This document shows, one piece after another, positions 1-64,000 of a DNA stretch of 64,000 nt. Numbering within the stretch: the stretch's first letter is position 1; each line of letters opens with the position of its first letter. The notes beneath the pieces were generated by a model. The model made no database searches and had not been told where the DNA came from. It saw nothing but the letters and a program-made list of their open reading frames with translations. A program made the translations under genes and the position numbers. Source of the DNA: Thalia democratica (taxonomy: Eukaryota); the NCBI GenBank assembly GCA_965202585.1, contig OZ241834.1, positions 25,544,001 to 25,608,000 of the forward strand. Reading direction: 5' to 3'.

Positions 1-3000
1 CGATCAGTTTGTTTATTGGGCAATATTGTGTTTTACTTATATTATAAAACTTAGTATGAATTTTTTATTTACTACGTAAAAGCTCAATAGCTTAAAGTAT
101 TTAAAAGTTTGATTACATACTTTTTAGTCAGAAAAAATTAAATTTGTTGCTAAAGATAACTTATTTGAAATGTTTTAATGCATCTTGGAGCTTTCTGTGA
201 CGGATTACTGTTTACGAATTGTTTTTATTTATCTCATAAGAAGTTTCAACGGTTTAAAATACATGAACTTGGCCGTAAAAAAAGCTTCAATTTAGATGGA
301 ATTTAAATTCAAAAATTCAATATGTGTATTGTTTGTTTTTACTGCTGATGCTTTTTCAAAGAAACCCAAAACGTTGATTGTTCATCTACGTATTTTCAAA
401 CTTAATTTAACTTTACTGATAAACTTTGATTTATTTTGGTTTATTTTAGTTTATTATTATACTTTGCTATTTCGGTATCAAAATGCTTAAAACTTGGCTT
501 GAAATGCAATATGTCTATTGTTAGTTGCTACTGCACATGTTATTTCAAAGTAACCCGAAACCTTGATTGTTGATCTGCTTTATTTGCAAACTTAGTTTAG
601 TTTTACCGCATGTTTGGTTTATTTTGATTTATTTTAGTTCATTATTGTGGTTGAAAAATCTTTGGATATAATTTTAAAGTATGATCTACGCTATCTGTTA
701 CCAGTTATTTTATCTCCTATGACCTATAGCCAAGTTCATGACAAGTTGTGTTACTTTAAAACTATACTAATTAGACATCATAAAAATATACGTGAAACAA
801 AACCAAGAAATGTTTTAAATGTTTTTATTGCAAAGCGTTTGTTCGTGTCTGTAATCTTGTTTGACTTGAGTGAAACATAAATTTTAAACTAAAAATAAAT
901 TTATGCTTTGCTTTAAAAGTTTTTAAGGTTTGTATACTGTAGTTTTTTGACATTAAAGCTTAATTTATTAAAGACGAAATAGATATTAAGCACTCGAGTT
1001 TTAAGTTAGTTAGTAGTATTCACAAATGACATTAGTAAAAAGAGTAAAGGAACAAAAACTAGGCAAGTACGTGGCAATTGATCTTAAAAATAGTTGAAAC
1101 GTTTAAAGAACCTTTTTTAAAGTTAACAAATTGCTTGTGTTATGTTTACTTATACAATCTGTTATACACGCCATAGTCATTCGACGTGTTACAAGGACAA
1201 CCTACTAAAATGCGGGTTGTTAAAAGAAAAACTGATGGAGAAAGCTAAAATATATTGAAAAAAATCTCATAGATTAATGTAATAATCTAAAAATTCAGTA
1301 TATAAAACAAGCAATGATAATAGAAATATTAATTCTAAAACCAGTTTAGGAGAAAATTATCAAACAATAAAACAATATTCTATTTTTCTTTATAAAAAAT
1401 ATTTAAGCTTGTTTTTTTTCAACTTAAGTTAGTTTTCATTATTTTTAAAAACAATAAAATTGCTTTTCACGGATATTACATTAAAACGCTACGATGATTA
1501 ATGTAATTATATAACCTGTGAGAATTATTTGCACTGATCAGCATAAGATTTAATATGTTTATTACAGACTGTATTAAAATTTAGCATCAGACTTAGCCGT
1601 TTAATTAACTTAATTAATAAAATTAATTAAAACCTATTTTAAAATTAAAGCATATAACGAAGCCTTTTAAAATTTGATATCAAAGATAAACTGATAATTT
1701 TGGCTTTGTTTTATGTGTTAAATTTTTTATTTTAATGAAGTTTAAAATATTTGAACCTTTCTTTATGAATAATACATATTTTAGTTAATTTACATTTGTT
1801 TTCTAGTTCTTCTTTTTTGATATTTTTAGAAGATAAGCCTCTTTCTACTTGTCCTCTGTCTTTTTGTTAGAAGAACATTCTGCCATTCTTATACAAAAAA
1901 ATGTAACAACCTATCAAAATTTAAATTGTCCCAAAACCATCATTGTTGATTTTGAAAATAAGTATTAAATCAAACTAAAAACTAAAAAACAACTTGTTTT
2001 CAAGAAAAAGTCATTAATTGCTAAGATGAACTTATTTCTAACAAGTAAAAAATTTAAATTTGTTCACTTTAACATTTTCACCAGATCGTTACATTATTTT
2101 TGGATTAAGTTCAAAGTATTGTATGGTTTTTATACTATCCACCAAAAATTCAACCTTTTAGAACTTATAAGCTAGTTAACTTTATTAAATCAATTTCGTA
2201 ATTTGGCTTTAAAGTATGTTTAATGATTAACTAATAAAATTTTTTAACTTTAAAAAATACTTCTATCTACTTAATGAGAACTCTATAGAACTTTGTAAAT
2301 AGTTTAACACAAAAAAAGTCAATTTTCAATATAATAAGTGCTTTTATTATTGTTTTGTACGCAAAAACGTTATTGTAATAAGTGAAACTTAAGTTTTTAA
2401 CTACCGTAAACTTTTATAAAAAGGTTTTAGAAATTATAAATACTGAAAGTTTCCAACGTCGAAACTTTATTTATTGGAAACAAAGTTATATTTAAGGCTG
2501 AAGTTTTAAATAAGTAAGTTATTTTGTAGCATTTCTGAATAACATTAGAAAAGTAAACAAAAGTACAAAGGACGTAGTAATTAATCTTTAAGTTATTTTG
2601 AAGTTAGTTATCCAAAGTAGATGTGTACTTTAAAATCGCGTTATATAATTGTCTAAATAGAGAAACATTAATTAGAACAAAGTTTATATATACCCTTTTG
2701 GCCAACGTATATAAAACCTACAAACATTGTTTATCAACTGTGTATTTTGACTAATGTGACTAAATACTCCTCATAAGTACAACTTTGATACATTAATTTT
2801 GTAAGCTAAATTAAGCTCAGTTTAAAGGAGAATTAAATATCTTGTGATCTATTTTTAGTCGTCGATTAAAGTCGTTCAAAAATATTAAATTAAGAATATT
2901 TTTGTGTTGTTTAGTCCTTTTAAAAAATATATTGATTTGTAATTTTTACCTAAATCGATCAGTTTGTATATTGGCCAACATTGTGATCTGCTTTAGATTA

Positions 3001-4680
3001 TAATAATAAGTATGAAAAAAGTAAAATCTCAACAGATAAATTTATTAAAAAGTTTGAACACATACTTCATAATATGTAGAAAGTAAATTTGCTGCTTAAA
3101 ATAACTTATTTAAAATTTAATGCATATTAGAGTTTTTGGTGACGTATACTGTTTACGAATTGTGTTTATGTGTCTCATAAGACGGTTTTAAATACAAGAA
3201 CTTAGCTGTAAAAAAAGCTTCAACTTACACGATGTTTAAATTGAAAAGTGCAATATGTCCATTGTTAGTTGCTACTGCTGATGCTTTTTCAAAGTAACCC
3301 AAAACTTTGTTTGTTGATCTAGTTTATTCTCAAACTTAGATTAACTTTACCGCTGAACTTCAGTTTATTTTGGTTATTTTAGTTTATTGTTGTAATCAAA
3401 ATAATCTTTGGATATGTTTTTGAAGCATGGTCTACTTTATCTATTATTTGTTATTTTATCTCCTACAGCCAAATTCATGCCAAGTTGTGTTACTTTAAAA
3501 CTATACTAATTCACACATCATATGAAATATACGTGAAACAAAAGCAAGAAATGGTTTTAAATGTTTATATTACGAGGAGTTTGTTTGTTTCATATATTTT
3601 GATAAATTTTGTCCTTAAACCTTGTTTGTCTTTAGTGAAGCTTAAGTTTTAAACTACAAGTAAATTTATGCTTTGCATCAATAGTTTTTAAGGTTTTATT
3701 ACTGTAGTTTTTTAACATTATAACTTAATTAGTTAAAAACGAAATTGATATTAAGCAATCAAATTTTAATCTAATTATTAGTATTTATAAATGACACTAG
3801 TAAAAAGAGCAAAGGAACAAAAACTAGGCAAGTATGTGGCAATTGATCTTAAAACTATTTGAAACGTTAAATAACTGTTGAAATAAAGGATCATAAATTA
3901 GAGCAGAGTTTATATATACCCTTCGGCTGACTTACATAAAACCTTTTCTTTAATTGTTATCTTGATTAATGTGACTATATAGACCTAATAAGTACAAATA
4001 TATACATAAACTTTTTTTTTCTTAATCCAATTTAGAAATAGTTTCAAAGAGATTTAAATACTTAATTGTATTTAGACTAATTTATTTAATGTCATAAATT
4101 AAAAGGTTACTTATCTACGTACAAAATTGTCAAATATTAAATAGTTTCATGTTGTTTAGTTCTTTGTTAAAAATTATTAAAATTTTAAATATTTCTCCTA
4201 CGTTGATCAGATTGTTAGTATTGTGATTTAGTTAAATTATCAAAATTAGAATGAACTGCTTATTAAGTAAAAGCTCAATAGATATATTAGTTGCATAGTT
4301 TGACCATTCACTTTTTATAACTTTTCTACTGAAAATAAATAACTTGATAAAGTTTTAATGTGTTCTACAGCTTTCGCGATGGATTTTTACAAATTTCGTT
4401 AAATATCTAATAAGAAGTTTTACCAGTTTTAAATTACAATTACTAAAACATCAAAAAGGCACCAATCTATATGTAATTTAAATAAAGTATGCAATATGTC
4501 CATTGTTAGTTGCTACTGCACATGTTATTTCAAAGTAAACCGAAACCTTGATTGTTGATCTATTCAATTTGCAAACTTAGTTTAACTTTACTGCTTAACT
4601 TTGGTTTATTTTGGTTTACTATTGTAGTTTAAAGTATCAACTTTGAAAATACTTTTAGAATACGATCTACGTTTTCTGTT
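1..4680. repeat. Degenerate tandem/segmental duplication, non-coding (units starting near 1, 2957 and 4204)
   Basis: cgatcagtttgtttattgggcaatattgtg (1) recurs as cgatcagtttgtatattggccaacattgtg (2957) and more degenerately at 4204. gcaatatgtc(t/c)attgttagttgctactgc occurs at about 506, 3250 and 4491. agtaaaaagag(t/c)aaaggaacaaaaactaggcaagta occurs at about 1035 and 3799. No credible exons found. Confidence 0.85.
1090..2290. repeat. Block duplicated at about 8520-9965
   Basis: The two blocks share collinear motifs, e.g. gttaacaaattgcttgtgttatgtttactt, cgccatagtcattcgacgtgttacaa, cttttcacggatattacattaaaacgctac and tctactt(a/c)atgagaact. Confidence 0.85.
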
Positions 4681-5254
4681 GTGCTCAATAGTTTAATACA
4701 TAAATACATTTTTGTTTTAACTTTAAGTAACTATTTAAAAATTTTATTAGTAAATACTTCCAGTTGATTAGCTAAAAAAATGTCAACATGTTAAATTCAA
4801 TATATAATTTGTATAAAAAAAAATTGTCTTAGTTATTTTATTATACCACAACTTTTTATTACTTACGGACCGAATTTATTATTTATTTACTTTTTGTGCC
4901 ATCGTGTTTCTATAAATTTCAACATAAAAAGAAAAAAAATGAGCGTAATAAAAACACCGTTAAAAAAACACCAAAAAGTTAACTTAACATTGTTAATGGA
5001 TTTATTAACAAAGGAGCTTAGTTTAAAGTGTTATGACAACGTAAGTTTAGTTAAAAATAATTAGTGAGTTTCACATGTGTGCTTTTTGAGTGAAAATTTG
5101 GGCCGTCATTTCGTAATGCCTAAGAAAAAAACAAAATAATTTAAATCTAGTGGTAATAAGAATCTAATTTCAATTACACTCTGAATTTCAGCAAATTAGT
5201 TCGGAAATTTGAATTAGTAATTAACCTATTTCGTTTCAAATAAGTATATTAAAA

Positions 5255-5445
5255 CGGTATACTAACAATTCCTATCCGTGCACAATTCCAACCCAATTTG
5301 TTTTTTTCCTTCATTTACTTATATATGTACTTTTTAATTCTTTGTCTAATAATTTAATTTATATTTATTTCTTACTATCAATATTACCTCTAACCCTTAC
5401 CCTTGGTCAGTATTTGATCGGGTTGGAACTGAGTGGTTTCCATTA
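5255..5445. mobile_element. Degenerate MITE-like fragment
   Basis: Inverted motif aattccaaccc ... gggttggaact. The central taacccttacccttggtcagta also occurs inside the 40190-40731 element. Confidence 0.4.
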
Positions 5446-6254
5446 AAAACTTGACAATGAATCAGTGCATTTAATAAATAAAGTAGCAAAAAAAATAGTT
5501 TATATTTATAAAAGGGAGAAAAAAAAATTGTCAAAATAACTTTAACGTAATTTTATTACATAGTCAATATATTTTTTTTATTTAGATAGTTTAAGTTACG
5601 ACTTTTTTTTTAACAATTTAGAAATAGTTAAATCATAATTTTAACAACTAATTGTTAAACATTTTTATGAAATCTTGAAGTATTTTAGTTTATATTACCT
5701 TTTTTGGTGTTTAACCTAACACTTTTTATTGACTTTGTAGTAGAGTAACTTTAGTTGTAAACGTTTTTCTAAACTAAATTAATGCTTTATAAATATTTTA
5801 CCTTTACTTCTTATTATTTAAACCAAGCACTTAATAGCCGTAAAAAATTATCATAGATGTATCTTACATTTTAAGTGTATCAAAAACAAAAAGTTTTATA
5901 CAAACATTTAAACCTACATATTGTTTGTTTAAAATAAATCTATCTTAAGTGTTGTTATACCTTAAGAGTTTAGACAGTAATAACTTCTTTTAAAACAATT
6001 AAACCATGTTAAATATTTTTGTTAGACATTTTACTTATAAATAATATGGTCACATGATGTTTTGTATGTACCAGCTATTCAAAACAAAAATATACTTTAA
6101 ATAAATCATTCGAGCAGTTATCAAATTGTGTAAAATGTTTAGTTCAAACTTTTCTTTTGTCTTTTATCAAATCAACTGCAGACAATGCAATTTTAAATTA
6201 AAAAACAACACTTATTATTTTTTTAACACCTGTTTACAGAATTGTTTATAAAAT

Positions 6255-7235
6255 AAAAAAGTTCTTACAGCAGCAATACTTAGTACGATGATTGAGTTTT
6301 TTAAATGCTTTGTAATCTACATTACAGTTTATCAATGATCATTTGTTTATGTTTTCAAATCAGCTTTATTAAAAAAAAAAACTTAAAAAACTGTGAACAA
6401 CTTGTATTGCTAGAAACACTGTAAATATTCTTTACTGACGACCAACATGTTTTCTAATGAAAAACTTAAATGAACTTGTTTCTTAGGTTGCGCAAAAATA
6501 CAATTAATCGTACTATTGAAGTTTTAAAGTAGTTTACTGGCGTAGATGAATTTACATTTAATAAAATAATTTATTACAAAAGAAAGTTATTTAAGTTCAA
6601 CAAAAATCACTACTGTGTTTAAAAAACAATTCTTTTATTCCCCTAAAAAATAAAATTATAGTAAGGATATATATTTATATTTTGAACTGTATAAGTAAAA
6701 AACTTTAAAATATGTTTTGCTTATTTATCGTGTTTACAGTGTATAAATAAGTTCTCACAGCAGCATTAAGTACAATGATTAAAATTTTTGAAATGTTTTG
6801 TAACCTACATTGCAGTTTATCAATGACTATTTGTTTATGTATTCTAATTACTTGTTTTAGTATAAAAGACTTAAAAAACTGTGAACAACTTTATAAAAAA
6901 AAATATAACTTGTATTGCTAACAACACTGTAAATGTTCTTTTCTGACAACCAACATGTTTTTTATAATAAAAAACTTAAATGAACTTGTTTCTTAGGTTG
7001 CGCAAAAGTACAATTAATCGTATTATTAAAAGCTTAAAATAGATTACTGGCGGAGACAAATTAACACTTAAGAAAAAAATTTATTACGAAAAACGATTAT
7101 TTAAGCTAAATAAAAATCACTGTTATGGTTTAAAAAAGATGTTTTTATCCTATAAAAACCCAATTATAGTAAATATATGTATTTATATTTTAAACTTTAT
7201 AAGTATAAAACTTAAAAATATGTTTTGCTCGCTAA
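6255..7235. repeat. Tandem duplication of a unit of about 490 bp (2 copies)
   Basis: acagcagc...cagtttatcaatga...aaaaaactgtgaacaactt...tttcttaggttgcgcaaaa...aaaatatgttttgct is present at 6255-6740 and again at 6745-7235. Confidence 0.9.
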
Positions 7236-8519
7236 TCAGGTGCTGATAATCATATAAAAAGGTATGTGTTTAAAGGTTATAAACGGTGTAACTAAAAAAT
7301 TGGTGATGTAACATAAGAATAATTTAATGTACATATAAAGTTTTATTTATTCAAAAGCTTTTTTTTTTTGTTCAAACTGTTTAAAGTCATTTTAGCACAT
7401 TTACTAAAAACAATTGTAAAATTAGATAGTAAGAAAGTTAATACTTTTTTTCATGTCACATTAATAACCAATTTATTTCTTTAAAAAAAATTTTAGTTGT
7501 ACTTAAGTTTTAATAAATGAAGTAGTATTCAAATGGACACTGATCTAATAACAAAGTTAAGAAAATTTAAAAAAGTAAAGTATTAAAGATACCATTTTTA
7601 TTTTTTCGTAACTTATTTTTAAGTTTCTAAACCTTTTTATGATTATATATATTGATATATTGATTATATATATTGATATAATAGATTAAACATTAGCACA
7701 TAAGAATTGCGAAAATTATTTTAATTTGTACTTTTATTTAAAAACTTCATTGGAAATCTTTTAACTTAACAGTTTTTTCATAATTTCTTTTTTTTTTCAT
7801 TCCTAAAAAAATACTTTGTAAAAAAGCAATAAAAAAATTAACTTTAATATCAATAATGTATTAAAACTATCAAACCGCATTTCAAATAATTCATAATTTA
7901 TATATAAATTCATAGGCTAATAAAAACTAAACACTGTTTTTGTTTTTGCAGAACTGAAATACAAAAAGGAAGCTCTGAAATTGTTTTATCTAATCATATA
8001 CTAAATTGTAATGCTTATGTACAATTAGGCTTAAGTTAGTTATTTTCTAATTAAAATAAACTAATAGTCTTTTAAAGTAATTACTGACTAACATACACGA
8101 AAAAATAAGTATACCGAAAAAGGTAAAACTAATTTTACTGATCTAACCTTGCACATTTTGCTTTTAAGATGGAAATCTTGACAATTGTTGACAAAAAGTA
8201 ATATGCAAGCGAGATACAATTTTTTTTTCAATTTTCAAGTACATTAGTAGTATTAACTAAAACTCGTTTTGAATAGCAAAACATGCACAAAGTAAAACAT
8301 TTATGTTTAATGAAAAATATAACAGCTGCCTGAGAAGATGTAGGGGAATTGACTACGCGTAATTATTAATAGAATAAGGAATTGATAAATTATGTTGTAA
8401 AATACATTTCAGTTTAGTATTTTTTATTTTAAGAATGGTAGTATGTCTAAAAAAACTTCCAAGCGGCTAGATGAAATAAGATATTATAAGGAGAACAGTT
8501 TATTTCAACATTATATACA

Positions 8520-9965
8520 GTTAAAGTTGAGAACTTTTTTTAAAGTTAACAAATTGCTTGTGTTATGTTTACTTCTACAATCTGTAATATACGCCATAGT
8601 CATTCGACGTGTTACAAAAACAAAGCTACTAAAATGCGGGTTGTTCAATGAAAAACTGATGGAGAAAGCTAAAAAATATTGAACAAAACCACTTGGACCA
8701 ATGTTATATTCTAAAAATTTAGTATACTAAAACAATCAAAGGTAATAGAAATATTTAATCTTGAACGACTTTTAGATAGATTTGTAAAACAATAAAACAA
8801 TGTTCTTTTTTTCTTTCTACAAAAATAGTTTAGCTTGTTTTTTTTAACTTTAATTAGTCTTCTATATTTTCTAAACAATAAAATCGCTTTTCACGGATAT
8901 TACATTAAAACGCTACAATGATTAATATGATTAGAAAACCTTTAAGAACTATTTGCATTAATATTCATAACATTTAATATGTACTACTTACAAACAGTAT
9001 TACAATTTAGCATCAGACTAGCCGTTTAATTAACTTAATTAGTTTAAACCTTTTTGAAGTTAAAGCATATGACCGAGCCTTTAAAAATTTATTATTAAAG
9101 ATTAAGTTATATGTAAGCCTTGTTTGATGTGTTATTTTTTTTGCATTTTAGTAAAGTTTAAAACTGTTTTGAACCTATCTTCATGTACAATACATTTAGT
9201 TAATTTACATTTGTTTTCTAGTTCTTCTTTTTTAAATATTTTTAGAAGAGATGTATCTTTCTACTTTTCCTCTGTCTTTTTGTTAGAAGAAGACCCTACC
9301 CTTCCTTTACAAAAAATGAACAACCCATCAAAATTTAGACTTGTCTCAAAACTATTGTTGTTTTTGAAAATAAGTAATAAAGCAAATTAAAAACTAAAAA
9401 ATAACCAGTTTTTAAGAAAAGGGTCTCTAAGGGCTAAAATGAATCTTTTTTTATCACTTAAAAAAGTTAAATATGTTTACCATAACATTTTCACAAGATC
9501 GTTACATTTCTTTTAAATATATTTCAAAATATTGTATACTTTTTAGAATATTAAGTAAAAGTTTACATTTAAAATATTATTTTGACATATTATTTGTTTT
9601 TGTTGAAAAAAAATTACGTTTAGATATATTGAAATCAAGCTTCTGTCTATTAAGATTCGCCTGTGCAAAGTATAAATTGTAATTTTCAAAACTTAGTTCT
9701 AAATTTAAAAGTAAATGTTTTAAGGTTTAAATATATATCTAACATTTATTGTAGACAGCTTTACTTATGAATAACTAGCATCTACAAAGAACAATATTTT
9801 GTTTCTAAAACTTGTATAGAAAAAATACGTTACCTTGTTATACATTATCATATAAGTTGCGTGTTTAGATTTTAACTTTATGCTTGATGATTAATTATTA
9901 AAAGTTATAAGCTACGAAAATTATTTTTATCTACTTCATGAGAACTTTATAGAACTGTGTTATTA
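8520..9965. repeat. Second copy of the 1090-2290 block
   Basis: Same collinear motifs as 1090-2290, with an extra insertion of a few hundred bp. Confidence 0.85.
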
Positions 9966-12900
9966 GTTTAACATAAAGAAACAACGTAAGTTTTCAAAAC
10001 AAACTAAAACCTATAAAGCTACAGTTTTATTTTAAAGACAAGGGTCGGAAGTTAGCACAGTGTTAGTAATGGATTTACTGTAGATAATATTTCAAGGAAA
10101 AATTTCAAATTTAAAAAGCAAAAAGAAAATATGCAAAAAGATAACAAAGTGATTATCTAATGAGTTTTTGTTAAAAAATAAACTAAGAGTAAACATTTAT
10201 GATAGTAAAAATCAATGCTGTTTTAAAGCTAAAATACGTCATACACCGATTTAATTTTTATCAATATAAAACAAAAGCTTGTATACCGTCAGTTTGAATA
10301 GATAATTCCTCTTTTTACTTTACTATTTCTAATGAGAAAAATACACTGAACAGATTTAACATTTATTTATATTTTTAACAGCTTTTTATTGAGAAAAAGT
10401 CAAATTTTTTTATAGTTTTTTTGATGTACAATTTAACCAAAACCGTCTTGCTTTAAGTTCATACTGTACATTAATTTAATGTGTGTATGCAAACTTAATA
10501 AAAGCTAATAAAAAAAATATAAGCAGTAAAATATAGTATTTAATTTTTGGTGTATCTAAAAGACTGTCATAATAATTCTCAATAAATGTTTTAAAATTTG
10601 TTGATAAAGACGAATTAATTAAATTTAAAACTTATGATGTTGATAAGATAATGCTTTTGAGTTTATCACTATATGTAAAAATTATATACAATAAAAGAGT
10701 GTTACACAACCTTTTTTATACTTTGATTTTTTTATTTTATTGACTACACACAATCAAAAGCATTTTAATACTCACTTTAAAATTAAATTACATTTTGAAG
10801 GAAATTAATAAACAGTGACGCATATAACAAGACTATTTACTTAACTAGTTACTTGTGCATTAAAATAAGTTTGTTGCAGCAAATTTTGTGACTTTGCAAT
10901 ATTTCGTTGTCAGTTTATTACCGCTTAATTGTCAGATTATTTTTAGATTTAAGTCCTTTGAACTTCCAGTTAGTACACTAAATAACATTTTAGCAGGAAG
11001 CTGTTGCTTTAAAAAAAAGTTATGTCTTCAGGCTATTTGCTACGACAAAATTAAAATGATTGTCAGACAGTTATATTTTAACACCTTTGAGGTAGCTTAG
11101 CTCGTATCAAGAAATTTTTGTTGTTTATTTTTACGTTTATTTAGAGTTATTTGTGTAAAATATTTTTTGTTTAAAACTTTTACAAGGGCGAAAACGTAGT
11201 TTAGAATATTAGAAAATGCTGTAAATTAGTTAATTAATTTTGTAGAACAGTAGGTAAATGGTTTGTAAAAAATTTAAAAAGTGTTGAACAAAAAAAGCTA
11301 GTGTAAATTTTTTAAATTTTAAATAAACTTTTGTGCTTTTATTTAAAGCCTTTTGATACAGTTCAACTAAATTCGTTTCGTATAATAACATAATGAATTT
11401 GAAATGATGATAAATAAAAGTAATATTTTTGATAGTCGTATATCAACTACTATCATGATATTTTTTTTAAGTTTGTATTACAATGTATAACAATCTTACT
11501 TGTTTAATTTATTTTTTTTATTTTTTAATATTTAAGTATAAACCGTAAAAATATGATTCCCAATTACTGTTTAATAAAAGAAACTTTTTTTTAATCTAAA
11601 TTTTTTTAGAAATTAAACTCGACTAATTTAAAAATAAACTGTTTAAAACATGTTAGACAACACACACTAAGTTTAACAGTTCCGAAAATATAAAGATACA
11701 GTATTTATGTACTAGATACAGTATATAATATTTAGAATAGTCCACATAGAACTAGCATCAAAAACATTTCTGCCACAAAATATGTTATGCAATAGTTTGG
11801 AGGTTTCAAACGAAATCAATCAAAAATATTTGTACGCGTATTTGTAGTCTAGAAGCTACTTGAATTTTTCTGTATGCTAAAAGTTTTATACTGACTCAAT
11901 TTAAGCACAATTCATTACAATTTTACTATTTGCTTTTTGGTATAATTTAAAAAAAACTCTCAGAAATTTTATACTGAAACGACAATAAACTTATTTGCGG
12001 TGAGACTTTGGATGCTATCGGTTTTTTTTTGTAGTTTTTCTATAATTGTTTATTACAGTGATAAGTTTAGTTTGAAGTTAAATATTTCATACAAAATTGA
12101 GAATAGTAATAAAATGGAATAACAAATTAATACGTAAAATTAAACCAAGAATTTAAGCTAGATTTTAGCTTTAAATATGCAAAGTTGTTGAAATAACCAA
12201 ATACAGTAACACATCAAAACTGTTCTAAGCTGGATTATTTTTATGTTATAGTGCTAATAGCAAAACCAGAACAGTTATCAAAAATGTTTAACAATATTTA
12301 GAGTCACTGTACATAAAGGTTTTCATAAAGTTATTTTTTACAAACTTATTTAAAAAAGATAAAAAAATACATATCATAAATAATTAATTTGTTATTCAGC
12401 TAAATTTGTCGTGAAACTGAAAATTTTTTGATTTTAATTTTAATTAAGATTTTAAAATAATAATATTTTTACTTTGTTTCATGTTTGGTAAAGCTGTAAG
12501 CACATTACAGTTCTTCTCTATTTATAAGATTAAAAAGGAATTGAAAAATGGTCAGTTACTTATAAGTTACTAAAAATATAATTTGAAAGCTTTCTTGAAA
12601 ATTACCCACTTTTTGTTTGCTTAAATTGAAGTTATTATTATACATAAGATATCAAAGCTAAACCAATAAACAAATTGCATTTTTTACAAGTATTACTGAT
12701 TGTATGTTTAGTTATGTATAAAACTAAACTTTAGTAAAAACAGCAAAAGCTTATTTAGATAGAACTTTAAATTTTTTAATTTTTCTTACCTTTAAAACCA
12801 AAAAAAATGAGCAACATTTTAGACTCATAAAAAATATTTGCAAAACTCTGTAGAAATTTTTCGTTAGTTGTTCGAATATGTTAAGAAAGTGATAGGTATT

Positions 12901-14251
12901 GACACGTTTACATTAAAAAAAAAATTTAGCCTTACTTAAGTAATTAACGTAAAGTTATTTTATTTAATATTTAGTACGAATAAACATTTATAACGTAAGT
13001 TTTACAACCGCTGCTTACCGCTTGTGTTGTTATATAAAAAGTGTTTGTTAATTTGTCAAAGCTTTCGATTAAGTTCAAGTGCACACTGAATTGTGCTTAT
13101 CAGTTTGTAGCAACTTTAATTTATTTTATAAAGTACATGTTTGTTTAAAAGTGAATGTAAAATAAATTAGCTAGTTAGTTTTATTATTATACAAAGGATA
13201 TTTACTTTGTTAATAGGAAATAGTTAACTGTATGATAATTAAAACTTTGAATTAGTTGTTAAAAACAATGCAATGTTGTACTGGTGATAATTGTATTGTA
13301 ACAAAGCGTTCACATTCACCTACTTTCCAACATAACTGTTGTTCAGGCAGTTAAAAAATGTAAATAGCCTACTATTATGGAAACCGAATTTTTCTCTCGT
13401 GTAACGCTTCGCATACGTTTCGTTTGCCAAGCGAAGAGATATCAAAACTCACATAAAATATTTCACCAGATTTTGTGAGAAAAAGTTTTTGTGACACTCT
13501 TTTTGTCAAACACATAGGTGAAAACACTTAGTGAGCAAACTTTTATAAATCAGATTATTAGATAGCACTTTTTTTTGCAAAAATCAAGTATACAGGATTC
13601 AGTATTATAGAATTTCAATTATTTTTTTTAGTTGTAACTTTATTTGAAAATTTAAATATAAAGCTACCAGTCGATGTTTAAGCGTTGATTAAAACAGAGG
13701 TTTTTTAAATTCTTTTATTTATAGTTACACTTTTAGTTATATATTTTCTTCTATGAATAATGAAAAAAAAAACTCAAGTTTAAAAAGCAAAAAAAAAACA
13801 GTAATTTTATGTTAATAATGAGTACGTCCTGTTTTGTTTATTTCAATACAAAACTGTTGTATTTTTTTTAAAGCACATTATTTTATAGCAAGTTTTATTT
13901 TTAAGTAAAAAAGTTCAACTTTAAAACAAACAAAACTTTACAAGTGTTTTAGCTACACAATTAGTTCATTTTATTAATCATGTCAATTTAATGTTTTGGA
14001 CGTTTTTGCAAACAGGACGTTAAAAAGTGTTTAAACTATATTTTTAAATTTGTGCTAAAGCTATTGTGCAAGTTTTTTATGTACGTAAAGAAATATCTAT
14101 TAAGCGCTACTTACTTTTTGTGAAAACTATAAGTAAGCCTTAAGTACTGTTATTAGTTTTAATCATAAACTTAGCTTATATAAACTTAAAAGGCAACAGT
14201 GTAAAAAATAAGATATCTCAGCAGTCTTAAATTTTTATAACTACAAAAACA

Positions 14252-15181
14252 ATGAACATTTCGTTTGAAAACGCGACACTGAAGGTAGACCTGTCCACCG
14301 GCGCTTTCTCACTGAGAGACTTCGCGTTTCAGGCTTGCAACCAGGTAGTCGCAACCTACATCCTACTCACCTCCTTGGTGTACCAGCTCACGACGGAGCG
14401 GCACAAAACAAAGTCGAAGGAGAACAAGATTTTAAACATACTGTGCGTCTTCAACGTGCTGTGCGCTTTCGTCTGCGTCTCCAAGGACCTTCCCGTTTTG
14501 TACATGGACAACAAGCCCGGTCTCTTCTGCGACCTGGTGGTCAGCATTCTGGGCGGCGGCCCCTACTTCCTCGGGTTGCTGACGGCGTTCGGCATGCTGT
14601 GGTACCGGCAGTACAAGCTCTACTCCTCCCCCGTGCTGAAACCTTTCGACGGGTTCAAGCTGGCGAACTGCTTCCTGCTGGGCTGCTTCGTCGTCCTGGT
14701 GCTCGCCTGCACCGTCGTCTTCCTGTACGACTCGGACTGGGCGCAGGTGAACTCGACGTGCGTGCAGGTGTTCACCGGGAGGATCGACAGCAGCGCGGTG
14801 CTCGCCTCCTACTGCGCCGTCACCGTGTTCTGCCAGTGCGTGCTGTTCGCGTTCATCGCGCACCCGGTCGCCTGCCGCGAGCACATCAACCGCAAGGTGG
14901 GCGCCGACCTCAACAGGATGGTCAGGAGGCTGCTCGCGTGCACGGTCGGCTGCTGCCTGAGCTCGCTCCAACTGAACGTGTTCCTCATGCTGGTCACCAC
15001 CGGCCGGCTGTACCTGTACTGGCCCAACTTCGCCGGCTTGGACCTGGTCGTCACCGCGCTGTGCGTCACCGGCACGTTCGCCAACTGGCGGGAGCGGCTG
15101 TTCCCGTTTTGCGGGAGGAGGAGGCCGGAGACGAGGGGGACCGTTGTGGTCAGGAGGGACTTTCGGAGCGGGGTGGCTTGA
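14252..15181 (+). CDS. Intronless orphan 7-transmembrane (GPCR-like) protein, 309 aa
   Basis: 930-bp ORF with very high GC3 in an AT-rich background and seven hydrophobic segments. It has N-terminal sequons (NIS, NAT), a Cys at the top of TM3 (FCDLVV) plus a Cys in ECL2 (TCVQV), LWYRQ at the DRY-equivalent position and FxxWRxRLFPF after TM7. I recall these last motifs from ascidian orphan 7TM families (not verified). Confidence 0.85.
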   Translation: MNISFENATLKVDLSTGAFSLRDFAFQACNQVVATYILLTSLVYQLTTERHKTKSKENKILNILCVFNVLCAFVCVSKDLPVLYMDNKPGLFCDLVVSILGGGPYFLGLLTAFGMLWYRQYKLYSSPVLKPFDGFKLANCFLLGCFVVLVLACTVVFLYDSDWAQVNSTCVQVFTGRIDSSAVLASYCAVTVFCQCVLFAFIAHPVACREHINRKVGADLNRMVRRLLACTVGCCLSSLQLNVFLMLVTTGRLYLYWPNFAGLDLVVTALCVTGTFANWRERLFPFCGRRRPETRGTVVVRRDFRSGVA

Positions 15182-16860
15182 AAGTGATGAGGTGGAAATG
15201 TGGAAAAAAAAATTGTAGGTTGTTAGTGGATGAGTATTTTACAGTAGTTAAGGTTATTGTATTTAATTTGCCTACCAAATTTTCTTACTAATTTAAATTA
15301 TAGGTACAATGGACTCGTTTGTTTAGAAAACCGCATTTTATGAATTAATAGTAAATTTGTAGGTTTATACAGTATGCTGTTATATATCAAAGTTGTTGTA
15401 TAGTGCTCTTGCTCTGTATTGAAAAACTATATTTCTATTTTTGTAAGTTAACGTTTATTTAAGAAAATACTTTTGTTTAGTTTGATTTTATATTTTTATT
15501 CCAAACGTACTTACAAAATTGTTTTATACTGATTCTAAAATAAGTTTTTTAAACTCTAAAGTAATTAACTTTGACTGCCATTAGAAAAAAAGTTATACTT
15601 TATCTTCTACTTCATAAATCCGTATAAGATGTTTTAAACCATGTTTGTCTTAAAAAAAGCAATTTATGTTTCAGTTTTTTACTGTTTCTAAGGTGTATTT
15701 TATTTGTTTTTTTGTAAATTGTTTGAAGCTTGTGATGGATGCAATATTTAGTAAATTACCTACTTTACATAGTTTTGAATAGTTAATGTTTAAAAAATAA
15801 TACAAACTGTCAGTTTATTCAAAATGTTGCGACTAAATTTTGCTTATAGCTTTATTGCAAGTTTGAAAATAGTGTAAGAAAACTAATATTTTAGAACTTG
15901 TTGAAATTGTTTTAATACTATTAAAAATTAAATAATACATTACAACTAATTTGTTTAAACTTAAAGGAACTGTTTAACAAGCAAACTAGTTAACTTTTGA
16001 CGATGTTTTGTAAAAATCAAAATAGTAGAAAAATTTTTATGCTGATCATTCTTAGTAAATAATACGTGTATTCTTTTTAACATTAGTCGCTTTTATATTG
16101 TTTACTATGTTTTTAACATTAGCTTTCTTTTTAACTTTGATAATAACAATTTTAGTAAACATAATCAAAAAGTAACCTTTAAGTCTATGCTGTTTCTAAA
16201 TTACGCTGAGTTATTTTTCTTTCATCAACTTTATCTAGTTAATTAAACCTATATATATATATACAATATATTTTGTAATGTTTTGAATATATAATGATTG
16301 TATGTATTTTCATTTACAAACTTATAAAGCGTTTAAAACAACTTAAACAATAACAATTTGAATAACAAAATTTCAAATAAAGAATGTTTTTTAGCTGTCT
16401 AGTTTCATACAGCAGAGTGCATCAAGCATTATATGCATTTTTATAACATCAATAAACATTTATAATTAATAAACTAATTGGCTAATATATTGCTAACGTC
16501 AATAAACAGTTTGACAGTCAAAGATATTGAACTTATCAACTCTTAACTTTAGCGAGTCATTTCTTTAATTAAAGATTCTTTTAAGCGTTTGATAATTCTC
16601 GTAATATTTACATTCTTAATTCGCATAAATATTTGTCAAGAAAACAATGTTTATGCATCAATAATGATAAGCAAAATGTTAATGTAGCTAGTCTTATCTT
16701 TTTATTTTGGTTGCTTATATTTTTAAATTCATAAAGCTTTGTTAAACATATTTTGTGGAAAACTTAACTTGATAACTTTTTTATTTTATTTTAAATTTTA
16801 TAAAACTTTCTAGATAAAGGAAAAATAAGAAATAGTCGTGAAAATAAATATACAAAAAGT
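15130..16860. repeat. Segmental duplicate (7TM C-terminus and 3' flank); second copy at about 34905-36410
   Basis: ttgtggtcaggagggactttcggagcggggtggcttgaaagtga matches ttgtggtcagggggtctttcagagcgggttaccttgaaagtga. This is followed by about 1.5 kb of collinear similarity (aatggactcgttt, ctaaggtgtattttattt, gtgatggatgcaatattta, cattcttagtaaa). Confidence 0.9.
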
Positions 16861-19663
16861 TTTCATTTAAAAATAAGTTGACTTCTCACACTAAATAGTT
16901 ACTTTTACAAGTAATTGAAAAATTTTGAAGGTTTTTTTTTGTATCGCTAAACCTAAAATATTTTTGAGCAAAATTTAGATATTAAACGAAAAGTTATTAA
17001 AACACTTCTACATTGATTTAAAGTTATTGATCGATGGTATCTTATTAACAATTGTCATTACAAAGCGTACAAATATCAAAGTTTTTTTTTTTTAACTAAA
17101 AAAAGTGCACTTTCATACTAAGTATTATACTCTTTTAGCGTACATTAAAATGTAAATAATATGTAAACTAAGCATTTTTTAATTTATTCAATACTCAACT
17201 CTGCATAACAAACTGAAAAAAATATTAGTGTCCTTGAGCAGTTATAATTTGTAGAAACTTTGGTTTTTGAAAGTCGTATAACCGCCATACAAATCAAATC
17301 GTGTTAATATATTACTGTCAGTTTAAATCAAAGTATTTTAAGTTATAATTTTCCCAAAGACATTGATAAGCTTATCTATAAATAACTAGTTCTTCTACAA
17401 ATCTCATTACTAATATATTTAGGTATTAATGCTTGCTATAAATAGAATTTTGAAAGCTTCAAAATCACAACAACGACCTTTACTTATATTTCAAGTTTTA
17501 TTTTAGTTTAGTTTATTTTCATTAATTTAATTTGGAATTTAGTCAATAAGTGTCAGTTTACTCTGATAAGTAGATAAATTCAATTTAATGCACATCTTTA
17601 AATGATTTTTTATTCTTAACTTGATACTATTGTGTTACAGATTGTTTGAAAGTAATTTTATTATTTTGTTTGTTAGTTAGTCTACTTTAAACAAACTATA
17701 ATAGGTTACATAAGTTTATAATTTACTTGGTAAAAGACTTACCGAACTAATAAGTGTTTTTCTTTGGTTAAAAACTCACTAGAAATCTTTGTGAACACAT
17801 TTTGTGAACAGACTTTGTGATAACATTTTAAATTTTATCAGTAAAAGTATTAAAGCAAATGTAAAACTGTCCATAACTAATATACGTTTTCTTTTTATCA
17901 AGCTCAAACTTTGAAAAAGTAAAATTTTATGTTTAAGAATAGTAGAATAAACCACAAAAATATTTCCAATTACTTAAATAATACTTAATATTACTAACTT
18001 AAAACATAATAATACTTAAAACATACATAACAGTTGCGAAAACAGTCGTACATTAAAACTTAGTGAGCAAAATAGTAGTAAAAAATCAATTACTTATTAG
18101 TTTTCAAAAGCATTGTTCATATATTTATTTTTCTATTTAAAAAAACTGAAATTATGTTAATTATAAATATAAGTTTTCAGTATACCGTAGTACTAATCAT
18201 AAAAGTATTTTACAATAAAATTTTAATACTGTAATCAGTTTTAAATTTGCGATCACCATCGAAACGACTTTAAGTTAAATATATGGTTTTAAACTTTATA
18301 AAAATGCAAATGAAAAACATTTTTTTAATAACCATATCCTTAAAAATATGCCTGACTTAATCTACTTACCTTACATCTAACAAAAAATATATGTATACTT
18401 TACATACAAGTTTATTGCAAAATCCAAAATAAAAAAGATTAAGAACATACGTTTCAAGTAGAGTTTTGCATGAAACGTATGTGCTCAGTTTACAAATTTT
18501 TCATTTTCTAACAAACTTATTCAAAAGCCCCTTCAAGTAAGTTCAGTACACAACGCAAAAACTTATTTATTCAACTTAATTTAAGTTGTAACTGTTTTCT
18601 TTTTATGATTTTGACATGTTTTTCTAGATTTTTTATTTAGAACACTGGTGAAGTCATTAATCGAAAATTAGTTTGCTAAAAATCCAATTAACTAAGTAAA
18701 AATTAAAATTAGGTTTATCAACGAATACATTTCTAATTAAATGTTTGTTATAGAGTGAAAAATTGTTTGATAAGAGGGTCATTTGTAAAAATTGTGTATA
18801 TAGGTTACTTATATTTTTTACATAAAACGAAGTAAAACTTAAAAAACTAGTAAAGTATAAAACAACTGTATAACTGTTTAACTAAATTTCATTAAAGTTC
18901 AACAAAAATTAGTGGAAATAAATGGTTTATAGGAAAATGTTTGATATAAAAATTTTTTGTTACTGGCTTAAATGTTGGTATATTTTATGACGCTGGTATA
19001 TTCATAACAGATAAGTATAAACTATTTTTTTTCGGACAAGCTTTACTACGCTGTTTAGTTTTACTAGATTAATATTTTATAGAACTTCTTTTATTTACTT
19101 TACTTTTTTTTTAGTTAAACTATGTTATAACCAATTTTAGAGAATTGCATCTTTAATAAAAGTAAAAAAGATAAAAAAAACTATATATTTGAAATTAGGT
19201 AATTAAAAACAAAAAGATTATAGCATAGAACTAAAAGCAATATTTCAGTTTTGCATACTTCCATCAAAAGTATACAGTATAAAATGTAAAGTTGTTGCTT
19301 ATAAACGTTACATACGATGCAGATTGTTTAAGTCATGTAAGTTATAACTTTGATTCAATGCTAATGCTTTGAGTTTTAAAACAATTATGTTCAAAGTAAG
19401 TTCTTAAGTTTACACGTTATAATAACTTTTCTTACACTGCCTTGTCTTTACAAAATGATCTTTTCTACACATTTTTTATTTACTTCAAGATAATAGAATA
19501 AGAACTTTTAACAACAATTGTTTAGTCTTATTTATGTGGAAGATTTATGTATGTTTTACAATAAACAACGATCCTAGGTTATTTTATATGCATTTTATAG
19601 TAACCATTGCCTAGTTTAAAGTTCATTAAAAAATCCACGTAAATACTACTGAACTATTTAAGG

Positions 19664-20508
19664 CGGAACGGGTCTAAATTGCGCGAAGACAAAATTGCAC
19701 GAGGTTACTAAATTGCACGTGGGGACTAAATTGCACGAGAACAAAGTTGCACGAGTGTACAAAATTGCACGAAGATACTTTTGCACGAAGACTAGTTTGC
19801 ACGCGGGCACAAATTGCACGAGGGGACAAAATTGCACGAAGACTATTTTGCACGGAAGCTCAATTTTGCACGAGTTACAGTTTTGCACGGAAGGTCAATT
19901 TTGCACGACAGACAGTTTTGCACGGAGGGTCAATTTCGCACAAAAAAGTAATAACTTAAAATAAATAAAGAAAAAATATATTAAAACCTTTATATTTTAT
20001 AAAAAAATAATAATCATGTATTAGTGTAATTAATTCAATTTGATTGAGTTTAATTAATTTTTTTTTTTTTTATTTATTTAATTTTTTTTTTTAATTGAAA
20101 CTAATTTTTTTGTGTTTAGAAACTAATATAAATTTAAAAAGTCTTTAATAAAAATAAAACTAGTATTTTATTTAAATAAAAATATTCCTTGTTAAAGAAT
20201 AAACATGTATTGATGTAAAATTGACCCTCCGTGCTTAATTGTCACTCGTGCAAAAATGGCCCTTCGTGCAAAAGTGTCTGCGTGCAAAATTGTCTGATCG
20301 TGCAAAAATATACCCACGTGCAAAAGTGTCTTCGTGCAAAAGTGAACCTTCGTGCAATTTTGTCTACGTGCAATTTTATCTTTGTGCAATTTTGTGCTCT
20401 CGTGCAAATTAGTCTTAGTGCAAAAGTATCTTCGTGCAATTTTGTGTTTTCGTGCAATTTAGTCCCCTCGTGCAATTTTGTACGCTCGCGCAATTTAGAC
20501 AGCTACCC
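19664..20508. mobile_element. Non-autonomous foldback/MULE-like DNA transposon with aaattgcacga subterminal arrays
   Basis: Termini are GGAACGGGTCTAAATTG and CAATTTAGACAGCTACCC. Arrays of ttgcacga and tcgtgcaa sit in opposite orientation. The flanks share atttaa (partial TSD). Same family as 40190-40731, in reverse orientation. Confidence 0.85.
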
Positions 20509-21649
20509 ATTTAAAAAAGTCGTTTTTTAAATAATTGTTTTCAATAAGATAAGATTTTTGTACATTTTTATAGCTTTCTTTAGTTTAAATTTAAGTTTAG
20601 CCATATATTCTAAGAGTTAATGTACTTATATTTTTTAAATAGTCAATGCAGTTATACGTGTTTTAGCATTAAACTATTAATTGTTAATGAATTTTCTATC
20701 TATACCTAATAAATACCATATGCTAAAGTTTTTTATCCGGTTACTTTTATCGATTTAAATTAATAATATTCAACTTTCATAGCTTTGTTTTGTTTATTTT
20801 AAAATATTTTAGTCTATTTACGGTCATATAACCTTTGCAATAAACTTTTCTAATAAAGCGTAAATGTTGAACTTATTAAATAAATAGGAATCAATTAATA
20901 CTAATAACTTGTTATATAATACTTAAATTATGCGCAATTTGTTTTTAAAATGTTATAAGTTAAGTTTGGTTGTGTTTAAATGTCTAGTACTAACTGGTAG
21001 TTTAATTAAACTAGATCAGTGTATACAACAACAAACTTTGTGGTAGGAATATAAATAAATCGATTGCATAACAAGTTTTCTTTTTATAAAAAGTACTTTT
21101 AAGTTTTATTTTCCTACTGTTAATAACCGTTTGTTCTAAATTTAAAATAAAGCAGTTTGGTAACTATAAAGTAACATTTTAATTTCAAGCTAGTTGAAAC
21201 AAAAGCAACTAAGTCAATAGAGTTAAGTAACAAATTAATTGCATAAAAACTTTGAAAATCCGTAAAACATAGACGTTATTCAAAACAAAAAGGAAACATA
21301 GTAAGTGAATACCAAATAACAATGCTTTGTATTTTGTTTTTATAAAACAAATAAAAGTATACTTTCAACTTCAAACATGCTTATCAAATAAAAAAACAAC
21401 GAGTAAAAGGCTACTAATTTAGTTAAATAAAAATTAAGACTAGCTAACTTTCTTAAATTCGGTTAGCTAATTTTATTATTTTTATTCTTTAAAAGCATAC
21501 TTGAAAAATATTCTTAATAGTTATTGATATATAGGTTTAACAAATATTCTAACTTTTTTCGTGTAGTTTTATATGATTTATTTCATAACTGTTCTACTAA
21601 ATTTTAAATTTTATTTTCACGTTTGTAAATTTAAGCTACATATCACAGT

Positions 21650-22510
21650 TAAGAAAATTTGAAGACACAAAGCAATAAAATTTATAAATAAAAATTTAAG
21701 TTTAAATATTGTAACTTAAATTAAATGCTAAACATTAAAAAACAAAATAACTATTGTCTGTATATGTATTGTAAATAGTCTAAACAAAAATAACTTTTAC
21801 TTTAATAGTCTTTGAAGTTTCTCCACTTTACTTGTTTTCTGTAAAATTAGTTTAAATAAAAAAAGGTTGAACAGTCTGCTTTACGCATTAGCTTTAATAA
21901 AACTGAATTTTACTTATTATTTTTGATAATCTTTAAAAACCAAACAAACAAACAAACAAAAAACCAAAGTGTATAAAACAAGCACAAGTTACAACTACCA
22001 GCTACTATCAGAAAATACAATTATTTGAGCAAGAAACAAATAATTTAGTAGCTATTTTATTATAATAATATTTAGAAAATAATAGTATATCACTTATAAT
22101 ACCTATTCAATTGATAATAAACGTTTAGAATTTTTTTTTACTTTAATAAAACTTATATTGTTAAAACAGACTAAATAATTATAACACCAAGGAATACTTT
22201 TAAAATTTAATACTTCTAAAACCTGTTAATTTCTAAAAATTTCTATTAAATCCATTTTAAATTATTCAAACAAGCTACCAAAGACAAACGAAAAGTTAAA
22301 CACACAAATTGAAAAATCTATACAACAAAAATTTGTATTGATTTATTTCGCAATTGAAGGTAAAATAAACAAAACCAGAGTAAATAAAAAAAACTTACTT
22401 CAAAGGACATTAAGATAACACGTAATAATTTAAATTAAGTCGATATTGCATAGAGCTTTCAATAAAAAAACATTACTAATAAAAATAATTTAAACAACTT
22501 TAGTTTGGAA
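21650..22510. repeat. Segmental duplicate (3' flank of the GT31 gene); second copy at about 36720-37450
   Basis: aagcacaagttacaactaccagctacta, aattgataataaacgtt, aaacaaaaccagagtaaat and ttacttcaaaggacatt are shared and collinear. Confidence 0.9.
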
Positions 22511-22663
22511 AACAGTTCGCTAAAAATTAATATCTAAGTTATAAAAATCAAGTTCTAACACTTAACTTTTTTTTTAATTAAATTTATTCTGGTAACTAGC
22601 TCATTGATGGTAAACTTTGAAAACTTAAAACTAGTTTCCAACCAAAAAATATTTAGAAAAAGT

Positions 22664-25600
22664 TTATTTAGGGAATAGGGGGCTGTCTTTTCTCAACTCG
22701 ACATCCCTAGTACATGTATGTTGCCATGGTAACGACGAATTCATAGTATTCCAGGGGTTTCTGAACTTGGCAACCAGATTTTTTGACAGGTGCTGCACCA
22801 TCTGCTTACCGACGAAGTTGACTACGTCATCGCTTGAACAAGTTACTTTGTGACGTAATACTCCTAAAGCATTATTACTCATTAATTTTAAATGTTTAAT
22901 GTTCAATTACTTTAACTAAAATGTTCTTTACAATATTAATAACTCAAACTGCAAAAAGTAAACGTCATATAAATGAGTTTGAAAATATTTGTTTTGGGCT
23001 AATAAAGAAAGCTTTATGAACAAACAGAGATTTTAAGTTATTATAAAAATACTGTTTAAAAATTGTAAAGTTATTTAAAGGTAAACTTAATTTAAAAAAA
23101 AGGTTGCTGTTTTGTTAAAAAATAATGTTATTTAACTTAATTACATTGGACTCTTTATAAATTTTTACAAATTACTTTTTATAACTTTACAAACATTTTT
23201 TTGGCTGAAAGTTTTTCAAGGTAAAGGTGATGTGATAAATGTTCAATTTTTTTTTCAATATGCTAAAAAAAAAAGTTATTTAGTTTTAAGGTTCATAAAA
23301 AGTCAAATAAAACCTAACATAATTACCTTAACATATATAAACTATACCAAACATTAATCAAGTTTAGCAACACCGACAATAACTTCTTATGAAGCTTATC
23401 TGAAGACAAGTTTAAAGAAAAAAAGTCTAACCGGTGATAAAAACGTCTTCAATATAAAAGTCGCCCTTTTCGATGATTTTTGCAGCGCAAACTAATTTTT
23501 CGACCATTTTCAGGCTCAAAGACCACATGCCTCCGTGGCAGTAGGTCGGGTAAAATTTTTCGCTGTACATGGCTTCAGATATATACCTGTTATATTCATT
23601 AATTGTATTTTATTGACTTGGTTACATAGAAGTAATATTAGTTTAATCGAGTTTAACTTTAAGTTTTACTTTTGTTGTATCAATTTGTAATTATTATAGG
23701 TTTTATAAATCTGATATACTTAAACTGCATTTAAAAAAATAATAGTTGTAATTGTTATAAAACCTATAGTAGACTCCTTGCTCCATTTAAAGAAGAGTCT
23801 ATAATAGTATTTTTGCGTTTAACGAACAAAACTGTATAACTGTTAAATAAATATCTCGTTTTAGTACAAACATATAAGTAGCTACATTTTATATTTTAAC
23901 TTGAAATTTCCTCAAAAAAATTTTGAAATCAGTTTTATATAGTCTACAAGTTGTCGTTTTTAAATTAACAGATTGAAATGTTAATCTAAGACTGTGATAT
24001 TAAGTAATCAACATTTAATAAATTGTTTAAAATTTATCAACATATTAGCGATGTCTACTTTATAAATTGAAGTGTAAAGTTAGTTGATATTAAAAAAATC
24101 TATATGGTTTATAAACTATTTTTTCGATTAAGTATTCTTTGCTTCATACTTTTTATGGCAATATTATTTTTTGTATTAAGTAATCAACTGGTTATTTTCT
24201 TAAGCAGCTTCATTCAAATTCAGTATGTCAGTTGTAAAAACTAGAACTTTAACTAGTTCAAAAATTAATCTAATGTAAAAAAGATCGTGAAAATTTAAGT
24301 AGCTTTGTTTATAACCTATTGTTTACCACCCGAAAACACAACTAAAGTTCAAATTTAACTATTTTCTACTTTTAATGTAGATGTAGTTCGAAAAATATTT
24401 TCAATAAACTAAATGAAACAATCTAAAAATTAAACTAGTTACTAAAATGAAAGACTAAAGCTAACACACTAATGCTACGTTTGCAATTTTATTCAAAGAT
24501 CTGCTTGAAAACATTTAACAAAACTATCAATTTCAAGTTAAAAATTCTTATATTAAAAATATTTGTTTTAAACTAAGGCAGTTAATAAGTTTTATTTCTT
24601 ATTTTTTTGATACAGAAACGCATTTTGATAATCCGTTTAAGATTAAACTTCGTAACTTACTACATTTTTGATAAATACACAACATTTCATATACCCTATT
24701 AATTTTTAGACTACAAAAATGCTTCGTATCGCTCATTAATTTATAGCTATTTTTTTACAAAGATTTAATAGAACAAAAGTATTAAAGCTCATAGCTTTAA
24801 AGTAATGTTAAAAATAATAATTCAAACCACTTAGACCTATTTATTAATAATTTAATTTAGATGCTCATTTGTATTAGTAATTTAAAATCAAGTGTTTGCT
24901 GTTTTAACAGAACACTACATTACTGTTAGTAAGTCTCATTAGAATTTAAAATTCAAAATAAAATTCAAAGTTAAAAAAAAATCAATAAGACTAAAATAAA
25001 ATAAATAAAAATTAAAACCATTTAGAATGTTTTATTCTTATTGTTCTCCCATTGTTAGTTTTTCTGAACCCGCAGAATATTTTGTTTCCATTTTCTCCAG
25101 AATGCAGGTCTTTGAAAGCGGTGTTAACGTTCATTACATTCATCAGGCAGTCGTCGTCTGTCACTGTCACCCAATCAGCTTCGAGATTTTGATCGCTCAA
25201 CCAATTGAAACCCGATAACACCTATGATACTTATGTCAACTTTTAAAACAAAGAGTTATATTTTATAAAAATTTGTTTTAAAACTTATAAATTTTTAGCG
25301 TAAAAATATAGAAAAAAAATTTTTATGATTTTTTAGATCGACTAATAGAAAACATCCTACGTTGACTTAAAGTTTTACTAGATTTGTAGCTTAATTTCAA
25401 AGTACTTTAGTTTTACTTTTTCTGTTATATGTCTTATAAATTTATTGTTTTAAATATTTAGTGCTTTTTCATTCCTTTAATTTTATTTTAAAGCACAAAA
25501 AATTACACTAGCAATTTCGATGTTACTTGTTTGTAAATCTGTTTTAAATTTTCATTAGTTATTTTCAATTCCATAAAAAAAAACTGTTTTATCATTGCAA

Positions 25601-28367
25601 TTTACATAAAGTTATAATACTGATTTATTAAATTTACAATAAAATATCCAAAGTTTAACTAAATTCACGTTAACATTAAAATAAGCTACATATTTTTATT
25701 AACTTTTGTTGGTAGAGCATGGTAGTTGTCTAAGAACTCACACTGAAGAATGTCACCGTATTGTTTATTTTCTTCTTTCAAAGAACTTTGCATTAATTCG
25801 TAGCTATCATTTTTAATTTGCTCTCCTACAACGAATATAACGGAATATTGGACATTGTACAGCCTAATGAATTTTCATAGTTTTAGTTTTGATTGTGAAC
25901 AAAAATACAAAGGTGCTAAAAACAAATTTTGATTACTGGAAATGCAAACATATACAGCAAGTTTTTTGTAATTTAAAATTGTAAGTGTATTGTCAGATGA
26001 AATTTTGCTTAGATTACGTTCATATAACTAAATTTGTTGTTACAGTCTAAATATTTACTTCTTAAAATTAGTATTGTAAGAAATAATTTTTATTTAGTTA
26101 ATATAATTAAATTTTAGCTTAGTATATTAACGCTTTTCTGAAACTATACTATTTTCTTTTAATATTTTAACTAGTAATTTAAAAAGTCCCCATTACTTTT
26201 TTTAGTAAAAAAATAACTTGATATTTTGAAGTTTTAGTTTTTTATGTCTAATAAGTTTTTTGTAGATAGGTTTTTTTTACATTTAAAGTTAACAGTTCAA
26301 CACAAAAGTTATAAATCCCTAGTTGTTAACTAATTTAAACTATAAATAATTAAACTTTTTATCTATACTATGCGATTTTTATAGAAATATTTTTAATAAA
26401 TAAGTTTTAATATATTGTTATCACAAGTTATTGTAAAACTTTGGTAAGTTTTAAGGTGATTTTGATTAGAAAGTCAATAAAAAATTATACAAAATTTACA
26501 ATAGTCAATTTGTAACATAGTTAGTAATTCAGAATAAATAAAATGCTTCTTACCACAAGCTCAAAAAATTCTTAACGCGATAAACTTAAAGCCATTAAGT
26601 TATTGAAAATAGATTTTAAGTTAGAAAAAAGTATATACTTCTAATTATTAGAAGTTAATATAGTATAGTTGTTAGAGTAACATCATGTTATATTTTTTAA
26701 GGCTTTATTTTAGAACTTTTTTTTCAAATAATTGAGCCTTAAGAAAAATCATTATTTCTGGTTCACTTATTTTGGAACTAATAATAATTTTCAACTACAA
26801 AAAGTTGTAAGGTTGTGTTTTAGGTTCTGAAATTCAAAAAAAAATACATTTTCATTTAAATACTTTTAAAAAGTATAATTGTACTTTTTAATTTATACGA
26901 GCTATTCAACTCTGACGTCACTAACTTGAATACGGAGCCCCAACTTGATCTTATAAGGTTCCTTCTCTTCGTGTTACCAACGCTCGATTTCACAAAATAT
27001 ATCATCTTTTTTCAGCTTTCTTCACATTTTATTTCCTCTAAACTCTTCCAAGGCAGAACAGAAGTGCACTCTGGCAGTTTAATAGGGGTTTCCGCACTCT
27101 GAAACATAAAGTTTGATTTTTAAAAGTGAGACTTAAAATTCAAACTTATAACAGAATAGGTTCAATTCTTTTATTCTTAATAGCTTAAACTAGTTAAACT
27201 TAAATTAACTAAATTCGTTTTTTTTTTTGTAATCAAATGAACTGGTTCAAAAACTAATTCGAACTGAAAGTTTTAAATTGTTGTTTTAAGACTTCAAAAA
27301 ATTTAAAAAAACAATCTAATTGCTAAATAAAAACCTTCATTATCTTTTGCTGCAAAATTTATCAAATAAAGTATCGGTTAACGCAAGTTTAAACAAAATT
27401 AAAACATTTTTTCAAACAAAGTAAAAAAAACACTCTGTTAAAAACTAAATGTCTGGACAAAGTAAATGTATGTCTTTTATTCACTAGACACTTAAGAAAA
27501 TGAATCACTGCACAGTTGTAAAGTATTTTAATAACTTACTTTAGCTAAACTTTCAGGTAACTTTTGAAAACCCGTTTTATTGTTTATAAATTCGTTGGTG
27601 CAGTTTTCTGGAACAAAACTCAAACAACTTTCTTTGTTTTCATTGTTAATACTTTCTTCGTTTTTGGTTATAACAAAATTTTCTTTATTATCTTCAATTG
27701 GCTCGTCTTTTTTTTGGTCATTACTTTCTTTCTTTTTTTCTTCAGGGTCTAGTGTTGTTTTATCGTTAATTTGTTTATTTTTTAGTTCATCAACACTTTT
27801 GTTCGATTTTTCCTTATCATTTCCTTGATCAGTTTTTTCTTTATCAATATTCTCTTCAAGTTTAGTTTTATCTTCACTTTGCTCATTTTTTGTGTTATCA
27901 ACGCTTTCTTTGCTTTCTTCAAAGAGATCGATTTTTTCTTTGTCATTGTTTTGTTCATTTTTTTCTACGATCTCATTCTTTGTTTTATCAATACTCTCAT
28001 CCGTTTTTTCTTTTTCACTTCCTTGGTCAATTTTTTCTTTATCAATAGTTTCTTAATTTTTTGTTTTATCAATACTTTGCTTAGGTTCATCTTTTTCTAT
28101 AATTGGCTGCTTTGAAGGTTTGATGCTTAAAACTACTAACGGATCTTTTTCTACTGAAGAAACTTTTTCCAATGAAGGAGATTTTTGCATTGAAGCAACT
28201 TTTTCCACCACAGGATCGATTTGTTTTTGATTTAAGTTTACAGCTGTTTCAAGTTTTTTATCATACTCAGCTTTTTTAGTAAACATAAGCGAGTTGAAAA
28301 ACAACAGATACATAAGACTCGCACAGCAACACAGACAGATAAATTTTTTCCGAATCTTCGTTTTCAT
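22664..28367 (-). pseudogene. GT31 family beta-1,3-galactosyltransferase-like gene, 6 exons, two in-frame nonsense codons
   Basis: Exons are 28367-27540, 27098-26926, 25863-25704, 25221-25019, 23586-23432 and 22863-22664. All are GT-AG with phases 0,2,0,2,1 consistent (1719 nt). The product has a type II TM anchor, a K/E/D-rich stem, then MIYFVKSSVGNTKRRNLIRSSWG, YGDILQ, VTDDDC, FYPTYCHGG and EDVFITG (GT31 motifs). Premature TAA at 28055-28053 and TGA at 27014-27012. Confidence 0.85.
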
Positions 28368-29614
28368 TTTAAGTGTTTTAAGATTAAATATATTCTGTGT
28401 AAGTAAAACTTGCCAGTTACTATAAAAAAACTGGAGTTTACAGTTTATTTTTTTTATAATATATTAAAGAAATAAGTATACTTGAAAAAAAGTTGAAAAT
28501 AGTCATGCTAAAAAGTAAATTTTTAAAATTAAAATAATTAAAAAAGTTTAAAAAGTAATTGACAGTACTTTTACATAGTACTACTGTTTTATTTATTTTT
28601 ATTTTTAGTAAGTAGTAAAAAAAATCACTTTTAAGTTTAACAAGTTTTTTTAAATCTAATTGTTAGAACTTTTTTTCAAAATTTAAGCGCTAACATGTTT
28701 TTTGGTCATTTGAGAGGTAATATACAAAAAAATAAAAAGTCTCACAATTTGTCTAGCAAATTTAATATTTTGATTTCTTCAAATACATCGCAGTAACTGT
28801 TTTTAGTTATTATCAGTTGTTTTGAGTTAAAAAAAAATATTTCATTTGTATTTGTGTAAAAGTTGATAACTTATTGTTTTTAATGTTTGTCAGTTACCTT
28901 TGTGAAAACTATAATATTTTTTATAATATAAAATTATGAAAAGTTCTATAAAATTATTACTGTTTCCTTTAGCTTAAACAATTTTTTAGGCAAATAAAAA
29001 TTGTCCTTTTAATAAATTATACGTATTAAGTTTCAAAAACTTGCTATTAAGTATAAAATGTAACTATTAAAGTAAACATAACTAAGAAATAATTTAAACT
29101 ACTTTTGAATTTTGTTTTTAAGCTTATAAAAATAATTATGAAAATCACAGACATTCTGTTTCAATGATAAATTTTTAAAATTTTATTACAATACAATGTT
29201 TCACTCGTTTAAAAAAACGAGATCTTCAGTTGTTTAAAATCTGTAAAAATTTATGTGATAACAAGTAGGAAGACATTAGGCTAAACTTGAAATAAAAGAA
29301 GTTAAAAAGAAAAACTGAGTAAAATCTAATTAAAACCTATAGTTTAAAGTTACTAGCATATGATGATTTTAATGTTGCTAGGCTAAATTTAGGAAAATGC
29401 ACGTTACTTAATAATTATACAATCTTAAGACTTAAACAAATAAATAAAAAATATACAATAAAAAATAATTCTACTAACATTTAGTGGCCTTGTGAAATCT
29501 GTAGATAACTAACAAAGAAAAACATCTCTTTAACTAAACCTTTAAGTTAAGTTTACTCGTTTAAAAAAAAAGTTTGGCTATTGTATTATGACGTAATTAT
29601 ATATTTGTTTAAAT

Positions 29615-32600
29615 CAGGGTTTCCCAAAGTGGGCGATATCGCCCCCCTGGGGGCGATTTTAGTATTTCGGGGGGCGATAATTAGTAAGGGGGCGAAAGGG
29701 TGGGCGATAACTAGTAAGGGGGCGATTTTAAAATTTTGGGTTGTCATAAAATTTTTACTTTTTATTTTGCTATTTTACTAATTTTAGCTTGCTATTAAAT
29801 ATTTGACCCTGTGGTAAAACTTAAACAAAAAAGTTTATTGTGTATATGTAAAATATAGAGAAAAAAATCAAGTACTTATGACTCATACTTTCAAGTTAAT
29901 TACATATTTTCAATTATATATTTTCTTATTTAACACTTACATAGATCATAGACGATCGGAATTCTTTTCACTATTTTTTAACCTTACATATATGTTATTT
30001 AGGATCATAAATGGTTTGTAAAAATCTATTTTTTCTATATTAACTATCACCTCATGAAATTTCCAATTATTTTTTGAAAAGTCATTAAGTTAGACTAAGA
30101 AATAAAACTATACAGGGTTGCCAATTTACCTAGAAAAACCTGGAGACAATTTAGGCAAACATTTTTTTTAATCTAGAATTTTTAACAATTTCACCATATT
30201 AAGTAGTAAAATTTCGGTTTGACACAAAAAAGCTATCATATAGATAAAAATATGGCAGATCCCTTCGTGGCAGATCTTTTTGAAGTAAACGACTCACAGG
30301 AAACCTTCTCCGACTTACAAACTGACCTTGAACTTAAAGTAATTTTTTCCAAAAAACGAAATGAAAGCTTTTGAACTCAACAAAAACTAACGCAAAAGTA
30401 TCCAATCATTTGAGAGGAATTTAGATTGTTGTGTGTAGTTTTTTCTTCTAGCTATGTTGTTGAGAAAGCTTTCAGTTTAGTTATCAACATCTTGAGCAAA
30501 ATATCTAATCTAGATATTTGTAAAGGAGGTGACTTGAGGCTTTATTTGACTGATTTAGAATCAGATTAGAAAAACTTGCAAGAATTCATGAACCTCATCC
30601 TTCGCATTATATTTGAATTTAGTAGCAGACATTATTTTATGAAAGTTTTTTATTTATTTGATCTTTTAAAATACTTCTTGTTTAACCTGGTTTGTATTGT
30701 ATTTAAGTAGTCTTTTTATATTAAAAATCTTTTAAGTTATTTATTCTATAGCAGGTTTGCATAATGCCTAATAAATATTAATTACGGTAGACTTCCTCTT
30801 AAGTTCGCACTTTTTACCCAAAAAAAGTGCAAACTTATACTTTCTTAAACTTAACTTAAATAAAGTCTATTACTAACTAAGTATTAATAAAACGAAAAAT
30901 ACACAATATTTAATAGCTTATATAGATCTTTTTTTTATGACTGTTTGTTTTATGTTTTAGTTGATTTCATGTTTATTCATAACGTTATTGCATATAACAT
31001 ATTTAAATTTATCATTTTGTAAAAAAAATGGTAATAATTTTTGAGTTTAAACTTTTTTATTTTGTTCAAAATGCGAATTGAAGAGAAAGTCTACTGTATT
31101 TATAAAATGTTTTATGTTTTAAATATGTTAATAGCTTTGTTTTGACCTGGTTAATTTTGTAGTTTATATTTGTCGATTTACATTACACTAAAAGTTTTTA
31201 TAGCATAGTGGTTAAAGTGTTTGTTTGAAAGAAATTTATTTGACATATTTTTGTTATTACTTGTTTAATCTGTATAAATAAAAAAGCCTTGATAACTATT
31301 AAAGTTTTTATTTCAAAAATTATTTTCGGTTTTAAAAGAGTACATATTTGATGTCTCTATTTGAAATGCTTCAACTTTTTCATTTAAAAGATTATAAAAC
31401 TCAAACTTATTTTCTAACTTGTTTTATTACTGTTAGAAATTCTATATATTAAATAATTTTAAACTATTAATACAACTGTTTTTTGTTTTATCTTATTTTT
31501 TAATATATTAGCAATTAGAATATGTTGTTTATTTTAATAGTTGAACACTAGCTTTTAGTTTTTCACTATTTTTTTCTAGTAAATTATTATAGGCAAATAA
31601 CTAGAGAAAAAATAAAATTAAACAGTATTAAATAAGCAATAAAAAAGACTGCTACAGTTACAAAAGAAAGTTTTAACACAATTAAAAGATTTTTTTAATC
31701 GATTACTTTCTGTTCACAGAATTAACTGTAAAACATTTGATTTTTTTTAAATTTAAACGAAGAAAAAAAAAGTAAAATTAAGGTTTAGTTTCCTAAAAGT
31801 TATTTTAAGTCAAAAACTATTTAATGGTATTCTACTACAAAACATATAGTTTAAAAAGTTTAGAATAAAATTTTTAATTTTACAACTAACTTGCTTAAAA
31901 TATATCTCAGCATCGAAATTAATAAGTTTACTGCATTAACAGAAAGTATTGATAAACCCACTTTTCATGTGAGATAATCAACCAGTCGGTCAAACTTCCT
32001 AAAACTGGATCAGCAATAATGTTTTAATATCTATTTCATTATGTTTAAAAAAAATCTGTTCATTCTTTTATAGTTTTTTAATCTCTGGTATTTAATTTTA
32101 GAATATGCCTATTTATATAATATTTTAAGTATTTTGTGCGGCTTAAATAAGTTACTTAGTATTCACTCTAAATGTCCGAACTTCTTTAAATGAGAGATAG
32201 TTATAATGTCAGGTTTCAGTTAAGATTTCAGATTGGTAACTTACGGTCCAGATTCAATCAAATTTCGACCCGCCAAGTAACTTGAAACTACTTGTGCAAA
32301 ATAAACAAAATTTAGTTTTTTGATGTTTATGATTTTGAAATACACTTTCAATTTGGTTTTTAGTTACTTTAGTATTTCCTAGATCACAATAATAGTTAAT
32401 CATTTTATTACAATTATGCTCGAGTCTTTTAGTTTTCTACATGTTATTTTTGTAAATTATGCAGCCCGCAATTACATTTTTTAAACGAGTTGAAACAAGA
32501 AATGATTTTTTAGTAAATATGAATCGCTGACTACAAAAGTTGTCCACCACTACCCTAAAAGTTTCATTAGTTTCAAAACAATTCATATTTAAACAGGATT

Positions 32601-32888
32601 GATTACTGATTACACAAGGCTTTTTAATATTTAAGTATTTTTATACACTTCACTGGGCTTATAAGAAAACAACAGTAACTTATTTTCTCAAGCCCTGTAA
32701 ACTATTTTGAACACAGCCGAAAAGTGCGTGTATAAGAAATACCAGACTAAATTACACATTTCGAACACAATTTTTTGGCTCAAAAGTTTGTACTTAAGAG
32801 AAAGACTACTTTTTAAAATTGTGGGGGGCGATTATTTTTCAAATTTCTGAAAAGGGGGCGATTTAGTAAATGAGTTTGGGAAACCCTG
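29615..32888 (+). mobile_element. Internally deleted hAT (Buster/Charlie/SCAND3-like) transposon, 3274 bp
   Basis: TIRs CAGGGTTTCCCAAA / TTTGGGAAACCCTG, with a perfect 8-bp TSD gtttaaat (29607-29614, 32889-32896) and ggggcga subterminal repeats. Confidence 0.92.
30258..30610 (+). pseudogene. Remnant of hAT transposase C-terminal dimerisation domain
   Basis: Translates as ...DLQTDLELK...F*TQQKLTQKYPII*...FSSSYVVEKAFS...GDLRLYLTDLESD*...HEPHPSH. This matches the Buster/SCAND3-type C-terminus (FW...KYP.LW...FPSSYL.E.GFS...GDLRL.LT.IEPD...H..HPSH). Two Trp codons appear as TGA. Confidence 0.8.
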
Positions 32889-32975
32889 GTTTAAATACTT
32901 GTACAAATTAAAATAGATATTTTTTTATCAAAACGCTCTTAAGTTTTGAAATAAAGCTTCTTAAAGTGTATAAAA

Positions 32976-33146
32976 GATGTTTCCCCGTCAGCGTTCGCTA
33001 TTTCCATTTGTTCATAGGAGCAGGTCCTGCAGATTCTCTGCGGTTTCCTTATGTGTCCGATGTGGTGTAAAATTTCCCATTTGATGTTGTAGTTAGTGTT
33101 GTTGCGTTTTAGCTTCCAAATATATTTGGATAGTTCGGTTCCGTTC
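32976..33146 (-). mobile_element. Fragment of a Penelope-like retroelement (C-terminal GIY-YIG region)
   Basis: Translates as TELSKYIWKLKRNNTNYNIKWEIL...ICRTCSYEQMEI, the TELSK.IW.LK...Y.I.W.I...C..C..E..I pattern typical of marine-invertebrate PLE endonuclease ends. Confidence 0.7.
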
Positions 33147-34779
33147 TATTCTGTTTAAAAAAAAAATGCCACAAGCTGATTGAGCTTTATAGATAAAAAT
33201 TTAAAGTTAATCATTTCAAAAAGAATTATTTTCCATGCTTTTTTTTTAGTTCAATTTTATAAAACTAGATATCAAATTTCTATCTAAATACATAAACTAG
33301 AGCGCACTAAATAAAATCTAAATAGTTTAGTTTTTATTAAACGAACTTTTTTTCTATGTTGCTAAAAATTTACCAAGTGCAAGCAAAACACAAACATAAA
33401 TAAAATAAAAAGTACATAAATCGTTCAGTTGTGTACTATTCAAAGCAAAGTAACAAGTTATAAACAATTTATATATAAACATTAAATAATAACTGATAAT
33501 ATAACTTGTTAATTGTTTATTATACTTAGTACATAAGGTTGACTGATAAACTACTTATAACTTTCTGCTACCAGTTTGTATTCATTTGCATAATAATAAA
33601 TAAATAAATAAAAGACATGAAACAACAGAAAGATGATTTAAATGCAGTTTTTTATATACAAACAAACTGAATAATACAAACTCAAAAATTAAAAGCTACG
33701 TTTAAAATAAAAACATTTTCACAAACCAATAAAGTCTTCTGTAACTAACACTGAAGCAATATTTTCATTTTTGTATTTTGAAACTTTGGAGCTGTATAAG
33801 GGTAACAAGCAACAAAAAAATGACTAATTTCGATTATTCTAGAATAATAGATAACAACGAAGTACATATAAAACGAGTTAGTCATATTAGAACATAATGA
33901 CTAATCCAATAAACCACTGTATACGTTAATTAAACAAGGTGGTTTTTTAATCATTTTTCTTCCAAACTGTTTGCATAAAAAAAATAGTTTAAACAGCTTA
34001 TCAGTGTATAACGTAAATCATTCTAAGAAAATACGTATAAAAGTCATATCAAAATAGTAGTACAAAATAAAAATGTATCTAGTTTGAGTTATCATTTAAG
34101 TTTTTAGTTTATGTATTATTGGTGAAGTCTTGAAACGGAAACTAAAAACCAAAAAAAAATTATGTTGAAACGAAAGCTAAATGTTTATCAACTAATACTT
34201 AATAAGTTGTAGAAGTTATTTTATTGTTTTCTAACAAGCAAACTAATTTTGAATATTTTCCGTGTAAGTAAAGCTTGTTATATACTGTAGAATATATTGA
34301 GTTTCATTGGGTTTTTTGTATATTTTGTAGAAACGAGTAAAGCTGAAAAAATTAAAGAAGTTACGTAAAAAAGTAATTTTATATCAATAATACTTGTGAA
34401 AAATAAATAATGATTTGCAGTTTACTTGTATCTTTAGTAAACATAAAGCACAAAGGCTTTAAAAACTGATTAACGTTAATTATTTGACATATTAACAAAA
34501 TAAAGTTTTCTACAGTTGTATCGATTTTAGAATTAAGATTCTAATACGCTTAGGTTAGACAATTTACGTCCTTTATTTAAATATAAATTTTGTTGTCATT
34601 ATAATGTTTAGAGCATTTGGATTGTAAAAGATTGATAAGACTATCCAAGAGCTTATGAGAGCTACAAAACAAGGCCTGAAAAAAAAATAGTTTTTAAAAG
34701 ACTTTCACTATTTAGATAAAGAAGTTAAGTTCCTAAAAAAATAATTAACAGCACATTTAGCACATAAATTAAAACAGTA

Positions 34780-36410
34780 TCTTTTGACTTGTTAATCTTT
34801 AAACTACATATTTAAAGATGTTTTTCCTGATCCCGGAAAGAACATTTTTCAATTTTAAATGTCATTAGAAAGAGGAAGAGTTTGTTTTGGAAGAAGAAAA
34901 AGATGGGGGATCTATTGTGGTCAGGGGGTCTTTCAGAGCGGGTTACCTTGAAAGTGAAAGAGAGTAAAAGAAGGTGAACATTTTGGAAAAAATCGATGTA
35001 GAATGTTGATGGACGAGTACTTTATTATTATTTTTATTTTATTTGTTTTAAGGTTATTATATTTCATTTCCCTACCGAATTTTCTTAGTAATTTACTTTT
35101 CCGTTGCAATGGACTCGTTTTTTTAAAAAACCGCATTTTATAAATTAATAGTAAATTTATAGGTGTATACAGTATGTTATTTTATTTCAAAATTTTTGTA
35201 TAGTGCTCTAGCTCTTTTGTTAGTTAACCTTATTAAAAAAAAAATACTTTTAATTGGTTTAAATTTATATTTTTTTTCCAAACGTACTTCTAAAAATATT
35301 TTATAACGATTTTGAAATGATTTTTCAAACTCTAAAGTAATTTACTTTAACTGCCGTTAAAAAAAGTTATACATTGCGTTTTGCTTCTTAAATCCGTAGT
35401 TATAAGTTTTTTCATACTATTTTTGTCTTAGAAAAAGCAATTTATGTTTCAAATTTTTACTGTTTCTAAGGTGTATTTTATTTATTTTTTTTGTAAACTG
35501 TTTAAAGGTTGTGATGGATGCAATATTTAATAAATTACCTGCTTTACTTAGTTTTGACTGGTTTTTGTTTAGAAAAATAATAATACAAACTGTCAGTTTA
35601 TTCTGAGCAACTAAATTTGGCTTATAGCTTTATTGCAAGTTTGAAAATAGTGTAGAAAACTATGCTCTTAAAACTTGTTAAAATTGTCTAATTACTATCA
35701 AGAGTTTAAAAATACATCACAAATAAATTGTTTAAACCTGAAACAACTGTTTAACAAGTATACCAGTTAAATTTTGACAATTTTTATTGTAAAAATAAAG
35801 ATAATAAAAAGTTGTTGAAGATAATCATTCTTAGTAAAAAATACGTGTATTTTTTAACATTAGTCGTTTTTATTATACTTTACTATGTTTTTAACATTAT
35901 TTTTCTTTTTTTAACTTTAATAATAATAATTTTAGTAAACGTAATCAAAAAGTAGCCTTTAACTTTATGCTGTTTGTGAATTACACTGACTTATTTTTCT
36001 TATATTAATTTTATCTAGTTAATTAAAACTATATATATACAATATACTTTGTAATGTTGTGAAACATATAACAGTTGTTAGTATTTTTATTTACAAATTC
36101 GTAAAGCGTTTAAAACAACCTAAACGACAACAATTTAAATAATAAAATTTGAAATAAAGAATGTTTTTTAGCTGTCTCAAGTTTGACAAGTATTTAATGA
36201 ACATGCAGTAATAGAGATAATCAAAATGTTAATTAAACAGTCGTAACTTATTATTTCGTTTGTTTTGTAGTTTTACATTCATAAAGCTTTGTGAAACGAT
36301 TTTTAGTACAAAAATTCATTGGATAAATTTTTAAGTTAGTTTATAATTTTTATAAACTGTTTTAGGTAAAAGGAAAAATAAAAACAATTGCGAAAATGAA
36401 AAGATAAAAA
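34780..36410 (+). pseudogene. Decayed duplicate of the 7TM gene C-terminus plus 3' flank
   Basis: Clear nucleotide identity from about 34905 onward. Upstream, SFDLLIFKLHI*RCFS*SRKEHFSI aligns without gaps to GLDLVVTALCVTGTFANWRERLFPF (6 identities, weak). Confidence 0.55.
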
Positions 36411-36485
36411 GTTCTAACTAACATCAACAGCATCCGAGACTTTGTACTCAAGCCCCCTTGGTAAGATTACAACATCGGTTTCTTT

Positions 36486-36543
36486 AGACTGTGCCTACCT
36501 GATGAGTTTTAATAAGAACAAATTCGGTCGTAAGTTAACTCAG
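36486..36543 (+). ncRNA. Degenerate type I hammerhead ribozyme motif (probably inactive)
   Basis: CTGATGA core at 36499-36505, stem II GTTTT-AATA-AGAAC, then AAA (G of GAAA missing), TTCGGTC, and stem I cctac/gtaag with one mismatch. Confidence 0.5.
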
Positions 36544-36719
36544 ATGCTGTTGTTTTTGGTAGCGTGAAGTTCATTATTTAAAACATATTAAATGTCGAAT
36601 TATATCTCAGTTGCAGTTTTCAAACATTTCAACTGTAAAACGGAGAATTTTATCATAAACTTTTTATTTACTTGAATAAATGTGCAATATGAATATTAAC
36701 CAACATATAACATTTAAAA

Positions 36720-37450
36720 ATATTCTAAGAGACAAAGCAAAAATTATAATAATAAAAATCAATTTTTTTATATTGTAACTTAAATTAAATTTTTAGAAAA
36801 ACAAAAGAAATATTATTTCTGTCTGCTAAGTAAGATTACAGTATAAATAATTTTAACTCAAATAATTTTTATACAAATAGTTTTTATCATTTTTCCACTT
36901 TACTCGTTTTCTTTTAAATAATAAAAGCACAAGTTACAACTACCAGCTACTATTAGAAAATACAATTAGTTGAGCAAGAAACAAATAATTTAGTAGCTAT
37001 CTAATTACTGATATTGCCTAAAAAATAATATTATATCACTTATAAAACCTATACAATTGATAATAAACGTTAAGAATTATTTTTAATTTTAATACATTTT
37101 TTCATTTAACCAGATCAAATAATTCAAACATCATGGAGTACTTTTAAAATTTTATACTTTCAAAACCAGTTAATTTCTAAACAACTTTATAACTTAATAT
37201 TAAACTACTTATACAAGCTACTAAAGACAAACAAAAAGTTTAACACATAAATTCAAAACTCTATACACTAAAATTTGTATTGATTTATTTTTTCTAAATC
37301 AAGGTAAAATAAACAAAACCAGAGTAAATGAAAAAATTTACTTCAAAGGACATTAATTTAATACGTACAATTTAAATTAAGTCGAGATCGCATAGAGCTT
37401 ACAAAAAAAATCATTACTAATAAAATAGTTTGAACAATTTTAGATTGACA
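36720..37450. repeat. Second copy of the 21650-22510 block
   Basis: Collinear with 21650-22510 (see that entry). Confidence 0.9.
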
Positions 37451-38214
37451 TTAAAACTTAATAATAACTTGAGAAAACATAGAGAAAAGTAAATAAAAAA
37501 TAACCACAAAAAACAGAAACAAAAAATATTTTTTAATATTGACTTAAAAGAAATCTTAAGAAATAAACATGATTATCTTAATAATATATATTAGGCTACT
37601 ACTACATACTTGTAACTTTCATTATGGACACACTATATCAAAAACTGTTGTTTAAACAACTTTCTTACTTATGATAAGTTCAAATGTTACTAAATAAAAC
37701 TTATACTAAGTTCCCAAAAAAATTTTAAAAATTTAGTATATGATCTTTTTATACTGTAAAAAAAAATTTTTACCAATATATTTTTTCCTGATGTTTGAAG
37801 AAAGTATTTAAGATTTTTATAATTGTTCTAATTTGTTCATTGCTAGAAGCTTCCTTAACTTGGACTGGTATAATGGAAAAATTGGTATTTTTTAAGAGGA
37901 CGCCATATAATGATAGAGGACCTGAGGACTCGTTATATAAACAAAGTATTATTATATAAAGCTAACCTTGCTAATTTATTCTAAGTAGCATTTCTTTGTG
38001 ATATTAAGTTAAGTATTGTTCAACAGGTTTTACAATTTATTACACAATTCAACATATACAAAGTAAATACGCACTATAAAAAACTCATAAATATGATAGT
38101 CGATTAAATTTCACTGATTTTAAAAAAGAGTTAACTGGTGACTTTGGCATCACCGTTCTACCAAAAGCCACGTCATAATCGCACAGCGTCAATATTGCAT
38201 GTCGCGTCACTTTT

Positions 38215-38350
38215 TCACAGTTGGTTTTTTTTTGCACATTGTGTCACTTTTGCACAGTGGGTCTATTTTGCACGAAGCATCACTTTATTACGATGGATTA
38301 TTTTTGCACGGCGTCACTTTAGCACGGAGGGTCACTGCTAAAGTGTCGAT
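38215..38350. mobile_element. Fragment of a tttgcacg-repeat element (one arm only)
   Basis: Repeated ttttgcac(a/g) units ending in agcacggagggtca, similar to gcacggagggtcaa at 19920. Confidence 0.55.
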
Positions 38351-39015
38351 GTGCTATTCTGACACCCATCCAAGCAACGTATATACCATATTTAAGCATT
38401 TAGAATTAAATCTTTTTTGCAGTCTCTTCTTTTATATAAATAATAAACCAATGATGCATGCGATATTGTTACAACTTTATTCTTCAATAACAAAATCCAA
38501 TGTATGTTTAACTCACTTCTTCTGTTTTTCCACAATTTTATGAAAATAAAGAAACTAAAACTGTGAGTCTTAAAAAAGTATTTATTGTATTATAGTTGAA
38601 AATATAAAGTATGTATGGAAAGTTTACTATAATTAAAAAAAATTAGGATTTTTTTTTTAATTTAGTTGACAGAATTTAAAAAATACAAAAAAAAAGTTAC
38701 ACTCGTTTTTATAATAAATACTAACATATGAATAAAATTAATTTTTTAAAAATTTAATGTTGAAAGCCACATTATGTATAAAAGGAAGTCATTTTAAATA
38801 AACGTGAGTATCAAGTTTTAACATAATTTAATTAAGAAACGAGTCTTTTAACAAACTTTTATTCGTATAGAAGTATAAGGTTTTGAAAACTTATTAGTTT
38901 TGTTTTATCTATTGGAAATTCTATAAGTTTACTAATATTTGTATCACAAACTATTTCAAGTAAATGACAAGAGTTCATATTTGGAATCTATGTGTATTTA
39001 GGTTTTAGTTGAAAG

Positions 39016-40059
39016 CAGGAGCGTAGCGTGGGGAGGGACACTGGCGCATACGTGCCACCCAAAAAAAAGAAAATAAGTTTTAAAAAAAAATGTAATATCT
39101 TTTTCCTTTATTGTTTATTTTTTCTGCGTAATTTGCCTTTTTTCAACTATGTTTATCTAGTATTCAAAAAGTTTAACGAAATTTTAAATACCAATTAGTG
39201 ACAAGTTAGGAAAATTACCCAATATACTGATGTTGATGGAAAACTCTATAAGGAAAAATTTTATAACTTCATTAACTTCGTAAGAATTTAGATTCAAAAT
39301 GTACGCAACTAATTAGTGCACCGCTGTAGTATAACCTTATGGCAGATTTTTCTACAAATAGTTTATAAAAATACGTCACGCTTAAAGGAAAAAATAAATA
39401 ATTTTACAAGTATTTTTTATGCTACAATAAATCTTAAGACTACTGCTAGTTTTCTGAACTTTATTTTTGTAAACATACAAGAAAAAGCGTGTCGGCCTAT
39501 GAGAAATAAACTTCGTTTGTGATTTATATTTTAAACAAATACAGTCAGATGAATTAAATTTAAAAAGTATACTTTTAACTATTTTACAAAGTTGTAATAA
39601 AGCGTAATAACAGTTATAAAGTTGGTCTATTTTAACTTCTGCGTAACTTTATTAAACTATGTGCTATGAGGTGTTGTTATCACTGTTGTATTGTATATTA
39701 AAGAGATTGATATTTTTTTCGTAAATAAAACAGATACTTTCGTTTTACTGAATATATTCATTTTTAAAGATATAAAGTTTACTGTAAATAGTAATAACAA
39801 TTTTTATTTAGTAAGTTTACATTTGTGCAAGTATAAGTAATTCTAATGAAATTTATACTTTTTTTAATTGTTTAATTTTGTAATATATAATTTTGTTTTA
39901 AAACAGTTACTTCGAACTTTTTTTACTTAATGAATTTATTTCAATAACATTACTTATAAAAGGATCTTTTTATAGCTAATTACAAAAGTTTTAATTTAGG
40001 GGATTTTTTGTGAAAAAAGTTTGCGCAACCCCTAACCAAAATACCACGCTACGCCACTG
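39016..40059. mobile_element. Non-autonomous hAT element, 1044 bp
   Basis: TIRs CAGGAGCGTAGCGTGG / CCACGCTACGCCACTG (14/16 match), with a perfect 8-bp TSD gttgaaag (39008-39015, 40060-40067). Confidence 0.9.
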
Positions 40060-40189
40060 GTTGAAAGTACATCTTTTCAAAATCATAGTAAAATATTTTT
40101 TTACTAAAAGCTTAAAACTAGGCTCTTAATTCAATACTCATTACTAGTGCTTAAATACAGCAGACTTTATCACATTTTACGTTTAAGGT

Positions 40190-40731
40190 GGGTAGCTGTC
40201 TAATTTGCACGAGTGTACAAAATTTCACGAGTGCACAAAATTGCACGAAGATACTTTTTCACGGGCAAACAGTTTTGCACGAAGACATTTTTGCTCGGGT
40301 CAATTATTTTTTTTAATTTCTGCATTAGTTTTAATTTTATTTTTTTTTACTAACACTGTTACCCCTAACCCTTATCCTCGGTCGGTAGCTTTTTATTTTA
40401 TAAAAATTTATATATTTTTTTTTTAATTTTTACTATCCCTGTTACCCCTAACCCTTACCCTCGGTCAGTAACTTAATTTATTATTATTTTTTTACTAAGT
40501 TTTTTTTTTAATTTTTTTTTTCTGTATTATTATACTCTCATGCAAAAATGTAACTCGTGCATAACTAACCCTTGGTGCAAAACCGTCTTCGTGCAGTTTT
40601 GTTCCTTCGTGCAATTTTGTGCCCTCGTGCAAATTTAGCTTCGTGCAGTTTTGTGCACTTGTGCAATTTTGTTCTCGTGCAATTTAGTCCCCTCGTGCAA
40701 TTTTTTCTTCGTGCAATTTAGACCCGTTCCC
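40190..40731. mobile_element. Foldback/MULE-like MITE with ttgcacga arrays, 542 bp
   Basis: Termini are GGGTAGCTGTCTAATTTG and CAATTTAGACCCGTTCCC, with a perfect 9-bp TSD gtttaaggt (40181-40189, 40732-40740). Central ccctaaccctt motifs. Confidence 0.9.
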
Positions 40732-42331
40732 GTTTAAGGTAGTGCTTTTATGTTTATTACTACAACTGTTTTGAAATAACAGTGGGTCGCGGAAGACCTT
40801 TTTTATGCAAAGCGGCTTGCGAGCAAGCTTTTCTGGGAAAATCAACATTAAATCATTAATCGACCCGCGACTATAAAAAGGCAGCCGTATCCTGCTCCAA
40901 GACTTTAATTAGAAACAAAAAATGTGATAAATTAATAAAACTACATGTTGGCAGTAATTTAGTATAGTTTATTAAACGACAAAAAAGCTCAAAATTTTTG
41001 GTCTTGGGTGCACGAAAAAATCTTTCGGTTATCGAGTCGCACGTCACTTGGATACCTTTTAACGTCAGTACCGTAGACTTTAAATGTTAGTAACAATAAG
41101 AATCAGTACTAACATTAAAGCTTACACAAAAATAAACTATAAAATTTTCAAAGTGTTTTTTATGTCTTTATTCGATTTAAACAAAACGCTGTAATACATT
41201 GTAACACTTTGAATGATCGTTATAGTTTTGGAGTTGAAAAATTTTATAGCTATGGTACACGCTCCACTTTTCAAACTATTTATGCTAAAGTAAACCAGTC
41301 GCAAAATAAATGTTTAAATAATACAAGTTTATATAATTTTACTGTAGAAAAGCGAACAATAAATTTAAAAACGTCATCGGACTGAGTATACAAATTATAA
41401 TTTTTTTTTTTTTAAATATTAACTTTTAGAATGATTAACACGGTAAAAATCTTTTAAAACTAATAGAAACAAATAGTAATAAAATAAACAATAAAAAATA
41501 AATAGAATAAAAAATTATTCTGTTATATATAAATACTATACGGTTTATTGAAAAATATTTGAATATATATAATTTATTTAAATAAGCAAAGAAAGTGTTT
41601 TTCTTTGAAAACGTTTGAACTAATGCTGTAAAAACAAAATAATTTAAAACAACAACTTCAATTACGAATGACAAAAATCTAATTAGTCTAAAACATACAG
41701 TTATAAACCTAATTTGTTACAAGATTTAAGTAAGGGCTTACCAAATTTGCAATCTTTTTACTTTATAAACATAATTAAATGGTTTCAAAGTATTAGCTAA
41801 AAGTTGGGGTTTTGCATTAACGACGACATTTCCTCTTTGTGATATTTATCTATTAAGAATGAAAAACAATAATGATTTATTGGAATTATTCTGAAATATA
41901 TAATCTGTAATTATTTCCAAGTGGGATAAACTCTGGTTTAAAGCAATTGCAGTTTTTTAAAAATGTTCAGTTTTGAAAGTGTTTTTGTACGAAACCGTTT
42001 CAATCAATGATGCTCTAACGACAAGATAATAAAAAACAACAATTTTAATTACAGATTACAAAAGCTATAGCAACCTAAAAACAAATAGTTATGAACAAAT
42101 TTAAATATACTCTAATAATAATAACTATAGTATATTTAAATATACTTTAGTTAAAAATGTACAAGGGCGGCGATATCGCCACCTTGGGATATTTTGGCAA
42201 TTAAGAACGAAAAAATAAACTTAAAACTTGTTCAAAAAGTATCTTGGTTAATTAGTTAGTACAGAGGTGAATAGAACTTTTGCCAAGTTGGCGAATAGAA
42301 ATGTAATTGCAATTTTCGTTTTTTAATATTT

Positions 42332-45300
42332 TCAGCAAAGTTCCTCGAAAATGTCAAAATCGTCATCGGCTATTTCCTCCTCGCTGTCCTGTCGTGACGT
42401 CACGTTTCCCCCGTTGCAGTGAGACGTCACGTGAACTCCGTGCAAGCTCATGGTGACGTCACAATTGGGGGAATTCCCTGATTTCCTGGAGCTTCTCCTC
42501 TCGTTAGGGGATTTCATGGAGGACTTTTGAAATTCTTCCTCCTCCATAATTGCCTCTGTTAAAATTTTATTTAGTTTTTAACAGTAAAATTTATACTAAG
42601 TCATAAAATCCTTCCACAACAGTTACAAAAAATCATAACTACATAGTTTCAATAGAGTTTTTGATTACTATGTTATGCAAATAACGATAAAAAGTTAGAA
42701 ATGGTAGTAATCCGTGTATAATTATACGTTTTAAAAAGTTTAGAACCAGTACTTATCTATTACTTATCACAAAAAAACGTAAAATATTTTTTCGCGCTTG
42801 GCTTGTGTAACATTTTATTAAAAACCTGATGTTCTCCTTTTAACTGAGATTCTGTTTTTATTTTTCAGACTTCTTCTTCTGCTACTTTGAGAATTTCTCC
42901 TTGATCCCGCTGTCGACGATACTTCACCTTTAATTAAATATAAATATAACGAAAAATTATACATTGAGTGAAAATTATGAAAATTTTATTGTTATTATCA
43001 TTTTATAGTCGTTGTAAAGTCTATAACAACAAAAGTAAAAACATAAAAGTAAAAACAACAACATAACAAATTGTTGTTGTAAACAGTTGAAAACACTTTC
43101 CAAGTTTGCAAACGGTTCTGTATTTACGTATTATTAAATAAATTTGTTTGAAATTTTAACTTCTATTCTTATTAAAATGTTTAAAATCTTACTTTCAGTA
43201 TCTGAATAGTCATCATCAGAGTATTCACCATTATCACTGAAGTCAAAATTTTCTATATCTGCTTGCAGTTCTTTCATACCTGAATAAAAATGATAAAATA
43301 AAAACTGTAGTGAGTATATCAATTTGCTTATATTTATCAAGTTAATATAGTTTAAGTTTCAAAATTCTATATTCCGAATACTTGCTTTTTTGTTTTAGAT
43401 TAAAATGTAAAAGTAAATTCATTTGTCAATTTTAGAATCAGAGCTTTCTTAATATAATATATACTAAGTAAAAAACTAATATTATTTCAGGTAATGTCTT
43501 TTAAAACATATCCATACACAAATAAAACTAAATTCACGACACATTGCAAGTCGGTTTGATTTTTTTTTCAAACCGTAGTGACGATGTGACAAATAATTCA
43601 TTTAAAATGCTATTGGTTCTTTATAATATGAGTAGTGTCTAAAAAATATAAAAAAGTACATCAAAATTTGCAAAACCCTTCGAAAATCGCTTAAGCTTTT
43701 ATCTCATCCATACCGTAGTGACGGTGCGAGTCAAAATCGAGGTCGTCGCTGGAATCGGACGAAGTCACGCGGCTTTTGCTTCTCATCAGCGTCATCTTGC
43801 GGATGCTCTCCTCCAAAACCCTCCTCTGGTGGATCTCCGAAGATATGACTTCCAGGTTCTTCAGAGACGTCTTGTACTTCAGCTTGGCCGCTTCCACCTT
43901 CTTCTGCAGGATTTCCACCTTGCCGCTCTGTTGCTGTTTGTTAAGTTTGTTTTAATAAAATTTTGTTTGGAACACTTGTTTGAGTTCAGCGTTAGGATTA
44001 TAATATCTATATACCTTTAACATTAAAGATCACCTGTTTTAAATTGGTTTGGTTTTTTAAGCTGTAATGCATTTGATTCAAAACTAAATATTATTAAAAC
44101 ATTTTTTTAATCATTAATCGTTTGCAATAAAGTATAGGTAAGAATAGTTTATTTTAACTTCTACTCAATACCGCCAGCGGGCAGATACTTTCAAAATGAG
44201 CTCAACTTGCTCGTTAGCGAATGTGGTAGTTGACTAAACATGAATAGTAATAATATTAATGTTTAATATTTTACCTGCAATATCAGTTCAACACGTTCCC
44301 TCTCGTCGAAGTAAACTGAGCTTTTCTCCACGCTCCTCTTGTGCTTCTTTCTCATGTTGCTCGCCCTCCTACTAAGCAGCTCCCTCCTCCGAGCTGCCTG
44401 CTTGTGGAACTCCTCAGAACGCGTCCTTTGTGACATCATAATTTCAAAGATAACTCGGTTGTTTAGTTTGCGGAAAAATCTTTTTTTTTATGAAACTCAA
44501 GTCGATTTTTTTTATCAGGAAATTAAAAACAAACTTGAAAATACTTTTTACAAACATTTGTTTTTAGTAATTGAGTAATAAATAAACATTAATATACTAA
44601 AATTTTGAAATTATAGTGGTACAGTAGATATAGTTTCAAACTTTTTGTTTCTATTTTATCGTTAACTTACTTAAAAAAACTCTAAATTTTTGTTATTGAG
44701 AACTTATTAAGTAATTTAGTTATCAATAGTGCTATAGTTTCTTAAAAAATGAATGAAACATTAAGTTTTTTATACTTTAAACTGCATAAAAATAAGATAA
44801 AGTCGATAGCTTTAAAAGTTATAATTTTAGTAATAATTATTAAACAGCCCTTTTTTTTCTTTTATAACCCTTTACATTATTCAAAAAACCTAACCTTTTC
44901 GGTTTTTATTTTGAAGCGTGTCTTAAAAAATTATTTAATTTATAGAATAAATAGTAACGTAGATTTTTCGTTACTAAAAAAACGTTGGGTAAGAAAATCT
45001 CGTTTAATTTTAATCCATAAAAAGTAGGAGTTTAAAAAACTTAAGTCTCCAAGCAAGTGCTTATCGATGTTAGAAAATAAATTAACAGATATAATATAGT
45101 TTTGCACCACTAGACATCAAAATAAACTGTTTTAAACATAATGTCTATAACAAAAACACATAAAGACAACTAAAAGAGCTCAAATAGTGAGTAGAAAATT
45201 ACTACTTAACAGTTTTAAAAACTTTTCCTTTACTAAATAAAATAAACTGTAAAAAACAAACAAAGCAATGTATATACTAATTATAGTGAACTCGATTTAA

Positions 45301-48300
45301 GCTTAACAAAACATATGAAGTTTTACCTTTTTTTTCAAAAATAATCAAAGTTAAAAAACACGACATAGTTAAAAGTTGTAAGCATATCTGTTAACAGTTG
45401 CACATTACAGTCAAAATTATAAACTTTCAAATATTAGTTTATCATAAGAAATTAGTAAAACGTTTTGCATACGAAACGTTGTATTAAAAAAATTTAATTC
45501 TAGATTCATATAAAATTTTTATTGTAATATCATTTTCTATACAATATATCTATAGTGCAACTAACTAATTAATTAATTGCATTTTTTTAAAACTTAATAC
45601 TCAGGTTTTAACTCTAAAAACTTTCTAGTTTATAAAAGAAGTTCAAAATAATTATTAAAATTTTATTTATTATGTTCTAGTTCATAAAAACACTTTATTT
45701 AAGCTTCCAAAAGTAGAAAAATTATCTATGTTAAAGTATTGTCAGCGATTGAAAACTTGCTAAACAAAATTTAACACTAAATTAGCTAAAAACATGTTTA
45801 AGGTTTTTACAGTCTTACAGCTTTTGGAATTTTGATACTTAAGTTATTGTTCATGCATTGTGATTGCTATTTAAAAACATAAAAAAAAAAAACTGTCAAG
45901 AATCTATTTAAGTTAAACGTTATAAAAATTTTCATTGTTACCTTAAAAAATAAAATAACGTAAAAGTAAATTATGAAATAAAAAAGAATTATTTTTTGCA
46001 TACTGTATTTACTAAACTTACATATATTCAAAAGCTTTCAAGAATGTTTAATTTTACTGTTTCAAAAATGCTTTATATATATCTATAATACCGTCAACAG
46101 TCAAATACTAGCCAAGTGATTTAATTTGCTATAAAATAAGTAAATATTCACAAGCAGTATATAAAAGATTCAAAAAGTATATAATTCTAACTTGTATATT
46201 TTACGCTTGTGCTTATACTTAACAGATTTTTCTCTATTTATAATTCAGATAAATTTTCAAAAAAACAAAGCATAAAGTCTATCCATAGCCGTTTTATATT
46301 TTTACTCGTCTGTTTACGTAATACGAGGAAACGTTTGAAGTTTTCAAATTTTTAAAGTTTTGTTTCTAAGAATACTTAAAATAAACATATGCAAAATAAG
46401 TAAACACATCTAACCAAGGTCAAGTTAGTGTCTTGAAATAGAAGCAAAAAGTAGCTAATAAGTCTTTCAGGTACAAATATGTTTGCTTAAATGCCACAAT
46501 TAGCAGCGTTCAAGTTCAACAATGTTTATTTACTAAGTATCAGCGATTTCAGTAAATTTTTAATAAGTGTTTCGCAAAAAGCTTATGCAAGCAGTTAATG
46601 ATTCACTGAATTTGTAGTGAAATATTTTTTTGTCAACAAAAATTGTAGATAAACAACAAACAATAAAAAGTAAAAGTACATGTTAAATACTCGTGTAAAA
46701 CTTTTGATGCAAACTGCGAGTGAATAAATTATTTAAATCACCATGAAACATGTGAAAAACTAGCATCTTAAAACTACTTTTAATCAACATTTGAGAACAA
46801 ATAATTTTGTTTTGCGGCTGTATTAAATGAAGAACAATTTTTTTTCTTTTATTGTTTAAAATTATAACTTAATGACTATTTTAAAACAAACTATTTATTA
46901 TACACGGTAAATTTCGATTAGAATATGTAAAGTATCTTAGTAATTTGTTACATACATTATTTGTTAAGTTGTATACATTTTAATCACAAACTAAATAAAT
47001 ATGTATTTGAAAACACTATCTTAAAAATTTTATGATGGTTGTAATAATGAATATATTTCTAAGAAACACAAACTAAGACACATTTAAGATAATCTAAATA
47101 GCTTTTAAAACTAACAACAAATTTCTTGGACTATTTATGTTAAGTTTTAAAAAAGTTTGAAATGTAAAGTTAACTTTAGAAACATAAATACTATACAGAA
47201 GCTATTATTATTTTATTTTATTTTAACAAAATTACATGAAAACAAAGAGAACAAATTAAAAAACATGCAGTTTTTGTTTGAATTCGGAAAATGTTACACT
47301 CATTGAAAATTAAAAGTTATAAAAAAACATTTTCTTATTAGTTTTTACACAATTTTTTGTTCAAGTTTATAAACTTACTTTACTAAATAAATCACGAACT
47401 GAACTTTAACCTATGATTGGATAACTCAGACAATTATAAAATGAGTGCGACTTACCCATTAGACAATAAGTTTATCTGAAATCTTTATCAGCCAACAGAA
47501 TGAAGCCCATACTTCGTGTTAGACATTCATGGGGTAAATTTTAAAAACAAATTAAACGCACATAGAGAATAGAAAATGTTTTTAGATAAAATGAAGTTAA
47601 TATTAAAAGTCTTGTATTTGTAATTATAATTTCAAAAACACCACTAACTTCCATTACAGTAAAAAACAAACTGATTTTTTCAATGTAAAAGAATCTTTAT
47701 AAAAATTTGAGCGAAATAAAGTTAAAATTGAGCGAAAATACTTAAAAAGCAACTTTAATTATCTGATAGTTTTGTTAGTAGCTGGTTGCTAATACTGATA
47801 AAGGTTTGCATTGTTGTCAAAAATAGTTGAAAGGACCAAAGAAATTTGAGTTTTTTACGGTAAAAGAAACATAATAAGTTAAAATCATGGCAATAATGGT
47901 GGTTTTACAATATACTGAACTATTAAGACATATAACTCATTTTCTGTAGTTTAGAATAATTATAGCAACCCTTGCATAATGGATATGGTACTAAATTTGA
48001 TATAGAAGGTTGTTGAATTTGTAATGAAAAGTATAACAACTCTTAATCTTTACAAAAAAAAGTATAGGAATAATTTAGTCAATAAAATTAAGTTCAACAA
48101 CTATAATTTTTTTTTTTAAATAGAGGCAACTTAGTTTATTATTTAGAATTTTAAACAACAAACCCAAACCTTTCCTGTTCGGCTTCCTGAAGTCTCTTAA
48201 CGTTCCGCCTGATCGACTCCTGCCACGCCTCGCTGACCCCGTCCTGTTTCCCGCCAATTTCGTTCAGCGACTGCTCCATCAGGCGGATGGTTTCTTTGGC

Positions 48301-51300
48301 CGCCCTGTGCACGCCGTTGGCGCGATGGTAGTCGTCCACCGCCAGTTGGAGCGACTCGTCCGCCTGAGAAGGTTTAAGTTTGGTTCACATTTTATTTTAA
48401 TAAACAGTTGTTATAGACTGAGGTTTCCAAAAGCGGGCGTTTTTTTTAATATCAGAAGCAATAACTTGTAAGGAGAGAAAAAATAAATCAAAGCATACTT
48501 GAGTGATTCGTCCGTCTCAAAAGTTGTATGGTAAATTATTTTTTTTAATTTCTAGTTGTAGTCGTTGTGAACTTTCATCAAAAAGTGAATTTATTACATT
48601 GGTGACTATGAAGCAGGGTTTGACAACATAGGAGATGTCGCTCACTTAGGGAAGATTTCGGAAATTAAGGGGCAATAAGTAGTGAGGGGGCCAAAAAGTT
48701 AAAGGGTAAACAGTTAGTAAAAGGACGATGTTTAACAAAGACCTTTTTTATAATTTTTGATCTTTTTTTTTAAAGTAAAATTGACGTATTTAAATGAAAA
48801 CATAAGACTAATATTTTGTATAGTCAATTTAAAGTTTTCAGTGATCATAGAATTTAGAAAAAAATCAAAAATATTAATTATTTAATGATATTTAATTTCT
48901 AAAATCTTTACTATATGAAGAAGTTTAGGTACAAACTTATGATTTTTATAGAATTAGATATTTTTTATCTTGTAAGTACTATATTGTTTGAATACTAAAG
49001 AAATTATATTGTTACATTTTTAGTTTTTCGAGTTTACCTGTTATTTTGTGAACATTTGTTTTTAAGTAATTTTTATTTTAAGTAATTTTTGTTTTTAAGT
49101 TAGCTATATAAATTATTAATGAAATAGCTAAAAAGTTAAAAAACATCAAAAAAAAGTTCTATTTTAGTAAAAGATGTTTTTAAGCTGCTATTTTTAATTG
49201 ACACTAATAATCTGTGACTTAAGACTTTTCCATGCCAACTACTTTTTTTTGAAAAACATCGAAGTATTTTTAACAACACTTGGAACAATTTCAAATAAGC
49301 AAGTATTAGTGTCAATTAAGTTGTTTCATCTAAAACATGTATTCGTACATAAACAACAATTTTTTTTAAATTACAAGTATTTTGGCTAATTAGAAGGAAA
49401 TTAAAAAATTGCAGCTTAAAAAATGCGTAATATCAAAATTAATAAATACTTTTTCTTTAATGAAACATAGTTCTTAAGCATGTTTTTTGAGAGAAGCTTC
49501 ATAACTTAATTTTTGCTAATAATTTTTTTTTTGAAAGCTTTTGGCGCTTTTGAAGAGTGAAAAAAGAATTTTGCAGCGATTTTAAGCTTTACATCTTGTA
49601 CTCAAAGCTTAACAGACAGAGTTTTGCAGACAGAAAAATAATAAATCTTAAAAACTGAGGTCTCTAGCCGGCTTTATTTTATATCTAACGTCGAATAAAC
49701 TCAATCCTGTTAGAATAAAAACTCTAAATTCTATAATGGCAAAATTTCAAAACGGTAGAGCTAATTAAAAACTTTTTTGGAATAAAAAACATGCGAATAA
49801 AAAGTAACAAATCAAATCTGTTGCTCGACAGATTAAAGTTTTGTCTCAATGCTGAATAAATTATGAGACGTGAAAAATTTAATTTTATCAGTTAAGTAAA
49901 AAAAAAAGCGCGGCAATAAAAAGTGCGTCTATGAATAATTAAAAAGTATTTCGCTGGCGGTTTGCTGAAAACTGGAATGATTTTTGCTTTTTTTGAATTC
50001 GAAACAAGTTTTATGACGCACTAAAAAATTTGGTTTGTCAGAAAAAGTTGTTTTCGCTAAAAATTAGTTTTATCTGCAAAAATAGTTACTTAAATCAATA
50101 TGTACTGCAAAAAAAAGTTTATTGTAAGGTAATTAAGTTACACAAAAGAGCCAAGAAATGCAAAAAAAACTGAAAACTAGAACTTATTAGTAGTAAAATA
50201 TAACTTTAAGTGAGTTTATACACCAAATAGTTAAACTAATCAAACAAAAGCAATTTACTGCTTGTTAGAAATGTGCTTAAGCTACTTAAACTAATTTTTC
50301 TTCAAATGTTAGGCTTTTTTCAGTATACTTATTCATAATTAACAGTTGTAGCTCAACAAACTTTTTACTAAAGTCTTCTTTTAATGAATCAACACAGTAC
50401 TTTTTCCACAGTAACTATAATTGTTTTAAGCTTGTTTTTAGTAAAAAGTACAAATTTTAGTTTGTTTATGATTTTTTTACAAGTATTTTCAAAAACACTA
50501 AAAATGAAACATTTCTAATACATTTTAGCTCGTACAAGAAATTGTTATGTAAAAATTTTTTTTTTTAATATTTTTTTGTGAAATTCATTCATGTTTTAAG
50601 CTTTCAAAGCTGCAGCTGTAATAGAAAAGCAGTAAATAAAATGAGTGCATACAAGTTTATTTCTAGCTTCACATGCAAAACAAAAATAAAAAAGTTGATT
50701 TAACGTAAATAAGAGTTACCAAAAAAATAAAATGAATATTAACGTTAAAAAAAAAGATTTTTTTTTATAAACGGTTATTTTTTGATTTAAACAAATGTAA
50801 AGTAATGTTTTATTTTTTATTTTTAGTCTACTTCAAAAAATTTATGCATATGTATACCCAACAAACAAACGAGCATTTTTTTAAACAGTCTCGTTTTTTA
50901 ATCAAAAAACTGTTAGTTTTGAAAATTTTTAACAAAGCTCTTTAACTTCTTCGATAAAATAGAATTTCACTACCAGTTAGAAAAATTATTAAGATGTTAA
51001 ACTTTACAGTAGTACCATTGTTTATTAGCAAGCTGTTTTCTTCGTTTGCTTAAACTAGCGTGTTTAATGATGAAAAATACACTGCTATCTGGAAACTTAC
51101 TTATTTAAAAAAAAAAAAACAACAATCCCTCATGTTAACCGCTTCATAGTAGGGTCTGCTTTTGTTTGTTTTAACTAGATATAAACGAACTAAGTAAAAA
51201 AATTATTAAAGAGATAAAATGACTATGAAAACCTCTATTAGTAAAAACAAATAATCCCACTTATTTAGCTTGCTTGACAGTTTCATAGTAGGATCTTTGT

Positions 51301-52586
51301 ATAATACTAGGTATAAGTAAATACACTTAGATAGTTATACATAAATTATTCCAAAATGAATAATAATCTCATCTTTAACAGCCTCATAGTAAGGTGTATA
51401 AATTGATTAGTTTTTTTATAATATCATTTTAATTACATTAAAAAAAAGTATCAATAATGTTCCAACCTGTTTCGCCTGTTTGACGGCTTCGTAGTAGGGT
51501 CTTAGTAGCATATTAATTATACATCATTATAAACCTAATCCCACCTGTTTCGCCTGTTTGACGGCTTCATAGTAGGGTCTTAGTAGCATATTAATTATAC
51601 ATCATTATAAACCTAATCCCACCTGTTTCGCCTGTTTGACGGCTTCGTAGTAGGGTCTTAGTAGCATATTAATTATACATCATTATAAACCTGATCCCAC
51701 CTGTTTCGCCTGTTTGACGGCTTCGTAGTAGGGTCTTAGTAGCATATTAATTATACATCATTATAAACCTAATCCCACCTGTTTCGCCTGTTTGACGGCT
51801 TCGTAGTAGGGTCTTAGTAGCATATTAATTATACATCATTATAAACCTGATCCCACCTGTTTCGCCTGTTTGACGGCTTCGTAGTAGGGTCTTAGTAGCA
51901 TATTAATTATACATCATTATAAACCTAATCCCACCTGTTTCGCCTGTTTGACGGCTTCATAGTAGGGTCTGGCCTTCGCTATGGACTTCTCTTTGTTCCT
52001 GGTCAGGTCCTGCAGCATCTCCTTCGCATCCTGCCTCAGCTTAGTGAACCTGCACCTCTCAGCTGACAGCTCCGTTTCAAGCCGGTTGATCTCGTCAGTC
52101 GCCTGGTTGAGCGAGTCAAGCTCTGTCTGAATATTTTTAAAATGTTATTGTTTATTAATTTTAAAAAGTATGGTAGATTATCTCTACTAAAAAAAATTTT
52201 GAAAATGTTGAAAAAGTTTCAGCTTGACAATTAAAATTAAATTTTAAAGTCCTTTTAAACTGTTAGTTTATATTGTTAAAATAGAAAACTGAAGTTTAGT
52301 CTAAAAAGACAAAAACAAAAAGCAACATGTGTATTCTTTTTTTTTTTAACTAACTTTCTACTTTTATTTATTAAGTACTGTTAAGTTATGGTTTAAATTA
52401 AAATCAATGGTAAAAAAAGGTTTTGTCCAATTATTAAAATTTAAACAGTTAAATGCCACTTTAGCAAAAGCAAAAATATCTTTTATCATTACTTAAACCA
52501 GTATTTTTAACTTAGTATCAACAAATGATAAAAACAAAAATAAAAATTACTTTTACTCTCGGGTCTACTTCTCCTTCCTCAGACAT
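42332..52586 (-). CDS. SH3BP5: SH3 domain-binding protein 5 family (SH3BP5/SH3BP5L, parcas, REI-1; Rab11 GEF), 8 exons, 401 aa
   Basis: Exons are 52586-52551, 52126-51935, 48363-48170, 44425-44275, 43933-43714, 43279-43193, 42927-42826 and 42555-42332 (1206 nt; phases 0,0,2,0,1,1,1). The protein reads MSEEGEVDPRVK-TELDSLNQATDEINRLE...KARPYYEA...HRAAKETIRLMEQ...AWQE...TRSE...KYKTSLKNLEVISSEIHQRR. It is collinear with human SH3BP5 as I recall it (DPRIQGELEKLNQSTDDIN, RAAKETISLAEQ, AWQEM, ALKNLEMISDEIHERR). SH3BP5 versus SH3BP5L orthology is not resolved. Confidence 0.93.
44189..44233 (-). other. Candidate 45-nt in-frame micro-exon, a duplicate of the SH3BP5 exon 4 3' end
   Basis: tttag|TCA ACT ACC ACA TTC GCT AAC GAG CAA GTT GAG CTC ATT TTG AAA|gtatct (STTTFANEQVELILK), compared with the exon 4 end ERVELILQ. 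It is phase 0-0 and lies 41 nt after the exon 4 donor. Confidence 0.45.
48614..48700 (+). mobile_element. Decayed left end of the CAGGGTTTCCCAAA hAT family
   Basis: cagggtttgacaacataggagatgtcgctcacttagggaagattt aligns with cagggtttcccaaagtgggcgatatcgcccccctgggggcgattt (29615). Confidence 0.6.
51462..51970 (-). repeat. 78-bp tandem array: last 34 nt of SH3BP5 exon 2 plus first 44 nt of intron 2 (7 exon-end copies)
   Basis: Units start at 51462, 51540, 51618, 51696, 51774, 51852 and 51930 and are near-identical. The 51930 copy is the real exon end. Confidence 0.97.
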
Positions 52587-52629
52587 ATTCAAACTTTTAT
52601 TTTAAAATAATAATCAAATTCTAAAGCTT

Positions 52630-52653
52630 CTAAAATAAAGTAAAAAAAGTTAG
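52630..52653 (-). promoter_or_regulatory. Splice acceptor 43 nt upstream of the SH3BP5 ATG (5'UTR intron or trans-splice site)
   Basis: Minus strand reads cCTAACtttttttactttattttAG: branch-like CTAAC, U-rich tract, AG. Confidence 0.5.
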
Positions 52654-54975
52654 GTAACTAGAGAAAACATGTAAAAAAAGCTTAAAAGTAAAAACAGCTT
52701 AGTTTTAAAGCTTAAAAACAAAAACAGTTATTAAAAAATTACTATCTGTCATGTGAAAGATAAAGACGTTTATTGCTTAAGTATAAGACAAAAAAAAAAA
52801 CAATATTTATCTATACATGATAAAATTTAAATAAGATTAAATATGTTCAACGAAAACTTTTTTTATTTATTAAATCTGGATAAAAGTACTTTTTAGTCTA
52901 AGAGTTTCTAATAACCTTCAGTTATATTTAAATATACTGAAGGTGAGTTTGTGATATTTGGACTTGTTAGAAATCATATTAGATAATATATCTTTTTTTT
53001 TAGCTGTTATTTGTAAAAACTACGTTAGTGTAACTTATAAAAATTAAAAGTAACTCTTTCTTTTTAAATCAAACACATAATAAAAAATTTCAAATTGAAA
53101 AGCATCATGTCACCAATATTTATAACAAGTTTACTTTTGTTTTACTTGAAAAGACAGTCTTATAAAAAAATGAAAGCATGACAAGTATGTGTGATGCATT
53201 ATTGTTTATGCTCGTTTGAACAAACAAAACTTGCAACCTTTGTATTTCATGCAGGTGAAACGAAAATGCGAGAGAAAGAAAAGAATATATTGCTTTTTTT
53301 GAAGGCAATCAAAAGTAAAATGCAATTTACGTTTATGATAAAAGTGAATTGCTTCCTATTGAGTGTGCTTCAGTTTGAATATAAACTTATTTGAAAAAAC
53401 TGCGTTTGATTTAAATACTAATAGTCATAACAATCTTTAATAGACTTACTTTTGATTTTGTATATAAACATAGTAATGACAAAAAAAATTAACAGTTATT
53501 TTTGGATTACTTTTTCTCAAGTTTATTTACTGCAATGTCATAAAAACTTTTTACTTGTAATTTTTATACTTAAACTAGATATTAATTTTTGTAAAACTTT
53601 TGATGGTTTGCATTTATCTAAATGTAAGTTGTTTTAAAGTATATGGTTATTGCAACTTTTGTTAATATTTTCGTTGTTACTTTTTTAATAACTCAGTAAA
53701 CGTTTATCTTTATTTTGTTTTTGACGTTTGGTGTTTTTTTAAAACTTAAAAGTTGAATTACGTGTGTATATTCGAGAACAGTAAACAACAAAAATTTTTT
53801 CAGTTTTATAGTAGTTTTAAAGCTTTTATTTATTTTTGATACTAATATTTGTATACACAAAAATTACCATAGTTGACAAGTATAGTTTACATTGTGTTTA
53901 CTGTTTAAACCTTATCTCGCTTTATTGGAGTAAAGAATTAAAATTAGCTCCTAAATTTTTATGTTAAAAGATGTTATAGACTCTTAAAAAAGGCCGCTAA
54001 TTTAAAAACAAAAACTTTTCCTTATTAAAGTAATAGTTATCATTCTAAAAACTTTGTAAAAATTTTAATTATTTACTGTTTTCCAAACTAAATACTTTTA
54101 AATGTAATTGGTGCATTAAAACCAAATATATTTGTTAAAGTTTTGGTTTAACTATCAAACTTTTATTACAATTATATTCATGATTTTTAAACTGGAATAT
54201 CAGAATGTTGAGCATACAACATACACCAATTTGTATTTTAAATAGTTACTTTATAAGATTTAATCTTTATTTAACTACGTCCTACTTACTTCTAAAAAAT
54301 AAAAGTTCAAAAACAAATAATTTTGTGTTCATAAAAAGTAACAATGTCTAGGAAACTTTAATTTTTTAATGCTGAAACGGATTGTAGTAATCTTTTATTT
54401 AGGTTTGATTAATTAAATTAAACAAGGTTCCGCTTATTTAAAATCTTTTTTATTCAATGAATAGTTTTTTTTTTTGTAACAACAAATTTGACTTAAAGCA
54501 CCATGTGTATGTTCAACCAACTTTTCGTTAAAACTATTTTCAAACTTTTTTCATATTTTTTTCTATTGTGACTTATTTTGTTGTATACCGGATATTTGCA
54601 TTTTTTAATGCAACAAGAAAACATAGACAGAGATTAAAAGCTATTTAAAAGTTAAGAACAGAAATTTTTATACAAAAATTTGCTCGCGAGCCGCGCTGTA
54701 TTGAAAAAAGTCTCAACTGGATGGCAGTTTTATAGAGAAAAAGTGATAATAAGTTAAAATGATATCATAGGGCGAAAACTTCATAAAGTTTTAAAATAAA
54801 AGCTTAGTAGTTTAGTTACCAAGTTTTAAATTAACATTTTTACACTAAATTCTTGCACAAAAAGTCGTTTTTCACTGTTTTAGTACATCACTAGTAGCTG
54901 ATGCCTGATTTTGAAAAAGAATAAAAAACTAAAATTATTCATAACTAGAATCATTGAAATCTAGTCGGTGCGAGC

Positions 54976-56635
54976 ATGAAACTATCTGCTGCAGAGGTAG
55001 TATATATTCGGTTAGTGGGTTAAATAAGTACTATGAATTTATGTGTCCTGGAAAAAAATACTCATGCATTACTAATAACATGGGAAAGTAGGAAAGATGC
55101 CTGATTTGTATATTTATTTTTATGCTAAATTTTAAAGGATAAAATCTTACTCTTTGTTGTTCGTAAAGATCATTTTTTTCTTAACATTTTTTTTAACAGA
55201 TCTTTATCAATATTTTGTCGTTATCGGAACAACTTACACAGTGTAGGTGAAAAATATTTTACTCGCATATATTTTTTTTTGGTAGATATAGATATTAATA
55301 AAATAAATCATGTTTTAGTTTTGTACTTTATTCGTCTAAGTCAACCAAAGGTGTTTTATGAGAAAAATTTTCAACTCATTTTTAACTCTAAAACGATACT
55401 GAAAACTATAGTTTACAGTAAAAAATAAACGGCTTGGTATTTATAAAAAAACATTGACACAAAAAATTTATTTATCCATCGGATACCTAAAAGTAAAAAC
55501 TGCATCCGGGTAAGACTGCAATTTTTCAATCACTCCTTTGTTCGACAACCAGTTCGCAGACACATGCACTAGTGATTATTATGATTTGTTTCTCGTGCGT
55601 AAATACATGGTAGCTCCGTGGTTCATCATTTCGAGATTTACGCATGTTTATACTCACTGGGATTGGTGTGCAGGTTTGTGTTTAAGGTATTTATATGAAT
55701 TTTGTAGAAACTGGTTCTTTGTATTTGTAATTAACTATTTGTAATCAATGTTATAATTGCGATTGCTAGAACGAAAAATGATTCCCAAAGTTTGATCATA
55801 ATAAAAAAGTATGTACAGGAATGATTTCAATTCATTTTTTATTTTAAGTAATAGTACCATAAAGATTTAACATTTGAACATTTATAAGTAAAGGTTAAAA
55901 TAATAAGACGATTTTATAACTAGCAAAAGCTTAAGAAAGTATTTCAAAATATTATTAAACATTATGACTTTGAATTTATCTAAAAAAACTAACTAAATCA
56001 CAAGCAAAAATTTAAAACGTCTCTTAAGATAAAAAAAATATTAGACACTGTCAAAAATTAGTTGATTATTTAAAGTTTATAAACATTAATAAAAAAACTG
56101 TAGATTACACATGGAGTCATACAATGTCTGCTTATAAAGGACCAATGACAAAAGAGTATTATTTCAATAAAAACTACGTATCAAATAATTACAACACTGC
56201 AAAAGAAATTTGTAAATCGAAAGGATACGGTTGGGATATTGCTGACTTTAGTTTTATAATGGAAAATGAAAATGTTTCTCAGCAAGAGAACTTAAAACAA
56301 AACAATCAAGTTGTAAAAGTTAGGTAATTTTAAGTTCATTTATTTTGTTGATAAGACATTTATTTTTATAGTATTTGTTAAGCAGTTTTAAATAAGTTAT
56401 AAAGAATATATTCATAGCTTTTAATCTATTTTTAAATTTAAATGTAGAAGTTGTTTAATTTTTTTGTAGGGAAATATTATACCCTTTGGTTTCATATGAA
56501 GAAAACTATTGGGTCCGAAACATAAACAATGATAAAACTTGCATCAAATTAAAACACGAAGTTTTGAGAATTACTTCATGTTCTGAAGAAAAATCATATT
56601 TTGTTTGTCAACGAGATTTGATGTTTATGACTTAA
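54976..56635 (+). CDS. FN2/CTLD paralog 1: FN2 exon inactivated; predicted CTLD-only secreted product (or pseudogene)
   Basis: Tentative exon 1 is 54976-54996 (MKLSAAE), then exon 2 at 55200-55242. Dead exon 3 at 55476-55673 has its acceptor changed AG to AT and a TAA at 55511-55513. Exons 56104-56323 and 56470-56635 are open, with the CTLD cysteines kept. Confidence 0.65.
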
Positions 56636-58788
56636 AATAGATTAACATTTTTTGTATTCGTAAATTTATAGCCATTTAAATCTAACAACTATTATTTTTA
56701 GATTTTAAGTTGTCGATAGTTTATCAAAACTATCATTTTTGTTGCTATATATACAACGTTTTAAAAATATTATAAGATGAAAAAATGTTTAATTTTGTAT
56801 CTAAGTTGTTTATTTTTTAATATTATTTGGTTTACTTGTCATTAAGAAAAAATCATACTTAAATTTTTCTTTTTTAAATTTTGTAATTTGGAAGAATATT
56901 TCATCTTAGATGAAACTTATAAACAAATCAAAAACTTTTATAAAAAAAAAGCTGATAAACTTTTTTTTTTGTGAAACTGTAAACTATTTTTCTATTTAAT
57001 GTTTATATTTCTTATGATCTCTATTGATTAATAAAAACAAAATAACTAATAGTTTTTTAACTGATAACAGAATAAGATTTTTCTATAGACTAGAGTTTTA
57101 TACAATCTATTTCGAAGGCTTTATAATACTAACACTTTTATTTTGTAATAAGTAATTTCTTTACTTAAGTACCTATTTCTTTAAATGTGAAAACAAACTA
57201 AGCCATAACTACTTTAACAAGTACAATTATAAAAAATAAGTATTTACTACACAAAAGAAAGTAATATGCAAATATATGAAAACCTATGTCTATTAAAAAA
57301 AATCAGTTTCAAACTTTTACAAGTCTATGAAAACTTTTCAGTTAAGTAAATTAAAATTTTAAAAGGTGTAGGAAGTTTATATATAATTTGGTTGTTCTCT
57401 CAACGAACATGTAGCATTTATGTTTGTTGTATTATGTTTCAATATTTTAATAATTCACACCATCATTCATAAGTTATAGTATATATTTGTATATATATAT
57501 AAATACTGTAACTACTCATAAAATTTATAAGTTCAAGGACGTTTTAGTTTTATAAATATAATAAATCAAACAATTATCTTTTTTAACCACATTAGGATGT
57601 CAAATATATAAGTTCAAAATATACACTTTTTCAAAGTCACAAACAAACGTATCAGTTTTTAGTTATTCATATATTTTCTTTATTTACATAAATTTTTTGT
57701 TTAGTAAAAGCTTTCAAATAAATTTTGGTCAGAAGATAGTGAAAATTAATTTTTAAAATTCTATATACTTAATTTAGACTAATTTTTAAGTAGATTTTTT
57801 TTATAATGTTACTTTTAAAAATATTTTTTTACTACCTTATATACCTAAATCAGCGTTTTTGAAACACATTCTCTACTGAATAGCATTTAATATTTTATAA
57901 AACTTTTAGCTTGTTAAAACAAAAGTTGTTTATAACTTCCAATTGGAGACTTAAAAAGCTAAAAAAATCTGTAAAAAAAACATAAAAATTTGTAAAGGAA
58001 TTATGGTTTAAAATTTATTTTTGTTCAAACTTTTTAAACTTAGGTTTTATATAAAGTATTGAAATATAAATAGGTATTAAAATATAATGTGTTTTTAGGA
58101 AGCTAAACTTTGAAAATTAAAACTGCTATTTTTGATTAAATCTACCATGGTTTCTTAAGTAAGTTTTAAATTTTATGAGTTTACTACAGCAGGTTTTTAA
58201 AAAATAGTTTGTTTAATGTATCTGAGAATAATAGAAATTATAATTACATTTAAGCCTTATTAGCTTACGCAGGTTGTGACATACTTATTAACTTTAAGCT
58301 CTAGTAAAAAATAGCAAATTGCTTGAAAAAATAAAGTAAATTGGTCTACAAATAGTCAAAACAAGTTAAACAACATTGAAATAGTTAGTTGCGACTTGAA
58401 ATGTTTTTATTTAGCTTTTAAGTTAACGTTTTCATAATAGTTCTAAAAATAAATAATTTTACTAAAAACACAAAACAGTTATGTAATATCTAAATTAAAT
58501 CTTAATGATTGTATAATTCGTTGTTTTCTTTTTATCATAGGTACTTTACAAGTGTTAGAATAAACTATTTGTTAACCTCTAAGTATATAAAAAACATATC
58601 TATACTTAGTATTTATAAATGTTTACATAAAAATTTCATAACAAAAAACAATTTATTAAGTTTGTAAATGCTTTACAGGAATGTTTTTCTATTTATTGCA
58701 TACTACTTTATATAATTTGTTTTACAAGATCAGAATAAATCATAGTTTGTTGAATGTTAAGAAAAAATTTGATTTTGATTTGAAACAG

Positions 58789-59742
58789 ACGAGCATAAAG
58801 TTATTGTTATAGGAAAATTTATTAATTTTTCAAAAAACATAAAACTTTAATGTCAATTATTTTCCTTATCTTAAAAGCTATCTAAAATTTTTTTTTTTAT
58901 TTTAGAGAAGGCACCTTTGCCTTTAATTTAAAAAAAAAAATTATTTAATTTGGGGTTGGAATTATTTCATGGGGTCCCTCCAAAAATAAAGGTTTTTTTT
59001 CGTTTTTTTTCATCAAATGGTATTAGAACCAAAAATAAATATTTTTTTTAATTTTTTTTTTTTGATTTCCCTTAGTTTGCATGTTATGAAAACTCTTAAA
59101 TAGTTATTTTATAAATAATGTTAATATCTTTTACGATTTGGCCCAAAATCAAAATGTAGTATATTACACTATCATTTGCCTTGGCCATTTCCTAGATAAA
59201 AAATTGATAAAAGGAAAAAAAAAGTTAATAAGAATGTGAATATACAACAAATGTAATTAAATTATTTTATTTTAATTTAGTTTGATGTAATTCACATTCT
59301 TATTAACTTTTTTTTTCCTTTTATCAATTTTTTATCTAGGAAATGGCCAAGGCAAATGATAGTGTAATATACTACATTTTGATTTTGGGCCAAATCGTAA
59401 AAGATATCAACATTATTTATAAAATAACTATTTAAGAGTTTTTATAACATGCAAACTAAGGGAAATCAAAAAAAAAAATTAAAAAAAAATATTTATTTTT
59501 GGTTCTAATACCATTTGATGAAAAAAAACGAAAAAAAAACTTTATTTTTGGAGGGACCCCATGAAATAATTCCAACCCCAAATTAAATAATTTTTTTTTT
59601 TAATTAAAGGCAAAGGTGCCTTCTCTAAAATAAAATAAAAAAATTTTAGATAGCTTTTAAGATAAGGAAAATAATTGACACTAAAGTTTTATGTTTTTTG
59701 AAAAATTAATAAATTTTCCTATAACAATAACTTTATGCTCGT
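58789..59742. mobile_element. 954-bp foldback (near-perfect palindrome), MULE-like
   Basis: Arms of about 453 bp (58789-59241 and 59290-59742) begin ACGAGCATAAAG and differ at only a handful of sites. Perfect 9-bp TSD ttgaaacag (58780-58788, 59743-59751). Confidence 0.93.
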
Positions 59743-60099
59743 TTGAAACAGCTGTGTGTAAATTTCGGAAAAGTTTTATTTACGTAGAAGTTACCTTTTT
59801 TTTTTTAAGTTTTGTTTAATGTTGTAGATAAAATGTTGTTGTTTACTTTAGTCTTTACTATTCATTACAATTTTTATACTAAGTACTCACAGAAATAAAT
59901 AATAGCATAAAATGTTTAAAACAACACTTATGTCTATAAAGTTTTGAAGCTAGTTACATAATTATTAAAAAATAATAATAAAGTTGTTTCAAACTTTATG
60001 TAAAGAAGTCAAAATGCAAAACAAACTTGCATTAATTTTTTTAATGTAAGTTTTATATAAATAACAAAAAATAAAATTTCCTTTGTTTTGAACATAAGG

Positions 60100-60170
60100 C
60101 TTTTTCACACTAATCAGATCATCAGTCCTTATTAGCACTCATCAGGTCTCAGTCTTCCGAAGGCTTGAGG
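60100..60170 (-). ncRNA. Degenerate hammerhead-like motif related to 36486-36543
   Basis: Minus strand reads ctcaagccttcggaagactgagacCTGATGAGtgctAATAaggaCTGATGAtctgattagtgtGAAA. It shares ctcaagcc, agactg, CTGATGAG and the AATA-looped stem II with the 36.5-kb motif. Confidence 0.4.
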
Positions 60171-61646
60171 TCTGATAATCGAGTTGCTATGTTCAAACCT
60201 TATGTTACTTAAAGCGGCAGGCAAAATGTCAGACTTAGGCTCTGTATAATTTCGCCGATGTTTTCGTTGATCTTTTTTAAACAAAGTTAATATATAAACT
60301 GATTTGTTTAATATATATTAAAACAACTTAAAACTCATTAATAAAATAAAACAGATTATTTATTAAGATGTATTACATGTTGTTAATCTGTATACATTTT
60401 TTTAACTGGTTGTGGTCGATATTTTTTCCTTTTCATACAAATATACCCTAATAAACTTTCGTTTTCATTAATATCATTTTGTATATGCTTTTTATTTTCA
60501 TGTTTTATTAATCATGGAATATGTAATTATCAATTGGACTGTTCTTTATTTATGTTTATATAAACTTTGTATGACCTTTTAAATATTTTTGCTCCTTTGT
60601 TTTAATCATGAGATATGCAAGTTTAAATTGCGTTGTTGGTTATTTTCGTGAAATAAGTAAACTGGAATATTTTTGTTTCACATATTGGATTTTTTATACC
60701 ATCTAAAAATCAAAAAAATCATGGTTCCATCAATTCTTTTTTTTTTTTGATACAGTACAACTTATTTTAAACTATATATTTTTTTTACTACTTTTAGGTT
60801 TTTTTTTGAAGTAAAAGACAATTCTATTTTGAACATAGCGTTTTACGGGTAAATAGTGCGTACCCGCCGGCTACTAAGCTGCAACTGTTCAAATAAAAAT
60901 ATATAATTTCATAAAGTTAAACAAGTTGTGCAAAAAACAATAAGTTTAAGTACAACTAAAATATAATAAAACTAGGAAATTTTTGTTTATGTATTTCTTG
61001 TACTGTTTGGAAGTTTTGTAGGAAAAACAAAATTTCCTAGGCCAACAATTCGTTATTTTATACAAATCACGACTAACATAAGTGTATTTAAAACTAAAAC
61101 ATATTAATATTATATTTAAATCTAGTTATCAACTTGAGTTTAAAAGTTTAACAGAAGTAAGGAAGTTGTTTATTGTTTTAAAATGATCTTTATTCGGTTA
61201 AAAATTAGTGTTACAGCAAACTCTGAAATTACAAATAAAGTATTAAAAGTTTAACATTAGTTTAAAACAAATAAGTTACATAATAAAATTAAAAGGATAA
61301 TAAGTATAAAATTATAGTTCACATATTTACGTGTAACAATTGTTTCCTTTTTTGTTGTTATTTATGTGCACAAAAACCTTTTTGTTTGTGTTATAGATAT
61401 ATTATCACTATAATATGTTACAATACTGTAAGAAGTCATGTTACTATAATTACATAATGACTTAAACTGTATTCAAATAGAATTTGTTTACTTTCTAATA
61501 AAAATTTTTGCCTAATGTTTTATGAACTTATTTATACAGAAATTTAATGTTTTTTCTATAGTGATCAAAACAAGCAATACTTTATACAATTGCTTACAAA
61601 AAACTTACTTAAAACTTTTTTAAACACCAAAAAAAAAAGAATCGAA

Positions 61647-63235
61647 ATGCAAGAAAGAAATCGTTTGTTCAATGTTGTTGTTAGTTTTTGTTGGAATATC
61701 AAAAATTAAAGCATAGATTTGATTTAATGGTCTATTTTACTTAACGAGTGAATTTTGTTTATGTATCATTATTTTTATGTTTACAAGTTATAATAGATGT
61801 ATTAAACTTGTAACAGGTCTTGTTCAGTTTTCTGTCGTTTTCAGAGCAGCTTCCACAATGTAAGTGAATAATACTATTTAATAATATTTAAGAATGTTTT
61901 TGAATAGAGATATCTTGATATTTTAAAAAGGGAACAAGTTTTTTTTTGTGCAACTCAATCAAATATGTTTTATGAGAAAAGTTTTGAAGCCAGTTAAAAA
62001 TCTACAGTTAAACGTACTAAACAAAAACTTAACGATAATACTAATAATAAACAACAATTGTTTTTGTATGCTTAATATTTTCACACAAAAACTTTCAACT
62101 AGCCATCGGATACCTGAAAGTGAGGACAGCATCCGGGTATGACTGCAACTTTTCAATGAGCTCCATCTTCTACAACCAGCACGCTGACACGTGCACCACG
62201 GACTACTACAATCTGTTCCTGGTGGGAAAGTCCACGGAAGATCCGTGGTGCGCCACTAAGAGAACCATGGGCGTGTACACTCACTGGGACTGGTGTGAAG
62301 GTCGGTGTCGAAAATATTTTAAATTATTAGTTTCATCCAAACTAGTAAAATTAATTGTGTGCTTTTTAATTTTCAAATGCTAGAATGATAAATAGTTCTT
62401 AATGTTTAATCGTAACAAGATATACTAAAAATATTTAAATATTTTGATTTTTTTTTTCTAACTAACAATACTATAAAAAAAAATTAATTTAAACAACAAT
62501 AAAAGATCTTAAAATGATTAGATCTTTTTTAATAAGTAGTATTTAATAGTAGAGTTCGAAATGCTATTAAAAATTATGATTTTGAAAAGATTCAATTAGA
62601 ATTACTTAAAGCATATACAAAAATTTTAGACGTCTTTAAAAATAAAAGTTAGAAACTCACTAAGTTAATTAATTATTTAAAGTTAAATAATAAAGAAATA
62701 ATACTGTAGATTACACGTGGAGTCATACAATGTCTGCTTATAAAGGACCAATGACAAAAGAGTATCATTTTAATAAAAACTACATATTAAATAATTACAA
62801 CACGGCAAAAGAAGTTTGTAAATCGAGAGGATACGGTTGGGATATTGCTGACTTTGGGTTTATTATCGAAAATGAAAATGTTTCTAATCAAAAACTTTTG
62901 AAAAATAAAAAACAAATAGAAAAAATAAGGTAATTTTAAGTTTTTAAATTTTATTAATTAGACAATTTATTTTCATATTATTTGTTAAGTAATTTTTAAA
63001 CAGTCATTAAGAATATATACACAGTTTGTAATTTATTTATAAAAATAAAATTGAATGTTAATTTTTCTGTAGGGAAATATTATACCCTTTGATATCATAC
63101 GAAGATAAATTTTGGGTTCGAAACATAAACAATGAAGAAATGTGCATCAAGTTTAAACACGGATCTTTGAAAATTGGTTCATGCTTCGAACGAACATTTT
63201 TTGTTTGTCAACGAGACTTGATGTTTATGAGTTAA
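61647..63235 (+). CDS. Secreted protein: signal peptide + fibronectin type II-like domain + C-type lectin-like domain, 5 exons, 218 aa
   Basis: Exons are 61647-61679, 61817-61859, 62103-62300, 62710-62929 and 63073-63235 (657 nt; phases 0,1,1,2). It has a hydrophobic N-terminus (LFNVVVLFSFLSFS), an FN2-like segment TASGYDCNF...DTCTTD...PWCAT...WDWC, and a CTLD-like segment AKEVC...FWV...C...C...FVCQR without EPN/QPD/WND. Confidence 0.85.
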
Positions 63236-63481
63236 AAAGTTCAACATTTTTTGACTTTGTTGATATATAAATGTAACAACTATCACTTTTAAATTATAAA
63301 TATTATTTTTTGCTATACACAAAGTTTTAAAAATCTTATAAGATGAAAAAATAGTTTTGTTTCAAATTTAAATTGTTTATTCTGTTAAATATAATTAGGT
63401 TTTCTTGCCTTTTTAAGTAAAGCTTGAGTTAAGTTTTTCTTACTCAAAACTTGTGTTTTAGAAGAATATCTCACCTGAGAT

Positions 63482-63866
63482 CAGGGTTTCCCAAACTGGG
63501 CCAATACAGAAATTTAGAGAGCAGTATGGGGCCAAAGGGGGGCATGAGGTCATAAATTGAAACTTACACTAGATGTTCTGGAGTTGATGATGAAGAGCAA
63601 AAAAAAGTCTTAGGCAATTTTAGTAGTAGTTTTAAAACTTGTACTAGGTATTATGGAAAAAGTTAGGGGGCCACAAGACGGGGGAGTAGTCACACGGCCA
63701 TAGTTTTAAACTTTCACTAAATATTCTGGAGTTGATGATGAAGAGCAAAAATAATAAGGTCTTCGGCAGTTTTAGTGGCATGTTTTGCGAAATCCTGTTG
63801 AAGGGGGCTATAGCTTTTTTAATTTCTCTAAAGGGGGCCTTTTGAAAAAAATTTTGGGAAACCCTG
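63482..63866. mobile_element. hAT MITE, 385 bp, CAGGGTTTCCCAAA family
   Basis: TIRs CAGGGTTTCCCAAA / TTTGGGAAACCCTG, with TSD cctgagat / ccttatat (6/8). Internal direct repeat ttctggagttgatgatgaagagcaaaaa. Confidence 0.88.
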
Positions 63867-64000
63867 CCTTATATAAAGCTTAACAAAATCATATTAAAAA
63901 TATCTACAAATTTTTTGCAGAGTTATATAATTGTTATGCAATTTAAATTTTATAAATATAATGTTATCTCTATTGATTAAAAACAATCAAAATAAAACAA

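Follow-up and report, generated by a model that had tools for sequence, protein, structure and literature searches.

A tandem duplicate in a cluster of small secreted FN2-like and CTLD-like proteins, probably decaying stepwise from its FN2-like exon

In a 64,000-nt stretch of an animal genome of 802 Mb and roughly 24% GC (hereafter, the window), two five-exon genes for small secreted proteins lie in tandem. The upstream gene, copy 1, carries several lesions in its third exon, the one that encodes an FN2-like module, its other coding exons bear the marks of past constraint, and additional disabling alleles of it occur in other individuals. We consider it fairly probable that copy 1 is a duplicate in stepwise decay, in which the FN2-like exon was lost first and the remainder is now going the same way. 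Two other readings have to be weighed. The first, which is close to what a sequence-only reading of the locus had proposed and which we regard as rather unlikely, is that copy 1 is alive and, by leaving its dead, frame-neutral exon 3 out of the transcript, secretes a protein that consists of the CTLD alone, alongside the paralogs with both domains; the broken alleles would then be nulls of a dispensable gene or belong to another species. The second, which we regard as distinctly unlikely, is that the whole of copy 1 was lost recently in one step, for example by loss of exon 1 or of the promoter, in which case the lesions have no order.

The tandem pair and copy 1 in the reference haplotype

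The two genes were defined from direct repeats 6.6 kb apart, together with pairwise alignment, in the window. Their exons are listed below.

54976..54996, + strand: putative exon 1 of copy 1, 21 nt, ATG plus six codons, donor GTAGTA; unsupported
55200..55242, + strand: exon 2 of copy 1, 43 nt, end of the signal peptide, phase 1 at its 3' end; aligns with 61817-61859 of copy 2
55476..55673, + strand: dead exon 3 of copy 1, FN2-like four-cysteine module; AG to AT at 55474-55475, TAA at 55511-55513, Cys to Phe at 55622-55624
56104..56323, + strand: exon 4 of copy 1, coding for the N-terminal half of the CTLD-like domain; frame open in the reference
56470..56635, + strand: exon 5 of copy 1, C-terminal half of the CTLD-like domain with the stop codon; open in the reference
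61647..61679, + strand: exon 1 of copy 2, 33 nt, encoding MQERNRLFNVV; 97% identical in copy 3, length and phase shared with paralogs A and B
61817..61859, + strand: exon 2 of copy 2, aligned to exon 2 of copy 1
62103..62300, + strand: exon 3 of copy 2, intact FN2-like module; GC 53%, GC3 48/65
62710..62929, + strand: exon 4 of copy 2
63073..63235, + strand: exon 5 of copy 2 with the stop codon

Copy 2 encodes an open protein of 218 aa, which begins with the signal peptide MQERNRLFNVVVLFSFLSFS. Its four-cysteine module corresponds to exon 3 alone, and a four-cysteine domain of 126 aa is encoded by exons 4 and 5 together.

The description of exon 3 given by the sequence-only reading is accurate in its details. 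The exon measures 198 nt in both copies, without any indel, and lies between phase-1 introns, so that skipping it preserves the reading frame. Its acceptor has been lost in copy 1 (caactAG/CC in copy 2 and atttAT/CC in copy 1, at 55474-55475, the slash marking the exon border), a TAT codon of copy 2 has become the premature stop TAA at 55511-55513, and the motif PWCAT has become PWFII, where TTC at 55622-55624 replaces the codon for the third structural cysteine. An assembly error as the source of these lesions was considered and ruled out, because an independent contig matches the reference throughout the exon: in the second record of run X1 (55213-55936), all nine differences from the reference fall in intron 3. 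Exons 2, 4, and 5 of copy 1 were said to be intact, and in the reference haplotype they are: their frames are open, their AG/GT borders are kept, and all four cysteines of exons 4 and 5 are present. Joined as exons 1-2-4-5, with the putative exon 1 included, copy 1 gives an open frame of 149 aa.

The beginning of this frame is another matter. Exon 1 is 33 nt long in each of the four types of intact paralog (copies 2 and 3 and the older paralogs A and B) and is followed by GTAAGT or GTTAGT. This ancestral exon is unrecognizable in copy 1, where the homologous position in the paralog comparison contains stops and no ATG, and copies 1 and 2 become clearly homologous only from 10-30 nt upstream of exon 2 onward. 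The 21-nt exon 1 at 54976-54996, proposed for copy 1 in the sequence-only reading, has no alignable counterpart in the other family members and appears, from its sequence, to be simply an in-phase ATG followed by GT. With exon 2 it would yield a weak signal peptide, MKLSAAE plus IFINILSLS. A non-homologous start exon with a weak signal peptide speaks against a live copy 1 that secretes a CTLD-only protein; on the other side, an in-phase ATG exon of 21 nt does exist upstream of exon 2, which weighs against stepwise decay.

Gene family, domains and genomic setting

Six-frame searches of the whole genome found the exon 3 module at seven places only, all of them on one chromosome. These seven loci are copies 1, 2, and 3 and the older paralogs A and B, each of the latter with a mirror copy. 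Copy 3 is intact, lies about 341 kb away on the opposite strand, and shares 93.5% identity with copy 2 across 2.4 kb. The FN2-like module coincides with a single exon between phase-1 introns in each of the seven genes, and for this reason its loss is frame-neutral. FN2, kringle, and EGF domains are class 1-1 mobile modules, known from exon shuffling, and the FN2-like exon resembles them in being flanked by phase-1 introns. Unlike the cases of exon shuffling, however, copy 1 concerns the loss of a module from one paralog, and use of the resulting product is only putative.

A large inverted segmental duplication was observed on this chromosome, in which a region at about 25.606-25.628 Mb is mirrored at about 25.915-25.949 Mb. 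It carries copies 2 and 3 as one pair, as well as paralogs A and B, each accompanied by its mirror copy. One of its boundaries is at position 61613 of the window, 34 nt upstream of the start codon of copy 2. Copy 1 has no counterpart in the inverted duplicate, because the duplicated block starts just upstream of copy 2.

The two domains were called FN2 and CTLD in the sequence-only reading. As far as cysteine patterns and motifs are concerned, these labels fit, but profile support is weak. The Pfam fn2 profile (PF00040, kringle-like clan) scores 8.8 bits on exon 3 (E = 2.1), below the gathering cut-off of 22.2, with residues 25-64 aligned to positions 10-42 of the 42-position profile. In the exon 3 of the six intact paralogs, C14, C30, C49, C64, the run P47-W48-C49-A50-T51, W61, and W63 are invariant, so that the exon has the four cysteines of an FN2 domain and its aromatic core (WC...W.C) around the third and fourth cysteines. 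The best PDB matches of a profile made from the six intact sequences are all FN2 domains (DEC-205, E = 0.019-0.18; the FnII domain of factor XII, E = 0.065). Language-model neighbours of exon 3 fall in fn2 and Kringle clusters (0.84), which we take as a lead only, and an AlphaFold2 model of the exon (pLDDT 47.8) was too poor for a fold search.

For the second domain, the Pfam Lectin_C profile (PF00059) gave no match on exon 4 or exon 5, each translated separately. The exon 4 profile aligns with the N-terminal 46 columns of a repeat from a Lectin_C-positive protein (P0003, 47.8 bits) with an hhalign probability of 96% (E = 3.5e-9), and the same comparison with the exon 5 profile gave no significant match. 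The pattern CKS...FWVRN...C..K...SC....FVCQ is found in copies 1-3, A, and B, and with it the four cysteines, the WIGL-like strand, and the FVC of a CTLD. In a CTLD, the long loop bears the Ca2+/carbohydrate motifs (EPN/QPD, WND); here the WV strand is followed by just some 30 residues, and EPN, QPD, and WND are all absent. If the domain is a CTLD, these features would fit a compact one that lacks the long sugar-binding loop, and sugar binding is not implied. The products of exon 3 and of exons 4-5 are accordingly named FN2-like and CTLD-like here.

The mannose receptor family is built from a cysteine-rich ricin-type domain, an FN2 domain, 8-10 CTLDs, and a transmembrane tail, and its vertebrate members with an FN2-CTLD part are DEC-205/LY75, MRC1, PLA2R1, and Endo180. 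The proteins described here resemble a part of these receptors, and the invertebrate C-type lectins with an FN2 domain, in having a signal peptide, one FN2-like module, and then a CTLD-like domain. Unlike the mannose receptor family, the 218-aa protein has neither a ricin-type cysteine-rich domain nor a transmembrane segment and only a single CTLD-like domain, and by domain layout it falls outside that family. Among the invertebrate systems, LvMR of shrimp has a signal peptide, one FN II domain, and two CRDs (PMC10341498). The present proteins differ from such systems in that the Pfam fn2 and Lectin_C thresholds are not reached and in that the CTLD-like part is only about 126 aa long.

Sequences like exon 4 (YTW...K.Y.FNY...C.S.G.GWDVASFQ) are found at at least 35 loci genome-wide. 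These exons occur on many chromosomes, begin with YTWE or YYWD, and all end at the same exon border; some of them are GC-rich. They represent a widespread exon for the N-terminal half of a CTLD-like domain in this genome. Outside the genome, relatives are few. When protein representatives were searched with exon 4, the matches consisted only of one protein with several CTLDs and two fragments of short ORFs, one of them from a Tara Oceans contig, and no transcript-derived protein of the family was found among 1.84 billion representatives. A homologous-protein search with exon 3 and a search for encoding contigs with the exon 4 ORFs of copies 1 and 2 each returned nothing, and an atlas search using exon 4 gave no usable match. 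This 532-nt contig from the Tara Oceans marine metagenome (ENA ERZ907791, PRJEB4352) contains an exon 4 ORF, P0001, that is 77% identical to copy 2. Because the ORF retains the ancestral residues of both copies, a related planktonic species has the family as well. The seven genes form an unannotated, lineage-restricted cluster of small secreted proteins with an FN2-like and a compact CTLD-like domain.

Past constraint and present decay of copy 1

Copies 1 and 2 are 69.3% identical in their non-coding DNA, of which 1010 aligned nt contain 22 indel events. Against this background, exon 3 is 73.2% identical (53 of 198 positions differ), exon 4 86.8%, and exon 5 83.4%, with one in-frame insertion of 3 nt in copy 1; taken together, exons 4-5 are 85% identical and contain no frameshift. 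Under neutrality throughout the time since the duplication, exons 4-5 would be predicted to have about 75 substitutions and four indels; the probability of an open frame would be about 0.003, and that of at most one indel 0.08. Since the frame is open and indels are few compared with this neutral expectation, exons 4-5 were constrained for most of the time since the duplication. When changes were polarized with paralogs A and B as outgroups, the copy 1 lineage showed 10 non-synonymous and six synonymous changes in exons 4-5, a ratio that differs from the neutral one (P = 0.049) and resembles the 12:8 of the stem of copies 2 and 3. Neutral evolution of exons 4-5 would have told against the sequence-only reading, and over the long term they have not evolved neutrally; the neutrality expected of the remaining exons of a pseudogene is likewise not seen over that term, since divergence is about half the neutral value. 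Copy 1 exons 4-5 were thus clearly under purifying selection for most of the post-duplication time; the open frame and the high identity would also suit a live gene with a CTLD-only product.

In exon 3, the copy 1 lineage has 15 non-synonymous and five synonymous changes, which is compatible with neutrality (P = 0.38), and the stem of copies 2 and 3 has eight and 11. The difference between the two lineages is not significant (Fisher P = 0.054), but it does point away from an unordered loss of the whole copy. At codon positions 1 and 2, the changes on the copy 1 lineage and on the stem number 15 and 6 in exon 3, and 9 and 9 in exons 4 and 5. An acceleration confined to exon 3 on the copy 1 lineage is what would be expected if a protein without exon 3 had been used for some time, and it points toward a CTLD-only product; however, on the copy 1 lineage exon 3 does not differ significantly from exons 4-5 (Fisher P = 0.48 for non-synonymous against synonymous changes and 0.20 for positions 1 and 2). 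These counts suggest that the relaxation of exon 3 probably began earlier than that of exons 4-5.

The sequence-only reading had predicted a pairwise dN/dS of about 1 for exon 3 and below 1 for exons 4 and 5. Between copies 1 and 2, the Nei-Gojobori values are 0.18 for exon 3 (dS 1.22, dN 0.21), 0.38 for exon 4, 0.51 for exon 5, and 0.43 for exons 4 and 5 together, so that the predicted order does not appear; the corresponding joint value for copies 2 and 3 is 0.33. The exon 3 value is low because of a huge synonymous divergence, tied to the difference in GC3. In this 24% GC genome, exon 3 of copies 2 and 3 (62103-62300, and L031:8444-8641 on the minus strand) has 53% GC and 74% GC3, an excess that ends at the exon borders, the other exons of these copies having 25-33% GC3. 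Copies 2 and 3 differ in this exon by two non-synonymous changes and no synonymous change. The excess may be due to biased gene conversion confined to the exon or to selection acting on synonymous sites.

The hand counts of GC3 in the sequence-only reading, 48/65 for copy 2 and 29/65 for copy 1, are exact. What does not follow from them is a drop in copy 1: paralogs A and B, saturated and AT-rich at third positions, bias parsimony and do not allow the change to be polarized. Both statements, that GC3 fell in copy 1 and that it rose in copies 2 and 3, were therefore dropped as established results, and the difference may in part be a gain of GC3 in copies 2 and 3.

Properties of exon 3 also speak for an unordered death of copy 1. 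On that reading, exon 3 merely looks more decayed, because all copies of this exon evolve rapidly and its third positions, being GC-rich, mutate quickly in an AT-rich genome. On the stem of copies 2 and 3, exon 3 is likewise about twice as fast (20 changes in 198 nt, against 20 in the 383 nt of exons 4-5), and 30 of the 53 differences in exon 3 are G/C in copy 2 and A/T in copy 1. Furthermore, 20 of the 23 family-invariant residues survive in copy 1, with no indel, and a handful of substitutions suffices for the three lesions. Against it stand, besides the lineage comparison above, the distribution of damage within a single haplotype, with three independent disabling changes in 198 nt of exon 3 and none in 381 nt of exons 4-5, where roughly 8-9% of random substitutions would create a stop.

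The restriction of the reference lesions to an exon whose skipping preserves the frame speaks for a live gene with a CTLD-only product, and alleles from other individuals bear on this directly. They were read over 54800-56800 from Logan contigs of two samples, in three DNA-like runs. Lesions in exon 3 alone, as the sequence-only reading had it, hold for the reference haplotype; in other haplotypes, the acceptor of exon 2 and exons 4 and 5 are broken as well, as follows: (i) a G>T change at 55199 removes the acceptor of exon 2, and is heterozygous in sample S1 and the only form in run X3, from organism B; (ii) in runs X1, X2, and X3, exon 5 has seven changes within 36 nt, four of the derived ones non-synonymous, among them TGG>GGT at 56510-56512 (Trp175Gly) together with E171Q and D182K, and Trp175 is invariant across the five aligned exon 5 sequences (copies 1-3, A, and B); and (iii) in X3, one base is inserted after 56220 and another after 56221 in exon 4, a +2 frameshift that leads to ...TCG AGA TAG. 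The X3 contig is 1660 nt long, covers 54899-56567, and is about 5% divergent; its nine listed indels sum exactly to its length. Organism B may be another species. Among the listed variants, nine per 318 nt fall in exons 4-5 and 23 per 1109 nt in non-coding DNA, with no deficit in the exons.

Alleles with a lost acceptor, Trp175Gly, or a frameshift are unlike those of a selected gene. A search of sequencing runs found the locus in three of them (X1-X3), all with DNA-like, intron-containing contigs, and in no RNA run. The junction 55242>56104, which would mark the skipping of exon 3, is absent from these three DNA runs, and the joints reported there are low-complexity artefacts. The claim of a functional CTLD-only protein at present is thus not supported, in view of the broken alleles of exons 2, 4, and 5, the missing ancestral exon 1, and the even spread of the listed variants. 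Moreover, about 10 neutral substitutions leave the frame of exons 4-5 open 41% of the time, so that finding this frame intact in a single haplotype does not speak for selection at present. That exons 4-5 of the reference are open is best explained by damage not having reached them yet, rather than by maintenance, and we infer that the reference allele of copy 1 makes no useful protein now.

We therefore return to stepwise decay as the preferred reading, in which copy 1 would be a decaying member of a tandem pair within the seven-gene cluster of secreted proteins. After the duplication, copy 1 would have passed through a long stretch of purifying selection; the symmetrical FN2-like exon would then have been the first part disabled in the reference haplotype, and the remaining parts would now be going, with exon 1 lost and broken alleles of exons 2, 4, and 5 in other individuals. 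Against this reading stand the intact exons 2, 4, and 5 of the reference haplotype, the acceleration confined to exon 3, and the fact that the disabling alleles were seen in Logan contigs from just two samples, with organism B possibly a separate species.

With its disabling lesions of coding sequence and splice site, copy 1 has the marks by which pseudogenes are recognized. It resembles the duplicated (non-processed) pseudogenes of tandem clusters in its loss of a splice site, its premature stop, and its lost structural cysteine, as well as in the disabling alleles of other individuals and in having intact, constrained neighbours, copies 2 and 3. It is unlike the usual duplicated pseudogene in that the reference lesions all lie in one symmetrical exon and the other exons show past constraint; for a time, it may have been used as a shorter protein. 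As the evidence stands, it is most likely an ordinary decaying duplicate, a phenomenon of a known kind, and the value of the observation lies mainly in annotation: copy 1 is to be flagged as a probable pseudogene, and a seven-gene cluster so far unannotated is documented. If a CTLD-only product were real, copy 1 would be a natural example of a symmetrical module exon shed from a multidomain protein after duplication. It is improbable that the reference copy 1 is expressed through obligatory skipping of exon 3 as a secreted protein with the compact CTLD alone while null alleles segregate; were this so, domain loss by exon death would have been caught in the act, followed by a presence/absence polymorphism of function.

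Other features of the window

Several features of the window were noted besides the two genes. In the spacer between copies 1 and 2, a stretch of 963 nt at 58786-59745 is 96.6% identical to its own reverse complement, and is a long palindrome or a foldback element. An intronless ORF of 309 aa at 14252-15181, with several hydrophobic segments, is GC-rich (about 41% over 2 kb) in DNA otherwise of 24% GC, and its product is possibly a membrane receptor. At 51380-52081, a tandem array consists of seven to eight copies of a 78-nt unit with 97-98% identity. Downstream of copy 2, within 63534-63786, there are two G-rich repeat units of roughly 90 nt each (63548-63633 and 63696-63786). Such G-rich units are also present downstream of copy 3 (L031:6956-7187), and those at both copies may belong to a short interspersed element.
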